Of a stretch of 64,000 nt of DNA, positions 1 through 64,000 are shown one piece after another. Below the pieces are notes generated by a model. That model saw nothing but the letters and a program-made list of their open reading frames with translations. It did not search any database and was not told the DNA's origin. Both the position numbers and the translations under genes were made by a program. This DNA comes from Macrostomum lignano (Eukaryota): NCBI GenBank assembly GCA_002269645.1, contig NIVC01001723.1:1-64000 (forward strand), given 5' to 3'. How positions within the stretch are numbered: position 1 is the stretch's first letter; every line of letters starts with the position of its first letter.

Positions 1-3000
1 AAGATGCCGAGGGCTGGCTGGGCGGCGACGCGGAACACCGCCGTTCTGTGGGCACAGCCAGGATTGACGCGTTGTCAAACCGGAAGCCGGCTCCGCTGGC
101 GCTGAATCCTGCCAACATCGCTGGGACATGCCGCGCGCAGAATTGTCACATTACTGTCGTCACCACTGTTGGAAGGCGATCTAACAACGATGCTAAACGT
201 ATGGTTCGATCGGTCGCCTGTCGCATTACTGCCGGGTCGTCGATTACAAATAGGAAACTATCTCGACCGCTTGGTGAAACATTGGTGCTTCGATATTCCA
301 CCATGCTGGAATTCAAATCGGTTTGGCTGAAGGTGTCGTCAGGTCCGAGGCCGACGGATCTGGAGGCGCACCAATATGCCATGCTTGGGCAAAGAAATCA
401 AACGGTAGTGCGGTTCTGGACGGGTGGTAACAGCACTGCGCCCGGTCGTCATCAATAAATTTTCTGGTCCTATGTTGGCCGCCGAATGAGCCGCGAGAGA
501 CAATGGAACCGATTTCAGAAGCCGAGGAGGTGGCACAGATGGAGACAGGGGTAGAAGTCGAACGAACCAGCTGCTGGAAGCTACTTGGTTGTCCCAAGCA
601 GCATTGAGTTGTATCAAAATGTCAACCGGTTCGCTACAGCAACTAGCATTAAACACTATAAGCCCAGTCGCTATGTCTGATGCTAGCAACTCCGTCGCCA
701 CAGCCGACGAATTTTGTTCGCCTTTCTTACAGAGCTTCCAGCAACTGCCATTCGGACGAATCGCCTGAAGACTGGCTGAAGGAGGCTGCGTACCAAATAC
801 GCGAACCTTGACATCAGTCTCCGCTATGCTAACAGTCGATCCAACCTCTAATCAGTCGGGTTCGTTATCAACTGAAGCGGAGAATGTGGACTTGAAGAAC
901 TAGGCAGAACTTGAATTTCCAAGCGAGCCAACGAAGCCGAGAATTTTCCATCTTCTGGACGAACTGAGCTTGCTCAACAGAAACTCCTGAGTTACCTTCC
1001 TCTAAGTTGCCAGTGAGAGGTGGCACATGGACAAACAGTCGGTTGAGTTGCACATCCCGTTGCGTGATTTTCTCGCCGAGCCTAAGCGGTGTCAAATTCA
1101 AGCGGGTGTGCCGCGACCAACTCAGCAATGTCGAAGCCACAAGCAGTTGAGCTCTGCTAGGAAGCTGTACAAGCGATAGTGTCAAGTTATCCTTTGGCGT
1201 ATCTCGATCTCTAATTAGCAAGTGGCGCTCGGTTACGGGCACTGTCTCTCCTGGTCTTAGTTGCAGTCTGTCTGTTGGCTCTACTAGCCTAGGCGGTAAA
1301 TCGTTGGTTGTAATGATGGAGATGCGGCATTTTCGGACTACACGATACACTGGGTCCCTGGCCTCGATAACAAAGCTATCAGAAAGTGAGGTCACGTCCT
1401 GATCCTGCTTATAAACCAGGCTCATGTTTCCTGCAAGTTCGCTCATGGTGAAGTCACGATTTGCATTCAAAGTCACCTGCTCAGCGGTTTCTGTGCTCAG
1501 CCAATGACGGTACAGCGTGCCAATTTCCGGCAGGTCGACGATCTTCAGTTTAATATCTTCTTCGGGTTTGTCGGCGTCGCTCACAGACAGAATCAAAGTG
1601 TCGAGGATGCGTGTTTCACCTTTTTGAATTGAGAAATCAGACAGGAAAAGACACGGTGGCTCATCTGTCACGGGGTAGATAACAACCCTGACGGGCACAG
1701 AAGTAGAGTCTCGGCGACCATCAGATGCGCGAATTCCAAATGTGTCATTGGTGTGCTCAACGCCGCAATGCTGCGTATGAACGAAGAAAACGTGGCCGTC
1801 TGTTAGCTGCCGTTTGGTGAACTCGAGCACCGTAGTCTCGCTCCCGCTATGGCTGTAAATTATTTTAGAGCGCAAATTAAGAACCATTGATCAATATGAA
1901 AGAAAGGAATACGAGATAAAGTTAATCTTACGGCTGCTTCAATCGGATTTCCCGTATCGGGTGGCTGCGACACAGATAGCTGCAGATCTTCCGCCGGCGT
2001 GTCTGGATCAGTCGCTCGGATCAGGTTGCCAGTAAGTACCGAGCGGCCGCCCTCCGGTACCAGCAGGTGAATGCCCTCGGACACCATGGGTCCCTTGTTG
2101 TCCACAGGCAGAATCGATATGTTCAAGCTGTGCGTTAGCCATTCGCCGTTGTTATATATGTACAGTTGACAAGTGTCCGTCACCGAATCGGGACCGATTT
2201 CCCCGCCTGTGTGTTGGTAGATAACCCGGCCAGAGCTGAGATCTTCGTGACTAAACTGACTGACGCTGCTAGTCGAAATGGTGCCCCCAGCCAGGGCAAT
2301 TTCACCGCGGGTTGGATGTGTCCCAACCAGGTAAGCTGTTGATCCGACGCTGACGCGACCTTGTATAGCCCTTGGCAGCATTTCAGGCGACAAGCGAACT
2401 TGACCACCTTCCGGTACGAGCACCGTGTTGTTGACGAACCCGGCCACAGTTTCGCTGGTCTCCTCCAGTTGCGGCTGCTCCTGTTCTCGTTGATGCTGAG
2501 ATGGGGCATTTTGTACTGGCATTGGCTCCAGTGGCTCGCTGACGTTGATGCTAATAGTACAGTTTGGACCGAAATTTTTGCCATCAGTTGCTTGCACGGA
2601 GAAGGAATCTTGACTCACAGTTGAACCGTTATGTCGATACCTGAGATTGAAGCAATGGCAAGTTGAGTGCTGCTTAAGTGTTTTGCTTAGATTTTATTAT
2701 TGAGACCGGCATCTGACGGACAAGAAGCAGACAGCTAATTATTTCTGGATTTTTATGGTCGGAAAGAAAACAGAAGAGCCAAGCACTTGGTGCAGTGGAT
2801 CCTAATTTAGCGTCACATAGTTACGCAACCACTCAATAAAGGTTTGAGTATTTTTATCGCTGCTTGGCATCAAATTCTTAGGTTTGCTCCTTAGCAAGGC
2901 GCACATGCTATTTCTGCTGTGAATCGTTTTTTGCCTTCCTCATAATTTAGTTGCTCGACAGTAGCTGACCCAACTGGGCAAACAGGGTCAGCTTCGCTTA

Positions 3001-6000
3001 CACTTAAGTCTGCCAGCAGTCCACGCCCCTCCCACGATATTATTTGAGCCATACCAGATTGAGCTTGAGTAATTCTGAGTGTGTTTGCGCACCATTGAGT
3101 GTGCCTGGCTCAAGTGGTCCCTACTCAAGTGGTCTATAGCGACCGCTTTCATATTTTCTTTCCCACTGTCTACAAGCCTCATGAGGCTTGAGGAGACGTA
3201 CTTGGCTCATGACAGCAGGTGATCTCTTCTGCCACTCGTCTTACCTCGAATACTTCATTTTTGGGGCGGGCAATCCGAGAGACAACTGGAGATAGCGAAA
3301 GAAATATTCAAGCCAATGAAATTCAGCTACTTGGCAAGCAGTGAAAGGAAAGCGCACGCAAAGGCTTGCAGAATTGCTGGGAAACTAGGAGACGATGAGT
3401 TTTTAATTCTATGCTGTTGTTTCGGCATAACGGTCTCGCTTGAACTAGCATGGTGCGTTTGTTTCGAATTAAGCAATGACTCAATTCCATGTCTTGGTCT
3501 TTTATAAAAATGATCAAACTACCATTAAATTTGTTTTCAACCATGCACAGTACTTACTGGATGCTGCGTTGTCGAACACGGCCAACATTGAAGCGTTGTC
3601 CGACTTTCAACACCGTCCCCTCTTGAACTAGTTGGCCATAGCGAGGGCCTCTGACCAGTATCAGTTCGAGTCGCTCCGGCCCAGTATCACTGTCCGTCGC
3701 AATCAACTGATGCCCATCTAATGAAGTATGACTGTTTCGTGTTACGGAGGCAACCGCGCCAAAGGCGCTGCTGTTGCTACAGATTCGAAGTCTCGGCTTC
3801 ATATCATCGACCGCTCGAACAAAAAACGACAGCTTGTGCGGCAGTGCGCGATTCCGATTGAAGTCGAGCGGCTGTAGCAACATTTCAACAGGCCTGCCCG
3901 AAGAACAACGTCTTCTAACGGTGGTACATACCTCACATAGCCATTGTTAATGTCTTCCTGGCTGAACCAAGTCAGTGTTGCGATCTCCTGAATCTTTGTC
4001 GAGGACGAAGACAATCGTCGAGCATCAATCAGACGTCCGGCATCTAGGCTAAGGTTGGCTCCGATAGTAGTGAAATGCGGCTGGAGCAGCACCTCGTATC
4101 CGATTTGACTTGGCGACAAGCCGACTGTCTCATAGTTGAGAATGCTTCTATTGATTCGAAGACCCTCTCGTTGCGTTTCTGGCAGGGAAAGAATCACACG
4201 ATGACGAATAGACTTATTTTCCAAGGTGGCCTTGGGCTGAATAACGATTTGTATCACTAATTCAGTTAAATCGGATTGACCGATCTGGCGGATTTTCAAT
4301 GAATCCATTTCAGTTATTGAATCTCCATTATTAACGTAGCAAATTGTTCTGGTGAACAAATCTGCAAGTGTGAACTGCTCGACAGAACCAACTCTTCCCG
4401 ATGGTGTTGTCTTGGTTGTTAGCTCAGACATGATAAGACTACCTGCGACTGGCTGTTGTGTAACTCTGTACTGCAGCTGCACCCCATCTGCCAATAGATA
4501 TTTTAGGACACTCTCATTAATTGCTTCCTCTCCAATGCAAAGCGTTCCAGATGGCGTCAACCGGTATCTTATTCGAGATTTTAGTGAAGACGCAGCGTCC
4601 CAGTTTCGAACAACACGGATTGGAAACTGAAAGGAGACACGGATGCCTCGAAAGACGGCGCGCAATCCGATGCTATCGTGTCTTGGCAAGTTGCCGTTGT
4701 GTATATAGGCGATGCGAAACTTCCAGAAGCGAGCCAGCCTTCTAGAGTTAAAAGAACGCAGTGGCGCGCCGTTTATTGTAAGACGACCGCTGTAGGGATC
4801 GCGTTTAACACGAAAACGTACAGTTTCGGACCAGCTGGCGCTTTGCAGATTGTGCGGTCGGAGCAAAGCAGTTCCGCCTGTACAGACTCGCATGGGGCTC
4901 GTGAACAGCTGCAGGTGCCTGTGCTGCACTCTGCTGACCAGCTGCAGTGTTACTTCAGGACCCACTCGCAACAGGGTGTCAATAGGTCTGAGTCGAAGAT
5001 GAAATTGAATCCTGTCAGCTGAAGTGACGCCAAGTACTTGAAGAGCGATATGGCCAGAGCGGAGGTCTGCCAGCTCGAAGCCATCCAGAGGGATGGATCC
5101 AGGGCTCTCTGATATCGACGAGGGTAACGTTAAGACCTGTAGATGCAACGACTGTGAACTCCAGTAGCTGCACAACTAGATTAGTGACGTTAGCTGAAAA
5201 CTAAATTTTTCGGCAGAGTGGCTGGCAGACCGCCTGAGTACGAAATATCAAAATACCGGTGTGGGAGCGCAAAGTCGGTAAAGGCAGCGAAGCCGCATCC
5301 GTGGTTGGTGTCAAACGGATGCTCAGATAGATGTTTTCATACAGCGTCTCCGATGCGCTGGCACCGAACCGCAGCACTTTCACAGATACCGGCAGATAGT
5401 CGAACTCAAGTCCTACTTTGGTGCCGATCCTTTCATATTTGTACGCCGACAGTAGGAACAGGTGACAGTCAAGCCGGAACTCCTGCATCACTTGTTCGCG
5501 ATCATTCAGCAGCCGACCAGCCAGTGGCCAATGCCTGAAGGTGCGCCATTCCCGTCGATGCTCAATTGTACACCTCTCAGTCTGGGGATCGTAGGCAAAT
5601 CTGATCGCATTAGAACTGATCGGCTGTGTGCGGCCTCTGGAGCCGTGAACGGCGAGGGGCTCAGGCCCAGCCAGCAAGAGTCTACGACCTTCAGATGCAC
5701 TTTTAGAGAGATTTACTCGAACCTCCAGCCTCAGTGGCAATACTATTGTGTTGTTCTTTCCAAAGAAATACTGCACTTGTAGGCGCACAGAGTCACGGAC
5801 GCTGAACGGTGATCCTTCGTGCTCGTAATAGACATCACCGTCTCCGAAGAAGCAGTCGAATACCTGAAAGTTATGCCGCATTTTGAATTTGAGACACAGG
5901 ATTGCTTTAAATCAGGGGTCGGCGAGCTCCTGCCCGAGGGCCACATGCGGCCCGCGAAGCCTCTTTAAATCGGCCTATGGGACCTTTGAAATTTTCACTC

Positions 6001-6726
6001 TTCGCTCTTCTTTCTAATCTCTAATTTCTTCTCTTCTCCTCTTCTCTCCTCTCATCTCCTCTCTTCCTTATTTATTCTCTCGCGTCTCTCTCTTCTCTCT
6101 TCTCTATTCATTCTCCTCTCTCCCCGGCCCGCACTCATTCTCTAGGTCAGGGATCGGCAAACTTTTTTACCTCAAGGGCCAAATAGAGAACCCAGCGCAG
6201 ATTGTGGGCCAGAGGAGGGGGAGAGATGAAGGAAAAGAGAAGAAAGATAGGAGAATGGAGATAAGGTGAAGGAATAAAGAAGAGAAGAGAGTAGAGACAA
6301 GGAGCTAAGAAGAGACACAAGCCTTGAGCGGGCCGGATTGCTTTTGGGAAGATTCAAAGAGCCGGATAGAGAGGCTTTGCGGGCCGTATGTGGCAGGAGT
6401 TTGCTGACCCCTGCTTTAAATTTTCGGTTAATAAATAGTAACACATGCGTATAACTAACCTTGGGTTTCACCTGACCGACAGTCTGACTGAGACAGTCGG
6501 ATCCGTCGACCTCAACTTTGCAAACGCCGTCACGGGCAGCCTCATTAACCATTAGATGGCTGAAGCGACTCAGATTGGTGCGCCTGCCCTGCGCGACCTC
6601 GATTGGCCGCCTTGGACCGTCGGCCAGCACGCGAGGCAGCCGGTAGCGGTCGGTCTCGGAGCTGGCAGCGAGCAGCGCCCACCAGCAGCATAGGGAAATG
6701 GCAACTAGTACCCGGTGGCTGGCCAT
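1..6726 (-). CDS. FREM: FREM/FRAS1-family extracellular matrix protein (signal peptide, Frem N-terminal region, CSPG/cadherin-like repeats); 3' end beyond the window; several apparent frameshifts
   Basis: Exons: 6726-6460 (signal MASHRVLVAISLCCWWALLAASS, donor AAG|GTTAGT); 5863-~5234 (KPK|VFDCF junction, 3' donor uncertain); 5136-3558; 2640-1932 (SIQ|YRHNGSTVSQDSFSVQATDG); 1852 to the left edge. Repeated CSPG-type motifs such as DSFxFxxSDG, PVDNxxP and LRATDxDT. Confidence 0.85.
5913..6413. mobile_element. hAT (Charlie-like) non-autonomous composite MITE in FREM intron 1
   Basis: Termini CAGGGGTCGGCGAGCTCCTGCC and GGCAGGAGTTTGCTGACCCCTG are inverted repeats. Identical 8-bp TSD CTTTAAAT at 5905-5912 and 6414-6421. 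An internal second left end (CAGGGATCGGCAAAC) lies near 6148. Confidence 0.85.
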
Positions 6727-8834
6727 CGCGACCAGGAACGGGTGCCGGAAGTTCTGTGGCTAAGGGGTTATATGTTCCTTCTTGAGCATTGAATTTGTTT
6801 GCTTTGCGCTCAATATTATATCGGACTGATGTTAGTACTGATGCACTCCAATTGGTCAGTTGATCTAGACCAATGGGCCCATCTCATAAATTTTTCGAGT
6901 GTTGCTTCACAATAAGAGAGCGTCTAGAGCGTTTTTCTCCCGTTATAACTACGACAACTTTCATTGCTACTATCAGTAATAACTACTGTTCAGCTTTGCA
7001 AATTTTTTTCTGCAAGTTAGCAAAATACGGTTTTAAATACAAAACTAGCATCGCATTTTGCTTTGGATGCGTAAAGCTATATTTTCTTGATGAAAAAATC
7101 CGGTCTTACTTCCGGTTTCTGACAGAAGGCGTTGATATGCATACCGGATGCAAACTAAACGAACAGAGCTAAAGCACAAAATCTGAACCCGACTGAAAGC
7201 CGAGAATTATGAAGGTTATGAGGCTAGTTAACGAATTTGCTTAAATAAAAGCTTCAATTGAAACGCAAGCTACCTAACTCTGTCTTGCCCGTGTCAGTTG
7301 GCTCAATACATTTATCTATACTATACAGAAAAGCCTATAGAGCTCGGAAATTCGGCAGAATAGACAGCCTAAAAGAGGCAAAGCAAAGAGATCAGATAGG
7401 CAAGACGGATCCAATTAAAAGATCAAAAAGGCTTGAGGCAAGTCAGACAATAGAAGCCAGAAAGCAAGCACAACAATGTAGGTCACAGCGACGAATAGCA
7501 AGAATATAGAAGCCCCTATCCATTCCAGATTAAGACAAAAGCAAGGCGGTTGACACGCGAAGGCAGCCAGGCGGAAAATATTAATGAGCACGACGAATGC
7601 CTGGACCGCAGGTGACCAACCCAAGGAGCGTGGCAACCGAAAGAGCTGTCTCAGCCATCCTGGCAAGTTAAATCTTTGTATCAATTTGTGCTGCAAGTTG
7701 ATTACACTGAGTAAACCGCGATCTCAGATTTTAAGCCCTCTCTAAAAGTGCAGCAGTCACTATGCTAGGCAAGCTCTGGAGTTCGAATACCCGTAGAAAG
7801 TAGATCGATGTTAAGAAGGTTAAGAAGGAAATGAAAAAAATTGAAAGGCTTACAAAGTTTGGATCCTTTGGAATTATCTTCGAAGAGAAATCGGAGAAAT
7901 CGGAGCGGTACACAGCCGTGGAGTGTTGAACTAAAAGAGCTTGTTCGAGAACGGAGAGTCACACTGAGGCTTGTTTAAGTATACGTGACCCCATACAACC
8001 CAAAACCATTTTCTACAGCTGTCAATATTTAGCGCAAATTTTTCCTGTGTCAATATGCCACTGACTGTTAGACCCAGTATTGTGTGTTTTTATTCCTTAG
8101 ATGAAGCACTAAACTTCATTGAGCCATTAGAGAAGAAGTCAAGTAGTTGAGAATTTTACACAGCTAGGTAGAGAGCTATCAAGCCTTCGTCAAGTTTTTT
8201 AACTCAACACTGAAATTTTCTGCACCCCGCAGCTGAGACTAGCATCGCATTGTCGTATTGGGTTTGTAAAGCTAAGAACTCAGTTGAGTCAAGAATCTTT
8301 GGACTTGGTCTGCCGTCCTTCTCTCTATAACTACGAGCGTATTGAAGAAAGTCTAGATTTCTTTGATTCATTAGTTTTATTTAATTAATATAGGTAAAAA
8401 ATAGTACATAGGTGACCAACGAAGGCAGAGCTGATGCAGACACTTGTGGTCGATGTGCTGATGAAGAGAGGCTTGGCAAGGCTGCACAAAGTTGCAGTAC
8501 TGATTGGCGCACGGGGGTTGCATTGAATACACTTGCGCTTATGGAAAAAATCCGACCTTCTGGCAGAATCGTCGAATATCTCAACGGTCGGGAGGGTTGG
8601 CGACTTGGTTCTTCTTTGAGAAAGTGCGCAACAGAAAGTCAGCTCGAGTTCTGGAATTTCTGCGTGCATCCTTGTACGACCTCATCTTTGATATACTAGC
8701 GCCGTTCTTGCTTCCAGCATTTGGTGTGCTAGCAATGAGCAGTTCTCAACTAGGCAAAGAGCACCACAATCTTATATCATAGTCACAAACTCCAATGCCT
8801 ACCTTCGCCAGTAGATTGACTTCCACGTTGCTAG

Positions 8835-9336
8835 AGAGGACAGAAGGGAGAGGAGAGGAGAAGAGAGAGGGGAGAGGAGAGAGAAGAGAATAATAGAGGG
8901 GAGAGGAGAGAAGAGAGGGGAGAGGAAAAAAGAGAGGGTAGTGGAGAGAAAACAAGGGAGAGGAGAGAAGAGAGAGGGGAGAGGAGAGGAGAGAAGAGAG
9001 AGGGGAGAGGAGAGGAGAGAGAGGGGAGAGGAGAGGAGAGAGAGGGGAGAGGAGAGGAGAGAGAGGGGAGAGGAGAGAAGAGAGAGGGGAGAGGAGAGAA
9101 GAGAGAGGGGAGAGGGGAGGAGAGAGAGGGGAGAGGGGAGGAGAGAGAGGGGAGAGGAGAGAAGAGAAAGGAGAGGAGAGAAGAGAGGGGAGAGGAGAGA
9201 AGAAAAGGGAGAGGAGGAGAAGAGAGGGGAGAGGAGAGGAGAGAGAGGAGAGGAGAGAAGAGAAAGGAGAGGAGAGAAGAGAGGGGAGAGGAGAGAAGAG
9301 AGGGGAGAGAAGAGAGAGGAGAGAAGAGAGGGGAGA

Positions 9337-9370
<34 letters not shown>

Positions 9371-9403
9371 GAGAGAAGAGAGAGGAGAGAAGAGAGGGGA
9401 GAC

Positions 9404-9468
<65 letters not shown>

Positions 9469-9469
9469 C

Positions 9470-9501
<32 letters not shown>

Positions 9502-9502
9502 C

Positions 9503-9533
<31 letters not shown>

Positions 9534-9612
9534 GGGAGAAAAGAGAACAGGAGAGAAAAGAAAGGATAGAGAAGCACATGTGGCCCGTGGACCAATGTTT
9601 GCCGACCCCCTG
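8835..9612. mobile_element. Left-truncated copy of the same hAT MITE family with an expanded GA-rich core
   Basis: About 700 bp of polypurine (GGAGA/GAGAA-type units) ending in CACATGTGGCCCG...TTTGCCGACCCCCTG, matching the right end of the 5913-6413 element. Confidence 0.65.
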
Positions 9613-9930
9613 ATTTAGGGCGCCAAAATGAGTCTTAGATGAAGCAAAAATCAGTACAGTACTGACAAACACCTGTACCCAAAATACGGTAATATAGGGA
9701 CTTTTTGTTTTTGATTCCTGGAATCGTACCCCCTAAACAATCATGAAATCCCTGGCGACGCTCCAGTTTCAGCTGTTTACGAGTAAAATTGCAGCCAAAT
9801 TTAGCAGCAACATCTGCTTCTCCGAGCACAGCTGGCCGGATGCATTTAGGTAGGCGGTTTTGATTGCTTATAATTAATGTTTACCTTGACAGGATAGCAG
9901 AATAATGCCGAATATCATCCGAGAAGAAGG

Positions 9931-10105
9931 GTGAGTCTCAAGTCTCAGTTCCATGCCGGAATCCGCATTGAATTCGACTCGGGCAGCGATGATTGGCCGC
10001 TGCCTACGAATCACTCGGCAGGCGCGTGAATTCTGACTGCATTTAAGCGGAGCAGTGGACTGGCCTCGGGACTGCGAATTTAATGCCTCACTGTCGCAAC
10101 TACAG
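9931..10105 (+). other. Probable 5'-UTR intron of the secreted peptide gene
   Basis: Donor AAGG|GTGAGT at 9931; acceptor ACTACAG| at 10105, five nt before the ATG. Confidence 0.5.
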
Positions 10106-10110
10106 CTAAC

Positions 10111-10468
10111 ATGAAGATTCTATTGGTTGCTATCACCATCTGTCTGTTGGTCTTTGCTGCTACTAGCGCCTCAGCTATTAGCAGGAACCGTCCTCTAGTG
10201 CAGCCGGTTGCCAAGGCGGATCACCTGGCTATCAAGCGACTGGCCAACAGAGTCACTTGTAAGCCGAGCCGTACTAAAGCCGAAGATTCAGTTCAGAAAA
10301 ATCAAGTGAATTCAACACTCTCTCTCCTTGCTTATGCTTTCAGACAGCTGGACATTCGTCTGCAACCTTTACTGCAGGATACTGGGCGGCCGATACTCCC
10401 GGCGCTGCGTCCGCAACTATGCCACCACGGTCTTGGCCGAACGTTGTCCCTGCTTCTGCTATAAATAA
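10111..10468 (+). CDS. Secreted Cys-rich cationic peptide precursor (macin/CS-alpha-beta defensin-like), two coding exons, 90 aa
   Basis: Exon 10111-10258 (signal MKILLVAITICLLVFAATSASA, propeptide ending KR), donor T|GTAAGC, 85-bp intron, acceptor TTTCAG|, exon 10344-10468. The phase-1 join gives LANRVTYSWTFVCNLYCRILGGRYSRRCVRNYATTVLAERCPCFCYK-stop. Confidence 0.7.
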
Positions 10469-11021
10469 CTAATTGGGTAGTGATGTGGCGAATGCCATAG
10501 TTCGCGTTCACGATCGAAGCAATGATTATAAAACTTTTGTTGTGATTAGAAGGTCTGCAAGCCCGATTGCCCGCTTTAAAACTTTGAAATAGACCAAGTT
10601 TTTTAATCCAACATTCGGGAACAACAACAAAATGAGCAAAATCTGTGAAATTTTGGCTTTCGAAGGCTTTATTTAACGGTAACTTGGAAGTCAGTGAAAA
10701 ATTGAAAAATTGAAAAAAAATATTCTACTGCAATTACAGGGAGAAATATTTTATGCCGGAACATTCATATAACTTTTCATTGTTGACATTGTCTGACAAA
10801 CAAAAATTTTATTCAACGAATTCCTTTCAATATCACCCTATATCAGCCTATGTAGAACTAACTGAATGTGGAACCACAGATCATGTACATCACCTGTTCA
10901 GCAATTTTACACGTATTATAACTAATTGGAATTGGAATTCTTTAAAAACAATGCTTGCAACAGAAATCATAGGAACAAAACAATTTTTGCAAATAAACTT
11001 AAAGGGTTTCACCTAGATTGC

Positions 11022-11660
11022 ATGTACAGTACATGGTAACACCAGACAAAAGTACATGGTATCACCAGACACAAGTACATGGTATCACCAGACACAAGTA
11101 CATGGTATCACCAGACACAAGTACATGGTATCACCAGACACAAGTACATGGTATCACCAGACACAAGTACATAGTATCACCAGACACAAGTACATGGTAT
11201 CACTGCACCAGACACAAGTACATGGTATCACCAGACACAAGTACATGGTCTCACTGCACCAGACACAAGTACATGGTATCACTGCACCAGACACAAGTAC
11301 ATGGTATCACTGCACCAGACACAAGTACATGGTATCACCAGACACAAGTACATGAGATCACCAGACACAAGTACATGGTATCACTGCACCAGACACAAGT
11401 ACATGGTATCACCAGACACAAGTACATGGTCTCACTGCACCAGACACAAGTACATGGTATCACCAGACACAAGTACATGGTCTCACTGCACCAGACACAA
11501 GTACATGGTATCACTGCACCAGACACAAGTACATGGTATCACTGCACCAGACACAAGTACATGGTATCACCAGACACAAGTACATGGTATCACCAGACAC
11601 AAGTACATGGTATCACCAGACACAAGTACATTGTATCACTGCACCAGACACAAGTACATG
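11022..11660. repeat. Minisatellite with 23/28-bp units ACCAGACACAAGTACATGGTATC(ACTGC)
   Basis: Direct tandem periodicity; the ORFs here are repeat artefacts. Confidence 0.95.
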
Positions 11661-12117
11661 TAAGAACAACTAAAAAACTAGCCTCAAATAAAAAATACGC
11701 GAATAACACGACCGAGAAGACGTGAGAAAGCAAGACAACCATCACAGAATCATTCATTACAAAAACTCAATCATCTTCAAAAAAGCACCTGACAATCCTA
11801 TTAAGAGTTAAAAGTGAGTATGCATTCCTAAAAAATCATAGAAAAAAAAATCAGTTCTGTACAAAAATGATTTCGGAAACTAAATCAGCTCGCACTACTT
11901 AACCGCGTGCTCATTACAAAAGGCATAAAAAATCTGCGGGTCTGACAAACTTAGCTTTTAAGATAATTTCTACAGACTTTTGATACGCAAGCAAATAACA
12001 GCAGAATCAGAAAATACCTCACTACAGTTAGCGCTGTCTACAAAGCTTTTTAACACATTACATGCACACTGAATCAACACCATAATTGACTTCTGAGAGA
12101 TCACGCTCTCCAGTACC

Positions 12118-12918
12118 GTTACGGCCATGGACATTTCGCCCCCAGACCATTTCGCCCATAATCCGTTTCGCCCTTAAACCAGTAATTGGCTATAGGCGTT
12201 TCGGCCAAAATGGTGATTATGTAATTTAGAGATTCAGCCATACATGTATCTTTATTTTCTTGTTTTTAATGCTAATTTTTAGTTTTATTGTGTAATAAAA
12301 GATGATCTGAATTGTTTCTACAACGATTGTGTTATTGCGTTATCGCGATTTTGTTTATTACGATTGTGAATTATTATGAGTTTTTTCTTAGTCATTCCTT
12401 TCAAAATTGCGACAATTAAAGCAAATTTGAACAATCAGAGGGTGAGGAAGGGTTTGGCCTGGAATGAATTGAATTGAATTGAAGTTACGATAACAAGTAT
12501 AATTATTTCTCAGTCAGTCAGTAATGCAATACACTACTATTCTCTTTTCTTTTACTTTTAAGTTACTTCTCTAAGTTGTGGGCATTCGTTGCCACCTTTG
12601 CCAAACTGGGGCAATTGGAGGCGAAACGGTCCATGGCCGAAATGGTCTATGGGCGAAACGGTCTGTGGCACGGGCGTATAGCCAGGAATTTCTCACGGGG
12701 GGATGCAGGGATGAGTAGCTGCTGCTACTTGTACTTGCTGGCCTAATGGGCAGTTCACAGGAAAATTAAGCGCCATAAATCAATTTCTTACACCCACCAA
12801 CCAGGCCCACGGGGGATATATCCCCGAACCCCCCCCCTTGGTCCGTGGGCGAAATGGTCTGGGAGCGAAGTGTCCATGGCCGAAACAGTTTGTGTGGGCG
12901 AAACGACCGGTTACCCAT
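12118..12918. mobile_element. MITE-like relic with inverted subterminal motif arrays (ATTTCGCCC / GGGCGAAA), containing a nested Harbinger-like piece near 12668-12845
   Basis: TTACGGCCATGGACATTTCGCCCCAGACCATTTCGCCCA near 12119 is inverted at about 12846-12893. The nested piece starts GGGCGTATAGCCAGGAATTT. Confidence 0.55.
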
Positions 12919-13166
12919 TTTAAAATGTATTATTTGCTGCTACTGTTACTAAAAACATTCGCTTTGGTAATAATACTTCAAAAACCGAAATAATTAGACT
13001 GTTACTGGCTGAAAAGTATTGTTTTGTCTGAGCCAATTTACACTTAACTGCCTACTACTTTACTGCCCCCGCCCGTTCGCTCATGGCGGCCGCTTGCATG
13101 GTAGCACCGTAGCTGTGATATGAGCATGCAAAATTAAATTTGAAGGCAGACAATTTCACCCACAAG

Positions 13167-13326
13167 CAGGGGCGTAGCCAGGAATTTCCTACGGGGGGGA
13201 TACACCAAGGTAAAGTGCTATGACAGAGTCAAATAGTAGCATGTATAGCAACAAAGGGCAACAAAAAAGTTTTGGTTAGGCTCTTCGGGGGGATACATCC
13301 CCCTATCCCCCCTCTCTACGCCCCTG
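13167..13326. mobile_element. Short MITE with PIF/Harbinger-like termini
   Basis: Perfect 11-bp TIR CAGGGGCGTAG...CTACGCCCCTG; a related right-end fragment lies near 15600-15633. Confidence 0.65.
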
Positions 13327-16300
13327 CTTACAGGTGCACATGCACTAGAAATCGAAGAAGTTAAATAATATTAGCAGCTACCATAGGCTTTTCCGTAAAT
13401 CAATGAACGTAATTTTTTGTTAGGGTTAAACAAAATTTGGTAAGATATAAATAATAAAACCATCTTGTTGCCAGTTTTACTATAAAACTTCTTTTCAAAT
13501 AACACATTTGGAGAAAACAGCAGAGGTTTTATTTAAGAATATAGTGCAGAACAGTTTATTTCAACTTCTCATCGGTGTATAATTTTATTCGTCATCAGCA
13601 ACAGCAGGCCCGAGCATATGTGTGTTGCACTGTTGCTTTGATGTACGAGCGTATTTTCTGCAACACTTTATGTCATATGAATATTCTTAGATATCTAGTA
13701 ACAAAATATAGGCTAGTTAAAAACTGTTAGTGATAGGGTCTAGGCCTATTACAAAATAAAAAGAGAACACATCATGCGGCTCATGCCCATTGACCACCAC
13801 CCACCCACACAGATACATCAAATGCATGCATCTTATCCAAAAACAACATAAAAATCCTTGGTTGCTGTCAAATTTTTCTAAAAAGTATAATAGGCCATAA
13901 TTTTCAAAAAATTCATTAAATTTGTAACTGTAATTTTTTAGGGTAGGCGGCATAGGCCTAGGCCTAGGCCAAGTCATAGGCCACCTAGGCGTTGGAATCG
14001 GAATGGGGGGCCATCAATGGTGCCTAGTCACCCACTTTTTAGCAAATTTTGGTATATTTTACTCCAAATAGAGTTAAAGTTGTTTAATTTTTTAAATTTA
14101 ATCCAATTAATTATTTGCTGATTTTATTTAGCCTAGGCCCTAGGCCTAGGCCTATCTTATGTATGAAAGGTAGTCAGGTAGAGGGTAAGATACTAAATTA
14201 GATCAGGTCAGATCTGTTAGATCAGCAATTAATTGATTATAATAGATAACTAATGATCATCATAAGTGTCAATAGGGAGGGCCTAGGGGGTGCCAGCCAT
14301 TTCGGTGACAAGTCATTTCAGTGATAGACATTTCAGTGACAAATAGTCATTTCAATGACAAGTTTCTTTTATGATAAACACACTTAACCTTTTGTAAAAA
14401 AATAAGATTCAATGACTATAGTAATTTTAATGACAAGAGGCACTTTATAAATATTAGTTTGCAGTTTTTTTGTTAAGATTTATTTTATTTATATTTTTAA
14501 CAAAATCTGTCAAAAGCTTTAATATTTATATTTGTATTGTGTTTAGGATATTTAAGACAAAAATTATAGTTTTCTTTTTGTATAGATCATTTTAAATTTT
14601 CTTAGAATATTCAAATATAATATTTTATTTTTTGCTATTTTAGATATTTTTTGCTTGCAACAATAATGGCTATCACCAAAAAGATCTTTTTCTTGTCACC
14701 AAAATGACTTTTGCTTGTGACTAAAATGATTGTTACCAAAATGTCTTATTATTAAAACAATTGTAATCTGGGCTTAAGGTGCCATGGCCTCCCATTTTTA
14801 AAATGGTAGAGGGGTATCAATGCCATGGTTCAGATCGTGTAATAGTGTACGCCGGAACAAGAATCCTATCTCAGCTAAATATATGCCAGTGTACGCCAAA
14901 AACAAAAAATTCCCTAATATGCACGCCAAAAATTCTTCCTAAAAAAGGTCATTCGGTTTTCATAAGTAGAGTTTTCTAAGAAAGGCTTTTATACAAAAAT
15001 TCTTTCAAATATTACAAATGTTTTCATTTTAAACAAACTTAAATTGAACCTACAGAAAAAATAATGCAAAATTTACATTCTTAGCAATAATTTACACAAG
15101 TTTTATTTATTGTTAATTTTAAAAAAGCAAAAAGTTTATCACTGACTTTCTAGACTCTACAAATTTTCCTTCATTTTACGTAAAAACTGAAAGGGTTAAT
15201 TTACATTACAATTTTTATACACGGCATGAATTTATTCACCAAAATTGGTATGCCAAAAATTTCTCGAGCTCAAAGTGGTATGCCAAAGTGGTACGCCAAA
15301 ATAGCCAAACTTTTCAATGGTACCCCAGAAAATTCCAGCTTACATGTAACCTTCCTGAGTGTGGTATCAATGGTACCATGCCTACTTGCTCCTAAAATTA
15401 TATTAGCTATGTAACTTAGTTTTGACTAAAATGTTTCTTAGCTTTTTTAACTTGTCCAAAACAAAAATCTATTTGTTATCAGATTTTGTCAAAAGAATAG
15501 ATTTTTTAAATTATTAACTTTGAACCTTAAACTTAGTTTATTATATAATAACTAGATTAGCCAAGTTAGCTAGGCCTAGCAATTGCTTATCTTTATAAGA
15601 TACATCCCCCTATCCCCCCTCCCTATGCCCCTGCTACATTTATCCTTACTTTAGCCATTATTATTCTAATTATACAATTTGCATATACCATGGAAAATCT
15701 CTTATCTTTAGCCTCTATTAGCAATTAGCACCTTTTATAAAAACAACAATGTATAGAATACATTTTTTTGAATAAACTCCATATAACTTTTCCTTGCAAT
15801 ATTGTCAGCAACATACATGCGCAACAGTCGGCCGATCTGGCCGACCGATTTGGCAGCCAACCAAGAAAGTCGCAAAAATGCCCACCCAAAAACACCCAAG
15901 TAGTAGTACTAAGTAGCTGACGAGGCATTTTGGGTTAATAAGACAGTCATAGTTACTCCTGCCGTTTACCCAAAGTTGCGTTAATTTTGCTTTAGGTTTT
16001 TTTACATGCAAGTCGCTTTACATGACACTTCTTTTAGGTCTACATTTAGGTCTATTTTTGCAACTTACCTTGGCTAGGCCCCTTGCCAGCCAGCCAGATT
16101 GGCTAGGTGTTGCACATGTATGATTCAACTGGTGCAGATCCCAATGCTATACCATTGCTAACCAAGTCCAAATCAAAGTTCCAATTACAAATAGAGCTGC
16201 CAATAGAAATATATTCACTTAGAAGTTTTTTGTTGACATTCCTTGCTATTTTATATGTATGTTGTAATACAATATAATAGGTATCAATATATACTTTTTA

Positions 16301-16561
16301 TATCAATAGCATCTATTCCAGTAAAAAGTACAACTGTACTTTAAAGCTAGGCAATTTCCTTTTGGTCAGGCACTTACTTGTCTCCGCCAATTGAACTTTA
16401 CAGTCATCCAACCCACTTGTGCGCACCTGTTCTTGCAATTCCAAATAATTCAATTGCACCCAACATTGTGCAAACTTTTATTGTCCTGTTCATTTCTTCT
16501 CAGACCAGAGCACAGTGCTCAGCTCAGTACTCCGGCATTCTTCGGAATAAAATCTGCAAAT

Positions 16562-18993
16562 ATGAGAAACGACATCAAACGAGCCAGGCGGGGCGGCTCG
16601 CCCCATTCCGTTGAGCCTTCCAAGGTTGTATTCGTTCGCGGCATTCTATCCAATACTAGCGAGCGCGAGGTTCAGCGAGTATTTGAACAGTATGGCGACG
16701 TGAAGTGCGTATTCCTCATACCCAAGCAGCACCAGGCACTGGTGGAATTTGCCACCCTATCCGAGGCTGAACAATTGATTCGCCGAGCGGAATCCGGCGA
16801 ACTTGTGCACATCCGGGATCAGCCAGTTGGCATCGGATTCTCCAAGCAGGCCCGCATCACCGATCCGAACAAACTCTACCTGTCGCACGATCCGACTCGC
16901 ATTCTACTGTTCACCCTGTTCCATATTGAGGTGCAGATTGATTGCGAGACGTTCAGACAAATCTGCGGCCGCTACGGTCGCCTCATGCGAGTCTGCCTAA
17001 CTAAAAACGGCATTGACACGCAGGCTATTGTGGAATTCAGTCGAGTTGAAGAGGCCGCCGAGGCCAAGCCGAATCTTAACGGGGCGGACATCTACGAGAA
17101 TTGCAATACGCTCCGAGTTGAATATGTCACCGAGATGGCCTACGATGTGCTTGCTAGGTTTGCCACCTCTTCTTTCTTAAATGCTGCCTTGTCATCGAGA
17201 GTATTAGTTGCGTGTTGTTTAATAATGGCTTTGTCCATACTTACACGCACGCACACTTTGTGCCAGCGGTTGGTTTGATAACTCCGAAAGCATCTCCATA
17301 ACTTTAGCGATGTTCCTCCGTTCTCTTGTTCGCTTCTTCCTATTTTTGTTTCCATTAAACTGAAAAAGATTATCTATTATCAATTCTACTGTAATTACTA
17401 ACTGACCTCATATGTCAGTTAAATAATTGGTTAATTATTTTAGTTATTAATACTTATTACTATGACTTTTTCTATGGCAGAGATCCGCGCTCGGTTCTGG
17501 ACGAATGGCCGGTTCGAAATCAGCAACGCGAGCTGCCGTTGCCAACGCCGGGCGGCGCGGCGGCTCACAGGTCACGTGACCGGTCCCGATCGCGCTCCCG
17601 GGATCGCTACGGGCCAGCTCCGTCCCGACGGCCCCGACGCTCTCGATCGCCGATTCCTAGCAGTGGCGGCGGCGGCGGCGGCGGCGGCGGCAGCGGCAGT
17701 CGCGACGTGGTGTCGAATTTGATCGGCCTGGCCAGCCAGCTGTCGGACATCCGGGTGCCCGGCCTGGACACCAGAGGCATCATGCAGTACCTGCAGGCCG
17801 CCGCCGCAGCTGCCGCTGTCTCGGAGCATCAGGGCGGAGGCGGCGACAGTCGCAGCGGGCGCCGGTCGCGCAGTCGGGATCGGGCCGGCGACTATCATCG
17901 CGCCAGCAGTAGCGGCGGCGGCGGCCGTCAGCAGTCGGGATCCTCATCTGGCTGCATTCTGTTTCTATGCGGCCTGAGCGACCGGATGAACTGCGACAGG
18001 CTCTTCAATCTGCTGTGCATGTACGGCAACGTGCGCCTGGTCAAGTTCTTTGCTAGCAACACCAACCAGGCCATGGTGGAGATGTCTGATAGGTAAGAAT
18101 TTATACCTGATGTAAAATCAGGCAGAGGCGATTTAAATTAAAAGCGATGTAAAATCGGTAGAATCGGCGTAGATGTCGCTTTTTGACCAAAAAATGCGAC
18201 CTACCTACAAAAAATCCTGAGAAAAATTTACGTAGTTTTTGGTAAACAGTAGGAGTAACTATGACTGTATTATTAACGAAAAATGCCTCGTGATACAATT
18301 AGCATTACGTCTGTACTTTGGATGGGCATTTTTGCGGCTTACCTTGGCTGGGCCCCTCGGCCGGGTGTATGCTCCAGCAAATGTATATTATTTTACTATT
18401 AAAAGCGCAATCAATTCCCAACTACCAACAGGGCCTCCGCCGATATGTGCGTTCGCTTTCTGCACAATCGCACAGTGCTGGGCCGTCGCATTGTGGTGGA
18501 CTATGCGCGTCAGGACTTTCTCAAGAACACGGAGAATCTCACCAACCTGCCGGATGGTACGCCCAGCGTGAAAGACTTCTTCGCTAGGGAGCGCTCGTTA
18601 AATAGGTTTCTAACGCCGGAGAAGGCTCGCAAGAATCACCCCATGGAGCCCTGCACCACCGTGTACTTTTGGGGCGTGCCGCCGGACAGTAACGAGCAGG
18701 ACTTGTGCAACGTGCTGGAGAATCTGGACGCGCCCAGGCCGCACGATGTGTCATTTTTTAATAACCAAGGCATCCGCAGCGGCCTCATGATGTTCGATAA
18801 CGTTCGCGACGCGCTTGACGCCATCTGTCTGGCTAACCATGCCGAAATCACGGTCGGCGGCCGGACCTGCATGCTGAAGCTCACCTTCTCGGAGTCGCGT
18901 AGGCGCGGACCCGACGCTGCCGGCGATAGGAACGGCGGCGGAGGCGGCGGCGGGCGCGGCGGAAGGCCTCGGGGTGGCGGCCGACGACCTTAA
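16562..18993 (+). CDS. HNRNPL: hnRNP L-like RNA-binding protein (four RRMs) with an RS/Gly-rich linker
   Basis: Exons 16562-17157, 17481-18092 and 18432-18993, both junctions phase 2 and in frame. Motifs VVFVRG, QALVEF, LNGADIY..CNTLRVEY, MNCDRLFNLLCMYGNV and HPMEPCTTVYFWGVP match hnRNP L RRM1-4. Confidence 0.85.
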
Positions 18994-19659
18994 TTATCTT
19001 TTAAAATAAGAATACTGCTTCGGACAGACTCATTAATTTATTACCTTGTTACTTTAATTAGGCCTGCGTCCGGTGAACTATAATAAACGGTGGCTTTTAA
19101 ACTGGAATATGGGATAATACAATTAGTTCAATTATAATAATTTCATAGACGTAACAGTAATATTATGTGGGGAAGCTTTGTAGCATTCGTTGTATTTCGC
19201 TGTTCAACAGGTTCGTTGCTGCTACCGTTTTTACTTGCTCGTCTGTTTCTTTGTTGTTGTTGTTGTGCCGTTAAAATTCTAATGCTTTTTTTGCAACACG
19301 TAGGCCTCTTAGGCAAACAGCTATGCTAAAAACGACTATTTCATCTTTCGTTAAGTTTTAACAACAGTTTTTTATGACCATTTGTTTATATTGGTCAGTC
19401 GGCATCTTAGTAAAGTCAATACTACTTACTATTCTCTATTTAAGTAATACGTGCAAAATTATTTTTTGTCTCTTGTTCTGTGTTTTAAAAAACTAAAATT
19501 ATTAACTATTATACGAATTGCTTAATATGAAGCAATCGTTTATTAAAATAATAATATTTAGCCTAGCGCTCTTAATATCAATAACAGTGGCGCATCGCTT
19601 AATGAGCAGCATTTGCTCTTTGTTATTGAGCAATTTAACTTATTTTGCTTTTTGACTTC

Positions 19660-20670
19660 GGATCAGAGCACTCTCCCAGTCCCTATTCCGTCAGAAGAGC
19701 ACTCTCCCAGTCCCTATTCAGTCAGAGGATCACTCTCCCAGTCCCTATTCAATCAGAGGATCACTCTCTCAGTCCCAATTCAATCAGAGGATCACTCTCT
19801 CAGTCCCAATTCAGTCAGAAGAGCACTCTCCCAGTCCCAATTCAGTCAGAAGAGCACTCTCCCAGTCCCTATTCAATCAGAGGATCACTCTCTCAGTCCC
19901 AATTCAGTCAGAGGAGCACTCTCCCAGTCCCCGATTCAGTCAGAGGATCACTCTCCCAGTCCCAATTCAGTCAGAAGAGCACTCTCCCAGTCCCTATTCA
20001 ATCAGAGGATCACTCTCTCAGTCCCAATTCAGTCAGAGGAGCACTCTCCCAGTCCCCGATTCAGTCAGAGGATCACTCTCCCAGTCCCCATTCAGCCAGA
20101 GGATCACTCTCCCAGTCCCCATTCAGCCAGAGGAGCACTCTCCCAGTCCCCGATTCAGTCAGAGGAGCACTCTCCCAGTCCCCATTCAGTCAGAGGAGCA
20201 CTCTCCCAGTCCCCATTCAGCCAGAGGATCACTCTCCCAGTCCCCGATTCAGTCAGAGGATCACTCTCCCAGTCCCGGATTCAGTCAGAGGAGCACTCTC
20301 CCAGTCCCCATTCAGCCAGAGGATCACTCTCCCAGTCCCCATTCAGTCAGAGGATCACCCTCCCGCTCCCAGTCCCCATTCAGTCAGAGGAGCACTCTCC
20401 CAGTCCCCATTCAGTCAGAGGAGCACTCTCCCAGTCCCCATTCAGTCAGAGGAGCACTCTCCCAGTCCCCATTCAGTCAGAGGAGCACTCTCCCAGTCCC
20501 CATTCAGTAAGAGGATCACCCTCCCGCTCCCAGTCCCCATTCAGTCAGAGGATCACTCTCCCAGTCCCCATTCAGTCAGAGGAGCACTCTCCCAGTCCCC
20601 ATTCAGTCAGAGGATCACCCTCCCGCTCCCAGTCCCCATTCAGTCAGAGGATCACTCTCCCAGTCCCATC
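19660..20670. repeat. Minisatellite with ~31-bp unit CAGTCCCCATTCAGTCAGAGGAGCACTCTCC
   Basis: Tandem periodicity (for example 20401 to 20432). Confidence 0.95.
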
Positions 20671-20809
20671 CGCTACACCGATCGCACCTAAACCTGCGAA
20701 TCCCATTACGCATTTAACGAGTCCAGTAAAGACCAGTGAAGTCAAAATGATTGCATCAAAATGATTGCATCTAGTCAGCGCTTGCTTTTCCATTCTCGTG
20801 CATGAATGA

Positions 20810-25619
<4,810 letters not shown>

Positions 25620-26066
25620 TACACGGAGAATATTTTGTCTGAAAAGCTGTTTTACTTTACTCAATCAACTATATTGCAATATATTTAGTTCACAGAATAT
25701 ATATTACAATTTAAATTGATAACAATCAGGAATTTTTATGCCTGTATTGATTCATTATTCATATTTTTATCACATTGTCTGAAGTTGGTATTGTATATTA
25801 AGGAGTGCTTTTTTTACTTCTACCACGTCTGTACTTGTTATCTAGTTCAGTCTCTGCTGTAAGACCAGGTGCGCTTGTTCTTATTTTGCATTTCTACCCT
25901 CTGTTTAATTGCCTTAGCGACGGCTGTTACTAACGCACTAGGCACTACTATGCTCCCTACCGTTTTCTACCTGACTACAAACGCAGTTTTTTATACACCT
26001 TTTTGCTAGTCTATTTATTATTATTGTCTTTGTAATTGAGTTGCTGTGCTAATTTGTCCATTTTTG

Positions 26067-26665
26067 TTTTACATATCAGGATAATGCCTACTTACAGTAG
26101 TTTCCCCTTGCAAAGTTGGCCTAGATTGGTTGCATTCAGCTGTTTTACATATCAGGATAATGCCTACTTACTGTAGTTTCCCCTTGCAAAGTTGGCCTAG
26201 ATTGGTTGCATTCAGCTGTTTTACATATCAGGATAATGCCTACTTACAGTAGTTTCCCCTTGCAAAGTTGGCCTAGATTGGTTGCATTCAGCTGTTTTAC
26301 ATATCAGGATAATGCCTACTTACAGTAGTTTCCCCTTGCAAAGTTGGCCTAGATTGGTTGCATTCAGCTGTTTTACATATCAGGATAATGCCTACTTACA
26401 GTAGTTTCCCCTTGCAAAGTTGGCCTAGATTGGTTGCATTCAGCTGTTTTACATATCAGGATAATGCCTACTTACTGTAGTTTCCCCTTGCAAAGTTGGC
26501 CTAGATTGGTTGCATTCAGCTGTTTTACATATCAGGATAATGCCTACTTACTGTAGTTTCCCCTTGCAAAGTTGGCCTAGATTGGTTGCATTCAGCTGTT
26601 TTACATATCAGGATAATGCCTACTTACAGTAGTTTCCCCTTGCAAAGTTGGCCTAGATTGGTTGC
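26067..26665. repeat. 76-bp tandem repeat, about 8 near-identical copies
   Basis: TTTTACATATCAGGATAATGCCTACTTACAGTAGTTTCCCCTTGCAAAGTTGGCCTAGATTGGTTGCATTCAGCTG. Confidence 0.95.
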
Positions 26666-27069
26666 AGTTTAGACTATTTATTTATTATTTAATTACCTTG
26701 CTTATTTATATAAGCGCCGCGATATTTTTGTTACTACATAGTTCTTTTATTTTGTTTGAAGTGCGTGTGGAATCAAAGTCGCATGCCATATCGTGGATTA
26801 ATTAGTTTTTAAAGAATTTTTTAATACTTGGGTATAAAATAAATAAAAATATCGCTATTAATAAATTTGAATTTCGAGGTTCTATAATAATCCAGCCAAT
26901 TTTTATTTATTTTTTCCAAAAATCTTTTTTTAAGTATAATATAAAAATAAGAGTAAAAATCGAGTCGGGTTTCAGTAGAGCCGATCGGGATGTGAATTAA
27001 GATATTTCTAAGTTGGATTTTGTGCTATAATTTTTTTATTCGTCATATTTCTCATGTTCCAGTTAATTT

Positions 27070-28053
27070 ATGCGCGGCAATCATCAGAGTGCTGGGCCTG
27101 GTCGCAACTCTGCTAGTTACCATAGCAACCAGGGCAACAGAGACGGCGTCAGTAACTACCATGGCAACGTAGCTGGCGTCAGTCGTTACCATGGTAACAA
27201 AGGTGGCGGTAATCGTTACTATGGCAACAGAGGCGGTGTCAGTGGATATCATGGCAACGGAGGCTTTGTTTCTCGTTACCATGGCAACCGAGGTGGCAGA
27301 ATTTCATTGCCAAATTCTGACCAGGACAAGCGAAGCTTTCTGCAACAGCTCGGCTCCAGTGCCAACCCCACCAGCAGCAGTAGTTTCCATGGCAACCGAG
27401 CAGCTTCAAATCCAACGCAGGCGGAGACTGCGGCTGCGGCATACGCAGATTTTAACTCCAATCGAATCTGGCAGCTGTTCGTTGAGAAACGTCAGACCGA
27501 CGCCACCTACGCCAAGAAGCTGCTGCTGAGAGACACTCTACAGTCGATTGTGTCGCCGACATTTCAGTCGGCTGGCATTTTCATTGTCGGTTCGTCGCTG
27601 AACGGATTCGGCACGAATAGCACGGATCTGGATCTCTGCTTGATGCTTACCAGTCAGGAGCTGCATCAGAAACGGGAGGCTGCGGCTGTGCTCACAATGA
27701 TGCTTAAGCCGCTAAGGCAGTGCAGATTTCTCAACAGTGTCCAGCTGATTCACGCTAAGGTAAGCACATCGTTTAAAGTGCACAAACTCGAAATTTTACA
27801 GGATTGTGTCAAAACAGTTTGACTGTTTGTGTGTCGAATTTGAATCGGATTTGTAAAATTGCAGCAACGCTTTCGAAGATCTAGTAAAAAATTGCACCTT
27901 TTTGGCAGTTCTTTGTACTTTTAGGTATCCTGCTTGAGTTTTGTAACTTTTAATTAGCCTAAAAAATTGTAGTGAGTTTAGGGTGGGAGGAAAATTTGGA
28001 GTCATTTGGCTGAGCGGTTTGGGAGTCCATAGCGAACAGGCAGACAGACAGAC

Positions 28054-28129
<76 letters not shown>

Positions 28130-31100
28130 GAAGTTAAGCAAATAAGCAGCATTAATTATACATGGAATTATTTATAGTTGAAAATGAAAGATGTTCGCCG
28201 AAGTGAAGCTAGTTAATCTCAAGGCCTCTACATTACAAAGCTGAACAGCTATACTCATTTGGCTCATTTACAGGTTTGAGGTTTTCAGCTAGTCAATCGA
28301 TATTTTAAGTAAAAAATCACCCAATCTGGCACAGAAAAATGTATAAGAACGCATAAATGTTAAGATACATTCGTTTTACTTGACACTACTAAAGAGGTTT
28401 TCTAGCTGAATTCGGAAATAACTTGAAGCTATAGCCAACACTAATCGTATTTTAAAAAATTGACAAAAATTGGAGTACAGAGAATTTGTCAAGATTTAAC
28501 AGTTTTATGAGCCATTTGAACCAATCACTGCTTTCGGAGCTTCTGTACTTCATTGAAGAATTTGCTCTTCAGCTTCAGAACTGGCCAGTCTTTCAGAGCC
28601 GGCTCATCCCGCTTGCTTAAGTTGCTGCAAGGCTTGCAGACCTGGCACCTTGCCTCCTGATTCTTCGAGCATCCTGGGAAAAGCGCGTCTGAATGCTGCC
28701 TCCTCTTCTGCTAACCAGTTAACATGCAACTGCTTCACTTTCTTCACAGAGTTGCCACTTCTTTTTATTTCAGCAGGAGGCTTATAAAGAAAGTCCTCAC
28801 TTTCAGAATCAGTAGGCTTTAAGTGATAGAGGTGCGCTTAAGCCTTTAATGCAAGCTCATCGGATTGTTGCACTGGATTTTCGTTCTCCTTAAGTGATAG
28901 AGGTGCGCTTAAGCCTTTAGTGCGCAAAGATGATCAAGGTCATCGGATTGTTGCACTGGATTTTCGTTCTCCTTAAGTGATAGAGGTGCGCTTAAGCCTT
29001 TAGTGCGCAAAGATGATCAAGGTCATCGGATTGTTGCACTGGATTTTCGTTCTCCTTAAGTGATAGAGGTGCGCTTAAGCCTTTAGTGCGCAAAGATGAT
29101 CAAGGTCATCGGATTGTTGCACTGGATTTTCGTTCTCCTTAAGTGATAGAGGTGTGCCAAGATGATCAAGCTCATCGGATTGTTGCACTGGATTTTCGTT
29201 CTCCTTAAGTGATAGAGGTGCGCAAAGATGATCAAGCTCGTCGGATTGTTGCACTGGATTTTCGTTCTCCTTAAGTGATAGAGGTGCGCAAAGATGATCA
29301 AGCTCGTCGGATTGTTGCACTGGATTTTCGTTCTCCTTAAGTGATAGAGGTGCGCAAAGATGATCAAGCTCGTCGGATTGTTGCACTGGATTTTCGTTCT
29401 CCTTAAGTGATAGAGGTGCGCAAAGATGATCAAGCTCGTCGGATTGTTGCACTGGATTTTCGTTCTCCTTAAGTGATAGAGGTGCGCAAAGATGATCAAG
29501 CTCGTCGGATTGTTGCACTGGATTTTCGTTCTCCTTAAGTGATAGAGGTAAATATAAAAGAATGATAGAATGATAAAAGAATCCCTCCGATTCTTTTAAG
29601 TCGGCATCAGTGTCGTTAATCTTTATTTCTTCCAGCGTTTTGCCTTTCAGTTGCCCCAGCTTTCCTGCCTCGATCGCCAACATGAGTTTGCCCAACTCGA
29701 TCGATCCGACCCAGCTCGATCGTTCTTATGTAAACGATAAAAAGTGTAATGCACCTTGATCATACATGCGCAACCTTGGGAATCACCCGGCCGTTTCTAT
29801 TGGCAACACACACATGTAAGTCGCTATTGGCTGAGAGCAGTCACGTGACTACTATTCCGTCCAATAGCGACTTACATGTGTGTGTTGCCAATAGAAACGG
29901 CCGAGTGAATCCCAAGGTTGCGCCCAAGCATGACCTTGATGCTATGGTCCAGGTGCCTCGAAAGCCAGCCTAATTCATTCTCATTCAGCTCCAGCACTTG
30001 GGACGCAGTTGCAACATACTTTCGTAACTTTGTCGAAGTTAGTCACTCAGGATGCCTTAGCTCTTGGCAGGATGAGACAACGTTTTGAATGGCTTCAAAA
30101 AGAGACATGTACCACAGGCCATTCAGCTGACTAAAGACGTATTCGTTTTTTTCGGGACAAGGACGAGCGCTGATAAGACCATCAATTAGCAGACCGACTT
30201 CTGTAGGCACGAGTAGAGGCACAGGATTTTCCGCTCGCTTTCCACGAACCTGTGGAAGTAACATTCGGTCTTTTATTTGTTATCACCGAGAACAGTTTGT
30301 GTCGTGTCGTCATTTTCATTTTGTTTGACCTTTTTGCGGCCTCCCAGTTCTGTAAAGTCAATCAAAAAGTTTCAGAAGGTCGTCTTCTATTAAAAATCAT
30401 GAGTCGAACTGCAATAAGTTCAGCTGCCTTTTTCCATAATGCAGGCTCAGCCAAATCTTGAATTCTCTGCTCACTTAACGAGTGCTTGAGAAAGTATGTA
30501 ATAGTCTTGATATCTTCCGTCAGAGGCAAAGTGTCATATTTGTCCGACTTTCTCTCCTTCAGTGTTAAAAGTGCAATGGTGGATACCTTTCGCTTCCAAA
30601 TGCTTTCAAAGACAGATAGTTATAAAGTTACGTCTTTCCTCGACTTTAGTGGGAAGATCAGCCTTTAAAGCGGAGACTAACGAAATTTCTGCAGCAGTTT
30701 TTAAATGAAAGCCTATTTTCAAAGCTATGGATGGAACGTCAAGCTATATGAAGTTGCATCTGTCTGCTTTCTAAAAAAACCTGCTACTTGCTTTGTCGCG
30801 ACAACAAGATCATCGAAGTTTGCAGCAGTTAAAATATTCTCCAGATTAATTGACGGCTGACTCACACGTTTTCTGTGAGCAATTAATAAACGAGCAAGCT
30901 CCCTCATTTTGGTTGTTACTATTTATCAGTCTGTCTTTCCTGCTGTGTAGCTTTCGAACCATTTTTTCATCTTGGTTAATAAATCTTGATAGTCTTTAGG
31001 ATATTGCGATGGAAGACAAAAAGAAAGTAGTAAGCAGCGACCTTGTGAGGCTGGATCTGACCGACACGTAGCTTCAGACACTGGTTTGTATCGGCAGCGG

Positions 31101-34100
31101 CTCCAGTGTCGGCTGATCTCTCGTCCGTCAAAAAATCCGAAGCAGTGTATGCTCGGAATGTAGTCATTCGAGTCTTCAGGTCTGCGACCATCGGTTCTTT
31201 CCCGGCAGACAATGATTCCTCCATCCTTCTCCTTCTTGAGTACGGCAATGTTGTGAGCAAAGTCACCAAGAAGACGCAGTCTGTCCATTGCCATGTTGTA
31301 ACCTGTAATAAGGAGGTGTATGGATTGACAGGATTAGGAAAGGAGGAAGATAGTCACTTCTTGTACTCGTATTTCCAGTGAATATTTTAACCCCTTAAAG
31401 TTGAAATTTACGAGCATTTACTTTCGAGAAAATATGCGTAATTTAATACAAAAGCATAATCATATATACATCGGAATTTAAGAGAACTATAGCAGCTAAA
31501 AAGACGTTTAGTTTATCTATATAGAAAACACAACGAGTCTTAAGAGCATGAATTACGCGACTGTTACCTGGTCAGTGAATCTTGTTTGTCAGACAGGAAA
31601 ACAAACAAGATAACAAACAGGATAACACGATGTTTCCCTGCAGGATTCGCATGAATTACCCGACTGTTACCTGGTCAGTGAATCTTGTTTGTCAGACCTA
31701 GGATAACAAACAAGATAACAAACAGGATAACATGATGTTTCCCTGCAGGATTCGCATGAATTACCTGACTGTTACCTGATCAGTGAATCCTATTTGAATC
31801 TTGTTTGAAGCAAGGAAACGTAAGATTTCGTCTCGCAAACAGGATTCATACAAGATAAACATTTTGCATAACCGGAATAGAGCATGTTATCTTGTTTGAG
31901 CGAATGTTATCTTGTGGTGTTATCTGGTTTATTTACCAGAGGGTTACCTTCAGAATTTGCTACATGTGAAAGAGCTCGCTGTACATCTAGTTCAGAGCCA
32001 TGAACATGAGTAGTATGCCGACGGATTTTCGACAACAACTGGTTGCAGAAAAAAGCAGTTATGGCGCTTCTTCTCGAAAGAGCGAACTACTGGCTTCATA
32101 GCAGCCGGATACTCTTCATTACTGCAAGCATAAACAAAATCTTTTAGCGAAGGATGCAAATCACTATCGAAGTAAGACAATGGATGAAGCTCGATATCAC
32201 TAAATCAATAATACTCTCAGCCTCTGAGACGTCAGCTACGCTACATTCAGCCGTGAAGTATCCGTCCATACATTTTTCTGAAATTCTGCAATTAAAAAAT
32301 GCCTCGGTATCACTATCATCTTCGTCCGTCGCATCCAAATCAACCTTCTGCGTTCAACTACTGCAACAAGGACGAGATGGCGCACATCTAGCAGAAATGG
32401 GCGGACTTCGACGGGAATATGATGCGGCATTTCCACAATTAGCAACGAATTTCTAAGTCGGTCTTTGGTCATCAACGCCGCTCTTAGTCGGTCTCTGGCT
32501 ATCAGAGCCGATCTTAGTCGGTCTCTGGCTATCAGAGCCGATCTTAGTCGGTCTCTGGCTATCAGAGCCGCTCTTAGTCGGTCTCTAACTATCAGAGCCG
32601 ATCTTAGTCGGTCTCTGGCTATCAGCGCCGCTCCTAGTCGGTCTCTGGCTATCAGAGCCGCTCTTAGTCGGTCTCTGGCTATCAGAGCCGCTCTTAGTCG
32701 GTCTCTAACTATCAGCGCCGCTCCTAGTCGGTCTCTGGCTATCAGAGCCGCTCTTAGTCGGTCTCTGGCTATCAGAGCCGATCTTAGTCGGTTTCTGGCT
32801 ATCAGAGCCGCTCTTAGTCGGTCTCTAACTATCAGAGCCGATCTTAGTCGGTCTCTGGCTATCAGAGCCGCTCTTAGTCGGTCTCTGGCTATCAGCGCCG
32901 ATCTTAGTCGGTCGCCGTTTGTCAGAAAGATGTTTGGAGGCAAGCATACCGGACGCTTTCTTCATAAATTTCTCTTCACTAGTTCGTAGATTAATGGCTT
33001 TGAGCGCTTCGGCCTTGCTCACGTTTTTTACTGATCGAAATGGCAGTCTTCGGCTCAGCCTCAGCATCGTCTTGGAGATCCGAAGAGGCCGCTGCTACCA
33101 TCGGGACCGTGACGTCGCTTGTCATCTATGGAGAAAGTACAGTTTGTCAGGGTTGTCAGTCAGAACGTGAACGCGTACATACATTGCTGGCAGCTTCGGA
33201 AGGGTTTAGGTGGACCCACCCTAACACTTTCTCTACCCATTTAGACTCATTAGACAACATACACTCCTTGACAGTGTAGAGAGGGTTTTGCTGGACTCAC
33301 CCCAATACCCAGTTGGACTTATCAGTCAACATAGACTCTTTACTGTAGAGAGGGTTTAGCTGGACCCACCCCAACACTTTTCTGAACCCATTTTCATTTA
33401 TCAGCCAACATACACTCCTGACAGTGTATACAGGGTTTAGCTGGACCCACCCAACACTTTTCTAAACCCAGTTTCATTTATCAGCCAACATACACTCCTG
33501 ACAGTGTATACAGGGTTTAGCTGGACCCACCCAACACTTTTCTAAACCCAGTTTCATTTATCAGCCAACATAAACTCCTGATAGTGTAGACAGGGTTTAC
33601 ATGTCTGTCTGTCTGTCTGTCTGTGGGTTCGGACCCACCCAACACTTTTCTAAACCCAGTTAGACTTGTCTGCTAACATATTCCTGACAGTGTAGAGAGG
33701 GCTTAGCTGCTAGAAATTCGCATTTTCCTACCTTTTTCTCGTTTTTTCCTTTGCAGCATTTTTTAAAGCATTTTTCTGTAAAGTTAATAAGGGTAGGTTT
33801 TGTGAGCGATTTTATAAATATCTTTAGCTTATAGATCCTTTAAATGTGAAACAGAACTCACCACAAGTCGAGTGCTTAGATTGCAGTACTGCCGGGGGTA
33901 TGTCTCTTTTCGGTTCCCAAGTATTGCTCATGCTAGAATATTAAATACTAGCTGTGATTTTTTACTTAAAACTGACTTATGAAATACACTTGCAATAGCA
34001 GAATAGTGATGCGTCTCGAAACTTACCTTGAATATCTCTTCCACTTTACAAAGACCTTCTTTGCGGTGCACTTCACAATGCGCTCCACATAGTACGCTTT

Positions 34101-36064
34101 AGCCGTATTGGCGTGAATTTTTAAATTGCTGTTCGGCATTGCGTAGTTTGGAGCATACGCTGTACAATGATGTACCTACGTACAACAATAGGATATACTC
34201 AGTCTATGTAGCAGCTTTTGTAATCCAAGCGTATATTGGATAAATAAGAAAAAGTATCAACACGAAGCCGATGCCAAGGAAGCATTGGGAAAATTGTCTT
34301 GTTTTTCTGGCTCTATTTATAAGATGGTTTATCTGGACCCCGAATTAATTCTGCCTCATCTTTCTCCTGGACCAATAGGATTCGCTCGGGATGGTGTGGG
34401 TGAATGGGGGACTGCACATAAGGGAAGGGCCTGGCCTTAGCCCGTACATCTTCCACTCTTCAGTTTCGATTTGCTCGCCATGAGTGTATGTGGTTTAGCT
34501 GGACCCTAACTTTATTGAACCTTAAGAACCAGTAAAATCATTTGGGGAAGGGTTAGGGGTCAAGTTCGATGGAGTGGAGAGTTAGGTTTTAACACAAACC
34601 CTCAGTCATGTTGCTCTATATAGATATATACTCATATATATATATAGCATGTATGTATATATGTATTGATGTATACATGATGTATTGATGTATACATCAA
34701 TATACGTATCTCGTAGACAGGATACGGAGTGAGTGATCTTGGTTTCCGTTCTCTTATTTGAATAGATAATTGAAGTTTTTGAAGGACACCATTCAAATCA
34801 GGAATAATCAGAAATAAGCTACGAATGGAGGCATCCCGTCCAGTAGCAACAATTAATGCTAATCCCCTATTTGACGCCAGCATGGCTAACAGCAACACAT
34901 ATTTCTAAACTATACATAAATTCTGCAGTTCCATTGATCTATATTGGTTCTATAGCATAAAAATACTTTTCCCACGTTCTATTTCCAAAGCACTATATCA
35001 CAAAAAAAATTTAATAAAACTTTATTTGACTTACAAAGTGTCTGTTAAACATACGCTTTGTATGTCTATTTTTATATGTCTTCGGGTTAAGTGGACCTCA
35101 GCCACGTAATTTACATAGACTATGTAAAAAGTCCACGTAAACTGAAATGCTTATAATTTCGATACGCTAATACTTCCAGTAGTAAATTTTCACACACAGT
35201 GTCAATACAATACAGAATCAACAAAAGAACTGAAAGCTTCGAAACCTAGATTAAAAAAAAGAAAAAAAAGAAAGAACTGAAACCTAGATTATAAAATACG
35301 TGGATATCTTGCTGTTTTCAATACTACTCATAGTAATTATGATACTAATCAGCATTCTGTTAACGCACTTTCCCTGACTTCAGGTGCCAATTATTAAGTT
35401 TCGCGACACTGTCAGTCAACTAGACTGCGACCTGAACATCAACAATCCCATCGGTATTTACAACACGCACCTCATGGCCGCATACGCCAAATGCGACTGG
35501 CGCGTCCGGCCCCTTGTGATGTTCGTGAAGCTGTGGGCGCAGTCGCTGGGGGTGCAGGACGCCAGTCAGGGCCGGCTGTCAAGCTACAGTCTGGCACTGA
35601 TGACAGTGCAGTACCTGCAGGCTGGCTGCAGTCCCCCTGTGCTGTACAGTCTGCAGTCCTTGTATCCTCAGGTGTTCGACTACAACAGGCCGTACACAGA
35701 GATTGACATGCGAGTGCAGTTGCCATGGGAGGAGTTGAGGTCGCAGAACTGCCAGAATTTGGGCCAACTGTTTTCCGGATTCGTGCAGTACTATTCGGAA
35801 TTCGACTGGCGCGGCTTCAGCGTGAGCGTGAGGCTGGGCAAGCCGCTGCCAATCCAGCTGGCATACAGACTGGTGCCTGCTCAAGAGCTGCAGGGTGCTA
35901 TGAAATTTAAGATCTACATCGAGGAGCCGTTCTCCCTGACCAACGCTGCCAGATCCGTCCACAGAGACGAAGTGTTCGCCCAGATTCAGCGAGCGTTTCG
36001 CGTCACCGCCCAGTCGTTGCGCAATCAGCGCAGCCTCTCCGACATCTTGAATAATCCAGTGTGA
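27070..36064 (+). CDS. TENT2: GLD-2/TENT2 cytoplasmic poly(A) polymerase, copy A
   Basis: Exons 27070-27759 and 35384-36064 (IHAK|VPIIKF, phase 0, 7.6-kb intron). Motifs GSSLNGFG..TDLDLCL, DCDLNINN, RVRPLV, LSSYSLALM and IYIEEPF..TNAARSV. Confidence 0.9.
28042..28128. repeat. (CAGA)n microsatellite
   Basis: Direct reading. Confidence 0.95.
28820..29550. repeat. 66-bp tandem repeat (with 83-bp variants) within the recombinase element's 3' coding region
   Basis: The 66-bp units read LSLKENENPVQQSDELDHLCAP on the minus strand. Confidence 0.9.
29761..29932. mobile_element. 172-bp palindromic MITE with 8-bp TSD (hAT-like)
   Basis: TSD ACCTTGAT at 29753-29760 and 29933-29940; CAT...ATG ends; 63-bp inverted arms with 2 mismatches; central AGTCACGTGACT. 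Confidence 0.9.
32455..32912. repeat. 30-bp tandem repeat, about 15 copies, inside the recombinase element's 5' coding region
   Basis: CTCTTAGTCGGTCTCTGGCTATCAGAGCCG units. Confidence 0.95.
33061..34139 (-). CDS. Spliced chromodomain ORF (82 aa as it stands), directly upstream of and co-oriented with the recombinase relic
   Basis: Exons 34139-34027 (AG|GTAAGT), 33932-33862 (CTAG|, G|GTGAGT) and 33125-33061 (CATAG|), phase-compatible. Translation contains AYYVERIVKCTAKKVFVKWKRYSSMSNTWEPKRDIP. Confidence 0.65.
33205..33700. repeat. Degenerate ~80-100-bp tandem repeat (GGGTTTAGCTGGACCCACCCAACACTTTTC...) in the second chromodomain intron
   Basis: Five to six related copies. Confidence 0.8.
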
Positions 36065-36373
36065 ATTGTGAAGTCCAGTGTAACAAATACGTACCAGTTG
36101 GGATAATTGATCAGATGCATTTTATTGTGTAAATTCTTTTAATTACTTTGTGAATAAATGGATACCCTGCATTGACTTATTTTCGAAGCCTTCGTTTTTT
36201 CTTGAGTCTTGAATTTATGGCTTTTTACTAGTACATGACGCAGTTACTTGTTACAACGCTCGTATACCAGCTAATTTTTTTTTATAAATTATGTAGCCAT
36301 TTGCAAATAGAACATTATGAGCAGTGCACAAGTTTATTGAACCTGTGAAGCTCGTCCGTGTTCTCTGTAGTAA

Positions 36374-37372
36374 TGACTCTCAGATTATTACTGCTGTGAC
36401 TCTCAGATGCTTACTGCTGTGACTCTCAGATTATTACTGCTGTGACTCTCAGATTCTTACTGCTGTGACTCTCAGATTATTACTGCTGTGACTCTCAGAT
36501 TCTTACTGCTGTGACTCTCAGATTATTACTGCTGTGACTCTCAGATTCTTACTGCTGTGACTCTCAGATTATTACTGCTGTGACTCTCAGATTATTACTG
36601 TTGTGACTCTCAGATTATTACTGTTGTGACTCTCAGATTATTACTGTTGTGACTCTCAGATTCTTACTGCTGTGACTCTCAGATTATTACTGCTGTGACT
36701 CTCAGATTATTACTGCTGTGACTCTCAGATTATTACTGTTGTGACTCTCAGATTATTACTGTTGTGACTCTCAGATTATTACTGCTGTGACTCTCAGATG
36801 CTTACTGCTGTGACTCTCAGATTATTACTGCTGTGACTCTCAGATGCTTACTGCTGTGACTCTCAGATGCTTACTGCTGTGACTCTCAGATGCTTACTGC
36901 TGTGACTCTCAGATGCTTACTGTTGTGACCTGTGACTCTCAGATGCTTACTGTTGTGACTCTTAGATGCTTACTGCTGTGACTCTCAGATGCTTACTGTT
37001 GTGACCTGTGACTCTCAGATGCTTACTGTTGTGACTCTCAGATGCTTACTGCTGTGACTCTCAGATGATTACTGTTGTGACTCTCAGATGCTTACTGTTG
37101 TGACTCTCAGATTATTACTGTTGTGACTCTCAGATTATTACTGTTGTGACTCTCAGATTATTACTGCTGTGACTCTCAGATGCTTACTGCTGTGACTCTC
37201 ATCTTTGATCTCTCAGATGCTTACTGTTGTGACTCTCAGATGCTTACTGCTGTGACTCTCAGATGCTTACTGTTGTGACCTGTGACTCAGATGCTTACTG
37301 CTGTGACTCTCAGATGATTACTGCTGTGACTCTCAGATGCTTACTGCTGTGACTCTCAGATGCTTACTGTTG
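36374..37372. repeat. 23-bp minisatellite GTGACTCTCAGATTATTACTGCT between the GLD-2 copies
   Basis: Tandem periodicity. Confidence 0.95.
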
Positions 37373-37564
37373 TTAATTTTAGGTGTGCACTGCTGTCATT
37401 ATTAACTTTATTGCTTTTTGGTCTCAAAGATACCAATGGCCCCTAGTGCTTATAAGCAAAACTATTCACGCGTACAAGCGAGTTGAAAATCAACACAGTT
37501 CTTTACATGGAGTAAATTTTACCCAGTTTGTGCACCGCATTGCAGCCAGCCAGCTGGCCACCAG

Positions 37565-40500
37565 ATGCAGGGCTACGAGCAGACGCTGGCGCTTAGCCAT
37601 TACTACGCTTGGAACTCCTTGGCTGACCTGCTGGGCCGGCAGCCGACCATCACCACAGCTGGTAGCGGCGGCGGCGCCGGCGGAGCTCCTGGCAGCGGCG
37701 GCGCCGGATTCGGCGGCTTTGGCGGCGGCAACCGCCAGCGGCCGGGCCGGGGGGCATCGTTTGGCCGGTTCTACGGCGGCGGCGGGCCGAAACGCGGCGG
37801 CTTCGGGCCCGGCTTTGGCAGCGGCAGGCCCGGCGGCAGTTCTTTGCGATTCCACAGCGCCGGCGGAGGCGGCGCGAGACAGTCTATGGAAATACCGCCG
37901 CCGCCGCCGCCACCACCACCGCCTCAGCAGCAACCCAACGGGGTGAGTGTGGCGGCAGGCATAGCTGGATCCCATAGTCGATCGTTTTTATGCTTTTTCG
38001 CCAGCCTATTTGACCCACGAGACCACCATTGACCTTTATTTCATCCACCGACCGTCTTTAACCTACGACCAAGGTCTTTGACCCACCATTTACGGTCTTT
38101 GACCCACCACCGACGGTTTCTGACTCACCACTGAGGTCTTTGACCCACCGCCGACACTTTGACCCACCGCCGACACTTTGACCCACCGCCGACACTTTGA
38201 CCCATTGCCGACACTTTGACCCACCGCCGACGGTTTCTGACTCGCCACTGAGGTCTTTGACCCACCGTCGACACTTTGACCCGCCACCGAATCTCTTTGA
38301 CCCGCCACCGACACTTTGACCTGCCACCGACTCTCTTTGACCCACCACCGATGCTTTGACCCGCCACCGACACTTTGACCCGGCACCGACACTTTGACTC
38401 GTCACCGACACTTTGACCCGCCACCGATGCTTTGACCCGCCACCGACACTTTGACCCACCACCGATGCTTTGACCCGTCACCGACACTTTGACCCGCCGC
38501 CGATACTTTGACCCACCGCCGACTATCTTTGACCCATTGCCGACACTTTGACCCGCCACTGATGCTTTGACCCGCCACCGACACTTTGACCCGCCACCGA
38601 CTCTCTTTGACCCACCGCCGATACTTTGACCCACCACTGACTCTCTTTGACCCACCGCCGACACTTTGACCCATCACCGACATTTGGACCCACCATTGAG
38701 TTCTTTGACCCATCACCGTTACTTGGACCCACCATTGAGTTCTTTGACCCATCACCGACACTTTGACCCACCGCCGACACTTTGACCCATCGCCGACACT
38801 TTGATCCACAATTGAGCTCCTTAACCCACAGCTGACTCTCTTTGACCTGCCGCCGATACTTTGACCCACCACCGACACTTTGACCCACCACCGATGCTTT
38901 GACCCGCCACCGACACTTTGACCCGCCACCGACTCTTTGACCCGCCACCAACACTTAGACCCGCCACCGACACTTTGACCCAACACCGACTCTCTTTGAC
39001 CCGCCACCGACACTTTGACCCACCACCGATGCTTTGACCCGCCACCGACACTTTGACCCGCCACCGACACTTTGACTCGTCACCGACACTTTGACCCGCC
39101 ACCGATGCTTTGACTCGCCACCGACACTTTGACCCACCACCGATGCTTTGACCCGCCACCGACACTTTGACCCGCCACCGACACTTTGACCCATCGCCGA
39201 CACTTTGATCCACAATTGAGTTCCTTAACCCACCGCTGACTCTCTTTGACCCGCCACCGACACTTTGACCCGCCACCAACACTTTGACCCGCCACCGACA
39301 CTTTGACCTGCCACCGACTCTCTTTGACCCGCCACCGACACTTTGACCCGCCACCGACACTTTGACCTGTCACCGACTCTCTTTGACCCGCCGCCGATAC
39401 TTTGACCCACCGCTGACTCTCTTTGACCCGCCACCGACACTTTGATCCTTTGATCCACCACCAGCACTTTGATCCACCACCGACACTTTGACCTGCCACT
39501 GACTCTCTTTGACCCGCCACCGATACTTTGACCCACCGCTGACTCTCTTTGACCCGCCACCGACACTTTGATCCACCACCGACACTTTGACCCGCCACCG
39601 ACACTTTGATCCACCACCGACACTTTGACCCGCCACCGACACTTTGATCCACCACCGACACTTTGACCCGCCACCGACACTTTGACCTGCCACCGACTCT
39701 CTTTGACCCGCCGCTGATACTTTGACCCACCGCTGACTCTCTTTGACCCGCCACCGACACTTTGATCCACCACCGACACTTTGACCCGCCACCGACACTT
39801 TGACCCGCCACCGACACTTTGACCTGCCACCGACTCTCTTTGACCCGCCGCTGATACTTTGACCCACCGCTGACTCTCTTTGACCCGCCACCGACACTTT
39901 GATCCACCACCGACACTTTGATCCACCACCGACACTTTGACCGCCACCGACACTTTGACCCGCCACCGACACTTTGACCTGCCACCGACTCTCTTTGACC
40001 CGCCGCTGATACTTTGACCCACCGCTGACTCTCTTTGACCCGCCACCGACACTTTGATCCACCACCGACACTTTGACCCGCCACCGACACTTTGACCTGC
40101 CACCGACTCTCTTTGACCCGCCGCCGATACTTTGACCCACCACCGATGCTTTGACCCGCCACCGACACTTTGATCCACCACCGACACTTTGACCGCCACC
40201 GACACTTTGATCCAAAATTGAGTTCATTAACCCACCGTCGACTCTATTTGACCCACCGCAGTTGCCTCCCCAGGCGCCCCAGCTGCCGCCGCCAGCTACC
40301 CTATCATCCTCGCCAGCGGATTCGATGGCGGCCTACGCCGAATGGAACTCTGGCCGAATCTGGCAGCTATTTGTTGAGAAACGCCAAACCGACGCCACCT
40401 ACGAGAGGAAGCTGATGCTCAGAGACGCCCTGCTGTCAGTTGTGTCCGCTTCGTTTCACTCGGCCGGCCTGTTTATTGTGGGCTCGTCTATGAATGGATT

Positions 40501-42008
40501 TGGCACCGATTGGGCCGACTTGGACCTGTGCCTGACCATCAATGACCGCGAGCTGGACCAGAAGCGGGACCAAGTGTTGAATCATTTGAAACGGCCACTG
40601 TGCCAGTGCCGCTTCATCACTAATATTGAGCTGATTCGAGCTAAGGTGCGTCAATTAAATCGCTGTCTGATATGGAGACCCTTTTTTATCAAGTTTAGTT
40701 CTATGTTCAGCATCTGGTCATTGGGTTTTGCTATATGGTCAGCACCTGCTAATTAGGTTTAGTTCTATTGTCAGCACCTGCTAATTAGGTTTAGTTCTAT
40801 GCTCAGCACCTGCTAATTACATTCAGTTCTATGCTCAGCACCTGCTAATTACATTCAGTTCTATGCTCAGCACCTGCTAATTACATTCAGTTCTATGCTC
40901 AGCACCTGCTAATTACATTCAGTTCTATGCTCAGCACCTGCTAATTAGGTTCAGTTATATGCTCAGCACCTGCTAATTACATTCAGTTCTATGCTCAGCA
41001 CCTGCTAATTACATTCAGTTCTATGCTCAGCACCTGCTAATTACATTCAGTTCTATGCTCAGCACCTGCTAATTACATTCAGTTCTATGCTCAGCACCTG
41101 CTAATTAGGTTCAGTTATATGCTCAGCACCTGCTAATTACATTCAGTTCTATGTTCAGCACCTGGTTAATGGGTTAACAACAAGTTTAGCAACTGGTCAT
41201 AGGTTAATGAGGTTCGGTGCTTATCTTTAAGCTGTCACAGTCTAATGCCTTAATAAAACTATTAAGATCAAGAGCTTGCAACTGCAGTCTACATCCCAAA
41301 AAAAACAAAAATCCTCAGGTCTCTATTTTGAAGTTTCACGACACAAAGACCGGTCTAGACTGCGACCTGAACATCAACAATCCCATCGGTATTTACAACA
41401 CGCACCTCATGGCCGCATACGCCAAATGCGACTGGCGCGTCCGGCCCCTTGTGATGTTCGTGAAGCTGTGGGCGCAGTCGCTGGGGGTGCAGGACGCCAG
41501 TCAGGGCCGGTTGTCAAGCTACAGTCTGGCACTGATGACAGTGCAGTACCTGCAGGCTGGCTGCAGTCCCCCTGTGCTGTACAGTCTGCAGTCCTTGTAT
41601 CCTCAGGTGTTCGACTACAACAGGCCGTACACAGAGATTGACATGCGAGTGCAGTTGCCATGGGAGGAGTTGAGGTCACAGAACTGCCAGAATTTGGGCC
41701 AACTGTTTTCCGGATTCGTGCAGTACTATTCGGAATTCGACTGGCGCGGCTTCAGCGTGAGCGTGAGGCTGGGCAAGCCGCTGCCAATCCAGCTGGCACT
41801 GAAGCTGATTCCAGCTCACGAACAGCTGCTCACCGCCAACAGCTACAAGATCTACGTGGAGGAGCCGTTCTCCCTGACCAACGCTGCCAGATCCGTCCAC
41901 AGCGACGAAGTGTTCGCCCAGATTCAGCGAGCTTTTCGCGTCACCGCCCAGTCGTTGCGCAATCAGCGCAGCCTCTCCGACATCTTGAGTAATTCGAGCC
42001 AGGCCTGA
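37565..42008 (+). CDS. TENT2: GLD-2/TENT2 cytoplasmic poly(A) polymerase, copy B
   Basis: Exons 37565-37942, 40262-40645 and 41319-42008, all phase 0. GSSMNGFG..ADLDLCL and DCDLNINN are intact, and the intron position (IRAK|V) is the same as in copy A. The start codon is uncertain. Confidence 0.88.
38080..40255. repeat. Complex 19-bp-based minisatellite CTTTGACCCGCCACCGACA, GLD-2B intron 1
   Basis: Tandem periodicity; the many minus-strand ORFs are artefacts. Confidence 0.95.
40738..41165. repeat. 32-bp minisatellite CAGCACCTGCTAATTACATTCAGTTCTATGCT, GLD-2B intron 2
   Basis: About 13 copies. Confidence 0.95.
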
Positions 42009-42924
42009 GCTCGATACGATTGACTTTCTCTCGGAGAGCGGCTGTGTTTATTTTATTTTGAATTTATCAAGCGCTTTCAGTAAAACAGTTTTTTGTGCTG
42101 TTTCTGCATATACAGCGCAGGCTTTTCTATATTTAAGTTTTCTATTCTTTCATTTTATCTTTGATGAGTTCTCTTTTAGCAATGCTTTTATTTGAAGTTT
42201 TCACAAGTCTTTCCGTCTGAATTTAATTCAACTTTTTCTCAACATTTGCTTTCATTCTTCGTTTTCCATCTTAAGCCTACTTTTGTTATGAAAAAAAATG
42301 ACTCAAAAAAACAAAACTGCTCACCGAGGTACCGCCACATGTTTGCATTAGTTGTTTCGTCTTCCACAATAAGATCCGCTTCCGTACCCTGTACCAGTGC
42401 GCTGCCAGATGTGTGTAGTTTCTAATCCAGACTATGATAATAACTGCGACCTAGTTTCCTCGCTTCACAAACAGACTGACCCCCCATCAAATTGTCACGC
42501 AAAACCTCAAAGCTCAAACCTGTCGGAAAAAGATTGAACAATAAAACTTACTCTTACTGGAATTTTTTGCAACCCAGATCAAACCTGTGGTCCCTGTCTT
42601 GTTTTTATCCTGGTCTCGAATTTGATACAAGAAAATCTGTCACAAGTTTTCAAGCGACCGTGCCATGTCGTCTGCGAACTAATAATTAATGATTCATTTT
42701 TGTGTTCTCCGTAATAAAAATGGTAAGAAATCGCATTCTGCAATAACCTCACGGTTTTCTCATCCCAGAGAAATTCTGTGTTCTCTGTTTCATTTTTCCA
42801 CTTTGAATTTTTACTAGGGCTCTGTTTTAGTTGTAGGACTAGCAATCAGCCCCCCCCCCTGTTGGAGAGGCAACAAATGTTGGAATAATTTTTTAATTAA
42901 CTATATATGATGCTTCTGACCTCG

Positions 42925-43250
42925 CAGCCATGACATCTCAATCATCCCCCCTCCCTTAAGCCTTGACATCTCAGTCATTCCTCCTGTAAGCCTTGACATC
43001 TCAGTCATTCCTCCTGTAAGCCTTGACATCTCAGTCATTCCTCCCGTAAGCCTTGGCATCTCAACCATTCCCCCGTAAGCCTTGACATCTCAGTCATTCC
43101 CCCCCCCCTAAGCCTTGACATCTCAGTCATTTCCCCCCCCCTTAAGCCTTGACATCTCAGTCATTCCTCATGTAAGCCTTGACATCTCAACCAATTCTCC
43201 CTTAAGCCTTGACATCTCAGTCATCCCCCCCCCCCCCCCTAAGCCTTGAC
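42925..43250. repeat. ~30-bp repeat TAAGCCTTGACATCTCAGTCATTCC(C)n just upstream of PRPF38A
   Basis: About 10 copies ending some 70 bp before the ATG. Confidence 0.9.
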
Positions 43251-43319
43251 GTAGGCTCACGTAGGCTTAGGCTATACGTGAGTAGTATTAGCATCAAAAA
43301 GCACCGCATTGATGTCCGC

Positions 43320-44747
43320 ATGGCCAATCGCACTGTGAAGGACGCGCACACGGTGCACGGCACCAATCCGCAGTATTTGATAGAAAAAATCATTCGTTCC
43401 CGAATCTACGAGTGCCGATACTGGAAGGAGGAGTGCTTCGCCGTCAACGAGGAGCTGCTTGTTGAACGGGCCGTCGCTCTCAAGTACATCGGCGGAGTAC
43501 ACGGCGGCAACATTAAACCGACTCCGTTTCTCTGCCTGACATTGAAGATGCTGCAGATCCAGCCAGCCAAGGACATCATTATCGAGTTCATTCGCCAGAA
43601 AGATCATAAATATGCTCGCGCTCTCGGCATGTTCTACCTGCGGCTGACTCAAGATTCGCTTGAGTGCTATCGCTACTTGGAGCCGCTTTATAATGACTAT
43701 CGCAAGCTCAAGCGCATCGACCGGCAGGGCGCCTTCTCCATCATCCATATGGACGAATTCGTTGACGAACTGTTGCGCGAGGAGCGCTCCTGCGATGTCA
43801 TCTTGCCGCGGCTGCAGAAGCGACAGGTGCTAGAAGAGGAAAACGAACTTGATCCCAGGGTCTCGCTGCTCGACGAGGAGCTTCAGGATGTCCGCCTGGA
43901 GGATGCCTTGGCCGCCGATGAGGATGACGACGGTGAGGACGCCAGTCGAGACGGCAGCGATAGAAGGTCGTCAGCTTCGCCAAGTCCGCGACGCCGCGAC
44001 AACGTCTCGCCGCCGCCAAAGCGGCCATCGCCGCCGCCGCACAGGCAACAGCACCATCGTCACAGTCAGCAGCACCATCGACAGAGGCGACGGTCCCGAT
44101 CAAGGTGCGCAATTCTATCTACTTGTTACCTGTGTGGGACTTAAGGCGCTTGTTATTAAGGGGCTTTAAGCAGTGGCGCTAATCAAAGTGGGCAGGCAAC
44201 CCGCAGCCAGCAGTCATGCCAATATCGCTGACCTCTGAGCACGAACACGCTCAAACGGGGTGTACAGCAGCGCTGACTTTCTAATTGAAAGCCGTATACA
44301 TGTAAACTCTGCTCCTTGAAATTTTAGTCAAATTATATTTATGCATGCATGCGTGTACATTGCAGGTCCAGGTCAAGGTCAAAGTCCAAATCGAGGTCAA
44401 GGTCGCCAGCCGAACGACGCCGCAAAACTGTCGACAACGGCGGCGGCGGCGGCGATTCGAAGAAGAGGCGCAAGAAGGACAAAAAAGACAGCAGCGGCGG
44501 CGGCAAGGACGGCAAATCATCTACCAAGGACAAAGACCGGCACTATAATAAAGATAAAGACAGGCGAGACAAGGACAAAGACAAGGATAAAGACCGCGGC
44601 GAACGGAAGAGGCCGAGGCGGGACTCAGGCGATCGACGGGACCGGGATCGGGATCGGCAACAGCGAAACCGCGACCGCGAGGAGGAAGAGATCAGAGAGG
44701 CAAACAAGCTGCGGGCTGAGCTGGGCATTCCGCTGCTCAAGCCTTGA
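43320..44747 (+). CDS. PRPF38A: Pre-mRNA splicing factor 38A (Prp38)
   Basis: MANRTVKDAHTVHGTNPQYLIEKIIRSRIY... KPTPFLCLTLKMLQIQP; RS-rich tail; C-terminal EIREANKLRAELG. Exons 43320-44104 and 44366-44747, phase 2. Confidence 0.95.
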
Positions 44748-44959
44748 TATGCCGGCCATAGCAGCTATGTATCCGTATTCTGTTACATTATTAATACCTG
44801 TGCTATGCGTACCTGTGCATTATATAATGCGTGTAATTAAATTTGTAATGTGCATTTTTCGCTGTTTGACTATGACTCTAAAACAAAAAAGCCTAGAGTA
44901 TTTGCCGTTGGTATGTTGCAATTATTTTCATTTCAATAATCATATTATTATTTACTGCA

Positions 44960-45247
44960 GCTGCCCTGATGGCCAGATGAGCAACCGACAGCTCAGCCGC
45001 AGCTATTGCACGGCGTATCTGAAGGCTGCGTACGGCTGTTCAGTCCAAGGACTGGGGGGGGGGGTCGCCACACACAACCTCAATTACCCCAGCTAATGCT
45101 GGCACCCATTTTACAGCTGGGTGAACTGAAGCAGTGCAGAGTTAAGTGCCTTGCTCAAGGACACAAATTGTTCCAATGGGATCGGGAATCGAATCCCGAC
45201 GTTTCAGTCGTGAGTCCGACGCTCTAACCACCATAGGCTACAACTCC
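44960..45247 (-). mobile_element. tRNA-derived SINE with a CORE/Nin-like central domain, copy 1
   Basis: Minus strand has A-box (TAGCCTATGGTGG) and B-box (GATTCGATTCC), followed by GTGTCCTTGAGCAAGGCACTTAACT...CACCCAGCTGTAAAATGGGTGCC. Homologous to the copies at 52234 and 52981. Confidence 0.85.
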
Positions 45248-45248
45248 T

Positions 45249-46450
<1,202 letters not shown>

Positions 46451-47420
46451 ATAAGATAGACAGACAGGCAGACAGAACAACAACAGACTCAATCGCACTG
46501 GCTCCGAGTACTGTACTGTACGAGATGAGTCTACTCTATACGGCATATAGTAAGTCGCTAACCTTAGCAGGGCACCTGAATAAACTCTAACCGAGAGCCA
46601 ACGTGCTCAATCTACGGTAGTGTAACTAATAAACAGTTAGGAGAAGTTGATTGTGCAGATGTACGCTTGCTCGTTCATTGCATATTTTGTACATGGCAAC
46701 CAGGTGTGCAGGATTGATTTATGATATAAAGTTGAAAACAACTCTAGCGCGCTCTCAAGCAACCGAGCGGCGGAGACCGATCGGGCGTCAATCTTCATTG
46801 TAAGGTTTGGTAAGTAAAAATCAGACATTAGGTTAGAGTCCAGTTTTACAATGCCTATTGTAATAGTTTGTTTGAGCCGGCTTGACCCCAGAAGAGACCA
46901 GCCAAATCACTCGAAAGTCGACTCCAAGCAGCAGTAAGATAGCAGGGAGCCTCAACATTGGCCCAGCGGGTTTGAATCGGCACAAAAATTTACTATAAAC
47001 TTTTCCCATATCTCAAGGTAGTAGAACCAAGGCGCACCTTTGGGTGTGTGCGCGTGCGTGTTTCATTGAGAGATAGGGCCAGCAGAGATAAGGTAGGCAC
47101 CTGCTGCGCAGTGAGCAGTTTAAAATGCCCGAGTCAATCGATTATTTCTGATCACCAGCCTTGCGCGTGTTCCGCCCCCCCCCCCTAGGCAGGTAGATAA
47201 GCAACGCGGCGCTCCCCAGGTCAAAGAGACTGTCACGTGCTTCCGATTGCACAGTTTGATAATGCCGAGTATTTGACTCGATAAGAAATGTCTAACAGGT
47301 TGCTCGCTTTACAACCCAATTACATGTAGGTGTCTTTACTACTTCTCTGAATCTCCCGAGCTGCCTCTAGCGGGACCAGTTTAGTTCGCACTTCCTTCTA
47401 CGATCGCTACTTCTGGCCCG

Positions 47421-49614
47421 ATGTCCGACCACGGCGACGAGAAGGTGCCAATCGTGGGTCCGAGCACCTGCGTCAGCTACACGCAGACGGACGAGAGCTC
47501 CTTTGTTATCAATGACCCCGGCGCCAGCAGCTCCGGTGGCCGAGGCCGCGCGGGCACTGGTCCCTACCTGACCACGGTGCGCGAGGATGAGGAGCTGATG
47601 GAGGTCTCTAGCGAGCAGTTCAGCGCCAGCGGCGTCACCGGGTCCAGGCACCAACGGGCGCAATCGTCAGTCGGCAGCGGACTTCGCCCGCGCACGAGGA
47701 CAATGTCCAACCGGTTCATGTCCAGCGTGCACAAGATTCGCAGCTACACTCAGCAGTCCATCCACGAGGTGCCGTGCGAGGACCGGAACAACTCGGCCTT
47801 CGCGGCCGGATTCAACGTGACGAATCTGGTGCAGGGCATCGGCATCATGGGCGTGCCCTACGCGGTCAGCCGCGGCAGCTGGGCCTCCATCGGGGTCATC
47901 TGTCTGGTCGCCGCCCTGTGCTGCTACACCGGCTGTCTGCTAGTCGACTGTCTCTACACCGGTTGTCCGCGCACCGGGCGCCGAGTCCGCTACCTGAAAT
48001 CCTACCCGGATGTCGGCGCCATGGTCTGGCCCCGGTTCGGCCGGCGCGCCGTCACAATCGTCTCCGTGGTGGAGATGTTCGGCGGGATGTGCCTGTACAT
48101 CATCCTGCTGGCCAGCACCAGCTCCTCGCTGATGAAGGAGCGAGTGCCATCGCTGAACATCTATCACTGGAGCTGCATCAGCACCTACGCCACCCTGCCG
48201 CTCACGTTCATCACGCGAATGTCCTTCATCTCCTGGTTCAGCATGCTGGCGGTGGCCAGCCTGATGTCTAGCATCGTGTCCGTGCTGGTCTTCTGCTTCA
48301 TGCACTTCGACCAGCTGGCGCTGACCAACATGCCCGGCTTCGATCCAACCAGCTTCCCCGTTAGCTTCGGCATCATCGTGTTCTCCTACTGCGCCCACGC
48401 CGTGTTCCCCGGCATCGAGGAGTGCATGCGCCGGCCAAACAGCTACCCGGCCATGCTCACTGTGTCGTTCGGGGTGGCCGCCATTGTCAAGACCATCATG
48501 GGCGTCATGGCTGTGCTCATATTCGGCATGGCCACTGAGCAGGAGTTCGGCCGCAATCTGGAGGTTGACGCCGATTTTAGCTTCATCTCGAATTCGCTCA
48601 TCTTTGTCAACGTTTTCTTCAGGTTAGTCATGAGCTCTTTATATACCTTTAGTAATTGAATGCACCGAGCGTCCTTTGACTGTCGATTGGTTGAGTCCCA
48701 GTTGTCTCGAGGAGAATTGCTATGGATTAAACTGTGGATCATAAGGAATTGTTATAGCTGTTCAGTGTGTCTTGAAGGGGCATTGTTATAGCTGTTCAGT
48801 GTGTCTTGAAGGGGCATTGTTATAGCTGATCAGTGTGTTGAAGGGGCATTGTTATAGCTGATCAGTGTGTCTTGAAGGGGCACTGTTATAGCTGATTAGT
48901 GTGTCTTGAAGGGGCATTGTATAGCTGATCAGTGTGTCTTGAAGGGGCATTGTATAGCTGATCAGTGTGTCTTGAAGGGGCATTGTTATAGCTGATCAGT
49001 GTGTCTTGAAGGGGCACTGTTATAGCTGATTAGTGTGTCTTGAAGGGGCATTGTATAGCTGATCAGTGTGTCTTGAAGGGGCATTGTTATAGCTGATTAG
49101 TGTCCCGACGGGAAACCGCTTATTGAGGATCTAAAAGTTGAGCAGCCACTGATTGCTAGCTCATACTCATTGTCTCCAGCGTTTCTATCGTCCTCAACAA
49201 ATAAACCAGCAGCACACCCCGCGCCCGAACCGCTCCAGCATGCCGCTCGTCATCTTCGTGGTTATCGAGCGATTCGATGCGACCTTCCTTGGCGCCTTCC
49301 ACCCGACCTTCCACCGCAACGGCAGCTTGCACTGGCTGTGGATCCTGCTCACCCGGTCCCTCATCATGACCGCTGGCCTATTCCTGTCGATGCTGGTACC
49401 CCACTTTGCCCTCCTGATGGGCCTGGTCGGCTCCTTCACTGGCACCTGCCTCTGCTTTATCTTTCCGGCGTGGTTTCACCTGGTGCTCAAACGGAAGCAG
49501 CTCAACGCATTCGGCGTTTTTGTTCGCGTCTGCATCATCTTGTTCGGCGCTCTGAGCGGCGCTGTCGGCATGTTCTTCTCCGCTCTGGAGCTCAAGAAGA
49601 AGCTCATTCAATGA
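47421..49614 (+). CDS. SLC32A1: Vesicular inhibitory amino-acid transporter-like (SLC32/AAAP family)
   Basis: AGFNVTNLVQGIGIMGVPYA...CCYTGCLLVDCLY; SFGIIVFSYCAHAVFP; PHFALLMGLVGSFTG. Exons 47421-48622 and 49239-49614 (FF-S|MPL, phase 2). Orthology is not established. Confidence 0.8.
48745..49102. repeat. 34-bp minisatellite TGTTATAGCTGATCAGTGTGTCTTGAAGGGGCAT in the transporter intron
   Basis: About 10 copies. Confidence 0.95.
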
Positions 49615-50601
49615 GAGACTTTGGACAGTGAAGGATCGAATAGGTTTGTTTCAAACAGTAGCAACATCCCAGTCTGTGTTAGTATTTATTTATTCCTATG
49701 AACAGCAATATTCGTCACAGTGGCTAGAAATAAAGGAGAAAGAAGGCACATAAATTTTCACGTAGCTTGAAGTTGAACATCGTTTTCGCTTTTGTTCCAG
49801 AAATTGTCCAAAAGTGATTCAAATATTCCTTTTAAAAGGTTTAATTTTGTTTGATTAGGCTGAGTGGGTCAAGCTGGTCAGGAGCTAAGTGGGTCGAACC
49901 ACCATCAGTGACTTGAGGGTCAGTTACTAATAGCAGCAACTTGTCTCGTGTTAAAAGAACGAAATCTGCAGCGTTATTTATTGGTAATGACAACAAACTA
50001 AAAAAGCAAAACTTTTGCTATGTACTTCAATGTGAAGACAGAGAATGTAAATCCATCTTTCAAATTTACATTACAAAGTACGTCGCACAGCAAAATAATT
50101 AAATGGACTCACTGCAAGTAATGTAACGATTTTTGAATGTTCATAAGTCTTAGACTGATTCTATTTTAATCATAGACCATGACGTTCAACCATAGACAAA
50201 ATAAATCCTGCACGCTGGAGAGGGTGGGGGAAGAAAGGTAGGGAGTTTAAAACTATAAATCAATCAATCTTGCACCCAGAATCAAAAAAGAGTAATCAAT
50301 GTTTAAATATCCCTTGAACGCAGTCTGAACGCTTTTTTTCATAAAATACACTCCACTCTACTTTTCCTGCACAGTAGCCACTGTTGCCTCGGCTATGAAA
50401 ATTTTCTCATCTTCATTAAAATTATATATCCTCCTTAATTGTTTGAAACCATGCCCAACAAATTAGCCGCATCCTGAGGCTGCATAGTGCACCAGCGTCA
50501 TGATTGGTCGATATTGTCTAGGCAGCTACAATATCTGGTGAAACTTTCACAAACGCTACAAAAAACCTGTAGTCAAGATTCTAAGTTATTTCACGAATAG
50601 G

Positions 50602-51363
50602 ATGAAGCTGCTCAGCTTCCTGATTGTCGCTCTGTCGCAGACTCCTCTGATCTGCAGCAGCAAATGCAGAGTTCAGTTCCATGCTGTCACGGCTCTCAAC
50701 TGTGTGAAAAGCGAGTTCGTGCGAACTCACCCGGAGGTCACCACCCTCAAGACGTGCTCGATGCTCTGCGCCAATGTCGCGCACTGCCAGGCGTTCAGCA
50801 TGTCCGACGGTCCGTGCCAGCTGTTCGTGTTTCACAGGTGCAGCAAGAACGTGAGAGACTGCAGCTGCAATCGCACAGCGCAGCTGTTTGTGAGGCAGCA
50901 GCCGGGACTGCCGATGGGAGCCCTGTGTCCTGCTGGCTACGCTGACGACCTGTGCGGCACCAAGTACAAGTTCATGAGCTGTGCGGGAAACTGGACCAGG
51001 TGCAAGGAGATGTGCGACGCGGAGGCTGGACTCGTCATCATGGCCGAGCTGAGTGATGCAGCGGCGCGAGACAAAGTCGGAAAGCTGGCGGCCGAGCAAC
51101 TGGCTGGCGTGGCGGCCGTCAACACAGTTTACGTGGGAGGCTGGCAGCTGCCGGGCAGCTCGGAGCCGTCAGAAGGCTGGCAGTGGGCCAGCTGCGGTCT
51201 CAACATCTCGGCTGCACTGTGGAGCAGCGGAGAGCCGAACAACCATGAAGGTGTGGAAGATAGAGCTGGGGTCTACCTTAACGGACTCTTGCTTGACCTG
51301 CCCACTGACAACTATGTGTACTCAGGCGGAGGCTACTGCCAGTGCGTGTCGCCGTTTGACTGA
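50602..51363 (+). CDS. Secreted PAN/apple + C-type lectin domain protein, copy 1 (intronless)
   Basis: Signal peptide; CSMLCANVAHCQAFS..GPCQL (PAN); YVGG..GWQW..WSSGEPNN (CTLD). Confidence 0.85.
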   Translation: MKLLSFLIVALSQTPLICSSKCRVQFHAVTALNCVKSEFVRTHPEVTTLKTCSMLCANVAHCQAFSMSDGPCQLFVFHRCSKNVRDCSCNRTAQLFVRQQPGLPMGALCPAGYADDLCGTKYKFMSCAGNWTRCKEMCDAEAGLVIMAELSDAAARDKVGKLAAEQLAGVAAVNTVYVGGWQLPGSSEPSEGWQWASCGLNISAALWSSGEPNNHEGVEDRAGVYLNGLLLDLPTDNYVYSGGGYCQCVSPFD

Positions 51364-52233
51364 GCTGCTGCCCTGGAGCTGAGCAAGGTCTCCATGCGCC
51401 CTTGTGCTGCTCCGGAAAGCGAACCAAGAACACAGATGTCTGTAACGACTTTGCAACCTTTTATGTTTTTTTCCCGTTTACGTTTTGATGCTCCATTTGT
51501 GAAACTCGGAAACTGCTTGCTCTGTCTGATTTTTCCTGTCTCATTCTGTCTGTTTTGCAAACTTGAAATCAGTGCTTTTTTGCGTTTACCGGAGTTAGTT
51601 TTTTAGTTAGAGGCGGGGGGCTGCAGCATGTGCACCCTGGCGCACTTTAGGCGACATTGTCACACAACCGGCGAGAGGCATTGCTGCCCATTCCGCCGAC
51701 TCCCCTGAGCAGGCATACAAGCGCGCGGATACGTACGCAGGCACACACTCACACAGGAGTGTACAGCGGCCCTAACTTTATTTTATCGCTAGTTATGTAC
51801 ACTTCCCTGTGCCTTGGGGTTGGGCCTCAAAGCCGTTAATTGCACGAGCAGAGCCAAGCCGAGATTCCAATTTAGCTCCAAATTAATGTGGCTGCACTTG
51901 GAATCGAGCCTGGGCCGCTGGTACATCAGAGCGCCGCGCCAGACCACGGGGATATATTGTCTCTGTGTTTACCGTAAGCTACTGAAGGTAAATGAAAGAG
52001 GACAAATGCTACGTCACTTTTTGATACAACGGTTTTTTCTGTTGCTAATGCAAGTACAAAATCTTTTTAATAGTTTTTCTTTTCTCTGATCATTGTTACT
52101 CCTGCAGCTTGCTCTTGGGTAATACGGCTCGCAGTTAACCAAATCAGTCAACCAAATATACTGTGTGATTGGAAGTTCTTTGCTGCTTAACCCTACCCCT
52201 AATTTCATTTCTATGGACTTTATTATTTCTAAA

Positions 52234-52515
52234 GGGGGTTGTAGCCTAGTGGTTAGAGCGTCTGAATCACGACTGAAAGGTCGGGGGTTCGATTCCCTAT
52301 CCCACTCGGAATGATTTGTGTCCCTGAGCAAGACACCTAACTCTGCATTGCTTCAGTTCACCCAGCTGTAAAATGGGTGCCAGCATTAGCTGGGGTAATT
52401 GAGGCTGTGTGTGGCGACCCCCAGTCCTTGGACTGAACAGCCGTACGCAGCCTTCAGATGCGCCCAGCAATAACTGCGGCTGAGCTGTCGGTTGCACATC
52501 TGCCCATTAGGGCAG
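52234..52515 (+). mobile_element. tRNA-derived SINE, copy 2 (full length)
   Basis: GGGGGTTGTAGCCTAGTGGTTAGAGCG...GGTTCGATTCCC head plus the shared body. Confidence 0.88.
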
Positions 52516-52980
52516 ACGTAATCAATTAATATTATTATTTTATCTTGAAATTTATTTTTCTCAAAGGCTCATACGAGCTATCTCTTGAAAAGGATTAATT
52601 AGAAAAGCGGGTTTACCCACATGAGGTATGCTTGATTTGATTTTAAATGATTTGCGTAGATATTGTTCGAACCGTAAGTGAAGCCAGTAGGTCAACAATA
52701 AACTTCATACAATCCACAGCATATTCTAATCTATGCATTATCATCAGCTTTATCTTCCCCACTAACAGTGACAAGTTCCGATTGGGAGCGAGCAACCAGT
52801 GAAAAACCACATGTCAATGTAATTAGACACTTTCTCGTTACTCACAATATACAGTTAGCTTACTTTCCAACGAATACAGGGATGCGCATACATGTAGCTC
52901 ATGTTTTTTAGTCTGCTGTCATCGCGGCACCTGACTCCGACCCTCGCCCCCACGTAATAATAATCGATAATTGATTACAC

Positions 52981-53225
52981 CTGCCCCAATTTGGCCGGAT
53001 GTGCAACTGACGGCTCAGCCGTAGCCAAGGACTGGGGGGGGGGGTCGCCACACACAGCCTCAATTACCCCAGCTAATGCTGGCGCCCATTTTACAGCTGG
53101 GTGAACTGAAGCAATGCAGAGTTAAGTGTCTTGCTCAAGGACAAATTGTTCCGAGTAAGGTAGGGAATCGAACCCCCGACCTTTAAGTCGTGAGTCTGAC
53201 GCTCTAACTACTAGGCTACAGCCCC
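52981..53225 (-). mobile_element. tRNA-derived SINE, copy 3 (internal deletion)
   Basis: Same head and body as copy 1, lacking about 40 bp near the 3' end. Confidence 0.85.
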
Positions 53226-53227
53226 TG

Positions 53228-54226
53228 TGTGGCGGAAAAGTTCATATTTATGGATGCAGAAGAAGCTCCATTACGGACTCAAGCAGGTCAAGATTTTCTG
53301 AGCAGCCACCAAGTCACTTGGACATTCATTCCCGAGCGAGCTCCATGGATGGGAGGCTTCTACAAGAGGTCAGCGTAGTGAAATCAGTGCTCAAGAAGAC
53401 AATCGGAAGGGCGTTCCTGATCGTCGAGGAGCTGTCGACAGTAATCTGTGAGGCGGAAGCGGTTGTAAACTCAAGACCGCTTGGCTTTGTGTCTTCCGGC
53501 GAGCAATCAGAAGTCATCACACCTGGTCATTTCCTCGTTCTGCGCCGCCTGACAAAAGAACCAGAGGACGAAGCGGAAGTTTCAATGGTCCTGCCGCTTC
53601 CCGAAAGGCTCCGAAAGTCCAGACATTTGCTGAACAAGTTCTGGAAGGAGTGGCAAGCACAGTACATTCTGGCCCTCCGTGAGCGATCATCCAAAGACGG
53701 TCGAACATCGAATCGGGAAATACGAGTTGGTGACGTAGTGTTAGTGATGGATGCCGGATTGCCAAGACTTCAATGGAAGTTTGCGGTTGTCGAAGCTGTG
53801 CACCAGGGTCGCGATGGAGTCGCCCGCTCATGCCTACTGCGGGTGGCCAGTTCTCAAAGTGGTCGAGCTGCTACGCATCTTCGACGGCCAGTGAAGTTGC
53901 TGGTACCTCTGGAAGTCTGACATGTCGTTGGTGGTTTTTTGCTCGGCTGCTGGCTGCGTCTAGTCGGTTTTCCTGTGTCCTTTGGTCGTTTGCTGGTGGC
54001 GTTCGGTCGGTTGTCGTTCGATGTCAGTGGCTGTGTGACGGTCGGTGGTCGGTCAGTCGGTTGGTTGGTGGTTCTCGGTCGTTGTTGTTCGGTGGTGCAA
54101 TGTACATCTGCGCGTACACTGGGCGCCCCCACCCCCCACGCGTCAATTTCTCTTTGCTTTATCTAAATAAATAAAGTCAAACCAGCCAGCGACCCATGAG
54201 AGTGCCTTTTTCGCTTTCTCTCAACA
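53228..54226 (+). mobile_element. Bel/Pao LTR retrotransposon 3' fragment: integrase C-terminal half, DUF5641-type tail, probable 3' LTR
   Basis: WTFIPERAPWMGGFY (frameshift near 53368) VKSVLKKTIG...EAVVNSRPL...ITPGHFL...FWKEWQAQY...GRDGVAR...RPVKLLVPL. Putative LTR TGT...CAACA at about 54101-54226 with AATAAA; LTR limits uncertain. Confidence 0.85.
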
Positions 54227-56191
54227 AACTCTAAAGAGAAAATCAACTAAATCGTGTCAATTCAATTACACCCTGTTTTGTGGAGTTGTAGCTTCGCCCC
54301 ACCCATACCCTTGGTCTAATTCCACGCGTGAAGAAGCATTGACCACGGATCGGGGCTGTTGTGCGATTCAGACTCGTGAGGTCCCAACCTCAAGGCACAA
54401 CAGGGAGTGTACATGCCAGGCGATTAGAAAGTCTGGGCCGCTGTACACCCAATGAGTGTGCTCAACAGTCAAGCGGAATGGGGCAGAATTGCCTTATCGT
54501 GCTGCCGGTTGTGGAACCGAAGGCGCTGCGACAGGGTCCAAAATCCTCCTGCTGAAATGAATATTTATAAAGCTGACAATGCCAGGTAGTCTTGGATGCT
54601 GTATAGTCCAGTCTGTTTACTTATTTAATGATTTCGCTACTAACATTAAAAAAGTCATTTTGCTAAGTTTTTTGTCGCGTTCAGCGCATCTGGCAATGTG
54701 GCCTCGTGAAGAAGTTCCGCCGTGGAGTCCTTCTCAATAATTTGCTGCACTGCCGATGCAGCTGGTGCCGGGCACTCAAGTCCAGCTGCCAAGGCTCCGG
54801 CCATGCCAGAACAGCCCTCCAGTCTGCAGAGAAGCAGCCCCATTCAAGCTTGCGGCCGAAAAAAAATTTCTCACACAACATTTCGTCTGTAGCAAACACA
54901 GACACTTTGCCAACTGCCACTTTGCCATACACGTGAGTTGAGCTAGCAAGCTAACAAAAGTACAGGAAAAGCAACTTTTTCAATATTGTGTCTTTACAAC
55001 CCACGCATGATTTTGCTCAGGAGTCCTGGCTATTACAGTTATCATTTTGGCTTACTCTTGCCGACATAACCACTAAAAGATGACTTCATACTGAGAGTGC
55101 AGTGCCTGTCTTCTTATCAAGTTGCAGCAAGTATTTTAGCCAGAGAAATTTTCGTAAAGCTTGTTTGAAGAGCCAACTTCCACGCTCTAAATAACTGTTC
55201 CCGTGCAGCAAAACTTTGCTTAAGCCGCCGTGGCGTCCTCAAATCTTTACTAGCAACAATCTTGCGACGCGAGCACATCATCCACCTCGATCAATATTGC
55301 CAAACATTGGTTCCAAAAAGCTGTGGACTCTAAAATTGTGGCGGTAGGCAACTAGCTCGTATTCTCGAATCCAAAAGAACCAAAACAGAAAATTGAGATT
55401 CCGTCACATAAGTCATTACAAATCAACCCAACTAGAAACTTTTCAAGGTTTTAATTAACATTCTAGGCACAGATCGAGTTTGTACATGCCTGACGATGCT
55501 ATAGTCAAGGAAAAGTCGGGCTCTTTGTATCTTTGTAAACAATCTGGCTAGAGGAGCCGTCAGAAAGATAGAGAAAACCATTTTGTTTATGCAATCATGC
55601 ACCAGTATTCTGACGCGCCAACTCTTGACCTACTCTGCCTACTACTACGCCAGTAGTACTTAATGAAAATTGCATTTTTGGTTTGAACCTATAAGATAAA
55701 CACATACTTTTCTCAAGATTTTCATAACTCACTCGAACACTCATGTCTTAACGTGCCTTAACAGTTCGCTGCTAAAGCACAAATCGATCGTCCTTGAGAC
55801 TACAGTGGTCCTTGTGTCGCATACGCTTGTCAGTGTACGATCTCGTATGACACGAAATTAGAAGCCAACAAGAAGGCTTAATGATGATTGCATCCGTTTC
55901 AACTACCAGTGAGTGATCTGGCATCATGCCGCAATGACAAGGCCAGTTGGAACTTGAGAAGCTGGGTCTCTGTCTCGCTGGTTACTAACCTGCAAACTGT
56001 GACGTCACTCCTGGGAGATCTCCAACAATCCTTTGCTAAGGATATTGATAGCACATAGCTGTGCCGTCATTGGCTTTCTCCTCTGCCTTGTAAAGCTTTA
56101 CAAAATGCCTGGAACCTCGCGCATCCCACAGTCTCAGTGAAAACCTCTGTAGAGAAGAAATTCTTCTAGTCGAACAAATTGAAAATTCAAG

Positions 56192-56953
56192 ATGAAGCTG
56201 CTCAGCTTCCTGATTGTCGCTCTGTCGCAGACTCCTCTGATCTGCAGCAGCAACTGCAGAGTTCAGTTCCATGCTGTCACGGCTCTCAACTGTGTGAGAA
56301 GCGAGTTCGTGCGAACTCACCCGGAGGTCACCACCCTCAAGGCGTGCTCGATGCTCTGCGCCAATGTCGCGCACTGCCAGGCGTTCAGCATGTCCGACGG
56401 TCCGTGCCAGCTGTTCGTGTTTCACAGGTGCAGCAAGAACGTGAGAGACTGCAGCTGCAATCGCACAGCGCAGCTGTTTGTGAGGCAGCAGCCGGGACTG
56501 CCGATGGGAGCCCTGTGTCCTGCTGGCTACGCTGACGACCTGTGCGGCACCAAGTACAAGTTCATGAGCTGTGCGGGAAACTGGACCAGGTGCAAGGAGA
56601 TGTGCGACGCGGAGGCTGGACTCGTCATCATGGCCGAGCTGAGTGATGCAGCGGCGCGAGACAAAGTCGGAAAGCTGGCGGACGAGCAACTGGATGGCGT
56701 GGCGGCCGTCAACACAGTTTACGTGGGAGGCTGGCAGCTGCCGGGCAGCTCGGAGCCGTCAGAAGGCTGGCAGTGGGCCAGCTGCGGTCTCAACATCTCG
56801 GCTGCACTGTGGAGCAGCGGAGAGCCGAACAACCATGAAGGTGTGGAAGATAGAGCTGGGGTCTACCTTAACGGACTCTTGCTTGACCTGCCCACTGACA
56901 ACTATGTGTACTCAGGCGGAGGCTACTGCCAGTGCGTGTCGCCGTTTGACTGA
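56192..56953 (+). CDS. Secreted PAN/apple + C-type lectin domain protein, copy 2
   Basis: 757/762 nt identical to 50602-51363. Confidence 0.85.
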   Translation: MKLLSFLIVALSQTPLICSSNCRVQFHAVTALNCVRSEFVRTHPEVTTLKACSMLCANVAHCQAFSMSDGPCQLFVFHRCSKNVRDCSCNRTAQLFVRQQPGLPMGALCPAGYADDLCGTKYKFMSCAGNWTRCKEMCDAEAGLVIMAELSDAAARDKVGKLADEQLDGVAAVNTVYVGGWQLPGSSEPSEGWQWASCGLNISAALWSSGEPNNHEGVEDRAGVYLNGLLLDLPTDNYVYSGGGYCQCVSPFD

Positions 56954-57616
56954 GTTGCCGCAGAGCACAGCATGGTATCGAGGCTTGCAAAATCGATTTA
57001 TCCATAGAAGAAGCTTACAGTACAAGACAAAACAAAGTAAACTAAATCATTATTTTAACAGCTTTCTAAGCAAGCATTTTAGTTACAATCTGCGTTCAAT
57101 TCCGTGCTGTGTCAATGCGAGGGACAAACAAAAAGCGGCTGCTGCATGGCAGATAACTTTTGTTAGTACTGTGCTTCTTATCTTCTCTTTTTTTCTGGAA
57201 GCTTCTAAAAATATTTAGAGGCACTGTTAGTAGAAAGCTAAGCACTGAAGCCCCAGTCTACATTACACGCTTAAAATTTTCTTCTGAAATTTTCTGAAAA
57301 AGTTGAGCTAAAAGAGAGCTCTCGCGTAACAACATTGTGTCAACAGGCGCCAACGCAAACAGAGACGGCGAGAGTAAATGCTCTTTTACAACGCTGGCGG
57401 TTGCTAGCGGCGTCTTCACAACTGCTATATGAGCACTTGTTGTAACAGACCTCAGCAAGCTTTTTAAGGGCAAACAGGGCTCTCTAAGAGGCAGCCTTTT
57501 TCCTGAGAAATTCAATATGTTTTACTCGCTTTGTTTAACAGTCTAGCTAACACTGTTGTGCTTGGACGATCCTCTATCATGTAGTAAGGCCTACATGTAG
57601 CTATGGAAACCCCGTT

Positions 57617-58302
57617 TGCTAGCCGGATGCGTTGCTAGCCGGATGTCTATTCAGATGTGTTGCTATCCATATATGTTCCTAACCGTATGTGTTGCTAGCC
57701 GGATGTGTTGCTAGCCGGATGTCTATCCAGACGTGTTGTTATCCAGATATGTTGCTAACCGTATGTGTTGCTAGCCGGATGTCTATCCAGACATGTTGTT
57801 ATCCAGATATGTTGCTATCCAGATGTGTTGCTAGCCGGATGTGTTGCTAACCGTATGTGTTGCTAGCCGGATATGTTGCTAACCGTATGTGTTGCTAGCC
57901 GGATGTGTTGCTAGCTGGATGTGTTGCTATCCATATGTGTTGCTAGCCGGATGTGTTGCTATCCATATGTGTTGCTAACTGTATGTGTTGCTAGCCGGAT
58001 GTGTTGCTAGCCGGATGTGTTGCTAGCCGGATGTGTTGCTAGCCGGATGTGTTGCTAGCCGGATGTGTTGCTAGCCGGATGTGTTGCTAGCCGGATGTGT
58101 TGCTAGCCCTATGTGTTGCTAGCCAAATGTGTTGCTAGCCAAATGTGTTGCTAGCCGGATGTGTTGCTAGCCGGATGTGTTGCTAGCCCTATGTGTTGCT
58201 AGCCAAATGTGTTGCTAGCCAAATGTGTTGCTAGCCGGATGTGTTGCTAGCCGGATGTGTTGCTAGCTGGATGTGTTGCTAGCCGGATGTGTTGCTAGCC
58301 GC
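57617..58302. repeat. 16-bp minisatellite GTGTTGCTAGCCGGAT
   Basis: Tandem periodicity. Confidence 0.95.
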
Positions 58303-58599
58303 ATGTGTGCTATGTGGTGCCGAATGGCGCTATAAAGTTGAAGTTGCAGACTTGTTTGCCACGTGCATCACAAAATGCTCTCCCCATACACGGTTTTGGC
58401 CATAGACAATTATCAAAGCATGGGTTAGAACTCTTTAACTCCCGAAATCTACGAGTACACACCATGGAGGAAAGAATAGAATGGAGTGCTAATCTGAGCC
58501 AGTTATTTTTGTCTCACTCGATCTTCACTTTTAATATCCCTTTCCCCCCTTCTTTCCTATTGGCTCGTGACTGCCATTTTGTTTTCGCTCCCCTCTGAA

Positions 58600-59160
58600 A
58601 GTCACCAACCCTAGGGGCGCCAGCACCATGGTCACCAACCCTAGGGGCGCCAGCACCATGGTCACCATCCCTAGGGGTGCCAGCACCATGGTCACCATCC
58701 CTAGGGGTGCCAGCACCATGGGCACCAACCCTAGGGGCGCCAGCACCATGGTCACCAACCCTAGGGGCGCCAGCACCATGGTCACCAACCCTAGGGGCGC
58801 CAGCACCATAGTCACCAACCCTAGGGGCGCCAGCACCATGGTCACCAACCCTAGGGGCGCCAGCACCATGGCCACCAACCCTAGGGGCGCCAGCACCATG
58901 GTCACCAACCCTAGGGGTGCCAGCACCATGGTCACCAACCCTAGGGGCGCCAGCACCATGGTCACCAACCCTAGGGGCGCCAGCACCATAGTCACCAACC
59001 CTAGGGGCGCCAACACCACGGTCACCAACCCTAGGGGCGGCAGCACCATGGGCACCAACCCTAGGGGCGCCAGCACCATAGTCACCATCCCTAGGGGTGC
59101 CAACACCATGGTCACCAACCCTAGGGGCGCCAGCACCATAGTCAACAACCCTAGGGGTGA
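58600..59160. repeat. 30-bp minisatellite GGTCACCAACCCTAGGGGCGCCAGCACCAT, about 18 copies
   Basis: Tandem periodicity; open in several frames. Confidence 0.95.
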
Positions 59161-60284
59161 CACACACACTGAGCAAAATGTTTAAGTTTCCACACTCCGA
59201 AACACTCTCAAATCTCAGCCCTAAGTTGACGCAATTGGCATCACATCCGCGGTTTCTTGTCTCAACTGCGGGCGATGTTATTTGCGTCACAATGTCCCAG
59301 TTTAGGCTGGTGAGGATAGAGAGGAGAGCTATGGCTATGAGTTGGATTGAAGTTGTCTGCACTTTTCTGCTGTGGAAACTTTAACATGTAGCTGAGTGTT
59401 CTTTTTCTGGAATTTGGGGGGGGGCGACCCCCAATGTCCCCTCCATGTGATGGCTAAAATTTTGCTGTTGATGTGATGCGAGCAGTCACTCACAGACTGC
59501 ACATAGGCCAGGTGATGAGCAGTGAGACAGAAAGCTAGATCGCAGTCTCTCAGTGGACACATTGTACACCCTATTGAACTGATCGTGAATAATGATGCTC
59601 AAATCAATGTCTAGTTTACTCCCTTCCATTAACGTTGTGTGTTGACTTTGGGGAGGGGGTGAGGGGAGGGGGTGAGGGGAGGGGGTGGGTTAATTTGAGT
59701 ACTTGGATGTGATTGGCTGGGACTTGCGTATCTATGCCGGCCCACCTAGAATGATGTGCGCATAAATAACCTTCTGAATGTGTTCGATTTTGCGAGCTAT
59801 CTAAATTGAAATTCGAATTAATATTAATTACCTATATAGTTTTCAGGAATAGTTCTCAACTCATTTTTGGACTGCTAAATTGGTAAGTTTAAAACTTGAA
59901 GCTGCATCTCTATAAAGAGTTTTAATTATCTTCCAGACGATTTCGAGTTTTCGAGTTCAAGTTTGTTTCAAGTTTAAGTTATTTTAGTAGCAAAAACAGA
60001 GACAATTGTAAATAATATACGCATGCTCAGTAGTATAGAACGAAACTCTTCCGGCAAATTTTCACTTTCTGTAATTCATCAGTGGCGCTATATTATGTTA
60101 ATTTTTTATTCTACTTACAATAGCATATGTCCTGTGCCTAAATGGTTTTAAAAGCTGACTGTGTAGCAGTCTGTGTAACAGAGATGATTAAATAGATTCA
60201 TAGAGCCAATGATGAGTCGAGCTGTGCCATGCATTTTTATGAATTTTAGGTTCAGGAATTGTATGGAAAATAAAAAAATTAACA

Positions 60285-60334
60285 TAGGGTTAGGGTTAGG
60301 GTTAGGGTTAGAATTAGGGTTAGGCTAGGGTTAG
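60285..60334 (+). repeat. Short interstitial telomere-like (TTAGGG)n tract
   Basis: TAGGGTTAGGGTTAGGGTTAGGGTTAGAATTAGGGTTAGGCTAGGGTTAG. Confidence 0.8.
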
Positions 60335-61122
60335 AAAGTAGACAGATTTTTTAAGATTTCAAGGCTTATGGGGGCATCGCTGAGATGTCAAGGGGGGAGT
60401 TGATATGTTAAGGCTTGTGGGGGGGAATTGCTGACATGTCAAGGCTTACAAGGGACTGCTGGGGTAAAATGCAACTTGTACTGCATTTTTTGGCACCCCA
60501 ACGGGGGGCACTGATTGCTAGTTTTTGTGCTGAAAATGAAAACTTCCTGTCTCCGTAGTGTCTTTTTCAGCTGAACAGTTCTAAGAAACTTATTTTCGCG
60601 TCTTTCTACTTGAGCAGTCCTTGGACTAGAATAGCACATGTTTTATAGCAGTTTGCAGCGTTGTGTCAATAACTAAAGTAATCTTTTTTGATGTTGCTAA
60701 CAAATATAAAAATTAACATTACCCGACAAGATTAGAAAAGACTCACTGTATGAGGGTTAATAGGGTGTGAGGAGCATAGTATATATTTAAGTTAATGTTT
60801 CTGTACATGTCAATCATTTTTACAGAAACAGATCAGTTATTACAATAAATTGGAGGGCATAGTTTGTTCATCAACATACTGGAGCATCATTTTTTTCTTT
60901 AACCAGCTAGATAAGTTAAAAATTCGATTTTAACAGATGAAATGCTTGCATGAGATTTGTGTCTACTCTGAGGTTTGGGAGACAATTTGTCAGAAAAAAT
61001 CCGTTTACTTTGAAAGCGTCGTTAGAAACCACGAGGACGAGCAGAACAGAGGCTGTAAAAGTTCAATCTGAAAAGGCTTGAACAGTCCTTGCGTGTAACC
61101 GTTGGCCCGTATTGTAAGACGT

Positions 61123-62184
61123 CTACCATCTACCCACGTAGGGTGGGTTGCTGCGCCCGTCGCTCACAGAGAAGGTCGCCGGCCTAGCGTAGCCAGGCCG
61201 TGTTGAGCTCGCCGCTGCTCCACCGCCTCTCGGATGCCAGCTGAGGGGCGAAACTTTGCCCGAGTTGGTTGACCGAAGCCCCAGACTGCTGCTCACGCTG
61301 CTCATTGGTCGGTAGCGACCTGCAGGCACCAGCCGCTTCTTGAATAGGTAAGCCGACAGGAATATCGAGACTGAGTGAACCACAAGCATGACTATGCTCG
61401 CCGCCAGAATGACGCTGAAGTAAACGTACACGTAACTCTTCATTGGCTCCTGGCAACTGTTGCTGTGGTAGTCAACACCGGTGACTGGGCACTGTTTGTT
61501 GCCAACGTAGCTCTCATAGTTGGCAAAGTCCTGCTTGGCTGTGATGCTCTTGTCGGAGAATTTGCAGCAGCTAACTGGGAACATGTAGTCGACGCCTGAG
61601 TAGGTCACCCCATCGGCTTTGTAGTGCCGGTACTGATTGTGCCACAGCGATGCGTACGTGCCGTAGCTTGTAGTGAAGTCCGACGGTCCGTTGTAGCCGC
61701 AGCACTCCAGCTGGATTTGCATCACATCCCAGATGATGCTGTTGGGATAGTCTGAGCCCTCGCTAATGCCTCTGTACTCGCTCTGCAGAGTGGACTTCAT
61801 GTAGGTTGGCAGTTCGGTCTCTACGGTTCTCCACATGCCCATCGGTACGATGGCCAGCACGATCTCTAGCACAATGGCTATCGCTGTGAATACCATGTAG
61901 GCTACGAGCAGGGCCTTGCCACCGCGGAGCACGTGGAGCAGGCCCAGGCCAAAACTGATCGTGGCCACCAAGCCCAGGCCGATGGGCATGTAGGAGGAGA
62001 CTCGCAGCGAAACAGTCAACGCGCCGTAGTCCGTGATGACGATCTTGTTGAGCCAGAAGGACAGCAAAGACGCGTCGGCGAGAATCCAAACTCCCAGGCT
62101 GATGATGCCGACGCTGAAGATCAGCGATGCTGTAATCGCGCCAATGAACAGAAAGCGAATGGCGGCATAATCAACTTCCCCCAT
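61123..62184 (-). CDS. Tetraspanin-family protein (four TM helices, CCG motif), single coding exon
   Basis: ATG at 62184; hydrophobic TM1-3; large loop WDVMQIQLECCG...PVSCC...C...C; TM4. Acceptor CTAAC...TGCAG| at 62221 upstream. Confidence 0.85.
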   Translation of the reverse strand: MGEVDYAAIRFLFIGAITASLIFSVGIISLGVWILADASLLSFWLNKIVITDYGALTVSLRVSSYMPIGLGLVATISFGLGLLHVLRGGKALLVAYMVFTAIAIVLEIVLAIVPMGMWRTVETELPTYMKSTLQSEYRGISEGSDYPNSIIWDVMQIQLECCGYNGPSDFTTSYGTYASLWHNQYRHYKADGVTYSGVDYMFPVSCCKFSDKSITAKQDFANYESYVGNKQCPVTGVDYHSNSCQEPMKSYVYVYFSVILAASIVMLVVHSVSIFLSAYLFKKRLVPAGRYRPMSSVSSSLGLRSTNSGKVSPLSWHPRGGGAAASSTRPGYARPATFSVSDGRSNPPYVGRW

Positions 62185-62241
62185 CGCGATGGGCCTGTCG
62201 TTCTGGTGCCGCTGTTTTGCCTGCAATCGTTAGGTTTAGAA

Positions 62242-62627
62242 CAGGGGTCGCAAAAAATTTTTCCCTTAAGGGCCAGATAGACAATTCAGCTCATTTCTGC
62301 GGGCCAGATGAGAATGGAGAATAGAAGATGAGAGATGAGAGAAGCGAGGACAAGCGATAGATGGGATGAGAGGGCAAATAAAAGGAGAGAAGAGGAGAGA
62401 GGGAAGAGGAGAGAGAGGGAGAAGGGAGAGAAGAGATCCGAGAGCGGAGAGCGGAGAGAGAGAAGAAGAGGAGAGAGGACAGAGAGGTTAGGAGGGGGAG
62501 AGGAGAAGAGAGAGAAGAGAGAGAAGAGAAAGAGTTGAGCAGACACAAATCTTGAGCTGCCGGGATTGCTATTTTGAAGTTTCAAAGAACCCGAGGGCTT
62601 CGAGGGCCGCATGTTAGCCGACTCCCG
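62242..62627. mobile_element. hAT MITE with GA-rich core (same family as 6148-6413)
   Basis: CAGGGGTCGC...GCCGACTCCCG ends; TSD GTTTAGAA / GCTTAGAA (7/8 match); shared internal AAGGGCCA.ATAGA and GACACAA..CTTGAGC segments. Confidence 0.8.
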
Positions 62628-63884
62628 GCTTAGAAGAAGTTCCTCAACAATTCAGGCGCCATTCAATGAGTTTTTTACGAGCTATTTTAGATTCCAGAAA
62701 TTTTTGGTGCATATGAAAGTTCAAAGTTGTAAAACAGGCCTCAATTATGCTACCTGTTGGGAGAGGGGCAGAGCGACTACTGGCTTGTCGTGAAATCCTA
62801 TGAGTTAAATCATCTCCAAGCACCAGTTCCACGATTTTAGCTGTCAATCAGCCCAGAGAATTAATCTTAATGCAATTTTGCATACCTGATATTAATATTA
62901 TCCGAATTGCTGATGACGCGGATAGAGTCTGCTTACGTTCAAATTGGTCAAGTTAATATATTGTTTTACAAAATTTTGCAGTTTGAGTGATGCATATGCG
63001 TATGTGTTTTTTCTCTTTTAACTAGTCTCTCAGCCTCTTGATTAGTGTGAGTAGCTCTTCTCTCTCTGTTTTTGTACTCTGTTTACCTTCACTCCCAGTT
63101 TATTTTTTCTCTGATAACTAGGGGGGGGGGGTAGATGCCCACCTGCGCCCCCCACCTCCACCAGACTAGCCGTATAGGCTATTGTAATGGCCCGGTCGGT
63201 GCTTCTATAGCTATATCACTCCGGCTAAAGGTAGAGAATAAAATTTCAATTTCCTTTAGTTAGGGCCGCTAAGGTTGCTTAAACCAACCAACGGTCAGAC
63301 AGGTCTTCTCAGTTGGCTAGGTATAGCTTTAACTGAATCTATTATTATTGCTTTGAAAAGACTGGCAGAGAAGGTGCGACAATTTAACAGCCAGCTGAAA
63401 TGTGAGAAACGCGTCAGCCCTCGGTTGCATGCGCTGTGCTGAGAGTGCTCAGTCTGAGTGCAATTAGCTGGCTCGGGCTAATGGAAGGCGTGAATTTCTC
63501 ACCCGATCTGCTGCTGGGGGCATCGCCGAAGCAGTTGTCCAGTTTGCTTTTAGATTTGCCTGACAAAATTCTGGGACGATCTTTGAGTCTTTAGTAGCCA
63601 TTATTAATTAAATGAGCCTTTTCGAACAATGCCGCCATTTCTAAGAGAGTGCAGATTTTAACTATACTTTGGCAATCTAAAGGTGCAAAATTGTCAAGTC
63701 ATAGATGCCGCCGAAATGCCCTTTTTTGAGTGAATCATACCACCATAGCAGGATTCAGCTCAACCGTATCTTTTGCTTCTAATTTAAAAAAATAACTACT
63801 GTACTTTCTACTTAACGCATTATTGCAAGGAAAAAATGTCAACGGGCACGATTTAACGCGAAATATGGACTTTATGGGGGTATC

Positions 63885-64000
63885 GGAGTGAGGTGGGTGG
63901 GCCGCGTAGTGAGGTGGCTGGGCAGCGTAGTGGGGTGGCTGGGCAGCGTAGTGAGGTGGGTGGGCAGCGTAGTGAGGTGGGTGGGCAGCGTAGTGAGGTG
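63885..64000. repeat. ~21-bp G-rich repeat GTGAGGTGGGTGGGCAGCGTA running off the window
   Basis: Direct reading. Confidence 0.85.

Follow-up and report, generated by a model that had tools for sequence, protein, structure and literature searches.

The question raised by positions 10,111 to 10,468 of the Macrostomum lignano DNA analyzed here (the first 64,000 nucleotides of contig NIVC01001723.1, hereafter the window) is what protein they encode and to which class of peptides it belongs. A preliminary description had read them as a hidden gene for a truncated macin-like or defensin-like peptide that the open reading frame (ORF) list mistranslates.

A two-exon gene on the plus strand

At positions 10087-10545 (+), the window holds a gene of two exons, which is transcribed and whose splice junction is 10258/10344. 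Its coding sequence begins with the ATG at 10111, joins 10111-10258 to 10344-10468 (+), and is in frame over 273 nt. The 90-aa prepropeptide reads MKILLVAITICLLVFAATSASA (signal peptide), ISRNRPLVQPVAKADHLAIKR (propeptide) and LANRVTYSWTFVCNLYCRILGGRYSRRCVRNYATTVLAERCPCFCYK* (mature part). The donor, ctt|GTAAGC, lies at 10259, and the acceptor, ...GCTTTCAG|, closes at 10343 with a pyrimidine-rich tract ahead of it. The features of the locus are as follows.

9991-9997 (+): inverted CCAAT box GATTGGC, putative core promoter, invariant in the upstream alignment of three paralog groups
10022-10029 (+): GCGCGTGA, putative core promoter block, invariant in the same alignment of three paralog groups
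10042-10047 (+): TATA-like TTTAAG, putative core promoter, also invariant upstream in the three paralog groups
10087..10110 (+): 5' UTR, minimum extent, given by "partial" GenBank proteins that read through GTCGCAACTACAGCTAAC
10111..10176 (+): signal peptide, 22 aa, predicted by inspection to be cut after SASA
10177..10239 (+): propeptide, 21 aa, with dibasic K42-R43 at its end, from the family alignment
10240..10258 (+): end of exon 1 and start of the mature part, LANRVT plus base 1 of the Tyr50 codon, from the splice model and tblastn of exon 1
10259..10343 (+): intron, 85 nt, phase 1, GTAAGC...TTTCAG, whose excision yields the database proteins exactly
10344..10468 (+): coding part of exon 2, with the remainder of the Tyr50 codon and the entire six-Cys domain (SWTFVCNLYCRILGGRYSRRCVRNYATTVLAERCPCFCYK), from the splice model and tblastn
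10466-10468 (+): TAA stop, end of the exon 2 coding part
10469..10545 (+): putative 3' UTR, end not fixed, called from the sequence only
10527-10532 (+): candidate poly(A) signal variant TATAAA, likewise a call from the letters alone

UniProt A0A1I8GG96 ("Secreted protein") has exactly the sequence of the spliced product, and GenBank PAA73604.1 (M. lignano Mlig016290) matches it at every one of the 90 residues. The gene is already known to public databases, and the window holds a copy of Mlig016290. It is therefore not hidden, as had been claimed, since GenBank and UniProt annotate its product as a hypothetical or secreted protein. The M. lignano annotation was built on RNA-seq and transcript assemblies with a StringTie-based procedure (PMC5730564). 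Two "partial" proteins, PAA73604.1 and PAA52855.1, start with LTVATTAN-M and VATTAN-M, respectively; by their residues, these starts are transcript-derived ORF that reads GTCGCAACTACAGCTAAC upstream of the ATG.

The window was 98.2% identical to scaffold NIVC01001003.1 and 96.4% identical to NIVC01003175.1, and its intron was 2 bp shorter than in either. The 98.2% identity and the shorter intron rule out that the window locus is the NIVC01001003.1 copy itself, and the two comparisons together make it a third copy, a haplotype or another assembly. The region of the putative 3' UTR, 10469..10545, had 98% identity in the homeologous copy.

The bacterial-style ORF list contains a 117-aa ORF at 10111-10464 that runs through the intron, and enters the Cys-rich exon 2 separately as a 46-aa TTG ORF at 10328-10468. 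Because the list thus reads through the intron and splits off exon 2, the statement that it mistranslates the gene was correct. Could the 117-aa ORF be the true product, or the locus untranscribed? The sole support for this reading is that the ORF stays open across the intron in the window copy. On the other hand, the intron is 2 bp longer in both GenBank copies, which would shift the unspliced frame, and the annotated, transcript-derived proteins are the spliced forms. The difference is one of (CT)n length and falls within 10259-10343, where it is tolerable only if this segment is an intron. The intron is also common to the paralogs, and the read-through tail contains no conserved features. 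The chance that the gene is unspliced or silent is negligible.

The preliminary description had proposed the GTAAGC donor at 10259 and the TTTCAG acceptor at 10343, and had named 10271 and 10306 as alternative donors. Both proposed sites are present, and splicing them gives the annotated proteins. The alternatives were checked by sequence: the donor at 10271 keeps the frame but is a weak GTACTA and adds an odd Cys, and use of the donor at 10306 loses the frame.

The layout of signal peptide, propeptide, dibasic KR and cationic mature peptide also held. The signal peptide of 22 aa has, by inspection, an MK charged n-region, a hydrophobic core of 15 residues and small residues at -3/-1, and this layout is kept in the paralogs. 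The 21-aa propeptide contains ISRN.PL..P.A..H.A.KR, the family's best-conserved stretch outside the Cys residues; K42, R43 and L44 are invariant in six sequences from three paralog groups, and the precursor is probably cleaved after K42-R43. The mature part of 47 aa (5.6 kDa, pI 9.5) is Arg/Tyr-rich. It carries 7 Arg and 1 Lys versus 1 Glu, a net charge of +7, and six Cys spaced C-x3-C-x10-C-x12-C-x-C-x-C, which includes the CxxxC and CxC that had been described. The gene model and its product as a secreted prepropeptide are almost certainly correct.

The putative promoter span, 9991..10047, ends ~40 nt 5' of the annotated transcript start, and its blocks may be promoter elements. Since the paralog loci align at 60-75% throughout, introns included, conservation of these blocks is no proof of function. 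For the same reason, that the loci are alignable along their full length, promoter conservation was dropped as evidence of co-regulation. An Rfam scan of the window gave no match.

A family of three loci in M. lignano

The family consists of three loci, Mlig016290, Mlig033545 and Mlig029134, the latter two being paralogous to the first with an identity of 52-58%. HMMER, run in full against 1.84e9 representatives, returned Mlig033545 (E 7.7e-18) and Mlig029134 (E 1.4e-15) as the sole relatives; a profile search returned the same three M. lignano loci, and these three alone were also found among 5.8e9 proteins by word-indexed searching with both the sequence and the profile. When metagenome contigs were scanned with family patterns, none of the 152 pattern matches was confirmed. 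In the data searched, the family is seen in M. lignano only. No tandem copies turned up when the window and the paralog loci were searched by tblastn, and every locus is solitary.

The loci share the position of their intron, a signal peptide, a propeptide of the form ISRN..KR and six Cys that never vary. In both paralog groups, the phase-1 intron falls, as in the window, within the invariant Tyr codon (T|AC), behind a GTAAG donor, and is 106 nt long in Mlig033545 and 85 nt in Mlig029134. Invariance extends beyond the six Cys to W52, G64, Y67 and E82-R83-C-P-C, and the Cys spacing in the family is C-x3-C-x10-C-x12/14-C-x-C-x1/2-C.

The propeptide evolves with a dN/dS of 0.17-0.24 versus 0.32-0.75 for the mature part. 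Secreted effector peptides typically show this pattern of constraint on signal and pro-region, quicker change in the mature part and fixed Cys. Exon 2 identity among the paralogs (0.66-0.73) is not above intron identity (0.60-0.75). High positive charge is not common to the family: the paralogs have net charges of +5, +3 and about +1 (the Mlig029134 mature peptide was counted by hand), and +7 is found in the window paralog only. The two Mlig016290 copies contain 4-5 Tyr and Mlig033545 contains 7.

In the searchable full-text literature, neither the ids and accessions of these genes nor their peptide strings were matched. The three Mlig ids were also absent from M. lignano supplementary tables, including the reproduction-focused ones, many of these files being covered in part. 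Within the same partial coverage of literature and supplements, we found no expression, induction or tissue data for Mlig016290, Mlig033545 or Mlig029134.

The cysteine scaffold

The preliminary description had compared the peptide with hydramacin and called it a truncated macin (a relative of hydramacin, theromacin and neuromacin) without the N-terminal Cys pair. The hydramacin motif it quoted is real and lies in residues 27-60 of PDB 2k35_A. In BLASTP, the window peptide matched hydramacin 27-60 with 31% identity (15 bits, E 0.014 in a single comparison), with CN..C..LG...C...C.CY aligned, and its score was above 99% of its Cys-fixed shuffles (p=0.01). Like the window peptide, macins (hydramacin-1 PDB 2k35, theromacin, neuromacin and mytimacins) are cationic, secreted peptides with a CxxxC...CxC of CS-alpha-beta type. 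However, the other two paralogs scored at chance (p=0.10 and 0.53), and the N, L and terminal Y common to the window peptide and hydramacin are not conserved in them, so the CN..C..LG and C-terminal C.CY likeness belongs to the window paralog only. The family profile against hydramacin 27-60 gave p=0.21, indistinguishable from the Cys-framework null, and neither the sequence by itself nor two family profiles drew 2k35 from the PDB in HMMER searches at E<=10. The power of these tests is low: the C-terminal half of hydramacin itself retrieves no other solved macin at E<=10, nor any Pfam macin model, and theromacin, which we take to be PDB 2LN8, was absent from its matches. The macin comparison used the hydramacin fragment itself rather than a macin profile, and the defensin alignment described below was built from PDB hits.

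By definition, a macin has at least 8 Cys and, in the numbering of the CS-alpha-beta reference array, C1-C7 as its fourth disulfide (Tarr 2016, PMC5116183); its mature peptide exceeds 60 residues, with an extra alpha-helix at the N terminus and a knottin-like arrangement (PMC6780910). The window peptide has 6 Cys versus 8-12, none of them N-terminal of CxxxC, and no partner for a C1-C7 bond; hydramacin has its Cys at positions 5, 12, 27, 31, 41, 48, 57 and 59. The mature peptide is 47 residues long, and in its AlphaFold model residues 1-8 are disordered and the CxxxC helix stands alone. The invariant ERCPC..C of the paralogs puts the extra C-terminal Cys at the mollusc/nematode-type C10, not at macin C7. 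We therefore did not retain the truncated macin, which we regard as very improbable.

The same description had taken CxxxC and CxC in a cationic peptide as the mark of a CS-alpha-beta fold. The motif is there, and the structure predictions agree on the helix but differ on the sheet. AlphaFold placed CxxxC (C56-x3-C60) in a helix in both models, at H9-20 of the 47-mer mature peptide and H30-40 of the 68-mer comprising propeptide and mature part. The 47-mer model (pLDDT 75.5) was helical with no beta-sheet; only the low-confidence 68-mer model (pLDDT 58) had two strands, the last of which, E64-67, spans the C-terminal Cys cluster. These alignments contained only 5-6 sequences, and the five models per run disagreed. 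In Foldseek searches of the PDB, the nearest structures for both models were the minimal CS-alpha-beta scaffolds tamapin and scyllatoxin-based CD4 mimics, with E values of 5-8 and probabilities of <0.1, which is not significant.

Pfam was searched with the precursor, with its mature part and exon 2, and with three paralogs; no defensin, macin, toxin or ShK match was significant, and Defensin_2, Gamma-thionin and the short and long scorpion-toxin families were not matched at all. The sole Pfam match, Peptidase_C3G (E 0.17), was spurious. Sequence searches of the PDB, whether run with the one sequence or with either of two family profiles, returned nothing relevant. In hhalign, the family profile aligned to an alignment of MGD-1, oyster defensin, micasin and BmKDfsin3 with a probability of 70.8%, the six family Cys falling on defensin Cys. 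A local rerun gave a probability of 21%, above 98% of the Cys-column-fixed shuffles, a p of 0.02 that is marginal with two targets tested.

The window peptide resembles these defensins (MGD-1 1fjn, oyster 2b68, micasin 2lr5, BmKDfsin3 5xa6) in being small, cationic, secreted and made from a prepropeptide, and in having a CxC some way downstream of CxxxC. The mollusc defensins end in ...RCTCYRC or ...RCTCTDC, and the paralogs likewise carry a C two residues past CxC; the helix-to-beta2 C-to-C spacing of 10 in the hhalign alignment is that of MGD-1. Unlike the defensins, the family lacks the N-terminal Cys (C2), the loop Cys C5 and the GxC motif, the beta2-position Cys being preceded by RR, RY or SR. 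With no N-terminal Cys and no GxC, the canonical third disulfide (C2-C6) is absent; with C2 and C5 both missing, the canonical C2-C6 and C5-C10 bonds are impossible, and a C6-C10-type bond must be assumed. The family further differs in an insert of 12-14 residues before CxC, in the Pro between the two C-terminal Cys of its invariant C-P-C, and in having no Pfam Defensin_2 match; a shared fold is putative. A CS-alpha-beta-like fold is a reasonable candidate, at somewhat less than even chances.

A non-canonical array of this kind has a nematode precedent. In ASABF-6Cys-alpha, the missing Cys do not form a bonded pair, and a rewired disulfide has been proposed (PMC5116183). It is a six-Cys peptide of CS-alpha-beta type, and the six-Cys M. 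lignano peptide shares its logic of unpaired missing Cys. ASABF-6Cys-alpha keeps C3-C6, C8 and C9, whereas the M. lignano family has C3, C4, C6, C8, C9 and C10; it comes from another phylum, and we detected no sequence similarity between the two.

UniProt names the product of Mlig033545 (A0A267ER24) an ShKT (ShK-toxin-like) domain protein. ShKT domains are also small, secreted and six-Cys, the paralogs have a C-terminal C-x2-C, and the AlphaFold model of higher confidence is helical and sheet-free. But the ShKT pattern ends in C4-x3-C5-x2-C6 and has a long C1-C2, which the family spacing C-x3-C-x10-C-x12/14-C-x-C-x1/2-C does not fit. Pfam ShK (PF01549) matched none of four family sequences at E<=10, ShK-like structures were absent from the Foldseek matches, and the remaining family members do not bear the label. 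We consider it highly unlikely that the peptide is an ShKT domain.

Proposed function of the peptide

We propose, tentatively, that a convertase processes the product into an extracellular, disulfide-stapled effector peptide of host defence; taken as a whole, this mechanism falls short of an even chance. The precursor would enter the ER and lose its 22-aa signal peptide, and a subtilisin-like proprotein convertase would cut after the invariant K42-R43 to release the 47-aa, 5.6-kDa peptide with its net charge of +7. Two disulfides, C56-C84 and C60-C86, would join the CxxxC in the alpha-helix to the C-P-C that is invariant near the C terminus, as a CS-alpha-beta-type staple, and the remaining loop Cys (RRC) would pair with the last Cys as C71-C88. 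The result would be a non-canonical six-Cys arrangement of C3, C4, C6, C8, C9 and C10 in the Tarr array. The peptide would then be secreted and act outside the cell, with a cationic host-defence (antimicrobial) effector as its most probable role. The antimicrobial role, considered by itself, is possible but well below an even chance.

The precedents of ASABF-6Cys-alpha for a non-canonical six-Cys array and of SmKK7 for flatworms speak for an effector mechanism; the propeptide, more conserved than the "active" part, and the high charge, no family trait, speak against it.

An ion-channel-directed toxin-like peptide, used in defence or neuromodulation on a short scorpion-toxin (CS-alpha-beta) scaffold, would also be small and basic with six Cys. 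Tamapin and scyllatoxin-scaffold miniproteins top the Foldseek lists of both models, and these K+-channel toxins share a minimal helix-plus-hairpin six-Cys scaffold, but as neighbors they are statistically insignificant at E 5-8. The window peptide is longer than they are (47 versus about 31 aa), has a large loop and lacks sequence homology to them, and channel activity would be hypothetical. We know of no venom apparatus in M. lignano, which is cultured on diatoms, and the Pfam short and long scorpion-toxin families were unmatched. SmKK7 (PMC4361651), a scorpion-toxin-like peptide that the peripheral nervous system of schistosomes expresses, is a flatworm precedent. Overall, we judge a toxin-like role improbable.

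The nervous expression of SmKK7 (PMC4361651) would equally suit a prohormone or neuropeptide-like precursor, in which the conserved 19-residue N-terminal peptide freed at the KR site is bioactive and the Cys-rich part serves as a neurophysin-style carrier, or in which the Cys-rich part is itself a ligand. The order of signal peptide, conserved linear peptide, invariant KR and Cys-rich tail fits such a precursor, and the strongest constraint is on the pro-region (dN/dS 0.17-0.24). However, a Gly for amidation is missing before KR, and the dibasic site is single. Relatives are absent from the other flatworm proteomes in the databases, which is unusual for a neuropeptide, and the divergence of the three paralogs, whose mature parts vary, is more effector-like. 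This makes a prohormone rather improbable, slightly less so than a toxin.

The peptide could also be a lineage-specific secretory-gland product without an immune role, such as a prostate seminal-fluid, egg-shell/cement-gland, adhesive or mucus component, whose Cys and Tyr would serve folding or cross-linking. In keeping with this, the family is fast evolving and M. lignano-only, exon 2 identity is no higher than intron identity, the mature-part dN/dS reaches 0.75, Tyr is abundant in the peptides (the counts of 4-5 and 7 given above), and the cationic charge varies among paralogs. Macrostomum reproduction-related genes are reported to evolve rapidly (PMC7336406). But the three Mlig ids were absent from the searchable supplementary tables, reproduction-focused ones included, within the partial coverage of these files, and a KR-processed conserved propeptide with a fixed six-Cys mini-domain better suits a folded bioactive peptide. 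A gland product is unlikely, but it is an alternative of some weight.

To return to the defence effector, the full claim would be that the three Mlig loci form an uncharacterized defensin-type (CS-alpha-beta) host-defence family with rewired disulfides, known from M. lignano only. In the rewired array, the helix CxxxC would be stapled to CPC, and a bond from beta2 to the C terminus would take the place of the canonical N-terminal bond. We hold this combined claim to be doubtful, a little more so than the gland product. The effectors of innate immunity in flatworms are little described, and neither a review of worm antimicrobial peptides (PMC6780910) nor the CS-alpha-beta survey (PMC5116183) mentions Platyhelminthes; if the claim were true, this would therefore be the first family of defensin-like antimicrobial peptides on record for free-living Platyhelminthes. 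Its non-canonical six-Cys array, if confirmed, would join the CS-alpha-beta repertoire. M. lignano is a model species open to transgenesis and RNAi, so that a defensin-like family, once confirmed there, could be tested directly. If the peptides were instead reproductive-gland or neuropeptide-like products, they would be another lineage-restricted, fast-evolving secreted peptide family of local interest only.

The locus also illustrates that ORF tracks of the bacterial style give wrong translations for small eukaryotic peptide genes of two exons, but Mlig016290 was already in the RNA-seq-based public annotation.

Gene model and annotation

The gene model was built on the following features, all read from the sequence:

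10111 onward, plus strand: start codon ATG, then a stretch coding for a typical signal peptide
10259, plus strand: splice donor GTAAGC
ending at 10343, plus strand: splice acceptor TTTCAG, closing a pyrimidine tract

Joining 10111-10258 to 10344-10468 in silico produced an in-frame CDS of 273 nt (90 aa), which encodes, in order, the signal peptide MKILLVAITICLLVFAATSASA, the propeptide ISRNRPLVQPVAKADHLAIKR and the 47-aa C-terminal mature peptide LANRVTYSWTFVCNLYCRILGGRYSRRCVRNYATTVLAERCPCFCYK. The mature peptide (5.6 kDa, pI 9.5) contains six Cys spaced C-x3-C-x10-C-x12-C-x-C-x-C, and 7 Arg and 1 Lys against 1 Glu. The alternative donor at 10306 is out of frame; that at 10271 is in frame, but is weak (GTACTA) and brings in a seventh Cys. 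In the mechanical ORF list, translation continues across the intron to give a 117-aa ORF, and the Cys-rich exon appears as a separate entry in a different frame. The preliminary description had stated that the ORF track mistranslates the gene, and was therefore accurate on this point; its gene model and prepropeptide also stand.

UniProt A0A1I8GG96, a Macrostomum lignano entry named "Secreted protein", matches the spliced product at 100% identity. GenBank PAA73604.1 (BOX15_Mlig016290g1) is identical to the product over its 90 residues, and PAA52855.1 (g2) is 98% identical. Both GenBank entries are 'partial' ORFs running through the 5' UTR (LTVATTAN-M), as expected of transcript-derived ORFs. 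For the Mlig_3_7 annotation, RNA-seq was processed with StringTie/TACO and a de novo transcriptome was mapped (PMC5730564). Since the annotation was built from RNA-seq and the transcript-derived ORFs match, the RNA-seq check that had been proposed for junction 10258/10344 was in effect passed at the annotation level. The window gene is a real gene and, its product being already annotated, is not the 'hidden' gene it had been taken for.

When about 10 kb was compared, window positions 1-20316 differed from both GenBank scaffolds that carry Mlig016290, with 98.2% identity to NIVC01001003.1 and 96.4% to NIVC01003175.1. Many indels lay within repeat arrays. The intron is 85 nt in the window and 87 nt in the two scaffolds because of a (CT)n difference; that this 2-bp indel is confined to 10259-10343 is consistent with the intron status of the stretch. 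For the neopolyploid M. lignano genome, the window represents a third (homeologous) copy, or else a haplotype or a different assembly.

A three-locus family

Scanning all 1.84 billion cluster representatives with HMMER added only two proteins at E<=0.001, each of them from M. lignano:

Mlig033545: 93 aa, E 7.7e-18
Mlig029134: 93 aa, E 1.4e-15

The same three M. lignano clusters were returned by a profile search of a 5.8-billion-protein collection, and a metagenome scan for the family gave no confirmed match. Each gene is solitary, with no tandem copies at any locus of Mlig016290, Mlig033545 or Mlig029134. Invariant in the family alignment are the signal-peptide layout, the propeptide motif ISRN.PL..P.A..H.A, K42-R43-L44, Y50, W52, G64, Y67, all six Cys and E-R-C-P-C. 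In the window gene (CPCFCYK) one residue separates C-P-C from the last Cys; in the paralogs (CPCYSC, CPCHSC) there are two. In all three paralog groups a single phase-1 intron interrupts the Tyr50 codon (T|AC), which is invariant; the donors read GTAAG, and the acceptors are T-rich and end in CAG. The common intron position and phase independently validate the splice choice.

Pfam matched no family member to a defensin, toxin, macin or ShK domain. UniProt A0A267ER24 (Mlig033545, positions 6001-6388 of its two GenBank loci) is named 'ShKT domain-containing protein', and its near-identical sister and the remaining members are named 'uncharacterized' or 'secreted'. Neither a Pfam ShK match, nor Cys spacing, nor Foldseek supports an ShKT identity for Mlig033545. 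With Pfam ShK giving no match, the name seems to have been assigned automatically on borderline grounds.

The paralog loci can be aligned at 60-75% over their whole length, including the introns, which points to fairly recent duplications; exon 2, no better conserved between paralogs at the nucleotide level than the intron, changes at roughly the intron's rate. Pairwise dN/dS, estimated throughout from few sites, was 0.17-0.24 in the propeptide and 0.32-0.75 in the mature part, against 0.36-0.55 overall. Conservation of the signal peptide and pro-region, with a mature part that changes fast around fixed Cys, is a pattern of secreted effector peptides, among them toxins, antimicrobial peptides and reproductive proteins. 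The mature part carries a net charge of +7 in the window gene; in Mlig033545 it is +5 or +3, and in Mlig029134, counted by hand on the mature sequence, about +1. Strong cationicity therefore belongs to the window paralog, not to the family.

Comparison with macins and CS-alpha-beta peptides

The peptide had been proposed to be macin-like from its resemblance to a hydramacin fragment, which was quoted correctly (PDB 2k35_A residues 27-60; hydramacin Cys at 5, 12, 27, 31, 41, 48, 57 and 59). BLASTP of the mature peptide against this fragment gave 15 bits and 11/35 identities, five of them Cys, with E 0.014 for a single comparison. Against Cys-fixed shuffles, the similarity was limited to the window paralog (p=0.01, versus 0.10 and 0.53 for the other two), and the residues N, L and terminal Y that it has in common with hydramacin are not conserved in the family alignment. 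The family profile scored at chance against residues 27-60 (p=0.21), in a comparison where sequence methods have low power: the C-terminal half of hydramacin finds no other solved macin in PDB (E<=10). Macins have 8-12 Cys with a C1-C7 bond as hallmark (PMC5116183), exceed 60 residues and carry an additional N-terminal helix (PMC6780910); the window peptide has none of these features. Its extra C-terminal Cys, read through the paralogs, occupies the mollusc/nematode 'C10' position and not the macin 'C7'. A macin identity is therefore not supported, and we do not class the gene among the macins.

Profile searches of PDB with the family were empty. AlphaFold2 on the mature part (5-sequence alignment) gave a best model with mean pLDDT 75.5, the other four ranging from 69 down to 40; the best model, which lacks a sheet, has a helix across WTFVCNLYCRIL and some short helical turns. 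From the pro+mature alignment came a model of mean pLDDT 58 with the same helix and two strands, the second across the C-terminal Cys cluster. For both models, Foldseek against PDB ranked tamapin and CD4 mimics built on the scyllatoxin scaffold (the smallest CS-alpha-beta proteins) first or close to it, with E 5-8 and probability <0.1, so these matches are not significant. Using hhalign with a defensin alignment made from PDB matches to mussel MGD-1, we found that all six family Cys fell on defensin Cys (C3, C4, C6, C8, C9 and C10 in PMC5116183's reference array) at 70.8% probability; a local rerun gave 21%, and 2% of Cys-column-fixed shuffles scored higher. A fold in which the helical CxxxC is stapled to C-P-C and the third bond is rewired would be a reasonable, if tentative, model. 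The genes make up an orphan, uncharacterised family within the familiar class of secreted Cys-rich peptides; its Cys array may be a non-canonical one of the defensin type.

Candidate function and genomic surroundings

Gene ids, accessions and peptide strings were absent from searchable full text and from the supplementary files searched for M. lignano papers, and no expression or functional data for the gene were found. Judged from the precursor anatomy, the most likely mechanism would be entry into the ER with removal of the signal peptide, convertase cleavage after KR, and secretion of a three-disulfide cationic mini-protein acting extracellularly. Host defence ranks highest among the functions considered, as a rather doubtful candidate. 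A reproductive or other gland secretion is somewhat less likely. A prohormone-like precursor is improbable, and a channel-directed toxin-like peptide slightly more so; SmKK7 of Schistosoma is a flatworm example of a scorpion-toxin-like peptide, and shows that such peptides may be neuronal (PMC4361651).

The gene lies among the following features, the neighbours being inferred from gene calls at near-identical GenBank loci:

~161-1860, minus strand: large Cadherin_3/Calx-beta/C-type-lectin protein (upstream neighbour)
8833-9571: purine-only microsatellite (AGAGAGG)n, ~106 copies, GC skew +0.42, ~540 bp upstream of the gene
9991-10047: promoter-proximal blocks GATTGGC (inverted CCAAT), GGCAGGCGCGTGA and TATTTAAG
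11028-11639: 23-bp minisatellite AGTACATGGTATCACCAGACACA, ~25 copies, higher-order 232-bp period, ~560 bp downstream of the gene
~16518-18993, plus strand: multi-RRM (PTB/hnRNP-L-like) protein, 596 aa (downstream neighbour)

The promoter-proximal blocks, compared with the upstream regions of L003 (an Mlig033545 locus) and L005 (a paralog locus), are common to all three paralog groups, although these loci align at 60-75% along their full length. Neither neighbour has an obvious functional tie to the peptide gene, which is solitary and flanked by minisatellite arrays. The (AGAGAGG)n tract yields three long spurious ORFs in the ORF list (308, 254 and 225 aa), and the 23-bp minisatellite a spurious repetitive one of 235 aa. 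At least 20 minisatellite arrays crowd positions 19666-59157, and the arrays of the window include:

21715-22969: 20 bp x64
26065-26666: 76 bp x8, 99% identical
36374-37373: 23 bp
38138-40210: 19 bp x106, GC skew -0.47
45249-46464: (ATAG)x303 repeat array
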